A stretch of 64,000 nucleotides of DNA, taken from contig NC_089430.1 of NCBI RefSeq assembly GCF_026210795.1, positions 248,001 to 312,000 of the forward strand, read 5' to 3'. The notes under the pieces were generated by a model. The model was given only the letters and a program-made list of their open reading frames with translations. It was not told the origin of the DNA and did not search any database. How positions within the stretch are numbered: the stretch's first letter is position 1; each line of letters opens with the position of its first letter. The DNA is from Rhizophagus irregularis. Taxonomy: Eukaryota. Below are positions 1 through 64,000 of the stretch, one piece after another. The position numbers and the translations under genes were made by a program.

Positions 1-59
1 CCTCGTTCGGAGTACCCTCGTTCGGAGTACCTTCGTTCGGAGTATCCTCGTTCGGAATT
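1..59 (+). repeat. 15-bp tandem repeat (cctcgttcggagtac), about 4 copies, coding
   Basis: Directly visible; runs off the window edge. Confidence 0.9.
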
Positions 60-149
60 GGTAATAAAATTAATAAAATTTGTTTTTTTATATATATATA
101 TATTTAACAACTTTAAAACAACTTCTATTATATTATTATAGCTGCGGCA

Positions 150-421
150 AGAGCAGCAACAATAGCAGCAACGACCACAGCAGTAACAAATGTACCAACA
201 CCAATAACAACCGCACCAACAACAACAAGTGCACTAATATTAGCTGCACAAACACTACCAACCGCATCAACAACCGCATCAACAACATCACCAATACCAA
301 CCGCATTAACAACTACTGCTGCATCAACCGCAACAACAGCAGCTATTGCAACAACAACAATAGCAGCAGCAACAACAACATATCACCAGTCTCCATCAAT
401 TCCATCATACTGGCCTTCTTT

Positions 422-476
<55 letters not shown>

Positions 477-534
477 CAAAAGCAGCAATAGCAACAGCAA
501 CAGCAACAGCAGCAATAGCAACAGCAACAGTGAG

Positions 535-579
<45 letters not shown>

Positions 580-665
580 CAAAAGCAGCAACAGCAAAAG
601 TAGCAACAGCAGCAATCACAGCAATCGCAGAAACGGCAACGGCAGCAACAACGTCAACAGCGCCG
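150..665. repeat. CAA/CAG-rich low-complexity trinucleotide repeat
   Basis: Directly visible; explains the low-complexity ORFs on both strands. Confidence 0.9.
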
Positions 666-1244
666 ACAGCGCGAATGTTTTGAATCAACGGGTAATAGAA
701 TTTATTAATTTAATGTAAAAGTAAATTTTATAAATTATTTAATAATAAAATTTTTAAATTAATAAAAATAGGAGCTGTTTGCTATTATTGTAATGATAAT
801 CATTACATCTTCGCTTGTACTAAAATACCGAAAGAGTATAAAGGCCATTGCGTTAATTGCTGGGCGGACGATCATATGGTTATGAGTTGTAATAATGTTA
901 AAATAAAAGAGCCTTGGCTCTAAAAATTTTTTATATTTTGTGGGTAAAATTTTTTTAGTACTAATGGCTTAGAATTTAAACTAATTTACAAAATTTTTTT
1001 TTCAGTTTTTAGTATCTGGAATCGATTAGTATCTGAATATCTGGGTTGGTTGGTTTTAAAAAAAAAATTTTTTTAATATAATTTTGTAAGTAAAAATTTA
1101 AAATAATTAGTTATTTTTTTAAATTTAAAAAACTAATATTTTTAATTTTTTAACTCCTTTTTTTCTCCTTTTTTTTTAATCTTTTTTAATTTTAGGTTAG
1201 ACTAAAAAGAATTATTTTTTTTTTTTTTTTTGAATTATGCTATG

Positions 1245-1396
1245 CTCGAACTATTTTTCGGGATTAATAAAAAATATTCGATTGGGGTCGAACTATTTTA
1301 CCGATTGGGGTCGGATTAATCTTGAAAAATGTTCGATTATATTATCCGATTGGGGTCGGATTAATATTTTAAAAAATGTTCGATTGGGGTCGAACT
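1245..1396. repeat. Short repeat cluster, cgattggggtcg(a/g)a x4
   Basis: Copies at ~1279, 1302, 1347 and 1381. Confidence 0.8.
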
Positions 1397-1843
1397 AATA
1401 ATAAAAAAAAAATTTTTCTTTATAAAATTATATATTTATTTTCATATATATTATTTTTAATATTTTTTATTTATTAATATTATACAATTAATACTAATTT
1501 TTTTGTCAGATGTATTAAATTAATTCGCAATTCGTAAAAAAAGTAATAAATGAAAAGATTTACATTAATTTTATATAATGATCGGTTAATAGTGATAATA
1601 AAATGTGTTAATACTAAGAATCAAATGCGTTAATACAAAGAATCTCTAACCGTTTTAAATCTAAACATGAATAAACGACCCATAAAATTCGTTTCTGTTA
1701 GCCAAATAATATGTAAATTATAAGATGTAACTTCAATTTGTATTAGACCACTTGCAATATTAATCCCGTCAATTACTAAATTTCTTGTTGTAATACAAGA
1801 TGTCTTTGCAGATTCTGTAAAAATTTTTCTTTATTGATTTTTT

Positions 1844-2182
1844 AGGACCCAGAAATATATATATAGGGGTCAGGTGGCGTAATGTGAAAAAATAGAATTT
1901 ACAATAGAATTTACTATTTTTTCAATAATATTTTTCTAAAATTTCACTTTTTAATCCTTAGAAATTTCTTCAATTAATACTAATTAAATAAGTACGTACA
2001 GTAAATATATTATATATATATAAGATTAGCTAAATTTAGACCAAAAATACGCAAACTTGATGACCTAACTATAGATGAAAAATTCTAAAATTGTACGCAA
2101 ATCAAAACTTTACTCTGTCTAATTCCACTATGGTGGTGATGCATCTGTGTACCCTACCTCTGTATATATATTTCTAGGTGCT
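1844..2182. mobile_element. MITE family A, copy 1 (TIR aggacccagaaatatata), 8-bp TSD matching 7/8
   Basis: Imperfect terminal inverted repeats; flanks gatttttt/gattttta; homologous to 12961-13375 in the reverse orientation. Confidence 0.8.
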
Positions 2183-4639
2183 GATTTTTATGATGTAACT
2201 TTTTTATTCCCACGTATTCATTAAATAAAAGTTATTTTTTCGTTCCTCGTCCCTAAAATTTTTTTCCATTAAATATTTCTATTGTTTAATAATTATGTTC
2301 TTTATAAAAAATATCAATATTTCAAGAAATGACTAATTGGCCTAGTTGTGAAATGCAATTTTTACGTTCAACTTATTAAAAAATTAAAATTATTCATATC
2401 ATTAAATGTCAAATATATATTGGTGGGTGTTTATTATTTTGTCTGCGTGTATAATGCTCAATGAAACCTACAGTATTGCGAGGAAAGATAAGGTTTTCCT
2501 CTGAACGCCTTTTAGCATTATTTTCATTATTTTCGCTTACACCCTTATGCTAACACCCCTATGCTGAAAGTGTTATCCCTACGTGTTTCTTTTGATATTT
2601 AATTAGATATTTTAATAGCCACTCGCGTATAGGTTAACAATTTTTTTCATTTTTTCTTTTTTATAATTCATATTTATAGGTTGTCATGTGAAATTAACTA
2701 TATCTCAAGGTGTTTAGATGAGCAAATTCTTCATGATCACACCTTTCTATGATTATCTACTCATACTTCTTCAACTTATAAATAAATTCACGCTTTGGAA
2801 ACACAATATTGACTTTGAATTTAAGGTATGAACGCTTAAATTTACTAGTTTGTTACTAGTATATTTGGGTTTGTTGTTGACGATACCGACAATGCGTTTA
2901 CTTGTATTGAAGTTATTTTACAGTAGGTTTTAATGATACTTTGTTGGTGGTTCTATTGATTTGTGCCAACAATAGCATTAGTTAGCCGTTCCTTTCTAAT
3001 TTATGTTTGGTAATGTCATAAATTATTATAAATAACTAATCTATGTAATTCTTGTTCCTTACCCGACCTTTAATTATATAGCCTAGATATATTTGGTAGA
3101 ACATTTACTTATACTCATGAACGTGTATGGAATATATAACTTTTATATGAAAACAACCTCGTATATAAGACTTTTTTTTATTTTTTGATAGTTAGTCTAC
3201 TTAGATTTTTTATATAAGGGTACATACCAATTACCTCTCTTTCAATAAAAGTTTCCGTAATTTAAGTGTCGGGATATGAAATTTTATAATTTTGTAAAGT
3301 TTATACGTTAATTTTATTTATTTAAATTCACGAATAATTTTAATTTTTAATTTTTATTATTTATTATATTTATTAATAAAATTAAAAAAATATTTAATAA
3401 TTATTCTACCTTATTTTTTTAAATGATAAATTAACGATTTTTTAACAAATAAAAATATATATATTGAAATAAATTGAGATAAAAATAATTTATATAATTA
3501 ATTATAATTGTTTTCCCATTATATACATTATACAGAAGATTTGATTGTGAGTTTTTTAACCTTAAGTGCCGTGAGTTCTTTGACTGGTCTAGATCTTAAT
3601 ATTCTGGCTTTTTGATTGATATAGTGAAAAGTTTTTTAAATAAGAGCATTTTTTTATTAATTATTTTATTTATTCTTATACAATAAATACACTTTTTACA
3701 ATACCGGATTTTATAAAAAATTGCTTAGTAATACAGTTATAATAAAATCAAAAAAATTGATGAGTTTCATTGTTGATAAAAAATTTTTTTATTAATCAAC
3801 TGAATTATATCAATAAAAGAATATCCAAGCAAATAATTATACATTTATTTATTATAAAAAATCATTAAGGAAAGGTAAAAAAATTAAGTAAATTTAAGAT
3901 GTAACAACGAAGGTAAATTTAGGATGTAACGAAGGTGGATAAGAAAAAAGAAAGATGACGTCGAGCATGATAGTGATGGTGGTTGCGAATAGTATGGTGT
4001 ATATGGTGGGTGGCGGCGGTAATTGTGGTGGAGAAGGAGGTGATTGTAGTAAAGGAAAATGATCGAAGAAGTAATTGTAAAGACGGAGGAGGTGATCGTA
4101 ATAAAGAGTGTTATAATGTTTGCGAATATTAGTAAACGTGATTTTCAAGTTTTACTATAATATAAAAACCTATTAGCAAACGCGGTTTTCGGTTTTATCG
4201 CGATTTCCTTAAACTTCGACTCAAAATATTATAAGAGTGAGAAAATGTAAAGAAGTTTATAAAAAATGCTTAAAAATGCTTAAAAAAATGTTAGGAGAAA
4301 GTTATTTTACGAATTTTACCAATAATTTTTAATTTTTACCACGAATAATAAATGGGTAAACAGTATATATATTACTTTTTAGGAATTAAATATATTCGCA
4401 ACTTACAATTAAAGTAAAATGCATATACTGATCACCCATCGTGCAATTGTAACAATTGTATTAAAATAGAACGTATATTTCGTATATTTTTAAATATTGT
4501 ACAATAATCGCACAATTTTTATATCCTAAACTTTTATTGCACAAAAGTTGAACGATTTCTGTATACTTAATTTAAGTTTATTTTCAATTGTATAAAAATC
4601 GCACACTTTTAATACACTATAAAATTGGTATGACTATTT

Positions 4640-7600
4640 TTATCCAAAAATCTGCAATAATTGTATGATTTCTGCACGGACTTGAACAAATATTGCACAA
4701 AAATTGGATAATCTTTTTTCATAGGGCATATGCCATTTAATTGTCTTTTCTTCGCTTAGTTTTTTGAGAATTAATCTTTGTTCATCAGCTAACTTGTTTT
4801 TATTATCTAGCTTCAACACCTCAATGATATTCTCTTTAGCATTCTTATAATCAGCCTTCTTATAATAAGCAATGCCGCGAAAGTACCAATATTCTGATAA
4901 AGAGGTTAAATTTGGAATCGTGTTAGGAAGTTGAATAACTTTTGTATATTTAGATAATTTAAATAAGCATTTTGCAATACCAAGCGCAGCATCTAGATTT
5001 TCTGGATCTACTACACGTGCTTTCTCATAGTTCTTTTGAGCAGATATCCAATGACATAAGCTGTCTAAGTGATTAGTTTTTCCCTCTTTCTCGGCTAATT
5101 GTTCATAATAAACTGCTATTTTATTATAGAGGCGTATTTTTTTCTGGTTTAAAGATGCTTGCTGTAATTGTTTATTTAGATAACCAACATATTCATCATT
5201 ATCTATATAGGTAATTAGAGATAATTTAGGCGATTCTTTAGATGGTTCTTTGGGTGATTCACCAATGATCCATAATAAATCCTTCAAAGCTTCATGACGC
5301 CATTTGGCTGTATTGACAAATTGATAATTACAATCAATTGAATTTTGGACATCTTTAATAGTTCTGATGGCTCGCTCAATTTCTTCTTTACCATCATCTA
5401 ATATATCAAAAATTGCTTGATTAATTTTTGTGATATTACTTACTTCTTCTAACCTTGATTGGAAAGGCATTTCTTGAGAATCATCTTTACATTCTTTATC
5501 TAAATCATTATAATCTTCAAGTGAGATAAAATCTTTAAATTTAATGTAAGTACTACATATGTTGTATTTTTTACGTAATTCAAAAATACGATTATCCCAA
5601 GTTTTAGCCTCAGTTCTAAGTTTTTCACTTAGTACTCCATCAAAAGCATTTGTTGCAAGTGCCTTTATGTCCTTTGCTGTTTTTCCCTTGACTTTTATTT
5701 TCCTGCTACTTAAGACCTCACCAAACAAGTTTAAAAGGTAGGCAATACCATCAGATCTAAAACCATAATTTAAGAGGGTATCTATTATATAATCAGTATT
5801 AATACAATCTTCTAATTTTAAGAGACTGGCATCTGCCTTAAATTCTACAGAAAGTTCATCGAGAAACTTTTGATAATTTCCTTTATCATAAGCTTTTAGT
5901 GTTTCAATCATAATATTATTAAGTTTTTCACGAATTTCCGTCTCTTCTAAAAGAAGGGTAGCTCTGTTCCATAACTCTATGCCAGCCCATATGCCTAAAC
6001 CGACAATGAGCGCAAGAGAACCAGCAACTGATGCACTAATTCCTATTATAGTTGCTGCTTGATAGATGTAAATGTAAGAAGCCACGGCTATAGATATTCC
6101 TCCTCCCATAGCTGCAATTCCTGCTGCTTTATGCTTTAAAGCACGATTCTTGGCATGCAAAATCACTTCTTTAGGAACTTGATAACGAACTAAACTCCGG
6201 TCAGCTTTAAGCACTATATCGTTGTTAATTGAATCTTGAAATGAATTTTTTATCAAAAAGAGAAATTTTCTGGTCCACTATTTTTATTAATGCCATTGTA
6301 TTATCAAGTTTGTCTATTAGATTTATCGCAGTATTTTGGTTAGTAGTATTTTTAGTATTCGTTGTAGTATTAGTATCTGTCATAGGATTTCCACCTTTAA
6401 CTTTATCAAATATCTTTTTTGTTTTAATAAAATCCTGTTGCGTAATCCTTTGATAATTTTTAAGCTGCAATTTAATTGCCGATAAAGCAAATAAATTAGC
6501 TTAAAAAAATTTATTAGCAATGTATAAGCATAATGCTATATTTTCTCGCAATTCTACTTGCTTTTTTAGTAGTTTAGCTTGATCAGCAATTTTGCAAGCT
6601 GCTCGATATTCCTGATATGCCAACATTTCACTATCCACGACAAAAAGCTTTAATTTTTTGGAAGAAATTTCTTTAATATCATCTTCATTTAACAGTTTCA
6701 ATTTTTTCCATTGACCTTTAGCTGCGTTATGATAATCGATTGTAATTTTCCAAAGTTTGTATGCTTTGTTTTCATGAAAAGTCATGTAACCTTTATTTTG
6801 TAAGATTACAATTAAGTCATTTAACAAGTTTTTTTTAAATTCTAGTGCAGAATTTAATAGTTCAGCGCCTAGGCTTTGATGCTTCTCTTGAAGCCAAGTT
6901 GCAGTATTAGGTCGATTTGTTTTATCAGAATGGAAGTATAAAGCAATATCTCTGAACCGCTTATTAATTTCTTCTTCTGTAAATATAGTATTGCCAAATA
7001 AAATTTCTTTTTTATTTTGGGAATTCAAGGTATGATATATAAAAGCTAATCTATTTGAATAAGCTGATTTACTAGCTAATGATTTTAAAATATTTAAAGA
7101 AGAAGTCAATTGTTGCCTATTTTCATTACTAGTATTTGAAGTCAGAGACGCATTCAAATCAATTAGCAAAATTGTCTCATATGTAACAATATTCCTATAA
7201 TCTTCAAAAGATTTGGATATAACATTAAACCATTTAAAACTTTCTCAAAATGTTTTGAATATTTTCTAATTCTTTTTCTACAGTTTCTTGAGTATCCTCT
7301 TTATTTTCTTTTTCAATATTAAAACCTTGATTGATATTGCTTAGAGTAGCTTCTATAAATAATCTTGATTCTGTTTTGTAGGTGTCTATTTTCTTGAGTT
7401 TCTTAGAAAAATTTTTAATTTCTTTGCTAGTTCTTCTTGTTTACTAGCTCTTACTATTTTGCCAATAAACGTTAAATAGTTAGCGTATGTTGCGTGATAC
7501 TTATACCTAATGAGTCCATACTCGTCATCATCGTCTATTCTATTTATTAATTCTTTTCCTTCTTCAAATTTTTGCTCAATCTTAGGTTGATTTAGAGTTT

Positions 7601-7670
7601 TATCATGGAATAGAAGTTTAATTAAATTTTCTATTTCTAAAAAAATATTTTCGATTTGAGAAATTACCAT
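4640..7670 (-). pseudogene. Frameshifted large helical protein with a J-domain-like segment, a hydrophobic Gly-rich stretch and C-terminal TPR repeats
   Basis: Consecutive same-strand ORF fragments 7386-7715, 6501-7169, 6225-6470 and 4640-6256. EEEINKRFRDIALYFHSDK is J-like; YEKARVVDPENLDAALGIAKCL and WYFRGIAYYKKADYKNA are TPR-like. Confidence 0.7.
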
Positions 7671-8777
7671 CTTGATACTAGTCTTAAATACAAAATTATC
7701 TTTTAATAGTCTCACTCTCCTTTATAAATAACGCAAAATATAAGGCAGAGCTGTTCCTTCGTCAATTATGTAAATTTGGTTTGATTTTAAGAGTTAAAAA
7801 CAAAGCTTTTAAATATAATAAAGAAGGAATGAATGGAATATTTTGCGCCTAACCGTATTAATTTTTTTATCGTTCAGCCTAATAGGATCATGCAGATTTT
7901 CACTGATATTTTTGTTAAGCATATAATGAATGATTATACATAATTGATAATAAGGGGGAATAAAAAAAATGATGTAAATGAAATTTTAATAGGAAAGTGG
8001 TTTTCAAAATGGTACGATCTTCAAAATAATACAACAAAAAAATTCGAAACCAATCATAATTTTAATTTTGTTCACGTGACAACGAACGAAAAAATTGCAA
8101 AACCTTCTTTAAAATATAATTGTTGTTATAATTAATGCAATTACGCTATTTTTTTTTGTAAAATAAAGCGTATATTTTTAGAAATAATCAGCATAACATA
8201 TGAACGTGACATAATACTGGGAAAATTGTATTAAACTTGCTGCGCCACGAATATTTATGCGATTTAGAATGTCATTATTATTATGCTCTTTATTGAAGAA
8301 ATTTTCGGAACGATTACGGAGTACAGGTTTTGATTATTTGTAGATCACCTCGCACAAATTTGTATAACGAGATAGTTATTGATTGGCATTTCAAAATAGG
8401 TTGTATATGGTTCCTCGCACAAATGATTGCGAAGGATTTCTTCCCAAATACATAAAGACCGAATACTATTATAGTATCGTTAAAAGGTCGAACCGCTATA
8501 AACGGATATTTGTTTATCAATAAATTGATGTTCGTATATTTCACATGATAATATGTTTCACTTAAATCTTGTTAAATATGTAATTATTGTTGATTATCAT
8601 GTCAGATGATCAATAAAGATATAAATAAACAGACTAACCAATAACGTCAATAAATGAAAATTCAAAAACCTTATCAACGAGACTACATTTTTAAAAAAGA
8701 ATTATTTTATTTTATTTTTTCTTTCTTTTTTTTTTCAAATAAACAGCAAAACAATTATAATCATTATATTATTTACC

Positions 8778-11348
8778 ATGTCTCAATATAATGATGTTGA
8801 TTATACAACAGATATCGATTGGCTTGAAGAAGCAATAGCTAAAAAATACTTTAAATATTATGAATTCGAGAATTTTAGCAATATTCAAGAAATTGGTACT
8901 GGAGGTTTCGGAAAAGTTTTCCGCGCAAGTTGGAAAAGTTCAGGACAATATTTAGCCTTAAAAACTTTTTTTAATTTTGATGATGCTACAATTAAAGCAA
9001 TATCTCGTGAGGTAATTATATATATATATATATATTTGTAAGTCATTGATATGATTAGTTATTTTTCTACATATTAATTTTTAATTCAAATTATTTAGTT
9101 AAAACTTCAACGTGAAGTTGATTTTCATAATAATATTATTCGTTTCTTTGGAATTACAAAATATGAGCCAGGTAATTATCACGTACTCCCATTGATCATT
9201 TATCGTCCTTTAAGGACTTTATAATACTATACAAGCTCAATAATTAATGAAGTTTTTTTATAATATTATTAGAAAACAAAAATAATTTATTAAACTTGAA
9301 CCGGTATTCATTAGTAATGGAATATGCCGATAATGGTACGCTTCGAAAATATTTGGGGAAAAATTTCGATAATATTACTTGGAAAGATAAACTAAATATG
9401 GCTTATCAACTTGCCAGTGCCGTTTCATGTTTACATAACGAAGGTATTGTGCATAGAGACCTGGTAATTATTACAAATTATTATAAATGTTTTTTATCTA
9501 TAATATTTGCATGTATATATTTATTTATATTATTCTTTTGATAGCACTCCAATAATATATTGGTTCTTAAGAATAAGATTAAATTGGCCGATTTTGGATT
9601 ATCAAAGAGTATTGAAGAAACGTCTAACGTGCAATCTTCAAAATTATTTGGTGTTATTCCTTATATTGATCCAAAAAGATTAATGAATCAAAAATATAAA
9701 TTAAATGAATTGAGTGACGTATATAGTGTTGGCGTGTTATTGTGGGAAATATCCAGTGGTAAACAACCTTTTTGTAGTGAAGGTGAAGCATATGATATTG
9801 GGTTAGCTTTTGAAATTTCACAAGGTTCTAGGGAAGAACCTATTCCTGATACGCCTGAGGCTTATGTTACGCTTTATACCGGTAAATTTTAATTTTTTTT
9901 TTCCTTATGCGAAAAAACATTAAATCCTTAGAATTTATTTAATCTAAAATTAACCTTCTTTCTTATTAGAATGTTGGGATAAAGAACCAATTTTTCGTCC
10001 GACCATGAATGAAGTAGTCGATCAATTGGGAGCAATTATGTATTCAATTAGCGAAATAAACGAATATAATACTGTAAGTGGACGACAAAAAAATGATTCA
10101 ATTACTGGTGAAATTGAAAATTGTGTTGCTTCTGATGATTTAATTGCATGTAAGAAAATGGAATGTTCCAACAAACAAGATATACAAGATGAACAAGATG
10201 AACAAGATGATAAAAGTGATGAAGAATTAATAAATAATTCAAATTCTTCATTTATAAAGCCATTAATAAGCGTAATAGCTGATGAAATGGCTAACCTAAT
10301 TTTTAATGAAGAAAAAAAATTGGAAGTGTCTACTATTTGTCGTTATTGTGAAGTTTATAATGTCAAATCAGAAGAAGTTTATGAGTGGTTATTGGAAAAC
10401 CAATATGATTCAAATTATATTTTTTTACTCGGAGTTTTTAATCATTTAGGAATTGAAACTAATGCTAATAAGGAAAAGGCGGTCGAATTATATCAAAAAG
10501 CGGCAGTCTTAGGACATAGTGTAGCGCAGTATAATCTTGCTTGTATGTATAAAGAAGGAAAAGTTGTATGTCGAGATAATGAGAAAATTTTTAACTTACT
10601 TGAAAATTCAGCTGAAGGAGAATACTTAAACGCAATAAATATGTTAGGAGAGTGTTATTATAAGGAAATCGGAACTGATATTGACAAAGAAAAAGCTTTT
10701 GAGTTATATCAAAAAGCAGCGAATTTAGGGCATAGTGTAGCTCAATATAATCTCGCACAAATGTATAGAAAAGGAGATGGTGTTGATAAAGATGAAAAGA
10801 AAGCTTTTGAATTATTTGAAGAATCTTCTAAAGAATGTTTAAACGGAAAGTTTATGTTAGGGTACTGTTATAGTAAGGGAATTGGAACTAGTGTTGATAA
10901 GAAAAAGGCAGCCGAATTATATCAGCAATCTGCAGATCAAGGACATGAGTTAGCTAAAAATAATCTTGCCATTTTATATAAGAGAGGAGAAGGTGTTAAT
11001 AAAGATAGTGACAAAGCTTCCGAATTATTTAAAGAATTATATCTCAAAGGATACTCAAATATATACGGTACAATATTAGATTGTTGTGATATTGATGATG
11101 ACGAGAAAGGGCAAGTTAAAAGTTTTTTTAATAATAAGTGTGTGAGTTTAATCAATACTTTAGTTAGTGATCTGAGTGACGAAAAACAAGTTGAAATTTG
11201 TCAGGCTGCAGCAGAAGTTGGACAAAAGTTGATTAAATTCGATTCTGCTGAAATTGTTGATAATTATAAAACTTGTGAAGGGATTATTAAAAATATAAAA
11301 AATGTGTTCTATAGGAGTGCGGATGAAATTAAAAAATTTAAGAATTAA
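8778..11348 (+). CDS. Tyrosine-kinase-like protein kinase with C-terminal Sel1-like repeats; exons 8778-9011, 9099-9171, 9273-9463, 9545-9881 and 9970-11348
   Basis: GTGGFG, ALK, HRDLHSNN, DFG and SDVYSVG kinase motifs; the GT-AG introns are phase-consistent; Sel1 repeats such as AQYNLAQMYRKGDGVDKD. Confidence 0.93.
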
Positions 11349-11590
11349 CAATATTTTAAAAATAAATTATTTATTTTGTATATAAAATGTTTCAATTAAT
11401 AAAATTCTTGGTTCAAACTTTTCTATTATTAAGTACAACTTTATTGCGTCAATTGTATATACTTTTTGCGCCTACGGCCATAACTGATTGGTGTGACAAA
11501 TAGCAGATAGATTTTCTTTACATATTAATTCTGTAATTAATTATTGCTGAGATAGTAATTTGGCACTTTTTTTTAAAAAAAAAAAATCAT

Positions 11591-11995
11591 GAGTGTAATC
11601 ACGTGACTTTTAATTGACTATCATGGCGCAAAAAATTTTTAGTACGTCCGTGTCTAATAAAACATTTTAAATTACTAAATATTAAAAAAAAAAAAATTGT
11701 TTTCTTACTTTTTGGAACCCGAGAGTTCACCAGGTATAGTTTTTATTTAGACTTAAATATTATATTTTGGAGAAAATATCAAAAGAAGTTCCAAAAAGGT
11801 TGTGAATCTCTCTACTGGAAAATATAATATTATTTTTTAAAAAAAAGTATTTGAATTCTATAGGTATGTTTTCACATGTCTTTACAAAAATAATAACAAA
11901 ATAATACATAATATTCAAACTAAAGTACTTTCATATTTTAAATTTTTGCGCCATTGATACTGTAGTCTTATTGTAAATCACGTGACTACACGCTC
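11591..11995. mobile_element. Putative MITE with imperfect TIRs (gtgtaatcacgtgac...atggcgcaaaaa)
   Basis: Inverted similarity between 11591-11640 and 11941-11995; no TSD confirmed. Confidence 0.55.
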
Positions 11996-12229
11996 CTCTT
12001 AAGAGAATCGTGAGAGGAAGCAGGTTAACATTATTATATTTATCGCTGCAAAATGATACAACGTAGTTACATTATATTTCAAACTTTATAAGTGTGGCGA
12101 ATAAACTTCTGTTGATTGCATAATATACCAATTAAAATTCTATTTTGTTTTGTAATGTATCAACTTGATCACAAACTATTATTTTTTTACTTAAATTTTA
12201 CATTTTGTTGAATTAATTTTTTATTACAT

Positions 12230-12620
12230 GATGTACTACTATGTTCCATATTAAAAAAAGTGAAAATTAAAATAAATTCCTATCAATGAAGATTTGTGCT
12301 ACTATATTCCATAAGGATAATTATAAATTATCATTAATTCTGGTAGAATAATTTGCTGAAAATTATAAATAATTTTGGCTATCAAAACTAAAAGTGTGAA
12401 TTTGTACTACTATATTCCATATTAGGTTTATAACCAAAAAAGGACAATCATAAATTATCATTAATTCTGGTAGAAAAAAATCTACCAAAAAGGATAACAA
12501 CAAATTATCATTAATTCTGGTAGAATAATCTACCAAAATTATAATTAATTTTGGCTATCAAAACTGAATTTATGATACTATATTCCAATATTAGGTTTTT
12601 AACTAATTATCTAATTCTGG
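12230..12620. repeat. Degenerate direct repeats (aaattatcattaattctggtagaa; tactatattccata)
   Basis: Three to four copies of each motif are visible. Confidence 0.7.
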
Positions 12621-12960
12621 TTACCCAAAATTAAAATTAATTTGATCAAAAAATCAAAAATATGAAAATTAATTTAGATGTATAAATCAGACAACTAATA
12701 GAATTACTAAATCTCAAATAATTCCTTAACATTTGTAATTAATAACGTTTCAAAAGTTATACATTCTATAACATTTTGTATATACCATTTTTTTTAGCAT
12801 CAAATCTCCCAATAATTATCAGATATAATATTTTGTTTACTCAATTTTGCTATTATTATATATAAAAACCACGGTATAGATAAATAATTGAAAAACGAGA
12901 AACTTTTGCGTAAATTTAACGCTCTTCATTCAATATCATTTTATATTGGTTAATTAGATC

Positions 12961-13375
12961 AGGACCCAGAAATATATATACAGGGGTAGGGTACACAGTT
13001 GCGTCTCCATCATAGTGGAATTAGACGGAGTAAAGTTTTGATTAGCGTACAATTTAAGAATTTTTCATCCATAGTTAAGTCATCAAGATTGCGTGTTTTT
13101 TATCAAAATTTTTAAAAATTTTTATATGTAAAAAATTAGTTTGCGTATTTTTGGGCTAATCTTATTTATATAATATATTTACTGTACGTTAACCGCATTG
13201 TAATATTTAGTATTAATTGAAAAAAATTTCTAAAGGTAAAAAAGTGAAATTTTAGAAAAACATTATTGAAAAAATGGTAAATTAGAATAAAATTTTATTT
13301 TTTCACATTATATAAAAAGTCTCTGCGTGCAGCTCATTTTCGCCACCTGATCCTTATTTATATATTTCTGGGCCT
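12961..13375. mobile_element. MITE family A, copy 2, with a perfect 8-bp TSD attagatc
   Basis: TIR aggacccagaaatatata...tatatttctgggcct; attagatc at 12953-12960 and 13376-13383. Confidence 0.88.
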
Positions 13376-13504
13376 ATTAGATCGGGATCTATTATTAATT
13401 GGGAAATTTTTGTTGAGTCCAGCGTGGAAGACCTCAATTAATAAAAGATTAACAATGCTCATAATTAGCCACACATGACGAGCAACAAGGGTTAACAGAA
13501 ATAT

Positions 13505-13700
13505 CTTTATAATAATAATTTATATCATACATTTTTTTGAAATCTTGAATAAAATATAATACGAAAAATAATAAATCACTTGATTCATACATAATTACAT
13601 AAATGTCTAATACAGAATCTATAATAATAATTTATATCATACATTTTTTTTGAATAAAATATAATACGAAAAATAAATAAATCACTTAATTAATACATAG
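13505..13700. repeat. Tandem duplication of about 110 bp
   Basis: tataataataatttatatcatacattttttt...aataaaatataatacgaaaaataataaatcactt occurs twice. Confidence 0.75.
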
Positions 13701-14119
13701 GAATGAGTTTTAACCATCATGTGTAGAATCATCACGTGACTGAATGGAAGACCCTTCACTCCGTTCTCTGTTCTGGACTAATTAGTTGAGTTATTAATAA
13801 AATAGTAAACGAAACTATGAATTAAAATAATAACAATCATAATATTAAATTAATAAATAATCATGATATGATTTTAATTACTTGGTGCGACAAGTGCGAG
13901 TGTGCGACATCTGTTAATAGGAAAAAAATAAAAATACGATTAAAATTCGATTAAGTATAATTAAAATTGAATTATTTATCTGAATTAATTTGAAATGACG
14001 ATAAATCTAAAAATCAACTTGAAATATTCCAATAATCTCAATTTAAATATTACAATTTCTTTTATTTAATATAACATATGAAGTGTTACTACAATACTTT
14101 TAGTATATCTATCATTTAT

Positions 14120-14300
14120 TGCTGTTTTGGTATTGGTCCAATATCTGAAGATTTTATAATTCTGATTTCATTATTTCATTCTTCAATTTTAATATTCTTA
14201 ATTTTTTTATAGAATTCAATTGCCTTAGATCTTTTTTCTGGATTAGAATCCCAACATTCTTTCATTAATTCAATATAGTCCTTAGGTGCGTTAGTGGGCG
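14120..14300 (-). pseudogene. Isolated C-terminal fragment of a protein kinase
   Basis: My translation is TNAPKDYIELMKECWDSNPEKRSKA...*..IIKSSDIGP (kinase subdomain XI), with a stop and no upstream kinase exons. Confidence 0.8.
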
Positions 14301-16085
14301 TGAAAATCGTGCTAATCTGAGGATAACGCTCCGAGTAAATAAAATTTGGAATTATATTAATTTTTCGTAATCAACACTAAATAATTTTGAATAATAGCGA
14401 ATAGTTCATGTAATTACTATTATTATAAAAATTATTTATGTTATTTATTTTTTAATATTAACGGTAATCTAAGAAGTGATTTAATTATATACATACGTAT
14501 CTTTGATTTGTATAACATAATTTATTTATTTTGTTTACCAAAGAACAATATAAAAAATATATTTAATCCTGATAATACTTGTGATATTAAATGGATTGTT
14601 TTTAACTTATGATAAAAAATATATCACATTAATTATACAAATAAATGAACAACAAAAGATTATGTAAATAAGAAACAAATCAATCATTTTTATTCTCCGC
14701 ATTGTAATTAAAATTACGTTAATAACGCGTTGGCGATTAATTTAAAAAACAATGAAAGACGAAAAAAAAATAAGATTTTTAATGTATATTAAGGTTAATT
14801 TCATGATTCACAAAAGAACAAAAATATTAAAAATTCATATAAAAAAGGTGATTCAAATAATTATTATGTAAAAAATATAATATATAAAAACGACGTCATG
14901 CCGATCATTTGCCGATCATTTCCAAAAGGAACAACGTAATTTTTTTTTTTTTTAAACCAAAATAAATCTTAATATAAGCATCGTATAGCCTTCAAAATCA
15001 TAACTTATAGGTAATTTTGCCTACCCAACAAATTTGCTTAATATCTTAAGAAGAGTTATAAATACCGTTTTTTGATATTTTTGACAATTTATGGCTTGGG
15101 GGTGAGGAATATCAAAAAAAATAACAAAAAACGGTAAAATACTATTAAATCGTCTGCAGTATAACGACTTTGTTGCTACACCACAAATTTAGATTTACTG
15201 TAAGGGTTGTACTGTGTAATAGAAAGAAGAGCCATTAAACAACTGTTTGTTTTGCAACAGTTTCCGACTTAATGTTTGCACCTGAGTTTAGTTTTTTTAA
15301 CAAATGATGAGAATTACATGTTGACATAGGATTGAGTAAGAAAGTCATTGTTAACAAAAATTGACAAGAAATAATAAAATTTTTGAAAAAGAAATTATGA
15401 AAGTTTTGTAGAAAATTAATTATTTATAAATTTATTCGTGTGAAATTCTGTAGAGAAAAAAATTCCCGAACAATTCTTTCATAGAATTAATTATGCTACA
15501 AATCGACACTTGTGTAGCAGTAAATAAACTGAATTTTCAGACTTTTAGGCAAAAAATAAAAGAAAAAAGTTTTTACAGAATTCTCAGAATTCTATTGAAT
15601 CGTTTCTACATTGATCTAATCCTAATAAGCGAGGGCGTATAAATTTTGTTTATCCCCCTGCTTGGTATGGCGTCACTTTTAAGCATTTCCTTTTGGAGTA
15701 GTTCCCTGAATTACGCAACATTTTTACTTTATTTATTTTCCCATTTCAGCGCATCACATGCATTAAACTATAATTTGTGGCGGTGGACTTTATCGTGTTA
15801 CCATTAAAAATAAATGTCTCAAAATTGTCCTAGTGTTTTTAAGTATGTCCGGAATTCCGGAAAATACCTATTTTTGAACCTAAATGATGATCTCTCCTTT
15901 TTTTGATTCAATGATTTTTAAAAAATGCATTAATTTTACGTATCGCATTGCACGCATTTCACGAGAGTAATTAATAAATTGTATATACATTGTAAAATTT
16001 ATAACAACCAATTTTTTAATAAATAAATAACAAATAATAAAATAAATAAAATATTTAAAATCTAACCAACTAATATACCTAAAGT

Positions 16086-19000
16086 TCAAGAATGGAATAC
16101 ACGACGCGTTCTTCTTTTATCCCGAATATAATTTATAGATTGATGTGAACGACTTATGATGTTAATTGTAAGAGTTATCGCTGAAGAGATTAAAGTAATA
16201 ATTGGAATAATATCAAATGTTATCGATTTCATTCTAAATAAAATCTAGGAAAAAAAAAAAATAATCAAATTAAAATTCCAAGTACCAAATAAATCATATA
16301 ATTTTTAAAATACCTGAATGATAAATTGAGGAATATCTTCAACGAAAATGTTTGTAAAAGCAACCCAAAATATTATCGATTTAGCGGAATCAGAAAATGG
16401 AGCTTGAAAATATTTAAATCCTGCCAGATTTGAATGTAAAACACTTAATAATTCAATATCAATTCCCGCCAATATTGTAAATATACTAGCAAGTCTATTA
16501 TTTTCTGTAAACCACGATAAAAACTCATTTCTCGTATTTTCTTTTGCTATTATTAGAAATGATGATGCCATATTTAATCCTATTGGAATAGTATAAAATA
16601 TTAAACTATAAAAAAAATTTAAAAAAAAATTTTTTTTTTTAATTAAAAAATAAAATAAATTTTTTAGCTCATTTTAATATATTTAAAGAGTAAATTTATT
16701 CATCACACGTGCGATGCATCGCCACTTTCCTTTTTTGTAAATTATTTATGTTGATCAACCTGCTTATACATCGCCACCCCCCTTAAAATGGCAATGATAA
16801 ACATAAAAATTTGCATCGCACGTGCGATAAATAAATTATTTCTTAATATAATATTGTACCATACCTTGGAATATATAACATTTTTACATCCTTGGCATTA
16901 TTAATTATAAAAAGAGTATCAATAACGAAATCAGAAATAAATAAACTAAATTGAAAAATAACAATATTGTGACCCTAAAAAATTATTATTTTTTTTTTAA
17001 ATGTGGAAATTTAGTCAAAAAAAAAAAAAAAAAAAAAAATTTAAAAAAAAAATATTATAAAATACCTTTTTTTCTCTTTTGTTAGCAAGAATATAAAGAA
17101 TAACTAAAAGTACCAAAATTATAATTAAACCCGATAATTTTGGTCCATATTCTTGCAAATAATTCGCTAAATATTATTTTTAAAAGAAAAAAAAAATTTT
17201 TTTTTTTTAGAATCACGATTCACGAAATAAAATTATATCGAAAAAATTTTATTAGTTAATAATTACTTACGAGCAGGAATAAAGCCATAAGTAGAATCCA
17301 AATAAATAAGTTTTCCTTTTCCAATAGGAGTCTGATCATTATTTGACATCATGTAATTTATATCCTGAATTACAGAATTAACATCTTTTTCATATGGATC
17401 TTTAGTTTTCTCAATATTTATATTAATCAAAAGTTTTCCATCATTTGATTTAGGATCAATTTGATCTTTATCATTTTTACTAAGACGATCTCGTGATATT
17501 TGAACAGCATCAGCCAATTCATCCAATAAAGAATTAAAGAATTGATTTTTTTCATCATATGAAGAATTTTTAAATATATTTGATCCTTCTACAGTTAATC
17601 GAAGTAAGACAGCTGTTGAACTTGTAATAGTATATGAATATTTATTATCTTCAATTATAAAATTCCAAACATTTTCTCTTATACCTAATAAAGATTCTCC
17701 ATAAATTCTACTTTTAACAAAATTATTATCAATTTTAATATAAAAATTTCCTCCTGATTTACTAAAAGTACTATTAAGTATATTTACAATAACTTTTTTA
17801 TCATCATTATTTAATATACATTCTATACCAGAAGTTGATTGTCGTAAAAATTTTCTTTGATCAATTATTTGAAATATTGATAATCTACCATCAGATAATA
17901 TTACTGGATAATAAAAATTGATTGTAATATTCTTAATATCTGGATATATTGTGGAATTAATTTCAGGATATGTTGATTCTATATTTGTATTAAAATATCC
18001 ATTATCATTTGTAAATTTAGGTAATTTAATCATATTAAATCCCCAAGTATTATTATATTCCTGTTGTGCGACCAAGATACTATTATTTGGCAATATTGCA
18101 TAAGCATAATTTAAATTTGTCAGTAAAGGTTGTTCTAAACCTAAAATACCATTCTCAGCAAATATGTAAGTATATAATCTATGTTCCATACCAATTTTTG
18201 CACGTTCTGTTAACATATAACCACCAAATAATAAACTTTGTAATTTCCAAGATCTAAAACCAATTTGATTATTAGGAAAAGTAATTGGCGTAATATTTAT
18301 TGCAATTGTTGCCCCAGATGATAAAAATCCAATTTTAAGATTAAAATTACTTTCATTATATTTTATAGGTAAAGAACAAGAATGTCCAACTCCAACATAT
18401 TCTATATTACAAGATATTGGTTGAGGTATTCTATTTAATAAGTTTCCTCGATAAAGGAAAACTTTAGCTGTATCAGATTTATTATACCCTATTAATTCTG
18501 CAACAATTAAATCCTTTAATGAATTTGAGAATGTATTATTTAATTTATAAATAAAAGAGTAACTTTCATTAACTGTCGGTATTAATGAATCATACCCAAC
18601 TATTGCTCTAGAATCTAATTGAATCTTTCCATTAATCAAAATTGTAAATTTTCCATCTAATTCTATTTTATATTGTTTCCATTCAAAATCATAACTTTGC
18701 AATGGTCTATACCCTATAATAAATCCTTTTTCTTTATTAATATTAAAACTTATTTGTATACGTGGTACTCTAAGTCTATAAAGTCTACGATATCCTTTAT
18801 AACCCCAAATTCCTATAGGTATTTTATCAATCACTTTACCATCAAAATCAATTGTCATTCCCCATCCTTCAACATTTATATCATCTGTTGAATTATAATA
18901 AAATACGAAAAGTTTATCCTTTCCAATTATTTCATATTTTAAATGATCTTCTGCTTCATCTTTTCCCATTTTCATTGAACAAAAATTAAAGATTTGAACC

Positions 19001-19299
19001 CCTTCTAATTTAATATCCTTTTCTATTACTGTCCCATCAGAATTAATAATTCTTAAAAAAAGTGTATCATAATTACAATGTTCAATTGAATTAGATTTAC
19101 TTGTATCATTTCTAACAATTCTTATTATTACAATATTATCATATGATTTTATTTCTGCTACTCTAGGTGGTGTTTCTATTCCATAATCTTTTTCTTCAAT
19201 ATGTGAAAACGTTCTTATTTCTGTTATTGTACTTAAAGGATAAATACATAATAAAATAATTATAAATAGTGTAAACATCTTAAAATAATTGGATCGCAT
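16086..19299 (-). CDS. Large membrane protein with a signal peptide, a ~650-aa ectodomain and a multi-pass C-terminal region; at least 5 exons
   Basis: MRSNYFKMFTLFIIILLCIYPLS signal peptide; 699-aa ORF; spliced hydrophobic exons including FVEDIPQFIIQ; last exon ILFRMKS...RRVFHS*. Confidence 0.85.
16678..16850. mobile_element. Small MITE or foldback element inside an intron
   Basis: Inverted repeat tttattcatcacacgtgcgatgca / tgcatcgcacgtgcgataaataaa. Confidence 0.7.
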
Positions 19300-21099
19300 T
19301 TTTCTTTTTTTTTCTTTTTTTTTAGAAAATTTAGAAAATTTAGTAAAACTTCGTCGCTCCATTAATTAATTATATATTGTTTTAAATTCCAAATGAGGTT
19401 TGGTTAGGAATCGGTTCAATCATTTTAAAAAGGAAATTTTGGAGGCTAGGCTATCGTTAAATCTATTGGAATTGATAAATAAATTATCGATCAAAAAAAA
19501 TCTAAGCCTCGGCTTAGTATAAGATCGACTCATTAATTGTCGTCATAATTACGTATGTCTCGTGATTTCTTGCGGATTCAATGGATGCGATCTACATGTT
19601 TTTGGCTCATTCTAAACAATCGCCGACCAGCATTACCTATATAATGCCGGCCCTTAAGAAATGCGTAGAGCTAAATAGTAAATGTGTGCCGATCTATATA
19701 ACTCGGGTCCTATTCACTCACGTGATCCACGGCGCAGTTGGCCGGTTTATCATCACTCAAATAGAAGAATATCCGGATTTCACAAAGAGGTAGTAGTAGT
19801 CTACAATCTCAGGATGTAAATAATGAAGTGAACTTAAATGTGATAATTGATCGAATTAAACAAAAATCTATTAGAAGATCGACAACATTCATAGCAAGTA
19901 GCAAGGGATTCAGCAGATGAAAAAAATAAATCCTGTCTTCTTTCGAAATATTCATAAAACATCTTTATTATTTAGAAACTGAACCACGCGAAAAATAAAT
20001 TGAACATTTGTATTTTGTACATGTAGTAAAGTATTATACTAGTATTATCGATAACCAAGATAGCCTTCTTTACTGCGAAAAAGAGTCCTTTACCATTAGG
20101 AACGTACTCCTTATTTTTTTTGTAAGCAATAGTATACACTAAATGAATAAAGAGCGTGGTTGGGCAGCAAGACGCTCAACGTTGAGCTCTGCTTCCTGGA
20201 AAGTTAACTTTTTTGTTATACTTGTTCCTCTTTGGAATGGATTAAGTACAAATGGTGATGTGCGTTCGTCAGATAATATTATAGGTAAGTTCTCCTTGAA
20301 TGATATTAAACAGAATTTACGTAATGGGCGTATATCAAAACAGATCATATTATGCTTGTTGGGAAGTTACAAAGTAATATATTCACACGTTTATTTTCAC
20401 TAGATACCATCGATACTACTATTTTAATTAATTTCAACAAGAGCTTGAAGAATATACAGTATTAACAACAGAAGGGAAATACTCGCATATAATGATATAA
20501 AGAGAAAACATAGCATAATTATTTGTACGAAAATTTCATGTAATTGGTTTCTTATGTTATTTCTTTTCTTAGCAAAAAGTTAGCAACTACTATGTTATAA
20601 CATAATTATGTTTGCGAAGTTTTTTATATTCATTGTTAACCAGAGTCCATACTCAAGACTGATATACAAAAAATAGTACAATATCCAAGGGTACGCTTTA
20701 CGTATCATGCAGTGTTGGTAACTCATACAAAGCATAACAGGTACGGCCATAGTCATAATCTCTATTTTAATAACCTTTGTTGTCCGATTTACCATTACAA
20801 TGATACCCAAGGGTACGCTTCACGTATCATGTACATGGAAACTATCGTATGCTTTGTACAGAAATTTTGGAACAAAGAGTTCACTAGATATAGACTAGTA
20901 CCAGCAAATATTTGATAGTCCACAAATGTTACTTCTTTTTAGTAAATTTAGTTTTGTATGAATAATAGACACTACCGAATAAAGATAGCGAGTTTTTCGC
21001 AATGGCTGTTCCTAAAATATTCTTTCACTTGTGTAGAAGTAATAAACATCTTGAATGGGTAGTTATTCAACAGATTTCTAATGAACAAGTTCGTGTGGT

Positions 21100-23900
21100 T
21101 GTAAATTCAACTACTGAGGAGTAACGTTTAATAATATCATGCTGTATTAACAAATGTACGAGATAGCCCATGTTTATTTGAAAAAAAATTTGCCATGAAG
21201 TTTTATCACGAACGCTGAGATTCTGATAATGATATATTATAACACGGGATATCACACTCTCGCACATTAATAAAAATGCTCAATATGATCGAAATATTAT
21301 CATGTACAAAAAAATTAGGAAAGAATGTTAAACTTTCTTGTTCTAGTGTTTCGTGGACTTTTCTTGTGATCACACATGTATAGTACACATGTATAATACA
21401 CATTGAAGGAATTAACGTTTTAAACATTTTTTTTCTCCTAGTAAATAAAACAGGAACCCAGTAGTATACATGATAAAGAGTTCATATTAATGATTTCACT
21501 CGTAAATAATAAATCTCAATAATAAAATAATTTTAAAAATATTTTATTTAAGTATAAGTAAATTTATAAACAATATTATATAATACAGTAACGTTTCACG
21601 GCGCAGCCGTGAAAATCATGATATTTATTCGACACATGAAATAACTCTTTTATCTCATGGAGACTAACGTCCAGTGATGGGAAAGAGGGAAAGAGTGGGA
21701 AAGGTATAAATAAATTATAAAAACACGTGAACATGAAAAATATTATCAGAAAAATTACAGGCATGAATATATCATCAAAAAAATCACTGGCGACCAATTA
21801 GTAAACATGAGATAAATAATTTTAACTGATATTTTTAAGTTATCACTGATTATTATATTTCCTTTCCTGTGATGAGGCTACACGTATATCTGGTCTTGAT
21901 TGTCTTCTTTTCCAATAAAAGTATATAAGAAATGAAGCCCCTATCAAGGCAAGCACGATTGATAAAATTATAATTCCTATGACAAGATATCTGTTTTGAG
22001 TACTTAGATTTTTGTATAAATTTTGATCTGGAAGATTCGGACGATCTGAAAGATCTGGATTAAACTCATTAACCCATTTGTAATTAGATTTATCGTACGT
22101 GTCTAAAATAAATACTTCATTTGATGTGGGTAGTGGTAATTCATTATTAGTTTTTCCGAAAGCCACGAACATATAATAACCGACCAAAGTAGCCGTATGG
22201 TAAAAACGTGAAGGTGGTGGATCTATAGCATTCACATTTGACCATGTATAATCATATGTATCTAATATCACAAGATCATCGCTTACAATACTACCACTAC
22301 CAGTATAACCTCCATACACGATAATACGACCATCTTGAGCTATATAAATTAGAGAACAATTTAATATATTACCCATTTTATTAAATTTAATTCACAACAA
22401 TATATAATTACTCAGAACGGCAGAATGGTATGCACGAGGTGTTGGCGAATAACCAGTGGCTTTCTGAGATATCCATGTATCATTATTTGTATTATACAAA
22501 AGTAGCTATTTTTTTTTTAAAAAAAAATTATCAGTAAATATACAATTTAGACCCTCAATTAATCAATTAAACGGTGCCGATTTACCTCTGACATTTTCAC
22601 AAATCCTCCGTTAGGTAATTTACCACCTATATAAACAATATAACCGTTTGGCAATAAAGTACCCGTATGATCGTACCTTCCTTCTTGAGCATTAATGTTA
22701 ACATGTTCCCACACCAGCGTCGATGTATTCAAAATATCCATATAATTATTAATTTGGTTAATTTGAAGTCCCGGATTGAGTCCACTAAATCTATACATTT
22801 TTCCAGTTCTAACATCACAAACGGTCTGGCTCTGGCTGTGAAAATTATATTGAGGTGGATTGATGGTCGTAGAGATATTCCATTGTTGTAAACTTGTGTA
22901 AGTGTAGACTGTAGCAGTATCTGTTCCTTGTTCTCCATTATACAAAAATAGAGAATTATCAAGTCCACAGTTTGAAAAGGCGCTCCATGTATGTGCTGGA
23001 ATATTTTGCGATACGGAACTAAGATCCACCCAAGGTAATTTATCTCCTGCTCCGACTTTAAAGGGTTTCTCGACGTCTAAATAATAAAATTCTTTGGAAA
23101 GTGTTGATTCTTTAAAATCATCCTTGTATTTGGGAAAGAGACCACCTGTAAAATATATTCTAGAATATGCAAATACGGCGCTGTGGCCCCAAACTGTGTT
23201 GTTAGGCGTGAAAGCCAAAGTGGACTCATTGAGATACAGGCAAATAACGATTAAGCAGAAGAAAAGCATTATCAATAATCATAAGGGAGTTGAAAATTAC
23301 AACGAGAGACTTGTTTTAATATTAATATAATGATACAACGAAAAATACATATGGATATTTTCGATGCTAGAATTCGATATTTATACAAACTAAAAAAATG
23401 CCAGGACGATTAATAATTTGAAAATCAATGAACTACTTTGTTAAGAAAAAATAATAAAGTGAATGTTTCAGGAATGTATTTCGGATTTTTATTTACATTC
23501 ATTTCTTACGTAAATGTATCCTTCTTATACTTATTATACATGTACGACCAACCCATTTGCTAATTATGATCGACAAGTAAAGTTTATTTTGTAAACAAAT
23601 ACGAGGATCATTTCCCGGAAAATTTTCGAAAGCAATTTTTTGAAAGAAATTGAAAATTTTTTTATAATAAAATACGTGGATTAACTTAAAGCGTTAGTAT
23701 GTTCCATATATTATTTAAGCCCTTGTTATATAATACAAAACATTATTTATTCTAGACCAAGAAGTTTATATAATCGGAATGGGATTTCCAATATAGTCAC
23801 ACAATAGATGATTAGACGCAGTAATTGTGTTCAGATATCGGCTATACACAAAAAAAACCGGAATTAAACACCATGACGATCTAACCAAATTATATGTAAA
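21100..23900. repeat. Segmental duplication unit 1, paralogous to ~51725-55265
   Basis: Gene, introns and both flanks are shared (for example gaagtaacgtttaataatatcatg and ccatgacgatct). Confidence 0.9.
21843..23275 (-). CDS. Kelch/galactose-oxidase-type beta-propeller single-pass membrane protein, copy 1; exons 23275-22586, 22505-22412 and 22339-21843
   Basis: Signal peptide; kelch motifs GHSA..YFTGG, RYDHTG..YIGG, RAYHSA..VYGG and RFYHTA..AFG; C-terminal transmembrane helix followed by KRR; phase-consistent introns. Confidence 0.9.
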
Positions 23901-23960
23901 TAGCTCATTGCGGCGGAATCACATGATGTGATACATAACAACACTGAATAATGATTTCAC

Positions 23961-24795
23961 TAATGTTTCGGGCGAAACTGTTTTGCGATTGACGAAATGT
24001 CCGAAGCTTCCGAAACTCAGCCGAAACTAAAATTGTCACATGCATGTATTTTTAATTGGTTGTTAAATATGTTTCATTTAAAATCCAGTTGTAGATTACA
24101 CGCCCGTTCGTCCAATTAACATTAAATTTTAAATTTTCAAAATCGCAAATCCAAATTCTTTTTATCATTCGCGTTTTCATATTTATTTATTTTATTCGCT
24201 TTAGTTGGAATATTAAATAAATTATATATACATATATTTTTATCATATTTACAATATCTTACGAATAGTATTTTCCAAAATTATGAATTTATTATCATGT
24301 TTTGTTCAATGCATCATTGTATGTTTGTTATTCCCATTTAATATCTATTTGTTTTTTACGTTCATTATTCAATTTTCTGAAATCATTATTTCTTTTTTTT
24401 CTTCTTTATCTTCAATACAACTCAACTAGTTATGATATTTTACTAGTAGGAATTCACATTATTTATTTAAACTTTAACATGTTAGAGGCTTTATAAACCA
24501 GTGCATATAGTGGTTGAAAGTCTTAATTTACAATTATTTACAATCATATTCTAACTAATTAGATTATGACGAAATTTTTTAATATTTGGTAGCAAGTGTC
24601 AAAAATGACTTGTACAAAATCCTACCTTACATCTAAAATAATTTAATATCTTGGAAGTTTAACACGTGACTTTTTTAGTTTCGCCAGGTTTCAGAGTTTC
24701 GCCAGTTTCAGAATTTTGCACATTTGGCTAAACCAGTTTCGCCAAGTTTCGGAAGTTTCGCTAGATATTAAGTTTCGGTTTCACCCAAAACACTA
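23961..24795. mobile_element. Non-autonomous hAT-like DNA transposon with 8-bp TSD gatttcac
   Basis: TIRs taatgtttcgggcgaaac / gtttcacccaaaacacta; TSD at 23953-23960 and 24796-24803; subterminal cgaaac/gtttcg repeats. Confidence 0.88.
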
Positions 24796-25519
24796 GATTT
24801 CACAAAAAGAGTAAAAGAAGAAAATCGAGAAATTGATGAGAAAAATATTAACGACAAAAGAGCAACTTAAAAAAGCGTTATGGAAAAACAATTTAAAAGA
24901 GAAGAAGATCGAGTTTTCGAGAATAGTAACTTTAGTATAATCCTAGTTGTAGTCACGTGATTTCACGTAAAAAATTTTCACCATAAATTAGATAAACAGT
25001 ACTACAACTGCACCAAACCTTAGATCTTGTTTTTGTGATGTTTGTATGTTCTTTATCATATAAATAAAAAACGGTTCATTTTACCAAAAAAAAAAAAAAA
25101 AATGTAAAATAGCTTATTTAAAAGATGGAAACCCATGCATAGATTTTATTAATAATAACTAGAGTCATACCCTAGGGCCGGTGACCGGCCCTTTCTAAGA
25201 GTATGATATATACCATAAATTTTAACACTTATTTGCAGAAACAAAAGTATTGATAAGATATAATTTAATTTTGTTTGAAATAAATAAAGAATTTATTTTA
25301 TTTTTTTTTTTACATCTAAAATATTTTAATTTGTTTTTTACGTTTTGATTTAATAATCTTGTAATTGGCCTTAAAAGAAGAATTTATAAAAAACAATTTT
25401 TTTTAAAAAAATTTTTTCGGTTCTAACCAAAATATAATAATTCAATAAAATTTATTTCACATGATTAAAAACTTAATATTGTGGGATATTTCAAATCAAA
25501 TTTGGACGATTCTATGTCC

Positions 25520-26075
25520 ACATATTATGTTTTTAATAAATCAATTCATGTAATATATAATTTTTTTTAATAAATTAATTCTGTAATACTGTATATATTT
25601 TAATAAGTAAATTCATATAATTTTTCTTTAATAATTAAATTCATACAGTATAATGTTTTTAATAATTAAGTTTGTATTATGTTTTTTAATTATAATTTTT
25701 TACTAATAAATATTTTTTTAATAAATAAATTTAATAAATTCGGATATAATTTTTCTTAATAAATCAATTCATGTAATATATATTTTAATAATTAAATTTG
25801 TATAATGTTTTTTAATAATTACTAAATTTGTATAATGCTTTTTTTTAACAAATAAACTCATAATGTTTTTAATAAATAAATTTAATAAATTCGGGTATAT
25901 ATATTATTTTTAATAAAATTCAGATATATATATATATATATATTTTTAATAAAATAAAATTCGGATATATATTTTTTAATAAAATAAAATTCAGATATAT
26001 ATATATTTTTGGATATATATATTTTTTATATAATTTGGATATATGTATATTTTAATAAAATTCAGACATATTTTT
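25520..26075. repeat. AT-rich degenerate minisatellite
   Basis: Repeated ttttaataa(a/t)taaattc(a/g)gatat motifs. Confidence 0.7.
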
Positions 26076-29023
26076 TTTTATATTTGATCAGGTTCATTTA
26101 AGAATGTTATTCGCTTTATATATTTAATTTCCTTCAATTCCTATTATAGTTAATTACAAAAATTAGCCTCCTGAACAATGTATACGAATAATAAATATTT
26201 CCTTGATGTTAATATGTAGTTAGCTCCCAGATTTTTGGCCAGCCAATTCATAATTCCTTGATGTCAATATATGGTTAGCTCTTGATTTTTGATCAACCAA
26301 TTCGGATCATGCTGCAGATCATGATCAATTTTTTTTTTTATATAAACGACCATTGTTCGTAATATTGACGGAAAAAAATATCAACTCAATATCAATATCA
26401 ATATCAATTCAATATCAATTCAATATCAATATCAATAATATAATAATATAAAAAACGTACCCTATACTTAGCGCATAAGAGCTAACCAAATTAGTAAAAT
26501 TTTCCTTCCTTTCCAGGATAGCACGATTAGCATAACAACCAATTACAAGGACTATCACTATTAAAATGAAGATCACCTGATATCGTTAACTATATAGCGT
26601 GATCTGTATATAGTGTCAAATTCAGTTAATATGGAATTTATTTTAGTAATTTTTCTATAATTAAGCTTATAATTATATATTTTTTTTTATTTGACAATTT
26701 TTTATAACTATTTTAGAGCAAATTTATATTTTTTTGCATAAAATGTTTTATATTGTTAAAAAATTTTTTTTTTATTCACAATTTTCCCATTTATCTTGAT
26801 AAAATTTGAGAAAATTTCTAGTGAATTTGCATCTAGTTTTTAATTTATGAAATTTTTCTTTAAAATCAACATTTGTAGTTGATTTTCAGTAAAAAAGCAC
26901 TAGAGTCTTAAATGATGTCAAAATGTAGCCTTTGTCTCAGGTTTACTATACAATTTACACAATGTAAATTGAATTTATTTTGAGCGTATAACATGCATTT
27001 TTATCACGTGGATAATTTCCGGTTTTTTTTGTAACTTTATTGAGAAGACGTTATATTGTGATAAATTACGTTGCGTGAATAAAAAAAAAATAAATATAAA
27101 TATAATGAGGCAAACAATAAACAAATAAATTAGCAAAGCTGCTTGCATCACACAAGTTACGTGGGAGTGAGTGATACTGGGGAGGTATCCTTAACGTGCA
27201 TCTTTTCTTAAATATGATTGGCTCAAAATGTGGTGCATCTGATCATCAATAGAATATTATTATTTTTGTACAACATATCCCTAGTTTCTCGCGAAAAAAA
27301 TGAGTAAAACTATTTAAACTATTTTAATTTCAACAAGAAACATCTTCCATGATGTGCGTCATTATCACATAAAGTAACATCAGGTGAAATGATGTCAAAC
27401 GCTACTTGTGGTCGTACGAATGCAATGAAGATGATTTAGAAAAAAGAAATAAATTGTAAAACAATTATAAATTTTGATTTATTTATAATCGACGTTGAAA
27501 TTTTCATAACTTACATAGAACAAACTTCTAAATAAAAGTAAACCATATACGATGTAATCATTTAATTTTGATTTTCTGAATTGCCTTAGTTTTCAGACTA
27601 AGAAAATGATGACAGATTCTGAAAATATAATCGTCAAACATTCCGATAAAGAAGTCCAATATTGGATAAACTGCATGCGAAACCACTTAAATTGAGAATA
27701 ATCTTTAATATACTTGATATTTTTAAATTATTCGAGCGATAAAGTAAGATCGATTTAATTAGATTATGTATGGAAGCCTTTAATTGATTAGATTAATAAA
27801 TATTAGTAATAAAATTAAAAGGAATTGAAGTATAAAATGGTTAAAAAACTCACCATAATCATTTCGATCGTATAATCCATGATGATTTTTAATGTTTGAC
27901 GATTACAAAATTAAAAGAAAAAAGGAATGAACGAAAAAAAAAAATTATTCAAAAAGAAAAATATACAGAAATGAGAAATTTTTTTTAAAAAAAAGATTTT
28001 CACGCACTTTTATAATACCAATTTTATAAAACTCTTTCATTTTTTTGAATATTATACAGTATTAGACTATACTATATTTCGAAACCTAAATTCTTTGGAT
28101 TCCATATTAGGTTTCCTTATTTTCTAAGTTATTTTTAAAAAAATAATTTAATATAAATGTCTCAGTGACTCCTTGTTGTTATTATTATTTTCATATTCAA
28201 CAATTATTCATGTTAACTATTAAAATTATATACTTGGTAATTTTATAGTTTCAGTCATATAGCGTGTTAAGTTCCTAGCAAAAAAAAACAGGTAGATCAT
28301 TAAATTACTGCGTAAACAAAAAACATGTTTATAGATAATACAAAAAGATATTATGAAACAGGTTTTACAACAAATTGGATCATTTCTAAATTTGGATAAA
28401 ATTTTTTCATCAAAAATCTAATTTAAAAATATATTGTTTCACATGAGGTTGACGTTTGCTAGTTTGCATATAATATTTTATATTGTTGCGAATGTTGCGT
28501 TACATTATCTGTTAAATGCGAAGATCAATGATCATCATTTACTAGATTACGAAATATTACAGTGATTATTACTTTAGAATTAATTAATTAAATGTACAAT
28601 ATAACGATAAATTTACTTTTATAAAAATCTTTATTTAGAATATTTTTAAAAAGTACTTGGATTTATTAGATAAAAAAGGTATTATTTGGTTAATAAGTGG
28701 GTTTTCTCCTTTCATTTATTGATTTATAAACAATCGTTTGAAAAAATTAAACATACAATATTTCATGAAGTTCGCGTCATTATACAATTACTTTTATCAG
28801 CAATAATACCTTAAGAAAGCATTGTTCCTTACATGATCATATATATATGTATATCGAAATTTGGAATTTACTAGTTTATCGTTACCTATAAATAGCGACC
28901 AGGTGGAAGGACAGGGGATGGAGTAAAGACTTGCATGAGTGATTTATGAAACAATAATTCAAGGGTAAAATAAAATATAGTTAGTTTAAATTACATGTTT
29001 ATATCATGTAAGGTATTTAATAG

Positions 29024-29221
29024 CCCTGTAAAAAATCTGATCCGTGTTTTATTTTTCCATGTTTTTTCCGTGAATGTATCATTTTAATGGAATTTATAGC
29101 CTTAAATCATGGAAATTTTCATCTCGCTAACACGGATATCCGTAAATGTATCATTTTCACGGAATTTTTACGGAAGACACGGAGAAATAATGGAAATATT
29201 CGGATAAAATTTTTTATAGGG
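29024..29221. mobile_element. MITE with CCC...GGG termini and a 3-bp TSD (tag)
   Basis: ccctgtaaaaaat...attttttataggg; tag at 29021-29023 and 29222-29224. Confidence 0.8.
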
Positions 29222-29223
29222 TA

Positions 29224-29341
29224 GTTACTCGGCACAAAGTGCCGAGTAACTGTTGTATTTACAATAAGCAATATGATTGGTGGGATTTACTGAGCGCAGC
29301 TCAGCAAATTTCACTGATCATATTCTTATTGCAAATACAAT
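29224..29341. repeat. Two adjacent palindromes (a 27-bp hairpin and a ~88-bp imperfect foldback)
   Basis: gttactcggcac-aaa-gtgccgagtaac, then ttgtatttacaataag...ctgagcgcagctcag...cttattgcaaatacaa. Confidence 0.85.
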
Positions 29342-30644
29342 GAAATTATTATTCATAAATAATTTTTATTTAATAATTTGAATATCAAACCATCTCTATA
29401 CATTTAAGTTCCTTGGTACTTGTTCTATTATATTGCATGTTTGTCTTTTTATTGAAAATTTAGAATTATGTTTTTGTTATATATTTATATATCATCCTTT
29501 TACTTTTTGCCAATACTCAGAGTTATTTCAACCTAAAAGACACTTTATTAAACGCTTTTATTAGTGGGCTACATATTTATGCAAAATGTAGTTACCAAAT
29601 TATACAAAATTTTTTAGGCTTCCTTAATACAGTGAGTATTACATTGTACACAAAATTATGTTAATTTCATGCAACAAAGAAATTATTAATTGCTTTTTAT
29701 TAAGTCTTTCTTCTAAAAATCATGTCATTTGGAGAAGAAGTTGATTATCGAAGGATGCGAAACTTGGTGATTAATTTTATAAGGGCGCTTCTATGGTAAA
29801 ATAGTCCAAATTTTGTTTGATGTTCATAGTATATGTATGTGGTCATTAATACTTTCTTATTTTTCATATCATAAATGTCCATTTAAAATAGATTATTAAC
29901 AATTAAAAATATGATTGCAGAGTTAATTGTAAATTTTCGTTTAATTCAAAATAAATAAATTTATTATGACAGAGCCTTTTCTATTTTCTACTTTACTTCT
30001 CTAAGACAATATAATGATACACTAGAGCTTAGACCACCACCTATCTGATCAATTAGTTCTCATATATACATATTTTCATCAAAAATTGTGGGATGGGTAT
30101 GCAGAAATAGCAACAAATATAAGAAAATTATATAACCTCTATCTTTTTCCCAAACAAATGCGAGAAGAATGTGAAAAATTCTTTGTTATAACACAGGACC
30201 TACCCTATAACAAGACGTCAAAGCATATTTTATGAAGGCTGAGGACGCAATTCCGAAATCGACAGGCATAAGTCAACTTTGAGTCTTGGCTAAACTAAAG
30301 GAATCAAAATTCCGTATGCATGTGCTTGTTACTATTGATAACCTTTCAGAGACTTATTGCTATCATACGATAATGATAATCATCCTGTATTTCTTCTTTA
30401 TTTTTACTAGGCAAAATGTAAAGTGAAAATACAATTAATTGCCTCTTTAATTAATGTATCATTGGTAATACTGTATCTAATCCACTTGTTGCAAAACATT
30501 ATAAATTCAGATTTTTGCGCAAAAGAATTTATATGTTCTTCCAGTACACGATAAACACCTGTTGAAGTTCAGCCAACCTTCCCGCGAAAAATTAAGGTGC
30601 GTATATACTGTAAATTATGCTTACATGCGAAGTAGTTTTTCACT

Positions 30645-30971
30645 ATGGGGTCTCATGTTTCAGAAAGCAAGATAGGTAATACTATTTCTCTCCATTGTCT
30701 TATCATTCCTATAGGCCAATTTTATAATCTCCCACATTATAAAGTTGTACAAAAAGTTACGATTGACAAGACTCAAGCAGTTAGTGAACTCAAGTCTATA
30801 ATTCAGAACAACCTGGGAACACCGTTTAATAACATTCCTCTAGAAGTTCAGAAATTTCATCCTGCCATCGATATTAAAATGTGTATACAACTGCGGGCTC
30901 CAATTTCTGATTATTTTAATAAGAAGCCTTCAACGAACATCTTCTATGTTACCGTATATCCCCTGCCATAA
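30645..30971 (+). CDS. Small stand-alone Crinkler (CRN) N-terminal ubiquitin-like domain protein
   Basis: ISLHCLII...VTIDKTQAVSELKSII...FYVTVYP matches the CRN N-terminal pattern (LxCLV...VSELK...HVIV). Confidence 0.65.
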   Translation: MGSHVSESKIGNTISLHCLIIPIGQFYNLPHYKVVQKVTIDKTQAVSELKSIIQNNLGTPFNNIPLEVQKFHPAIDIKMCIQLRAPISDYFNKKPSTNIFYVTVYPLP

Positions 30972-31264
30972 TTTTCCAGCCAGAATTACACAATGTTATG
31001 ATGTACTTTTCAGTATTATTATCTATTTACATATACAGGTATCTTCAGTCTATAAAGTTTCTTTTTTTTTCTTATAAAAATTACTTTGATCAGACTGTTA
31101 TTGTTAAAACTATCAATGATTTATCTTAATGTAGATAATTAATGATACCAATATTAAAAAGGTACTTAAATTTTCTAATTCTCAATTTTTATTTGATTTT
31201 TTTACATTTTTGGCGCAAACCTTTATGTATCTATTGTAATACTTTTAAAAACCATACAGTATAC

Positions 31265-31874
31265 AACATAGCGGACATCCCTATTTTATCACAATACTGT
31301 TGTCGATCATTTGCCGATCATTTATTCAATTATCACATAAAATAAATACCGTTGCTAAAAAAATTTACATAATAATATATGCTTAAATTTCACAAATAAC
31401 TTAAATTTAGTTTTAATTTATTGTGTATTAAATTTCAATGAAACTTTTTAGCTTTTATTAATTATTTGGCATATATTTATTCATTTTACGAAATTATTCA
31501 CTAATTATGTTACTAATAAAAAACCTGCATTATGAATCAGATCACTGCATTATTTTTTTTATAGATTCTACATAATATAAAGAATATTTGTGCAAATTCT
31601 TAAGTTTCGCACTCGCATATTCATCTTCGCACTTTAATTTTTGTCTTATGATCGGCAATAATTAGTGAATTATCATATACAAATAATATATTTATAATAT
31701 TATTAAAAATTGTGCAATTAAAGTCATATAATAATTTAGTGTTTTTACTTAGATTCCATTATTTTTTTGCCACATTATTTGAAAAATATTTGTGATTTTG
31801 CAATAAGTTTTTAAAATCCGGAATTAGTGATCAGCAAATGATCGGCAAGGTGATATGAGCATGTCCGCTATGCT
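31265..31874. mobile_element. Mutator-type MITE family B, copy 1, with 9-bp TSD acagtatac
   Basis: TIR a(a/g)catagcggacat...atgtccgctatgct; perfect TSD at 31256-31264 and 31875-31883. Confidence 0.9.
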
Positions 31875-32013
31875 ACAGTATACATAGTTTTGCCTGCTTT
31901 ACAATTTTATTTAATTTATCAAAAAGGGTTTAGAATACTGTTTTTGACTTTTATATGGGATGCGATATTTTGCGGGTGTGATGAGAAACCAAACCCATAA
32001 TTTATTGTACATC

Positions 32014-32639
32014 AGCATAGCGGACATCTTTACTTTATCACAATTTTGTCGATCATTTGTTGATCATTTATTCAATTTTATCACTTTGCTAAAAGTACTT
32101 TGGTTTAAAATCCTACATAATAATAATTTTACAGACAGCTTAACATTCATTTAAATTTACTGCATATTAAATTTTATCAAAAAAAATCCCTTTAAATAGT
32201 TCATAAAGTTTTGCCAAATTTTGTCTATATGTGTATTTTAATAATATTCATAAACATTTGCTCAATGATAACTTTTTGATTACCTAAAATTCTACATGAT
32301 TATTTTGGCCATTGATTCTTGAATACCTAAATAATATATTTTGAAAATTTTAAGTTTCGCCCGTAAATCTGTGGCTTCGTCTGAAGCTTCAAAGTCAAAT
32401 TAGCAGATGATTGGCAAATATCGGCAAATATCTAATTATTGAAAATTTCAGTTTAATAACTTTGACAATATAATTTTTTTTGCCATAAAACTTTTGTAAT
32501 ATGTTTTTCATAAATTATACTGCTAAAAACAAGCATTTTATGGCTTTAACCGTAGCTTCAAAAATTAATGTGCGTGACATGATATATTATATGATCAACA
32601 AAATGATCGGCAAAGTGATAAAAGCATGTCCGCTATGCT
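32014..32639. mobile_element. Mutator-type MITE family B, copy 2, with 9-bp TSD ttgtacatc
   Basis: Same TIR; perfect TSD at 32005-32013 and 32640-32648. Confidence 0.9.
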
Positions 32640-33458
32640 TTGTACATCTGAATTTTTTTTAATTTGATTACATCAAGCAATAAATTAATATATATATTCA
32701 TTTTATGTACATTTGTACTTGTACATCAAAATAAAATAAGGTTAGATAGAAGACTTTGGTTTATCAAGAAAAAAAAATAACTGATGCATTATATAATCCA
32801 GCAGATATCCTTGGTGTAGTTTCTTATCAAAATGTATTAAAAATAAAAAGTCAACAAATATAAATAAAGTACAATCAGCTATTGAAATAAGTGAAACAGG
32901 TTGAACCTGTAATGATCAGGCATCAAAAGGATCTATAATTACTTTGTTTGGAGGATCAGGGGAAGAACTTGCTGTCATTTTTATAGAACTGTCTGTGAAA
33001 CAAAATTGACAGCAGGGCATTTTGCCGACAGGTTTGACCAGAATTATGCAGAGCTATACACAAACAGTGATCAAACGGCCAGTGTTAGGCTATTGGCCAA
33101 TACATTATCATCGGAAATGGTTTTATATTATTATTTTGATAATTTATATTTCATTAATTTGAAAAGTTATAAAAAAAGATTTATTTAAATTACAAACTAA
33201 GAAACTTGTAAAATATTTACTACTCTAGTCTCAGCGTTTAAATAATTATAAAAAAGAGAATATAAATACATAAGCTAAAAAAAAAAGGAGTTATTTAAAT
33301 TACAAACTAAGAAACTTGTAAAATATTTTACTACTCTAGCCTTTAGTGTTTAAATAAATCTAAAAAGAATAAAACAAAGATCAATTTCTTTTGAATGTGT
33401 AATCTCAAATATCACTTAAATAAAACTATAAATTTTTTTAAAAACAAACAATGACTGG

Positions 33459-36400
33459 TTAATTTTCATCTATTTTAATATCTAAATAATTAAATATTAA
33501 ATAAAATTAATTTCACATAAATAATTTTTTTATATCATAATACATACATACCTAATGACCCCAAATCCTTAATTATATAATCATTCAAATCTTCACTTAC
33601 TAGCATTTCATTTGCTTTAGCTTGTGAATCTTCAAGAATTTCATTCAATTTTTTACTAGTAAAATCAAATAAGCGACTTGTATAACATACTTTAGGATGA
33701 GATTTAGTAGCAAGATTGTTACGTCCAATTGGTGCATTTATAAATGCCATAATATTGCTTTTTAATTCTTCATTTACTTCATTATTATAAGGACGGAAAA
33801 TCCAATTCTTAATAACTTTTTCCACTTCTGAAGTAGATGGCCTTTTTAATGGATCTTCGTTCCAACATTTTTTCATTAAATCTACATAGCATTGTGGAGT
33901 ATTTTCAATAATTTCAGGACGTTCACCTTTACAGATACTTAAACTAAGTTGAATATCATGTGCTCTATCATTAAATGGTGGTACTCCAGATGTAAACTCC
34001 CACATAATCATTGAAAAGCTATATATATCACTAGCTAGAGTATAAGATTTGCCTCTTAAAACTTCAGGAGCCATAAATGGCATAACACCATAAATATCAT
34101 ACTTTTCCAAAACCGATTTTACAGGTTGACATAATCCTAAATCACTAATATAAATTTTATCTTCGTTTTTATCATTATGATTTAAAATATTACCATCATG
34201 AAAATCACAATGAATAAGATTTTTTTCATGTATCTTACTAAGTCCAGAAATAATATGGTACAACATAAATAATTTTTGTTTCCAATTATTTTCAACTATT
34301 CTTGTTAAATTTTCTCTTAAATTACCTTTATTTGCATAATCCAATACTACCATATTTTTTGAAGTATTTGGATCTTCTGTAAATCCATAAAATTTAATAA
34401 TATCATTACTTGAACAATTTTCATGATATTCCCACTACAAAAAATTATAATAATTTATTAATATAAATTATAAAATAAAAAATAATATACTATCAATATA
34501 TCATACTTCTTTCAAAAATTCATTTAAATTTTCATTTATATTCTTGTGACATTTAAGAATTACTTTTTTTTCTTCATTATTCTTTAACCAAATAGCTTTG
34601 TATATAGTACCAAACCCTCCTTCATTAAGATATTCAACATTTTTAAATTTGTTATAAGGAATCCATTTTAATTTTTTTTCAAGAATAAAATCATCTATAA
34701 TTGTATTTCCACTTTTCCCAAACCTATAAATTTAGGTAATTAAAATTATATTATAGATTGTATTATAATTTACACTAAAATAAATTATTACTTACTCTAA
34801 AATTTAAATAGGAATTTAATGTAATATAAGTCTTAGTTTTTAGATAAATACATATAATAACTTATAATTTACAACTTACCAACTAAAGTAACAGATATTT
34901 TTTAAATGAAAGAATTCAATTAACAAAGAAATATTATATAAAATATATAACAATAAATAGAATTAAATAAATAAACTATGGCTTACAAACTAAAATAAAT
35001 TACAAAATAATTTTTTAAATAAAGAAATTAGTTAGTTTAAATTATATATAAATATTATAACAATAAGTAATTATAGAATTAATTAAATAACTTACTCCCT
35101 ATATTATTTAATAATTTTTTAAATAAAGAAATTAGATAGTTTAAAATATATGTAAATATTATAACAATAAGTAATAATAGAATTAACTTACTCCCTATAT
35201 TATTTAATAATTTTTTAAATAAAGAAATTAGATAGTTTAAATTATATATAAATATTATAACAATAAGTAATAATAGAATTAAATAAATAACTTATAACTT
35301 ACGATCTATTAAATAAAGAAATTGATTAGTTTTAATTACATGTAAATATTATAACAATAAGTAATAATAGAATTAAATAAATAACTTACCCGCTATATTA
35401 TTTAATAATTTTTTAAATAAAGAAATTAGTTAGTTTAAATTATATATAAATATTATAACAATAAGTAATAATAGAATTAACTTACAAACTATATTATTTA
35501 ATAATTTTTTAAATAAAGAAATTAGATAGTTTAAATTATATGTAAATATTATAACAATAAGCAATAATAGAATTAAGTAAATAAACTATGACTTACCAAC
35601 TAAAATAAATTACAAAATAATTTTTTAAATAAAGAAATAAGTTAGTTTAAATTATATGTAAATATTATTACAATAAGTAATAATAGAATTAAATAAATAA
35701 CTTACTAACTATATTATTAAATAATGTTTTAAATACAGAAATTAGTTAGTTTAAATTATATGTAAATACTATAACAATAAGTAATAATAGAATTAAATAA
35801 ATAAACTATGGCTTACCAACTAAAATAAATTACAAAATAATTTTTTAAATAAAGAAATTAGTTAGTTTAAATTATATGTAAATATTATAACAATAAGCAA
35901 TAATAGAATTAAATAAATAACTTACACTCTATATTATTAAATAAAAAAATTAGTTAGTTTAAATTATATGTAAATATTATAACATTAAGTAATAGAATTA
36001 AATAAATAACTTATGACTTACTAACTATATTATTTAATAATTTTTTAAATAAAGAAATTAGTTAGTTTAAATTATATGTAAATATTATAACAATAATTAA
36101 TAATAGAATTAAATAAATAAACTATGGCTTACAAACTAAAATAATTACAAAATAATTTTTTAAATAAAGAAATTAGTTAGTTTAAAATATATGTAAATAT
36201 TATAACAATAAGTAATAATAGAACTAAATATTAAATAACTTATAACTTATGATCTATTAAATAAAAAAATTAGTTAGTTTAAATAAAGAAATTAGTTAGT
36301 TTTAATTATATGTAAATATTATAACAATAAGTAATAATAGAATTAAATGAATAACTTACCACCTATGAAATAATTTTTTAAATAAAGAAATTAGTTAGTT

Positions 36401-38840
36401 TTAATTATATGTACAGTAAATATTATAACAATAAGTAATAATAGAATTAAATAAATAACTTACTCTCTATATTATTTAATAATTTTTTAAATAAAGAAAT
36501 TAGTTAGTTTAAATTATATGTAAATATTATAACAATAAGTAATAATAGAATTAAATGAATAACTTACCACCTATGAAATAATTTTTTAAATAAAGAAATT
36601 AGTTAGTTTAAATTATATGCAAATATTATAACAATAAGTAATAATAGAATTAAATAAATAAACTACTATGGCTTACCAACTAAAATAAATTACAAAATGA
36701 TTTTTTAAATAAAGAAATTAGTTTAAATTATATGCAAATATAATAACAATAAGTAATAATAGAACTAAATATTAAATAACTTATAACTTACGATCTATTA
36801 AATAAAAAAATTAGTTAGTTTAAATAAAGAAATTAGTTAGTTTAAATTATATGTAAATATTATAACAATAAGTAATAATAGAAATAAATAAATAAACTAT
36901 GGCTTACAAACTAAAATAAATTACAAAATAATTTTTTAAATAAAGAAATTAGTTAGTTTAAATTATATGCAATTATTATAACAATAAGTAATAATAGAAT
37001 TAAATAAATAAACTATGGCTTACCGGCTAAGATAAATTACAAAATAATTTTTAAATAAAGAAATTAGTTAGTTTTAATTATATGTAAATATTATAACAAT
37101 AAGTAATAATAGAATTAACTTACTCCCTATATTATTTAATTAAAGAAATTAGTTAGTTTTAATTATATGTAAATATTATAACAATATGTAATAATAGAAT
37201 TAAATAAATAACTTACCCTCTATGAAATAATTTTTTAAATAAAGAAATTAGTTAGTTTTAATAACAATAAGTAATAATAGAATTAAATAAATAACTTACC
37301 ATCTATGAAATAATTTTTTAAATAAAGAAATTAGTTAGTTTTAATTATATGTAAATATTATAACAATAAGTAATAATAGAATTAAATAAATAACTTACGC
37401 TCTACATTATTTAATAATTTTTTAAATAAAGAAATTGATTAGTTTTAATTATATGTAAATATTATAACAATAAGTAATAACAGAATTAAATAATAACTTA
37501 CTCCCTATATTATTTAATAATTTTTTAAATAAAGAAATTAGTTAGTTTTAATAACAATAAGTAATAATAGAATTAAATAAAAAACTTACACCCTATAATA
37601 TTTAATAATTTTTTATTTTTTAATAAAGAAATTAGTTAGTTTTAATTATATGTAAATATTATAACAATAAGTAATAATAGATTTAAATAAATAACTACCA
37701 TCTATAAAATAATTTTTTAAATGAAGAAATTAGTTAGTTTAAATTATATGTAAATATTATAACAATAAAGTAATAATAGAATTAAATAAATAACTACCAT
37801 CTATAAAATAATTTTTTAAATAAAGAAATTAGTTAGTTTAATTATATGTAAATATTATAACAATAAGTAATAATAGAATTAAATAAATAACTTACCCCCT
37901 AGTACATTATTCAATATTTTTTTTAAATAAAGAAATTAATTAAATTATATAATTAATATAAAATTGTAAATATAGATATCATATAACTTACACCCTGTAG
38001 TATTATTAATTATTAATTAGTTAGGTATAAAGATAATATAAGTGTATTTACTGTAAATTATATACATTACTTACAATCTAGTTATTTAAATTAAGAATAT
38101 AATTAGTTGAATTATGTAAAATATTAAACAAACAAATATAATATATATTGTAACTTACCATCTATAATATAATTATTAAATAGTTATTTAAACAAAGAAT
38201 TTAGTTATTGAATGTTATATAGAATAAATAAAGTTAAAGGACTAAAGGTTTAAATAACTGATAACTTACCAACTACAGTATTATTAATCATTAAATAAAT
38301 TATTTAGTTATATGGAATACAATAAAAATAATGAGTAATTCATTATTATTTAATTATATTAACTTACGAGCTAAATATTTAATATAATTTTTATATAATA
38401 TAGTTAGCCTAAATTATATTTGTAGTATTTGAATTGTTTATAAATAAAACTTAATATTTCAGCTTGTTTGATATACCTTTAGATTCCTTGGTGTCACTTC
38501 CTTCAAATTCCTCAATACTACTACTTTCAAATTTTTTAGTACCACTTCCCTCAAATTCTCCAGTTTCACTTTCTTCAAATTCTTCTATATTACTGGAAAC
38601 TAGTTTTGTTGTATTACAAATTTGGTTTAATAATATTTGATTATTTACAATGAAATTTTTTTAATAAATAAAAATCTTAATATTTCAACTTTGTTTTGTA
38701 TATTATATTTACCTTCAGGTTCTTTGACATCACACAAAACTAGTTTTATTATATTGCAAATTTGTTTTAAAAATTTTGAATAATTCTAATTTATAATTAT
38801 TCATGTTATAGGCTTTACCTTTATCAATACGTTGGTCCAT
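33459..38840 (-). CDS. Tyrosine-kinase-like kinase with a micro-exon-encoded N-terminal segment; exons 38840-38819, 38739-38713, 38599-38477, 34 3-nt exons (38370 to 34880), a 1-nt exon at 34796, 34723-34507, 34434-33552 and 33481-33459
   Basis: The spliced ORF is continuous: MDQRIDKVLCDVKEPEVSSNIEEF...KESK-ALDDWWDDGWKHEGTVYLGESVFKFVIVSDRRIFE-FGKSGNTIIDDFI...EGGFG...VILK...HCDFHDGN...SDLG...APE...SDIYSF. All introns are GT-AG. Confidence 0.85.
34790..38400 (-). repeat. Tandem array of about 36 intron-plus-micro-exon units (~80-120 bp each)
   Basis: Each unit reads cttac-NNN-ct(a/g) on the + strand, which is YAG|NNN|GTAAG on the minus strand; most also carry ttagttag (CTAAC branch point). Confidence 0.95.
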
Positions 38841-39184
38841 TACTATATCAAAATTCTCCCTAATTGGAAAATATCTTTTTTCTTTTTAAACGCCTTTATT
38901 AGTATAAATAAATATGGTAACAATATTTATGCAAAATGCATTATGTGCAAAAGTGTTGATCACAAGTACAAGCATTGCATCATTGTATATATGACAAACA
39001 AACCGAAATGTATATCAGTATATCAATTATTACAAAATCGCAGTAACTGGTTAATCATTTCGTCTTAGGTAATTATTAAGCACCAACTAGGGTAATTAAG
39101 TACTTAAATTGTAAGGGTTAAATTAATTTTAAAAATCTTAAGTTTTGAGAGTTGCACCATTACATTATTAAATTATTAACAATT

Positions 39185-39720
39185 GATAATAAATATGTTA
39201 CAGCAAACCCATTTTCGATTAGTTAATTTGATAACAATAATGGGTAAGCACCATTTTTTTTAATGGTTTAATAAAGAAATGGCGTGAATCCATTTCTTGT
39301 TAGGTGATTTAGATAATTAAAAACAGGTTCACACTATTTAATTATTAAATCAATTGAAAACTGTGCAAACCTGTTATTTATTATCAAATTACTTAATAAA
39401 AAATGGGTTTGCACTCATTATTTCTTTATTAAATCAATTAAGAATAGAAACCCATTATTTATTATCTAAATCACTCAAATCTATTTTTTATTAAGTAATT
39501 TAATATACAAAAACAGGTTCACACCAATTTTTCATTTAATAAAGAAATGGTTTGATCCTTTTTTTTATTAAGCAATTTGATAATAAATAATGGAGTCATA
39601 CCATTTTTAAATAAAGAAACTGTGTGAACCTATTTGTCATTAAGAAATTTAATAATAAATAATGGAATTTTTTTAATGGTTTAATAAAGAAATGGCATGA
39701 ACCTATTTCTTATTACATTG
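39185..39720. repeat. Degenerate mixed direct and inverted repeat cluster upstream of the kinase
   Basis: Recurrent ttaataaagaaatgg, aaaaacaggttcacac and tgtg(c/t)(a/g)aacct motifs. Confidence 0.55.
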
Positions 39721-41484
39721 TTTCTTTATTATTCAGAATTTTTTCAGTACTTATTTTTTTTTCGGATTCCTTTTTTTTCGGAAATTTCACTTTTTTTAAA
39801 CCGATTTCTTTTCTTTATCCTTTTTCTTTCCCCAAATTTTTTTTATTTTTTATTTTTTTTATTTTTTTTCATTTTTTTTCATTATTAAATAATATATTCA
39901 CAAATTATTATTTTTTTAAAAAATCAATAACATGTAGGAAAATTGACCAACGTTGATAGAAAGATGATTAAGATTGTCTCAATTAAAATTGAACGCTGAA
40001 TAAATAGTTTGATTTTCGAATTCATAAAAATCGAAAAAAATTGAAATTTTTACAATATTTTATAATTAATTAATTGAAGAAATTGTTAATTTAATAATAG
40101 ATTATTATAACCAAATCCATATCCAAATAATCACCAGATTTTTGAATAAAGATTTTAATTCAAATGGTTTAGTTGAATTAATATTTATCAAGTAAAATGA
40201 GTATCAAAAGAATAATATTAATAAATGATATGAACAGATTCTAATACATTTAATTGTTCAAATATTTTTCCTAAGTTAGTTATAAGTTTAAGATTGACGT
40301 AATATAAAATAATAAGAAATAATTATAAAATTTATAATTAATTAATAAAAATATTTGTAGTATTTTTTATAATATTAAAGTTTTTTCGAAAATACTTCTA
40401 AAAAATTAATCAATTTTTATTGATAACTATTTTTTTACAATTCCTTAATTAATCCGAATTTCATTCTACACTCAAACGTCAAATCATTAGTATAAATAAA
40501 TATAATTTAATACATATTATTTTATTATTTTTTGTTAACTAACTATTACCTAATTATAAACAAAAAACTACTTAGTATTACATTATAATACTAAATTTTT
40601 CTATTTAAACAAACTCATTGGTCCCGGTGCGAAAACGGGTAACTGCTAGTGATTACTTCGGTCCGTTTGATTATAAAGATTGATTTAACAGTACACTGGA
40701 TTTTTTTTTGCCATTCGCTTTATAATGAGTTGAGTTAATAAAAAAAATTTTTTTATATTAATTTAATTATTCTGTAATGAATAATTATAATGACATTAAT
40801 ATTATATAATAATATAATTAATAATTTCAAAATTTTATAAATTTTATGAACCTTAATAACATAGTATATCTTCTCTTACAAAATATTTTATAAAATTATT
40901 TCAAATATTGTAAATATGGATTTTATACAAATTTTTTGTCCGTGATAATCATACTAACGATTTTTGGTTTAAGATTGTTTTCCATAAATCGGTTGAATGA
41001 TAATGATTAATCTAAAAATGGTTAAAATTAAGAGTTTATTATTATTTTGGTTATTCATTTTTGCATATCGTCAAATGACATATGATTACGCAAATCCGCA
41101 AATTTGGTAATTTTCAATAACAAAAGTACAATCGCTTGAATTTCCTATTCACATGCTTAGACTGCTTAGTGGATTTGTTCTCTTAATTCGTAGAAGGTAC
41201 GTCGATCATAACACATTTTTAGTCAAAAGTGTCTCTCATTGAATATTAATCCGTAGGTAAATTTTAATGTAAAAAATTATACGAATTATGCGGTGTGATG
41301 ATTTACATAGTTTTTAACGATCAATTTTTTATTTAAAAATCTAAATTAGTAAGGGCCATGACATTTATTGCGTAATATTTTAGGCGGGGGTTAGCAAAAA
41401 TCTTACACTTTCCTTTGATTTTCATACTATGATCGACACAGACTCCCCGAAAAAATTCCCTGCACGAATTCCACTAAATGAAGG

Positions 41485-41845
41485 CGGAGCATCAGAGAAA
41501 TTTTTATTTCTTTTTTTATGAATGGTAATCAATTTTAAATTTTAATTTATTATTAACGTTTCGAATAATTTATTTTTTTTCATAAAAAAAAACTTTTCAA
41601 TAAGACTGATATTAGGGTAGTTAACGGAGTTCGGCATCAATATTTGAAGGTTGAGCAGCAGAGAAATGCATAAAATTTTATTTCCTTTTTTATGAATGAT
41701 AATCAATTTTAAATTTTAATTTATTGTTTTTTCTTTTTTTATAGTAAAGCATTTTCCTTTATAATTTATTATTTTTCAAATAAACAATAAAACTAATATT
41801 AGGATAGTTAACGGACTTAACAGTTAGGCATCAATATTTGTAATT
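41485..41845. repeat. Local tandem duplication with a ~170-190 bp period
   Basis: tttttatgaatg(g/a)taatcaattttaaattttaatttatt and atattagg(g/a)tagttaacgga...ggcatcaatatttg each occur twice. Confidence 0.75.
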
Positions 41846-42354
41846 ATAATAATGATCTAAATAATTAAAAAATTTATTTTCTAAAATAATTAACCTTCAA
41901 ATTTATATAAAATATTCGGGCGAGTAATTTCGTATTTTTTTTTTGAACCCTAGATTGTGTACGTGGTTTTACATGATCACGTGAAATTTATTTATAGTAA
42001 ACGGAGCTGCATTTTTTTTGTTCTTTTTATATCTCCCATTTGACAACATTCGTGGGAAGTTTTTTATTATTGAGTTCACCAAAATTGTTTCAGTGTCGAA
42101 CATCGAAGTGTCGTACTACTACTGTATAACATACGTAATCTTGCATTATGATCACTGGGTCCTAAATTTAGAATTTTATTTGCTGATTGAAGATATTAAT
42201 GATCAAATTTTTTTTTTTTTTTTTTTTTAATAAATTGAGCAATTTCACGGATTTTGCTTTCCCTCACCTTTTTTCGATTTATCAAATATAAATACAGTAC
42301 AGTACATATATATTGATATTATTTGAAAAAGCTTTTTTTTTTTAAACAAAAAAC

Positions 42355-45300
42355 ATGGAAGACTATGACAAGATCGACAATGATACAAAGACTGTATCGA
42401 CTCATCGTAATAATGTATTTGGAACACTTGTAAATTTTTTTAAGCATAAGGATGAAGACCAATGTGTAAACGTAGATTATGGAAAAGACGATATCACTAA
42501 GAAGGAAGAAGATTATCAAATTACAATTTGTCAAGATGGAAAATTTGTTGCTACATTCGATACAGGTAAAAAAAAAATCATTATTAGAAAATGACTTATT
42601 AACCATGCATATGTATATAACGAGCAAGTAATTTTTTTTTTCTAAAAAATAAAGAAAACCTTCGGATCAAATTATTGAAAAATACTAATTATCGTCCATT
42701 TAAATTCGATGAGAAGATTAATTTCAGCAATCAATCCGATGAAATTGACGAAACAATCGCTTATTTTAAAATAAATAATGATTTTATTATCGAAAAATTT
42801 TACAATACAGATTACAAACCTCCTTTATTTGAAGAAACCCAAGATGACAATGACATTTATTTTTCAGACAGTGACGAAATAACAGCAAAAGATAAGAAGA
42901 ACGATTCGAAAAAGGGTGAAAAGAATGATGAATTTAAATGGTCTTTTGATATGTCAAATATATACAAAAAGAATGATGACGAATTTTTTGTTTTTATCGC
43001 AATATCTCGAATAAACATCCGTGAAGACATGAAAAATACAAAGGAAAAGAAAAAAGATGATAATAAGAAACATGAAAAAGAACATCTTAGTAAAATTAGT
43101 TTTAAGTGTGTAAATAAAGAATCTGTTCACGTAAACGTTTATGAGAATATGAAAGAAGATAATAAAAGTAAAAAAGGAACCGCCATTTATTGTATTGAAC
43201 TAAAAAGTCAAAATAGAGAGAATGAAAACGAAGTGAACAAGAAAGAAAATGAAAATGAGGAAAAAGAAAATGGAGAGAAGGAAAATATTTATACTCTTAA
43301 CGCTGTAACTTGTTATTACTCTAATAACATTTCAGGGATATGTAAATTCGTAAGAAATTCATATGATGATAATAAATTAAAAAGATTTATAATATTGAAT
43401 ATTCATGGAATATATAATCTTGAATTTAGTAATAATTATGGTTCTTTTAAATTGGGTGAGAAATTTGAATATCCACAAATTTTAAAACGTAAATTAAGTA
43501 ATTGGTATTCAGATAGAAATGACGGCTGTATGACACGACTTCTCTCGTGTATTTATGATAAATATTTTTTGGTCACACTATACAAAAAAGTTATTGAATT
43601 ACTTGAAGGTACAACTATTTTTTTTTAAATATAAATTGAAATTATACAGTATTAACGTATATTAATACAATCTATTTTTTAGTTTATAGTCTTGAAAAAA
43701 TGGAATTAGAGACTACAGTAAAAAGAGTCAAAGAGGAAGAGGATAGATTGGACAATTTTATAAAGAAAGACAACAATAATATCTATGATAACTTTATAAT
43801 TAGTAGGTTACATCTTTGTTATACTCAAGGAAATAATATTATTAAGTAAGTGTTATGTGATACTATAAGTCATTTATTATTTCTTCAAATAATGTTATTT
43901 CATATCGTTTGTAGGTTATATTGTATGGAAAATGGTTTACAAGTGGCATCAAAAAAATTTGATGAAATAGAAAAAATACATTTGTTGGAATTTATTGATA
44001 GTGATGAAAAATTACTTATAATAGGTGAAGATTTCAAAGAAGACAAAGATTCTAAAAAAGATAAAAAAAAGCTGAAGTTTATAGTTTGGGATTTATATGA
44101 TACTGGAAAATATGAATTAACAGAGTTGCCAATGACTAATTTAGAGAATATTGACACTCGATTAGCTAAAATTTCAGGAAATGTTTTACAAATTGATGAT
44201 AAAGGAAAAGTTTCATCAGTCCTTGAAAAAATTGAAGAAGTCAAGAAGAAAAAATTATATAAGGTTAATAAGGTTGTAGGTCCGAGAATAAAATTAAAAG
44301 AAGATATAGGAAAAAAATTAAATGGAAGCTCAGATGAGAAACATATTATACATTACATTGAGAAAATAAAATTTGAACCAATAGTTAATGACAAGGAACC
44401 ATGGGTGTCAGGTGATTACGAAAGAAATTCTTATCGTCTTTATCAACATGAAGAAATAGAAATTTTACAGCTTATTATTGGCAGATCAACTGTTCAAATT
44501 TGGCATCAAATTAAAGATAGTAACAAAGGAGAACCATTTCTTGAATATATATGGACCAATCGTATTCTTATAAATCAAGAAAGGGAACAAACAAAATTAC
44601 GAATTGAAAAGTTTGAAATGTTTGAATCAAATAGTAAAACAAATGATTTTTATTTAAAAGTTTATTGGTATGAAAGAAAAGATAATGAAGAGAGTACGAA
44701 AGAGGAAGAGGATGAAGAAATATGTCATATAGAAGATAAAATAGAAGAGATTAATAAAGTTAATAAAATGGATGAAGTTGAAAAAGAGAAAAGAAAGCAA
44801 GAGATAATAAATAGTGCTAAAAAAGTAAAAAGATGTGAAAAAGTAATTCAACAAAAAGATATTATTGAAAAATTTTATGCAGTAAGACATGCTTGCAAAG
44901 CATTAGAACATCTTAATAAGCGTTATATTAATAAAGAACTTGTGGATAATTATGTCAGAGTACGCAATGTAAGTTGTTTAAATAATAAACGATTTTAATT
45001 TAATTTTATTTGTTTTTAAGAAGTTAATTAATATTTGTTTTTGATTATTAAAAAGTATGAGGAAATGATTACCTATATCAAACATATAATCTGGAAATTT
45101 GTTAAATATGAACCACAAAATATTAAATTATTGGATGTCCGATACAATATTATGAAGAATTTAATTCTTGGTGACTGCGATGATTTAATAAAATTTATAT
45201 TATTTGGAGATGATAAAACCTTCAGAAATAAAAATAAAGATATTGTTCATATTCCAAGTAATAAATTATGGCTAGGAAAAAAGTTTTTAAGAGATGATGA

Positions 45301-47463
45301 CCTTGATTTTGATGAAGTAAAAGATAATCCTTCAATAGAAAATAAAGAATTCGAATTACAAAATAATATGGAATTGGCAATGTATCATTGTAAAGGTAGA
45401 TATCTAAAATTCATCACCCTTATAATACAGTAAATAACATGGTTTCATTTATCATATATATTTTATCACAGATAAAGATTCGACTATTGTTGCATATCTT
45501 TTGGAATATTATTCTAGTCATGCAGTGAATGATGCGGGTTGGATGTGCACTGTTTCTAAGGAAATTCCTATGTTATTTGAATATAATTATGGTATTTTCA
45601 ATTTTTATTTTTATTTGGAAATAATTTGTGTAATTTAATAATTTTTTATATGTAATATAGATGATTACGCAGAAAAGTTATTTTATAAAGAATGTTTTGA
45701 AGGTCAAACTCATGATTCCCTTGAAGTTCTGGAAGAAAGCTATAATAAAAATTTTAATGCATTTGGAATAGTTAAACTAAAATCTGAATCTTTAAAACAT
45801 AAAAAATTTAAGCTTATAGAATCACCATTATTACGAATAATTCCCCTTCCCAGTTTTATTAAAAGCAGCATTAAAAAGAAAAAAGAAAAATATGATTTTT
45901 TTAATCAAATATTAAATATTATTCTATTTTTATTAATACCACGGTGGTACAAAATTAATCAAAAAGAAAAATTTAGGTTAAGCCCTTTTTCTAGAATGTT
46001 ACTATGTGGGAATGATGTTATTTATGATAATCCAGCAATTGAAGCGGTTATTAATTTTCGTTGGAAAAAGGCAAGAAATTACTTTTTTTCTCTCTTTCTT
46101 CAGCTGGGCATATTTGAATCATAACACTATTATTAATCAAAATTTTTTGTTTTTATTAATTATTTTATTCTATTATTTGGCAATTTATCTACTTATTACT
46201 GATTTCTTAAAGTTTCTTTATCTTGGATATAAAATATATCTTAATAGAATATATTATATTTTTGGTGTAATTTCAATTATATTTGCCGTAATAATAATGT
46301 CAATAATTATTCAAGATTTTCGATTTTCTGATGGTTTTGGAAGTGTTGTAGAAATTAACACTGGATTGATTGTGGGGATATCATTCTCAATTTTCTTAAT
46401 TTGGATTGAATTGGTAAAATTTTGATTTGCAATTTTTAAGTTAAAATCCTATATATAAGATTAATTTTAACCAAACTTTAACAATTTTTAGATTTTCTAC
46501 TTCCGCTTAATACCATGTAAAAAATATATCAATTTAAATTTTTTTGTTTGCATTAACCGTTAATATATTTTAATATATTATTAATTAACCTAATTTTTTT
46601 GACAGATATTGGTATTTATATTTATCATGTCATAATTATCTTCAAAATCATATTTCCATTCTTTTTGTTTATGTTGATTGTAATATTAGCATTTGCGCAC
46701 ACAATGTATGGAAAACTAATTTGTTTATTTATTCATTTTGAATTTTCAATATGACTAATCTTTCTTTTTATGTAGGTTTGTGTTACTCAGAAATCCTGTG
46801 AATATTAGGACTAAAGATTCTACATATAGTGGAGTTGCTACAAATTCTTTAACAAATGAGACACTTAATATTGAATTTAAATCCGATTTTGATCCAACTT
46901 CTAGTGATAATCCATTCACATCTTTTTCTAGTGCTATAATGGCTACATATTTTTGGATTAGTGATAATTGGATTCAAAGAGATGAATTGATTTTTGGGCT
47001 GTTGACATATATACTTTTATTGCTAGTATATTCCTTGTAATAGGTTTACAAAATATGTTGATCGCTTTTATGAGGTAAAGCTTCTTTGCCAATTTCATAA
47101 TTATAACTTATTTTAATATTCTTTCTTATTTATTAATTTGTTTATCTTTTTAGTGATGAATATGAAGATGTGAAAGATAAAAGTAGGCTAATTTTATTAA
47201 AACATAAAGCAAATCACATAGCAGATTATGATGCAATGTATCATATTCATTTTTGGATCCCTGATTCTAAACCAAAATGTATTTATTATATTGGTCAATC
47301 TGAAAATTATGAAGATTGGCATATTGCAAGAAAGGATGATGATAAGAGTGCTATTTGTAAAGGTTTAAAAGAAAACCCTATTTTTACAAACTTTAAAGAA
47401 AGAGATTTTGATGATCATTCAATCTGGAATTATCAACTTGATAATAAGGATAATGAGCATTGA
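42355..47463 (+). pseudogene. Multi-exon TRP-channel-like gene (large N-terminal region plus an ion-transport-like multi-TM region) with probable frameshifts
   Basis: Motifs ITICQDGKFVATFD, YDNPAIEAVINFRW, AFAHTM, NPFTSFSSAIMATYFWI and LQNMLIAFMS. Frame breaks near 46100 and 46990 have no evident intron. Confidence 0.7.
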
Positions 47464-47942
47464 AAAATTTTAAGAACATAAATAATGACTTTTGATGAAG
47501 TTAAACATTGGAAGATGAAGTCCTAAATTAGAAGGTCAAATCGCCGAATTGAAGTAAGTTGAATGGAAAGTTAATGATAAAAAAAATCATAAAGAGATTA
47601 TTTTTATTAATTTATTATAGCTTATTTATTATTTTTATTTTTATATTTATTTATTGGTAAATAAAATTTTATATGAAATATCATGCATGTATAATGGGAA
47701 GCGATAAAGATTTTGATTTTAAAAAAAGCATTTGACAATGTAATAAAAATTTAATAAAATTTATGAATATAACTGATAGTAATAATTATAATAAAATAAT
47801 TTTATTTATTTTATTTTTAAATATATTTAATTTATGCCGCAAGTAATTTATAATTACCGCAACTTTATAGGTAATTAAATTTGGAAACATGCGAGTATAC
47901 ATTTTAAAGGGAATAGATCGGCACGGCCGAATTAATTCATTA

Positions 47943-49173
47943 TTACTTAGTGGGGTAATCACGTTTGTACGCCTCATCAGCAGCCCAGCATAAAATTTCC
48001 ATTCTGTTTAATGGAGGTGTGTTCACTTCATTTTTAAATGAAATTTCCATTGGTCTTGCGTTCAAGGGAGGTAAATGAATTCTCTCTTCGCTTTTGAATG
48101 AAGTTTCCATCGACGGTCTTGCGTTCAAAGGAGGTAAATGAATTCTCACTTCACTTTTGAATGAAGTTTCCATTGGTCTTGCGTTCAAAGGAGGTAAATG
48201 AATTTTCTCTTCGCTTATGAATGAAGTTTCCAACGGTCTTGCGTTCAAAGGAGGTAAATGAATGATGTTCTCTTCACTTTTGGGGGAAGTATCCATTAGT
48301 ATTGCATTCGAATCTCCATTAGGACTTCCTTTTCTTTTCCTTGAGTTCTCGGTTTCCGATTTCGCTTTAGATATTTCTTGAATTCTTTTTCGTATGCTCC
48401 AAAAGTTTTTAACCTTATTTTCGGAGCGCAATTTCTTGAATTTCGTTTTCATCAAGGGAATTAATTCTTTCCAACGTATCGTATCTCCTTGTGGTTTACT
48501 TTCAGCCCATTGGACAATAAATGATTTTTCATCCTCACTAAGAGGTTCAAAACAAACTAGAAAAATAACGTTCAGTGAAGATAGAGAAGAAGAATATTCA
48601 TTTGAAAAAAAAATTCGTTAAATCAAATTATAAGAATAACATTAAAAGAAAATATAAAGTTATACTTACGATCTGTGTTGAGTATATTTCTCCAACTAAA
48701 TTATAACAGAATCAAAATACATGAATAAATGAATAAATAATAAATTAATTGTAAATAACAGTTTTCTTACCGTTGACGAATTTGTTTTGAAGTATAATTC
48801 GTACTATATAGTTTATTAATATTTTTTCTAACCTTCACATATGGGTTGGATGACTGACCAAACTTTTTCATAAATTCTTTAATAGAATTGTCAATCTGCT
48901 CATTGAAGGGAGCATATCTATTTTGTGGTATTTTTACTTGTAACTCGTCTTTCAAACTAAATTGTAAGCAAATAAAACAAATAAATAATTGATTAATTAA
49001 TAAATTGTAAAATAATGATTTACTTACTATTGACGGACTTGGTTTGAAGTAAAATTCGTAGCATATTGTTCATTAACTTTTTCACAAATTTTTTCACAAA
49101 AGTTAGGAAGATGTCCCAATACTTTTATAAGCTCTTTGATAGTATTATTAATCTGCGGAGTGAAGAGTGACAT
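47943..49173 (-). CDS. Myb/SANT-domain transcription factor with four C-terminal ~20-aa repeats; 4 exons
   Basis: Spliced SKQIRQRWRNILNTDLCFEPLSEDEKSFIVQW...IRWKELI...RSENKVKNFW (R2R3-Myb-like); IHLPPLNARP x4. Confidence 0.82.
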
Positions 49174-50084
49174 TTTTATGAATAATATTTTTTTTCTAAA
49201 AAAAAAAGGAATAATGAGCAAATTATATCAATCTACTGTTATTAAATAATGAGCAATCTGAGCAATCTACGGTTATTAAATATATATTTTTAATATGTTA
49301 TTGTGATCTACAAATGTTTTCCTTTTTTGATTGTTTCGGAGCGGAGTGTTTATTCCGTTGATACTGCATCAATGGACGTTGCAAACCGTAAAAATTACAT
49401 TATACGTAAAGAATTAAAGAATTCTTTCAAGAATTTCTATTTTTTTTTTATTTTACCTTTTTATTAAAAAAAAACAAAAAGTTTAATATTTTACAATCAA
49501 ATAAAACCGAAACAAATAATATATCCCGCACGTTGTGTATTAACAATTATCTTTGCTAATAATGATTTGTTTTTATCTATTTATATTTAATAAGTTATTA
49601 TTAAATTATATAGAACAAGAATTAAAATTTTCTTTAGTACAAAATGGAAAAAGTTATTAAGAAAACAAGGAAGAGTAAAAAAATTAGAAAAAACAATGTC
49701 CAGTGAAACAAAAAATTTCATCATATAGTATTAAATTCATAATATTTGCGATTTGTACCGAGTTTACTATAAGGCCATACAAATTCGATTTTTCGGTTCA
49801 CTTCACCCGGCCGGATCACTTTTTCAAATTTCAATAAAAATAGTTTATCACGTGATCAATACGTAATTTTATTGGCGGTAAGTTTATCACGTGGCTGAGA
49901 ACTTCTGGAGCGAGTCAACCAATCAGATGTCACGATTTTATATATAAACTTTTTTTATTAATAAACAATAAACCCCGGGTCCCCGGGTCAATTTTAAATT
50001 TCAATGTTACGTGAACCAAAAAAATTGAATTTGTGTGGCCTAACATCTACGTTTTTTATACAGTATAACAAATATTTTATCCCA

Positions 50085-50780
50085 TGGCAAAAACAACGGT
50101 CTACCAAGAAGAGTTACTGTGGAACATTCAGTAAGGCCGATATATTTAATTTTTCCTTTAACTAGAACGCTAACAGTATCTTTAATGATCACAAATTAAT
50201 AGTTCATTATTACAGTTCTTGACAATAATACTAAATAACTTTTTTACTTACGTATTACGGTGTTGATAATAAAGATCGATATAATCTTTTTAAAGAATTT
50301 TCGCAAGCTTGGTGAACGTATTCTGATGTACTTGATATACCTTTAAATTCACCATTTGGACTCATAACAGCGCCAAATTTTGAACAAAGAAACACTTCAT
50401 TACGACGTTTTTTAAGGACTTTTGAAAGGAGAATTTCATTGGCTCCATCTCCATAAATATCCATATTTTAAAATTAAAAAAGTTTAATATATCATTGGTA
50501 TTGCTAAATATCACCTGTGGTGACGGTGAATTTATGATGTAACGCCGGCCAGTATTTTATTGGATTTTTAATTCTGGTCAAAAGTACATTATAATGCTGG
50601 TTTGGTGGTGAGATTTAACAATTTTCTTTGTTATTTTAAGCTAAATCATTAAAAAGTTTAAATATAAACAGCAGTATTTCAAATGACACATCCTAAATCA
50701 ATTGCTCTATTTAATACTTTAATATTTTCTTGTTCTTAATATTATCTAGGGGATAAATAAACGGCGTCAGGGTTACCCAT
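50085..50780 (-). pseudogene. Aldo-keto reductase pseudogene
   Basis: Fragments IKVLNRAIDLG, DIYGDGANEILLSKVL..R.EVFLCSKFG, ACENSLKRL, DLYYQHR and GKIKYIGL, with frameshifts and truncation. Confidence 0.85.
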
Positions 50781-52420
50781 TTTTATGATCACAAGACAAA
50801 ACTGAAGTCACATAAAATTGGTTACACAAAAAAATTCGCAAATTTTTACAGAACACATACATAGAAGAGCAGATGATGTTAAAAGTTAAGTTGTGTGTGC
50901 TAGCTCTATATAAGCGAAGTTTTTTTTATTCAAATAAGAACCACTGGTATATGTTTTTACCGCCTGATAATAGAAAGTTAGAAAATTATACTTTTTTCTT
51001 ACAAGATCTTAATAAAAAAATTATAAATATTTTTACCTAAAACATTCAAAAATAGTGTTTACTTCCTTTATTGTGTATTATTTCAAGTATATAATAAAAT
51101 TTTATATAATTTTGGGGTACTTTAAGTAGCTGATGCTAAATATCTTAAGTACTAGAAACGTAAGAAACGCAAAGGCGATAAAATTCACATCATGCAAAGC
51201 TTCGTAATGTGTCGTCATGGTGTGATTGTATCATATCGTAATTATCACTATTTTATTAAAATAAGATCATTGTGATTTTCAGATTTTTCGCACTATAGTA
51301 ATCCGTGATCCTATATTTGTGTAACCACGAGTTGTCCCCGTTTATTTATCTATCCCCTAGATATTATTACGTGATTTCAATTTGGAACCATTACTATCTA
51401 CTTATCAATACTCAGAGTCAGGGACCATATTAAGTATAATCACATTTTTCTACTTTGGACAAAAAGTTGGATACAATCAAATTTTGGTAAAGTAAATTGG
51501 TGGATTAGACATATAGATGTTAAATATATATAATCATATATTTAATGTAATACATGTAAAAGGATTTTAATTTTTAATATAAATATTGTAATCATAATAA
51601 ATAAATATTGTAATTGTTAATAGGGATATTTTATTATTATTACATGATATGAATATAATAGGGTTGTTATATGAATGTTATATGGTTATCAAAAAAATAG
51701 ATGTTAACAGCAAAGTAAATTCAATTATTGAGAAGTAACGTTTAATAATATCATGTCTGTATTAACATAGCCCATGTTTATTTGAAAAAAAAAATTGCCA
51801 TGAAATCTTATCACGAACGCTGAGTTTCTGATAATGATATGTCAACTTTGTTAATAACACGTCTCGCACATTAATAAAAAAGCCCAATATGATCGAAATA
51901 TTATCATGTACAGAAAAATTAGGAAAAACTTTCTTGTTCTAGTGTTTCGTAGACTTTTCTTGTGATCACACATGTATAGTACACATGTATAATACACATT
52001 GAAGGAGTAAACATTTTTTTCTCCTAGTAAATAAACAAGTACCTAGTATACATATTAAATATTTATAAGGTAAATCTAGAATGATAAAGAATTCATGTTT
52101 GTTCATATTAATGATTTCACTCGTAAATAATAAATCTCAATAATAAATGAATAAATATTTTGATTTCACTCGTAAATAAAAAATCTCAATAGTAAATGAA
52201 TAAATATTTTATTTAAGTATAAGTAAATTTATAAAAAACATCGTATAAATAATCTTAACTGATATTTTTAAGTTATCACTGATTAATCAATTTCCTTTAT
52301 AAAATCATACGTGTTAATGAACCATAGTAACTTAGATATTTCACAAAAAATCTTTAATTGTATATCAAAGTACAAAGTGGTACGTTTATCTTAACCATAT
52401 TAAACTTACGCATCGACTTT

Positions 52421-53846
52421 TTAATTCGCTTCCTGTGACGAGGGTACAAGCATATCTGGTCTTGATAGTCGTCTTTTCCTATAAAAGTATATAAGAAACG
52501 AAACTCCTATCAAGGCAAGTACGATTGATAAAATTATAATTCCTATGGTAAGATGACTGTTTTGAGTTTTTAGATTTTTGTATGAATTTTGATCTGAAGG
52601 ATATGGAAGATCTGAAAGATCTGGATTAAACTCATTAACCCATTTGTAATTAGATTTATCGTACGTGTTTAAAATAAATACTTCATTTGATGTGGGTAGT
52701 GGTAAATCATTATTAGTTCTTCCGAAAGCCACGATCATATAATAACCGACCAAAGTAGCCGTATGGAAAAAACGTACAGGTGGTGGATCTATGGCTTTCG
52801 CATTTGACCATGTATAATCATATGTATCTAATATCACAAGATCATCGCTTACAATTCTAAAATCACCAGTATAACCTCCATACACGATAATACGACCATC
52901 TTGAGCTATATAAATTAGAGAACAATTTAATATACTACCCATTTTATTAAATTTAATTCACAACAATAAGATTAATGATATAATTACTCAGAACAGCAGA
53001 ATGGTATGCACGAGGTGTTGGTGAATAATCAGTGGCTTTTTGAGATATCCATGTATCATTATTTGTATTATACAAAAGTAGCTATTTTTTTTTAAAAAAA
53101 AAAGAAATAATCAGTAAATATACAAGTTAGACTCTCAATTAATCAATTAAACGGTGCCGATTTACCTCTGTCATATCTGCATATTCCCCGTTAGGTAATT
53201 TACCACCTATATAAACAATATAACCATTTGGTAACATAGTACCCGTATGATCGTACCTTCCTTCAGTGTTAACATGTTCCCACGCTAGCGTCAATGTATT
53301 CAAAATATCCATATTATTATTATTATTGTCTGGTTGAAGTACCGGATTGATTCCACCAAATCTATACATTTTTCCAGTTCTAACATCACAAACGGTTTGG
53401 CTCTGGCTGTGAAAAGTATGTTGAGATGTATTGGTGGTCGTAGAGCTGGTCCATTGTTATAAATTTATGTAAGTGTAGACTGTTACGGTACTTACGGCAT
53501 CATCTGGTTCTCCAATATACAAATATAGAGAATTATCAAGTCCACAATTTGAAAACGCGCTCCATGCATGTGCTGGAAGATTTTGCGATACGGAACTAAG
53601 ATCCACCCAAGGTAATTTATCTCCTGCTCTGACTCTAAAGGGTTTCTCAACGTCTAAATAATAAAATTCTCTGGAAGGTGTTGACGGTTCAAATTTATCC
53701 TTGATTATGGGAAAGATACCACCTGTAATATATATCCTAGAATTTGCAAATACGGCGCTGTGGCCCCAAACTGTGTTATTAGGCGTGAAAGCCAAAGTGA
53801 ACTCATTGAGGCACAGGCAAATAACGATCAAGAAGAAGAAAAGCAT
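52421..53846 (-). pseudogene. Kelch membrane protein, copy 2, with one in-frame nonsense codon
   Basis: Same exon structure as copy 1; TAA at 53459-53457 where copy 1 has CAA; the frame continues intact afterwards. Confidence 0.85.
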
Positions 53847-54699
53847 TATTAATAATCATGAGGGAGTTGTAAATTACAACAAGAGGTTTGTTTTAATATT
53901 AATATAATGGTATAACGAAAAATACACATGGACATTTTTGATGCTAGAATTCGATATTTATGCGAGCTAGAAAGATGCCAAGACGGTTAATCATTTGAAA
54001 ATCAATAAACTACTTTTTTAAGGAAAAATAACAAAGTGAGTATTTTAGTAATGTATTTTCGGATTTTATTAACTTATAATTATGATCGACAAGGCAATAA
54101 CACATGTATTTTGCATAATTCATTTCAGTAAAGTTTAATGTTGAAAACAAATATGGGGATCATTTCCAGTCAGAGACCCGGAAAATTTTCGAAAGAAGAA
54201 ATTAAGTAATTGAAAATTTTTTTTATGCATAATCGAAAATAATCTAAATAATAAAATAATAAAAATACATGGATTAAAAAGTGTATCTAAATGAAAAATA
54301 TATTATAGAGAGAACTTGGTGTTTCTTTAAAGCAGTACTATTGAGAGTTTGACAAATTCTTATTGATTGTTATAAAGCGATAGTATGTTCCATTTTCACC
54401 AATGTGTATGTATTGAATACAATAATATATCATACATATATATCCTGGCTAAGTAAAATTTTACTAGGATCGGATAAATGATCGGCCGATAGGCCGATCA
54501 TGTTTCGATTCTAAAATAAAAATTTTACTATTCCAAATTAGCCATGATATAATTGATTTATCCCCTGCCATTTACACAATAGTAAGTGTTTTATAGTATA
54601 TCGTGAGTATAAATATAGTATATTTTATTGTTAAATCTTATTTTCTTTCGCTTTGTTTTTTTTTCATTTTAAGTTTTTAAAAAAATGATTAAATTTTAA

Positions 54700-54905
54700 A
54701 AAGTTTCAGAACTATTACTATTACACTTGAAAATAATGATGAGATTACGAATAAATTAAAAGAAAGTTTTTTTCATTTGGAAAATGCAAATCTTTCTGAA
54801 TAACTCAAATTTTCAAATCCGTTTAATCAATAGTTAATTTTTTACTGTAAAATTTCCTAGAAACGAATAAATAAATACATATAAATTTGCTACCCAGTAG
54901 CATTT
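54700..54905. repeat. Dispersed repeat with an inverted copy at ~56990-57180
   Basis: aaatgcaaatctttctgaataactcaaattttcaaatc...ctacccagtag matches the reverse complement of 56993-57125. Confidence 0.75.
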
Positions 54906-56489
54906 GCATAATCGTGTAAATGGTGCCGATCAGGAGATAATATCTTCTAGACCAAGGAAGTTATAGTATAAAAAACGGAATGGGATTTCCGATATAGTTA
55001 CACAATAGATGATTAGTCGTAGTAATTATGTTCATGGATATCGGCTATACAAATGGTTCAATTTATCCTTTTTGGACTTATTATATCCTTTTTAATGTTC
55101 ATTGCCTTTCATATCCGAGAGAAAATTATTGAACATGTTCATAGAAATTTTCAAAACTGAATTGAGTTTAAACTTACATACAAAATAGTACTAAATACAG
55201 TTTGTTACAAAAAAACCGGAATTAAAAAATTGGCAGTACCACCATGACGATCTCCAAATTATATTTAATAGATGAAAATACATTCATTATTTTATTTTTA
55301 AATTATTTGTCATCATTGTAAAAATAAACTTTTTTTTTATATTTTATAATACAAATTAAAAGGTGAAATCCCTTGTTTCTAAAATAGATGATAGTTATTT
55401 ATATAAATTTGGGAAAGAAATTTTAAATTTATACATCATAATTAATATAAGCGTTCACAAATTACATCAGTTTATATTACAAAATATTTTTTTTTTTATA
55501 ATAAAAAAATTTTGGGATTTTTTTTAATATGATAACAATAGAATTTGGTATAGTACAATGGATAAATATAAAAAAATTTTATAAATTTTTTTTTTTAATA
55601 ATGGATTGGTATGAATATATTTTCTGAGAGTTAATAGACCAGTATAAAAATTTTCTGGATTTTTTTAATAATAAAAATTGGCGTAATTATTATGTGCCAC
55701 ATAGACTGACCATTCCATCCGAAGTGATATTAATAATCAGTTGTTATTGACATTAACCGCAATGTATTATTCTAGAAGTTGAATGACTGCAATAGGTACC
55801 GCAATAGGTGTTTTTCAATAAAATAAATATTTAACACTTAACTGATTTGTTCCAGTATTATCTATCTGATCTTTCTATTTTAAGTTAGTGTAGTTTAGTT
55901 TTTCTGAAATTTGATCATACCATTTTTGGTACGATTTTAGCAGATGAAATCATGATAACGATCATTTTTTTATGTTCAAGTAATTTCATTTATTATTACT
56001 ATTTTTTTAAAAAATAAAAAAAATAATAAAAAAAAATTTTTCATTGTTTTTACAAATCCCTTTTTTCACTAAAATTAAAAAAAAATTATAATTATTATTA
56101 TTAATTACTAATAAATAACAATAATCTATAGGCATGTAAACAACCTCCCTCCTAAATCTTAATTATTTAATAATTATATAACTGATAAATAATTATATAT
56201 ATTTATAATTATGAAATTGAAATAGAAATCAATATAGAAATTAAAACAATAAAAAGATATTATTGGGCGTTTTTTATAAAACTAGTAACAATTTTGTTGA
56301 TCATTTGTTGATCATTTATTTTTAAATTTATTATAAATTTTGTCACGAGATTTTCTATGGAAATCATTTCTCAATTTGTTATTAAAACACCTGCTGAATT
56401 GCCTCGAAATTGAAAATCATTTCTCTTTTTATAAAAAAATTTCCTTTTTGGTAAAAAACTCTCAAATTAATCTTATATAACTTTATGTA

Positions 56490-56646
56490 AATGACAATGA
56501 CAATGTAAAAAAAAAAAAAAAAAAAAAAATGACAATGACAATGTCAATGTCAGTGACAATGTCAATGTCAATGTCAATGTCAATGTCAATGTCAATGTCA
56601 ATGTCAATGTCAATGACAATGTCAATGACAATGTCAATGACAATGA
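56490..56646. repeat. (gtcaat/gacaat)n hexamer microsatellite
   Basis: Directly visible. Confidence 0.95.
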
Positions 56647-57635
56647 AAAAACTTCTAATGCCAACTTTTCGCAAAAACTCTTCCTGTGCCACTGAAAATA
56701 CCTGTTAAATTGAGACATCATTCAATATTTGCATGTTTTCATTTGTTTGCTGATCAATTTCGCTATTATAATATTATTTACTGTTGTAGCATTTTCGCTA
56801 TAATTTAAAAAATTTTTAAATAATTTTAACAAAAAACATTTTATTGTTAATTAATAAATTATAGTTTTTCAATTTAATTTTTAAAATATTAATTTTAAAA
56901 TAATACATGTATTATGACAATGTCTCTCTATAAAAAAAATAAAATAAATAAAATAAATAATAAGTAGAGGTTAGAACCATCCAAAAAAACCTTACTGGGT
57001 AGTAAATTTTATATGTATTTATTTATCCATTCCTAGGAGATTTTGCAGTGAAAATTAACTATTGATTATACTATAATAAATAGATTTGAAAATTTGAGTA
57101 ATTCAGAAAGATTTGCATTTTTCAAATTAGAAAAACTTTTAATTTATTCATAATTTTAATATTATTTTACAATTGTAATAGCAGGAGATATAATTTGGCC
57201 TATCGGTCATATATGTAATACGTATTACCAATTTAAATATAGGATTTTCGATTTTAATATTGCAACATGTGATCATGTATTACGGTTATTAACAAAGAAT
57301 TTTTTTATTTTTTCAGCTGATTATTTTTTTGTCTTTTCATTTACAAAAACCTAATAAAATAGAAGTAAAATTTTATTTTTTTTCCTTAAATATAAACACA
57401 AACATATTTAAATTAAATAACTCAGAATTTAAATATAAACAAATATTATAGTTTGTTTACACATATTTCAAATTATGGTTTGAGCATTTTGGCCAAAGTA
57501 AATCTTGCTCTTTAATTAAAAGTAGTTCAGCAAGTTTGAAGCTGTTAAGATATTAATCTACATGAAAGCACAGTTAATATTTTTGGAGTTATTTACATTT
57601 TTACATGATAGTACTAAGTTACAAATTTTTTTTAC

Positions 57636-58470
57636 CTTCAGAGCGTATTTTGGGCAGTTTAGTCAAAGTAAATCGACTTCTTATATTAATTGAAAGTTTT
57701 TTGGCGAGTAATAATCTGTTCGAATATTGGTTTTCATGAAAATACAGTTAATACTTGAAGAGTTATTCACGTTTTTCACAACGGTACTCATTCACGAATT
57801 TTATTTTTTCCGTTTTGTCACTTCAGAGCGTATTTTGAGCACTTTAGTCAAAGTAAATCGACTTCTTATATTAATTGAATGTTGTTCAGCAGTTGATAAT
57901 CTACTTGGATATTAATTTTCACGAAGGTACAGTTAATACTTGAAGAGTTACTCACGTTTTTCACAACGGTACTCATTCACGAATTTTATTTTTTCCGTTT
58001 TGTCACTTCAGAGCGTATTTTGAGCACTTTAGTCAAAGTAAATCGACTTCTTATATTAATTAAAAGTTGTTCAGCGGGTCATAATCTGCCTGGATATTAA
58101 TTTTCATGAAGGTACAGTTAATACTTGAAGGGTTATTCACGTTTTTCACAACGGTACTCATTCACGAATTTTATTTTTTCTGTTTTGTCACTTCAGAGCG
58201 TATTTTAGGCACTTTAGTCAAAGTAAATCAACTTCTTATATTAATTGAAAGTTGTTCAGCGAGTTATAATCTGTTTGAATATTAGTTTTCATGAAGGTAC
58301 AGTTAATACTTGAAGGGTTATTCACGTTTTTCACAACGATACTCATTCACGAATTTTATTTTTTCCGTTTTGTCACTTCAGAACGTATTTTGAACATTTT
58401 GGTCAAAGGAAATCGACTTCTTTTATTAATTAAAAGTTGTTTAGCAGTCAAAATCCAATTTTCATGAAAA
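57636..58470. repeat. 185-bp tandem repeat, about 4.5 copies
   Basis: cttcaga(g/a)cgtatttt at ~57637, 57821, 58006, 58191 and 58376. Confidence 0.92.
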
Positions 58471-60853
58471 TGCAGTGGAGTAATTTATATTTTTTATGAT
58501 CATACTATACTGAATTGCAAATAAATTTACATTCTTTAATGTATTTTTAAAATTTAAATTTTTATTTAATATTACTTAATAAAGCATTATTATTTAAAAT
58601 TAAATTTAATATTACAATATAAATTTTTCTTTATTTTTTACCATACAAAAAAATTGTATATGGATTATGGAATCTACATTTTTATATTGGTAATACACTA
58701 ACGATCTATGAAATCGGCTGTAAAAGTCACAAATTGGACAGATGTAGCCAAAAATTGGCTATCCGATTTTTTGCCAATTTTTACTTATTCTGATTCTTTT
58801 TTTAACGCGTTTATTTATTAAGTTCATAAATGATTACATAATTAACATACTTATTCTGATAATAGGCAGTATATATAAAGTAAATTGCATGTATACAAAA
58901 GGTTAACAATAAATGTGAATAAATGAAACTTAATAAATAAATGCAATGTATGAAACATTATAAATTAATGAAATATATTAGTATTAAAAAACAGATGCTA
59001 TTCTATTATTTGAATTTAAAAATAAATATATGAATTTAATTAAGTACTTTAAAATGTGGAATATTAAAAAATATGGAGATTTTATTTTTTTATAAGCATA
59101 CAGTATGAATATACAGTATAAAAAAAGATATATCATTTTATTGTTTCAAAATATAAATGGATTAATGGAGTTTTTTTCTTTATATAAATCATGTTAAAAT
59201 CACATCGCAAAATATCTTTTACAAAATAAATATAATTTCGTCCATATTATGTTTCTATATTTTCATATCAATTTTTATTATTTTTTTTTTGCCACTATTT
59301 TATTAATAGAAAATTTAAAAACAAATTTTTATAGTGATAAAAAAATTATTAAAAACACTAAATAAATAAAAAAATTACAATGATGGAAAAAAAATTGGCT
59401 TTGACTGAAAAAGGAATAATATTCATTTAAAAAAAATTTGTAATTACAAAAACTGAAAATAACTGGATAGCTGCATCATTCATTCCAAGAGGATGGGAAT
59501 AGAAAAATTATTATTAATACAAACTAAGTTTTTTTGTAAAAAAAGTGATTAAAATTTTATTAACCGGAAAATTATATTAGCAATAAAGAATTGTGTATAA
59601 TACCCGACCGCCAATCAAATAACATGGACAGATCATGTTACATACAGATGGTGGCCTAAATGATCCGGCCACTTTTCAAAATTAAAAAATTTTTATATGT
59701 TTTATAAAATGAAAATAAAAATTTAACATGTTCATTATGCCTTCCTTTATTGAATTTTACAAAAATTTAATAATTAATTCTATATCCATTCGCGAAAATA
59801 ACAGCATTGACCCTCTGAGGCATACTATCAATTAATTTTCGATAATATTCAGGAGGGAGATCATCCCATGCAACCTTGACGTATACTTAACATTATCATC
59901 ATATCTAATATTTTATTAAAATCAATACAAACTATTATATTTATATTTATCTTTATATTATTACCATATAACATGTTACAGGATTAATTCATTTTGATCA
60001 TTAAATATAATATTTCTTTAATAAAACTAATAAACTCAAAACAAACCATAAAATTTATTATTTGATAAATATACAAAATACAAATCAACTTTTTAATATA
60101 AACCCTATTATATTACTTAAAATATATATAAATAATTACTGAATAATGCAATAATTATATTATAACTCACTAACAATACCAAATTACCCTAGTTGATATA
60201 GGTACAATTTTTTGCCGTATCGGTTGATCATTTTATTTGATCGTAAAATATAATAAAATAATTTGCAAACCATTAATAAATCATATAAATAAAATAATTT
60301 GCAAATAATAAATAAAATACAGTTTCTAAATAGTATTTTTAATTTAAAACTACTTTTTTATAATCATAATAATAAAAAAAAATAGTAGAAAATATTAATT
60401 TAATTTAATAATTAATAATATTTGGTTAAAAGAATACCAATTTTTTCCGTAGAAAATCAATCCATGTCAGATGACTCAGATCATTTAACAAAATAAAGAT
60501 AATTTATAAATGATTAAATATTATTTATTTTTTAAAATAAAAAATGTCTAAAAAAACGCAACTTACCATAGCATATCACTAGAATTTTTATCATCCAAAT
60601 TTAGCTTAATTTTCCCAAAATTGATTATACCATTTTAGTATTGGTGAAAATCATATTTACGACAACACATTTTATTTATTTATTTATTATTATCGTTCGG
60701 GTACATATGATCATAACATACTCTATTTTTAGATATTTTATTTATACTTTATAATATCATAATAAACCATTTATACTTTTTATAAGCTATTTATACTTTA
60801 TATTATTAAAATAAGCTATTTATAAGTGTACATATAATAAAATTCGTATAAAA

Positions 60854-62440
60854 TCATTTATTCACATTAAATGTAATACTACATTTCTGAAAAACATTCC
60901 CATGGAGAATTTTTTTAATGGTCTCATCATTTCCGTTAATTTCTTCATCATTTAATTCGTTTAAATCGTTTGAGTTGAGCTGCTGAAGTGGTGACCGTGA
61001 TTCTAAAAAAAAAAAAATTTTTTATACCATAAGAATTATTAGTTCATAATTTAAATCTTACCTTTAAAAACTTCTAAGGCCGAAGAAAAAGAATTTGCAG
61101 TTTTGTCATTTGACAATAATGTATCTAATGAAAAGAAAAATAACAAATATATTGTATATACTTTAACATTAAAACCACAGGTGTCATTCTTTTCTTACCA
61201 TTATAAATTAAAGAATTAATTTGTGATAATGTATTTTGCTGCAATATAGACCTGGGACGTTCATAATAAGCCAAAGAGTGAGGATTTTTATGCTGTGACA
61301 CAGACATTACATCATTATCACTAATTCCTTCACTTTTTGAAATTTGAATAAAGGTTTTTCGTCCACTATGATTTGTGAACTTTCTTTTATCACAATCGAT
61401 TTCAGTTATTGTTGCAATTTCTTTCATAAGTCCTTTTACCAATTTTTCTCCCATTTGAGCAGATTTGAACCAATAACCTGTAAACTCAACTATTTGAAAT
61501 TAAAAGAAAGGTAAAAAAAATAATAAATTACTACATAATAAATAATTACCTTCATTATTGTTGCAAGGTTGCAAGTAAAATGCATCTTCACAAATTGGTG
61601 GTCTTTTACTAAAATAAAGCTCATAATCTTGAATAACAGCATTATCAGCAGGTATTGAAATTACTTCAGCTTTAGAATTAGATTCACTTAAAGATCTCTG
61701 ATTACACTTAGATCTATAAAATGTAACATCAATACCACCATTCTTTCTTTTTTTAAATTGTTGTAACTTTAGATTATAGAGCTCTCCACCTCAAAGAGCT
61801 AATTCAAAAGCATTATGCCAAAATATGCGTCGTATAAGTCCTTTTGGTGAATCTGGTTGCATTGTGGGATGATTAATAATTTTCTTAATCTCTTCTTGAG
61901 TAAAAGCATCTGCACCATGTATTTCACCTAATCCCTGATCAGTTAAAAGTTTGATTTTGCCAGTAATTGCGTTATATAATTCAGAATATATATTTTTATT
62001 TGTAATTTCTTGTGGACGAATTTTAGAATATGTGTTGATATGTCATGCAATGGCAAATCTTGCTGATTTTATTGATTGTACTGAATATTCAGCTCCATTT
62101 TGCTGCTTACATGAAACAAAAAATGAAACAAGTTGGCGCTCTAACTCTTCTTTAGAATTCACATCATCTATTTTTCCAGTAATCCAATATCCTTACGAAA
62201 AGTTTCAAGTGCATTAATCCAAGTACTTGTAGAATTATGTGTAGCTTTGCCACGAGCTGCTGTTTGCATACTTTTTATTTCTTCTTCAGTAGGGGCCACA
62301 TATGTGAAAGTTTTTTTATTCTAAAAAAAAATCTTTAATAAAATGCAAAAAAAAAAAAAAAAAAATATTAACTGAATGAATACAAATAAATAGTGAATAC
62401 TACTTTTTTACTTTTATTTTGAGATTTTTGTGTGGTATTA
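60854..62440 (-). mobile_element. Decayed Crypton-type tyrosine-recombinase transposon gene with introns
   Basis: GLIRRIFWHNAFELAL*GGE (Arg box), SKCNQ, FTNHSGRKT (HxxR), VSQHK..SLAYY (His and Tyr boxes) and C-terminal FQKCSITFN; stops and frameshifts present. Confidence 0.85.
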
Positions 62441-62571
62441 TTATAAAAATACTAAAGAGTCGGCAAGAGAAAAAAGCATAATTTTTCAATATAAACAGTA
62501 AAAAATCAAACTTTTAAATAAACTTTTTTAAGCTTTTAAATGTTATGATCAGTTCCAAACGATAATAATAT

Positions 62572-62714
62572 TATTGTACAGGGAGCAATATCACTTATTT
62601 TATAGGTCAATGTATGATTGGTTACCAATTTTGCCACTGACGTGGCAAAATTAAAACCAATCATACATTGACCTATACTAAAATAAGTGATATTGCTCCT
62701 CCCCTATACAATAA
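62572..62714. repeat. Near-perfect palindrome of about 140 bp upstream of the Crypton gene
   Basis: ggagcaatatcacttatttt-ataggtcaatgtatgattggtt-aattttgccac...gtggcaaaatt-aaccaatcatacattgacctat-aaaataagtgatattgctcc. Confidence 0.92.
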
Positions 62715-63559
62715 TATATAATTATTAACTAGTATTTTTTCACATTTTTTTAATACTTAATTTTTCTGCGATATCAATCATGAAAAAATATCACATGTAT
62801 AATGTATTACACAAATAGAAAAAAATGATTACTAAATAACATGCAAATTTCTTTGAATTTGAAAGATCTTCCTTATCTTCCTGCTTAAAGATCTTTCCCG
62901 TACTTATTTTCCTATTGAAAGCAATCACTATACCCCGTGCTTTTAATTTCATATTCACTTTATGACTTACGAATAAATCACTTTAAGTTATAAAGCCATG
63001 TTTTTGTATAATACGCAAGGATAAAGATAAAGCCGAATGATATGTAGATTTTCTCTCGCCGTTCTCGCCGTAATATTATGTCCAATCTTAAACAATTATT
63101 TTATGAAGCGAATGCTACCAAAGGTATTGAAAATGTGTGTTCCAGAAATTTTTTTATGGCTGTGGTATCACGAATAAATTGTAATAAATTGTATAATTCT
63201 GTAATTTAAAAGCATTGTTTATTAATATTTATTGATTTTTTTTTTTTTTTTTTTTTTTTGAAAAAATAAATTTTATTGAATACTCGAATCTAAACTTTAG
63301 CTAAAACCTTAGAAATGTTAATTTTTTTCTTGTTATAATAGGAAACAACATTAAAAAATTTGAATAATTTAAATAGTATACAAATCAATATACGGTATTT
63401 ATTCATTTAATAATTTGGGAATAAATTTATTAAAATTATTTAAATTACAAACTAAGAATTTTGTAAAACATTTACTACTCTAATCTCAGTGTTTAAATAA
63501 TCCATGATAAATAAATATTAAGTGATAATTATTTAACATATAAAAAAAAAAATATTGTT

Positions 63560-64000
63560 AATTTGATTTATAAAAAGACAATTTAAAATCCATCTAAAGA
63601 TAAAAAATAGATTAATTATTTTGCTTTATAAAGAAATTTATTTTTTCTACTTTATTTTAAGAGCTTACCATCGGAATTTCCAGTTCATCTTGTTCTTTTG
63701 AATGAAAGTTTGGATTATTATATACTTCGTCATCATCTGTAATAGATAAGTAATTAGAATTAAAATAGTATTAAAATTTATTATGTAAAATTTTCACCTA
63801 CCATCAACATATTTTTGAGTTTTTTCTTTTTCGTCATCTAAATTTTAAATAAAAGTCGTGTTTAATAAATTAAATTGATATATATAGTAACTTTATTTGT
63901 TAGTAATTTACTCACTATTTGATTTAATTTGCAACTTTTTAAATAATTTAGATAATTTTTTATTACTATCTAAAAATTAAAATATAAATTTAATATATAA
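63560..64000 (-). CDS. Small 3' exons of another gene continuing beyond the window, probably a kinase paralog
   Basis: Exons ~63837-63802 and 63736-63669 (DDEVYNNPNFHSKEQDELEIP). The 3' flank at 63437-63500 matches the 3' flank of the 33.5-kb kinase (33180-33350). Confidence 0.6.

Follow-up and report, generated by a model that had tools for sequence, protein, structure and literature searches.

A probable one-base exon between a predicted array of three-base exons and the kinase domain in a gene of Rhizophagus irregularis

Exons of a single nucleotide are known but very rare, as the initial annotation of the DNA studied here stated, and few nuclear cases have been described. The single-nucleotide exon A333 of APC11 in Arabidopsis was proven by reporter mutagenesis (PMC4674806), while the one-base exon of the Fusarium gene CYP621A was described in 2026 as the second case (PMC12940212). 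A further one-base exon comes from placozoan mitochondria (PMC5436844). The nank genes of the truffle Tuber carry arrays of codon-sized exons, and alternative splicing of these microexons was reported (PMC4986451, PMC13449251, PMC3689799). An expansion of tyrosine-kinase-like genes was noted in the arbuscular mycorrhizal fungus R. irregularis (PMC4219462).

The window, which is the whole stretch of 64,000 nucleotides analysed, is AT-rich and carries on its minus strand a gene for a tyrosine-kinase-like kinase of the R. irregularis type. The minus-strand frame from 34434 to 33538 passes the Pfam threshold for the kinase family PF07714 (117.2 bits against a cut-off of 23.1; E = 1e-33), and the two kinase exons scanned gave kinase-type matches only, without any non-kinase family (no NACHT, no ankyrin). 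The main kinase exon is 99% identical to GBC39036.2 of R. irregularis (P0001), and the named top matches belong to Rhizophagus. The layout of the gene is given below in the order of transcription (in motifs, hyphens mark exon borders; L001 to L003 are genomic homologues and the X numbers are sequencing runs, both introduced further on).

38819 to 38840, minus strand: predicted first coding exon, 22 nt, from the sequence and from similar N-termini in the paralogue models P0027 and P0057
38713 to 38739, minus strand: predicted exon, 27 nt, from sequence and frame
38477 to 38599, minus strand: predicted exon, 123 nt, coding for an acidic Glu/Ser-rich segment with seven database relatives, two of them annotated as joined to a kinase
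34880 to 38370, minus strand: array of 34 predicted three-base phase-1 exons with repeat-like introns of 80-113 nt, giving a 34-residue segment
36251 to 36253, minus strand: array unit AG-ATC-AT, whose donor is AT and not GT, likely skipped with the frame unaffected
34880 to 34882, minus strand: last three-base exon, TTG, from which the Glu codon takes its first base; also TTG in the majorities of the four runs and in L002
34797 to 34879, minus strand: GT-AG intron, 83 nt, upstream of the one-base exon (89 nt in L002)
34796, minus strand: predicted one-base exon A, placed in the middle of the F-E-F-G Glu codon, changing phase 1 to phase 2; from motif, frame test, paralogue contigs and L001 to L003
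34724 to 34795, minus strand: GT-AG intron, 72 nt, downstream of the one-base exon (72, 85 and 90 nt in L001, L002 and L003); the junction contigs have their loose ends at the 3' end of this intron
34774, minus strand: decoy site AG-T-GTAAAT, likely not the main exon; absent from L002 and L003, with A and not T in the junction majorities
34507 to 34723, minus strand: first kinase exon, entered in phase 2, starting G-TTT GGG AAA
34435 to 34506, minus strand: intron inside the kinase domain, 72 nt, skipped in contigs of X1, X2 and X3
33552 to 34434, minus strand: main kinase exon, PF07714, E = 1e-33
33459 to 33481, minus strand: last coding exon with the stop, after a 70-nt intron; joint 33481-33552 seen in X3

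Spliced in this way, with the A included, the full model is an open frame of 465 amino acids whose end matches annotated C-termini.

The likeness to CYP621A is that of a fungal nuclear gene with one base between AG and GT that leads from phase 1 to phase 2 as the middle base of a codon, and that is conserved among homologues and supported by public reads (PMC12940212). The Fusarium exon has ordinary exons on both sides and is part of a fixed P450 motif (PMC12940212), whereas the one-base exon predicted here comes after a run of about 34 three-base exons in a family with many copies, and its residue is changeable (Glu, Lys). APC11 offers a single A between two GT-AG introns, a frame that needs this A, and an annotation that missed it, as found here. 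It is however a single-copy plant gene, while the kinase family is multi-copy and has shorter introns and a three-base upstream neighbour exon (PMC4674806). The nank genes likewise form an expanded family in a mycorrhizal fungus, and their tens of codon-sized exons are interpreted as a means of diversification. They belong to another phylum, however, and are NLR-like, with NACHT and ankyrin domains that are not among the families matched by the two kinase exons; the kinase gene would work like them without being a member. No report of microexons in Rhizophagus or Glomeromycotina, Glomeromycotina kinases included, was found in the open-access literature. One-base exons and codon-sized exon arrays are each already known; for the arrangement predicted here, a one-base exon closing a triplet array in a Glomeromycotina kinase, the same literature gave no report.

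At 34796 a single A is preceded by AG and followed by GT (TTTTAG-A-GTAAGT on the minus strand), with introns of workable length on both sides. The splice motif, the intron lengths (83 and 72 nt, both GT..AG) and the closure of the frame when no extra base is included are confirmed, and the coordinates and phase arithmetic of the initial annotation are correct. The exons of 22, 27 and 123 nt and all triplets end in phase 1, and the kinase exon at 34723 requires phase 2. Joined through the A, the protein reads F-E-F-G; the T at 34774 would give F-V-F-G. Leaving out the extra base closes the frame after nine codons. The one-base motif alone is not unusual because at least one YAGNGTAAGT is present in 39 of 100 shuffles of the window (one observed, 0.51 expected), and its window-wide rarity was dropped as evidence on this ground. 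For the 147-nt interior where the base is needed, YAG-N-GTAAG arose in 12 and YAG-N-GTAA in 140 of 5000 dinucleotide shuffles. The phase match had initially been taken as independent support for the micro-exon, which was overstated. An enumeration of all AG/GT paths from the second-last triplet (introns of at least 40 nt, up to three internal exons) gave 55 open frame-restoring paths, and this number rules out phase arithmetic as proof. Six of these paths use strong sites: one through the A exon, two through the T exon, two through an acceptor at 34694 and one through a 10-nt exon at 34882-34873. With either of the last two solutions a one-base exon is unneeded. The claim for the A exon is made because of transcript-type contigs and conservation, not because of phase.

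The run search listed matches to the gene in 24 public runs, none of which is on record as RNA, and seven were compared (X1, X2, X3, X4, X10, X12, X13). The RNA label of a run is a guess, which for X10, X12 and X13 is based only on the places at which their contigs depart from the genome. The lack of RNA-recorded runs says nothing on expression and was discarded as evidence about it. Among the seven runs, X1, X2 and X3 are those with contigs that show a spliced joint over 34435-34506 (GT-AG ends); the record from X2 matches the window without a difference. Contigs identical to the window skip 34435-34506, so transcription and splicing are shown for the window copy or for another identical to it. 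X4 behaves as DNA because its contigs cover all bins, introns included, and have no joint over this intron; it gave no sign of an intronless copy.

The segment 34640-34900 is represented by 70 contigs from four runs, corresponding to four studies, with the restriction that assembled contigs drop rare forms. Loose ends at 34722 occur in 18 of them (two from X1, seven from X10, six from X12 and three from X13). In each of the four runs the majority loose end reads CTT-TTG-A-A before TTTGG on the coding strand, that is x-Phe-Glu-Phe-Gly, and the Glu codon assembled from three exons, as first proposed, holds. These are per-run majorities rather than single sequences, with an agreement of 0.70, 0.67, 0.69 and 0.98 in X1, X10, X12 and X13, the low values arising because letters further upstream differ among paralogues. 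One further X10 contig, with its loose end at 34716, reads K-L-L-R-I-P-F-E-F-G. In paralogues one A follows the acceptor at the start of the kinase exon (L001 and 23 X4 contigs at 34723), and the last triplet TTG stands directly before GT (window and L002), so that one A of the junction is left over. Neither a shift of the donor, whose next base is G, nor a shift of the acceptor (AGA) works as its source, and among the 55 paths only the A exon produces the TTG-A-A-TTTGG junction. Transcripts of the family, as seen in four run majorities that stem from paralogues or alleles, hold an extra base contiguous with neither neighbouring exon.

The junction contigs differ from the window at 2-12 positions over up to 84 nt among the pieces listed; none of these pieces is identical to the window across the junction and none ends at 34723. 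The cDNA probes that the initial annotation had designed were matched in part: the extra A is present in contigs of paralogues or alleles, and the exact probe ending with the G at 34723 was not seen. At 34723 the junction contigs have A, like the 23 contigs of X4. The absent cover of 34730-34900 in X1, X10, X12 and X13, and of the region past 34724 in X1-X3, was not taken as evidence. It is very unlikely that the window copy restores its frame without a one-base exon. The acceptor at 34694 and the 10-nt exon at 34882-34873 are both open and plausible sites, and the database models P0027, P0157 and P0160 enter the kinase at a 34694-type acceptor. Such models look automatic, however, and an F-E-F/Y-G-K/R junction is found in none of the 189 database proteins examined, while in the junction contigs TTG-A is followed by entry at the 34723 acceptor and no loose end is listed at 34694.

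At 34723 (minus strand) the window has G; the X4 contigs and L001-L003 carry A there. With the 72-nt intron spliced out, this G would form another AG, two bases beyond the acceptor and possibly a weak frame-shifting competitor. One type of paralogue contig (X10, X13) has its loose end at 34726 and matches four bases deeper into the intron end; it may carry another base or layout.

Conservation was examined in a metagenome scan that returned six loci, three of which are readable in the flank upstream of the exon (L001, L002 and L003, with 88, 68 and 75% protein identity); L001 lacks the upstream triplet. L004 (match at the contig start) and L006 (13-residue match) were left out, and L005 is without the one-base-exon/array architecture. 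The scan of viral contigs gave no match and that of genome contigs a single 13-residue match. AG-A-GTAAGT is kept in all three readable homologues, which answers in the affirmative the conservation check suggested at the outset. In their alignment the A sits in an invariant block of 11 bases while the neighbouring intron sequence drifts. The codon at the site encodes Glu in L002 but Lys in L003, and a site kept despite a change of residue is as expected if the frame matters. The extra A of the expressed paralogues might alternatively belong to a four-base last exon, with AG-A-GT merely a conserved intron motif, and the transcript contigs, which are not paired to their own genes, would allow it. 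Window and L002 hold both TTG-GT and AG-A-GT, DNA-type X4 has no insertion at 34879-34882 among the rows listed, and the motif stays intact next to drifting sequence, which makes a four-base exon highly improbable. The extra A in junction contigs and the site kept in three of three homologues bear out the A at 34796, and we hold it very probable that it is a real one-base spliceosomal exon. The exact window copy is presumably spliced in the same way.

In L003, the unit before the one-base exon (118-172) contains a short internal duplication in which AG-CAA lacks a good donor and is followed by CAA-GTAAGT without AG; read as one 36-nt exon, this duplication would keep the phase.

This layout is missing from every database gene model examined, and protein database searches found no protein with the F-E-F-G junction. 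Seven of the 189 proteins were modelled by reading the intron into the same donor (L-N/I-L-E-F/S/Y-G), which points indirectly to further paralogues that keep the site, and four of the set read through the one-base site. The N-termini of the family models are scattered and many were apparently read from introns. Those of P0013, P0017, P0029 and P0081, models that come from R. irregularis, R. diaphanus and R. clarus, seem to have been translated from array introns or through the donor of the one-base exon. There are hints that the layout of array and one-base exon could span the genus Rhizophagus.

The array upstream would amount to tens of codon-sized exons in one gene, with 34 predicted AG-NNN-GT units and one AG-ATC-AT between 38370 and 34880 (minus strand). 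The three-base-exon motif was counted 33 times against 1.37 expected, a number reached in none of 100 shuffles. Array introns are 80-113 nt long (224 nt across the dead unit). The 34 triplets are of 17 distinct types and have a GC content of 43%, compared to 12% in the introns. Within a repeat-like zone of 29 units, 24 pairs have 80-nt flanks that are at least 90% identical (mean 95.4%). The same triplet is found in three of these 24 pairs, and mean triplet identity is 50%; in one pair the flanks are identical and the exon bases differ at two of three positions. The 24 pairs are not independent, and the pattern recurs in all four groups of related units. Triplets far more variable than near-identical introns suggest diversifying selection or targeted change, which may be the larger finding. 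Skipping of a single triplet leads to a stop in three of the 34 cases, including the last TTG. The majority of X13 can be divided into nine triplets in phase 1, and the set of the window includes eight of these, which hints that transcripts of paralogues are assembled from triplet arrays.

The unit at 36251-36253 carries AT where the GT donor would stand, and its twins at 36794 and 35305 keep GT. It is likely a switched-off exon, a means to alter the length of the segment without a frameshift.

One unit without GT, and the lack of any window-identical contig seen across the junction, would also fit a 5' part of the window copy that is a decayed repeat outside the kinase mRNA. We give this reading hardly any credence: the full model is open over its 465 amino acids, the GC contents of triplets and introns are far apart, window-identical contigs show the kinase part spliced, and among triplet sets generated at random with the composition of the introns 1.9% contain no stop, although the share rises to 25% in order shuffles. 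Choosing the T at 34774 as the one-base exon, which would keep the frame, with Val and a 50-nt downstream intron, and was ranked as the weaker option by the initial annotation, is extremely improbable and the ranking is upheld: the site exists in the window and, among the homologues, in L001 only (absent in two of three), its donor is weaker, its intron is shorter than any array intron (at least 80 nt), and all four run majorities show A.

Other genes of the window deserve mention. Two similar copies of a multi-exon gene lie about 30 kb apart at 21843-23278 and 52421-53855 (minus strand); judged by eye, their product may be a repeat protein of the kelch type whose C-terminal part holds a membrane segment. 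At 9311-11348 (plus strand) lies the gene of another, distant kinase (31% identity to P0001), followed by a repeat region that, again by eye, may be Sel1-like.

On the preferred reading, a one-base exon at 34796, the A would move the transcript from the phase-1 triplet array into the phase-2 kinase exon, as the middle base of the Glu codon. Splicing would most likely be of the ordinary spliceosomal kind, by intron definition, with the short AT-rich introns removed in turn. Short introns of fungi are generally recognised across their own length. With the introns here recognised in this way, exon size should be irrelevant and a one-base exon would need no room; once one flank is spliced out, the A would be just the end of a longer exon. 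Because the one-base exon adjoins a three-base exon, a single codon would be drawn from three exons. The exon may act as a constitutive, fixed phase adaptor: any number or subset of triplets keeps phase 1, so that one fixed base would keep every N-terminal version in frame with the kinase, and loss of the A would yield a truncated product.

The nank genes of Tuber reportedly also carry a 1-bp exon. If true, the whole layout has a precedent and the kinase gene would be a convergent case. It is possible, and we put it forward tentatively, that Rhizophagus kinases build a hypervariable N-terminal recognition segment codon-exon by codon-exon, under diversifying selection and alternative splicing and with a conserved one-base coupler, as a form of receptor diversification in arbuscular mycorrhizal fungi that is hidden from current annotation and convergent with truffle nank. 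The layout implies that many R. irregularis kinase models are without their true N-terminus. This N-terminal segment would be where variation concentrates, making it a testable candidate for diversifying signalling or recognition proteins, and the recurrence of the one-base exon in a multi-copy family would provide natural replicates for how the spliceosome handles minimal exons.

Follow-up and report, generated by a model that had tools for sequence, protein, structure and literature searches.

A thirty-five-unit array of three-nucleotide exons, closed by a one-nucleotide exon, in a kinase gene of Rhizophagus irregularis

The kinase gene and its array of minute exons

Rhizophagus is a root-symbiotic (mycorrhizal) fungus. 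The window, that is, the whole stretch of 64,000 nucleotides analysed here, is AT-rich eukaryotic DNA and carries on its minus strand a kinase gene whose exons are collected in Table 1. The kinase exons match PF07714/PF00069 and keep the Gly loop, Lys, HCD, DLG and APE motifs; kinase exon B, taken here as 33538-34434, is 99% identical to an R. irregularis kinase protein. Only kinase families were matched by the exons flanking the array described below: the Pfam search returned no match for the acidic exon 3 and no WD, ANK or TPR domain in the flanking exons. The N-terminus of the protein is acidic and hydrophilic, and the remainder is kinase. Relatives of this exon are numerous (1042 matches at E ≤ 1e-50); the named ones among the 120 listed are all from Rhizophagus, as are the named entries in the other kinase homologue listings. 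With its domain, its catalytic motifs and its many Rhizophagus paralogues, the gene fits the expanded PF07714 kinases of glomeromycotan fungi. Kinase expansion has been described in Glomeromycota genomes (PMC6123716, PMC10234402), with 2,533 kinases in R. irregularis (PMC10234402), and the passages on exons, introns and kinases in these two papers make no mention of micro-exons.

Between the acidic exon, which ends at 38477, and the kinase exon, which starts at 34723, lies a series of 35 acceptor-NNN-donor units. A preliminary description had dealt with the interval 34980..37800; 28 units are found inside it, and the whole array extends from 38370 to 34880 and is followed by a one-nucleotide exon at 34796. 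All units are 3 nt long and symmetrical (phase 1-1), with codons straddling the junctions, and the introns of the array measure 80-115 nt. The donor is GTAAG in 32 units and GTAGTT in two, while GT is lost in one. The pattern YAG-N(0-9)-GTRAGY matches 43 times in the whole window, and 32 of these matches are 3-nt units belonging to the array. Another candidate 3-nt exon, at 48675, turned out to be the end of an ordinary exon. Exon 3 leaves off in phase 1 and the kinase exon begins in phase 2, so that it takes the one-nucleotide exon to bring the two frames together. The output of the array amounts to 106 nt of about 1.4 kb of coding sequence (~8%), corresponding to roughly 36 residues ahead of the kinase domain.

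Table 1. Exons and array features of the kinase gene, in window coordinates
Feature	Position	Strand	Description and evidence
Coding exon 1	38819..38840	-	Start codon, 22 nt, phase-1 donor; sequence and loose read ends behind 38741 (3 reads in X23, 9 in X24)
Exon 2	38713..38739	-	27 nt; joint 38599-38713 across a 113-nt intron, 4 and 13 reads
Exon 3	38477..38599	-	Acidic repeat of Glu, Gly and Ser; phase 1 at its end; depth ~19 in X24; 18 loose ends at 38477
Outer microexons 1-6	37896..38370	-	3 nt each; joined in order in reads
Core array, 28 three-nt units	34987..37800	-	Units 37800-37502 and 35819-34987 seen spliced
Two units with variant donor GTAGTT	37699..37800	-	Both included in mRNA
Unit with donor AT in place of GT	36251..36253	-	Outside the visible read letters
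Last 3-nt exon	34880..34882	-	Diverged intron (0.78) in front; reads; matching context in L002
One-nucleotide exon (A)	34796	-	Phase 1 to 2; 9 reads, agreement 1.0; acceptor-A-donor context in L001, L002 and L003
Kinase exon A	34507..34723	-	Juxta-kinase helix, Gly loop, Lys motif; PF07714, motifs, junction reads
Kinase exon B	33554..34434 (lower end approximate)	-	Catalytic loop HCD, DLG, APE; PF07714, E 1e-33

Splicing of the array in RNA reads

The RNA evidence derives from two raw polyA runs (X23 and X24) of one study, which carry the same species label and were placed at 99% likeness. For each loose read end 30 letters are visible, which covers the first ten and the last ten triplets only, with the 15 middle units (37401 to 35926) lying outside. 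Before 38477, the 18 loose ends from X24 (agreement 0.96) reproduce the first ten triplets at 30/30 letters; behind 34723, three reads from X23 and six from X24 (agreement 1.0) reproduce the last ten triplets together with the one-nucleotide exon, again at 30/30 letters. Overall, 20 of the 35 triplets and the one-nucleotide exon are seen joined in genomic order, and the reads confirm the phase-1 arrangement, in which codons straddle the junctions, that had been proposed from the DNA. The upstream introns are likewise supported, by the joint 38599-38713 and by the loose ends at 38741, while the contig runs X2 and X5 yielded no junction at 99% likeness. The read depth over exon 3 is about three times that over the kinase exon, and therefore some of the 5' reads may derive from a near-identical paralogue.

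A plain minisatellite or an assembly artefact is ruled out, since public RNA reads reproduce the unit order at both ends. The reading of the triplets as whole codons with a last exon of 5 nt is contradicted at this locus by nine reads. The frame remains open with all 35 units and also without the unit whose donor is AT, which is probably skipped in the mRNA. The inclusion of the triplets appears mostly constitutive at both ends of the array, as suggested by a small number of reads.

These observations bear directly on the idea of a diversifier that acts within one mycelium, at the somatic or transcript level, through combinatorial skipping of cassettes in the manner of the Tuber nank genes or through targeted editing or mutation of the triplets. 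The consensus of 18 and 9 reads retains every one of the ten units at either end, with agreement of 0.96 and 1.0; this makes the explanation very unlikely, as does the fact that no array-skipping joint is listed in the polyA reads at a threshold of three reads; in its favour stand the frame-neutral units, the stop-free outcome of most skips, the Tuber precedent and the agreement of 0.96 at the 5' end, which leaves room for minor isoforms. The earlier suggestion of targeted, ongoing change at the triplets is accordingly disfavoured at the array ends, where read agreement with the unit order of the genome stands at 0.96-1.0.

Variable triplets between conserved introns

The contrast first noticed in the letters, near-identical introns around hypervariable triplets, is borne out by column entropies. 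Across the 29 core units, the three triplet positions reach 1.83, 1.15 and 1.89 bits, whereas the 96 intron columns average 0.23 bits and only three of them exceed 1 bit; the mean pairwise distance is 0.66 for triplets and 0.09 for introns. The triplets are also G-rich in an AT context, as had been described (34% G and 43% GC, vs 12% GC in the introns), and the units fall into the three acceptor-flank classes originally given, each with differing triplets: GGA, CGG, TTT, TTA, AGT and AGA in the first, TTG, TTT and CCG in the second, GTG, AGG and ATG in the third. The contrast is sharpest in two pairs of units that differ at two and three of the three triplet bases inside perfect identity: the AGA and CGG units have identical flanks over 53+48 nt (101 nt), and the TTT and GGA units over 53+39 nt (92 nt). 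Along the 15 shortest edges of a spanning tree of 28 edges, which join the closest sister units, differences occupy 17 of 45 triplet sites and 14 of 986 flank sites, a ratio that is inflated because the edges were picked by flank likeness. The triplet changes on these edges number 7, 4 and 6 at positions 1 to 3. Once the triplet is read in its true frame, its first and third bases are residue-changing and the second is the wobble base; since positions 1 and 3 (1.83 and 1.89 bits) exceed position 2 (1.15 bits), the diversity peaks where the protein is altered. The faster change of triplets than of introns fits selection on the encoded residues, be it the diversifying selection suggested by the preliminary description or the retention of residues between converted introns. 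An excess of transversions in the triplets (9/17 vs 9/47 in introns) was dropped as an indication of triplet swapping, being confounded by base composition.

The same contrast could arise if exons of 3 nt need intronic signals for their splicing, so that the introns are constrained around a weakly constrained linker that drifts. A branch-point-like motif does occur 25-48 nt before the acceptor in most core introns, the intron core is common to the distant relatives L002 and L003 (see below), and the lack of A in the middle of the triplets, discussed below, suggests that splicing rules act on the triplet itself. However, near-identity is not required for splicing: the core introns have best-partner identities of 0.87-0.98, while the five outer introns (in front of units 2-6) and the last intron reach only 0.69-0.78, and the five outer ones are spliced nonetheless. 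Furthermore, drift cannot yield two or three differences in 3 nt within 90-100 nt of perfect identity, and constraint on splicing is consequently a very unlikely explanation of the pattern.

Less improbable, but still unlikely, is an old, fixed peptide under purifying selection, where gene conversion homogenises the introns only and tracts that overwrite a triplet are removed, so that the contrast reflects conservation. Such a peptide predicts the identical difference between introns and triplets, and the reads of the public runs equal the window order exactly at both ends; the diverged outer introns, moreover, imply that the layout predates the homogenisation of the core. It is at odds with the flank classes, which track related triplets, and with several exact unit copies, both of which point to recent duplication of whole units.

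Avoidance of stops finds little support. No triplet begins with AA or GA and no AG-starting triplet follows an exon ending in T, as the preliminary description had noted, but its proposal that selection maintains a stop-free order found no support: in 200,000 shuffles of the triplet order, 25.8% (35 units) and 37.6% (the 28 units in 34980-37800) were free of stops, so that the observed order does not stand out from chance (P = 0.26-0.38). The open frame is simply expected, because the gene is expressed. With pooled base shuffling, the stop-free fraction is 6.4%. Changes in unit number are well tolerated: a stop arises in 3 of the 35 possible skips of one unit, in 1 of the 35 duplications of one unit and in 15 of the 595 skips of several units. 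Avoidance of stops was also rejected as the cause of the AA/GA gap, since Lys and Glu are encoded here with triplets that start with AG, and these carry the same risk of a stop as triplets starting with AA.

The gap belongs to a broader pattern, in that the middle base of the triplet is never A (0/35; 22 T, 12 G and 1 C). For the encoded amino acids, codon usage in 3015 reference codons of the window predicts 11 codons ending in A (P 2e-8), and the absence retains a P of 3e-5 on the 18 distinct codons. Avoidance of NAG, which would form a second acceptor, could account for part of it, and descent from few founder units may account for the rest. The missing A would represent a nucleotide-level constraint or a founder effect; selection on the peptide does not explain it, and it counts against the explanation preferred below. 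The rule is probably not absolute, because 31 of 316 residues in the paralogue models presented in the next section have A in the middle.

Related loci, comparable systems and a model for the array

The layout recurs in an expanded paralogous family, as found in paralogue reads, in the metagenome loci L001-L003 and, indirectly, in gene models. At 93% likeness the reads are dominated by paralogues; 125 and 184 of their loose ends lie at 34722, and the consensus (agreement 0.63-0.65) can be read as another triplet string with the identical one-nucleotide exon after it. A metagenome scan returned six loci, of which three, all short (L001-L003), are informative and three are unrelated or without upstream DNA. 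The acceptor-A-donor context is present in three of the six, and in L002 and L003 it is preceded by a 3-nt unit. Judging from these loci and the paralogue reads, the one-nucleotide exon appears to be common to the kinase subfamily. The kinase exons of L002 and L003 are 82-83% identical in DNA to those of the window; their array-intron stretches match at 50/52 and 90/102 positions, and their last, non-array intron at only 55/86 and 58/93. Such a high match in the array introns would fit either exchange between loci or selection on the intron core.

Gene models in databases capture this region poorly. The start of the kinase exon is present in 82 of 191 models: 20 of them enter it via a 5-nt exon, 8 run on through the intron end into the donor of the one-nucleotide exon, 9 begin at the exon, and 45 proceed otherwise. 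In ten models from R. irregularis and R. diaphanus, strings of 19-48 residues stand at this place, all different, with a mean identity of 23%, and six of these ten hand-picked kinases are 70-81% identical to the kinase of the window. The strings resemble triplets read as whole codons, with T or G in the middle in 278 of 316 residues vs 1014 of 2500 in the kinase bodies, a composition figure that is partly circular, since the models were picked by eye and are wrong-frame and unverified. Paralogues in both species thus appear, from their predicted products, to carry different triplet strings. Both the length and the sequence of the strings vary much more between paralogues than the kinase domains do, which argues further against a fixed peptide.

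Several known systems share features with the array. The nank genes of Tuber, a 2012 finding as cited in PMC4986451 and PMC13449251, contain tens of tandem, codon-sized (3-nt) mini-exons, form an expanded fungal family, show extensive alternative splicing and have been proposed as a diversification device. The present gene is similar in its tens of tandem spliced 3-nt exons (35 units, 20 seen joined) and in its expanded paralogous family, but it encodes a glomeromycotan PF07714 kinase and not a NACHT-ankyrin NLR; by the descriptions in the citing papers, it would further be set apart by split phase-1 codons, by the one-nucleotide exon closing the array and by an inclusion that looks mostly constitutive at both ends. 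The repeats of high internal conservation (HIC) in the NWD/HNWD and the ANK/TPR NLRs of Podospora undergo concerted evolution, with exchange within and between paralogues and few hypervariable positions, according to the same two papers. Near-identical repeats with hypervariable positions are common to both; in Podospora, the conserved part is the coding WD, ANK or TPR scaffold, whereas here it is the intron that repeats with little change, and variable positions make up the entire coding output. The array therefore resembles nank in layout and probably the HIC repeats in evolution, and is a member of neither.

Micro-exon genes (MEGs) of Schistosoma, in the account of PMC4350168, combine small symmetrical exons, alternative splicing and fast-evolving secreted products with signal peptides. 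Runs of very small symmetrical exons and fast evolution of the product are shared with the present gene; in MEGs, most of the coding sequence lies in micro-exons and the product is secreted, in contrast to the intracellular-type kinase, the small coding share of the array and the short repeated introns found here. Single-nucleotide exons are known from Arabidopsis (PMC4674806) and from Fusarium CYP621A, reported in 2026 and stated there to be the second example and the first in a fungal gene (PMC12940212). Like these, as they are described in the two papers, the exon at 34796 is required for the frame, missed by annotation and confirmed by reads; unlike them, it follows 35 three-nucleotide units and is seemingly subfamily-wide. 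A literature search, covering openly available articles and, for broad queries, the top results, found no description of such arrays in mycorrhizal fungi.

Taking this evidence together, the array probably acts as a system of heritable cassettes: units made of an intron and its triplet would be duplicated, deleted or exchanged, while selection acting on the peptide would prevent the triplets from becoming alike, so that a variable segment precedes a tyrosine-kinase-like domain. Unequal crossing-over or gene conversion via the shared intron core would copy and homogenise units within and between paralogues, and the addition or removal of any unit would cause no frameshift. As each triplet would set parts of two neighbouring residues, swaps could give new residues, and selection on the peptide would keep or favour triplets that differ. 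The segment may be a putative element of partner or ligand specificity in a large family of signalling or nonself-sensing kinases. A bolder version of this heritable cassette system, tentative and rather doubtful at present, would make it a family-wide diversifier of one-residue cassettes in dozens of kinase genes, where the common intron serves as a recombination handle and the swapping of 3-nt exons, inside one locus or from one locus to another, gives new recognition peptides; it would serve the sensing of nonself or of endobacteria in a fungus without observed sex, and would be convergent with Tuber nank.

The accurate, read-supported splicing of at least 20 three-nucleotide exons and a one-nucleotide exon offers a test bed for how the spliceosome deals with exons too small for exon definition. 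The public models of the kinase subfamily are wrong at the N-terminus, and the array brings to light a concealed, rapidly changing segment in some of the very many kinases that R. irregularis possesses. Together with the Tuber case, it suggests that arrays of single-codon exons have evolved repeatedly in fungal genes for signalling and cell death. For the fungus itself, the layout likely allows a short protein segment to be varied one residue at a time.

Depth, sequence variation and base choice in the array

Across the array core (window 34900-37900), the contigs of run X1 often reach a summed depth of 10-40 thousand, compared with 1-12 thousand over the kinase exons; these figures are not to be read as a copy number. 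In addition, 4624 X1 contigs have two fitting places. Taken together, the depth excess and these two-place contigs hint that the core intron is widely repeated. At the intronic position 35248, nearly all covering RNA reads carry A>G, which is absent from the X1 contigs; this is a difference of strain or of paralogue. Within the triplets themselves (window 34880-38370), A is absent as the middle base in all units (0/35), despite the genome-wide dominance of A-ending codons.

Other genes and repeats in the window

The two-copy gene listed below encodes a putative kelch-like membrane protein. No microexon run precedes the second kinase gene. At 20282 (+), GTAAGT immediately follows TAG; this is probably an ordinary donor behind an exon with an AG end, not a zero-length exon.

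Further features of the window (window coordinates)
Feature	Position	Strand	Remarks
Gene with recurring beta-strand motifs and a hydrophobic stretch at the C-terminus	21843-23278, 52421-53855	-	Two similar copies, ~30 kb apart
Second kinase gene	8658-11348	+	Sel1-like repeats (by eye), ordinary exons
Tandem repeat	57636-58455		185-nt x 4.4
Coding repeat	48020-48309		60-nt, within Myb-like gene

Altered splice sites in single units

In L003, a metagenome locus of a related kinase, by-eye reading of positions 100-170 reveals a short internal duplication in the unit that directly precedes the 1-nt exon, with a weak donor in one copy and a lost acceptor in the other; the two copies could jointly form a 36-nt in-frame exon. 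In the window, the donor at 36250 has undergone G>A, and the preceding triplet ends in C, which places the site in a CpG context. This is the type of change expected from methyl-cytosine decay, and it would silence one array unit with the frame kept.
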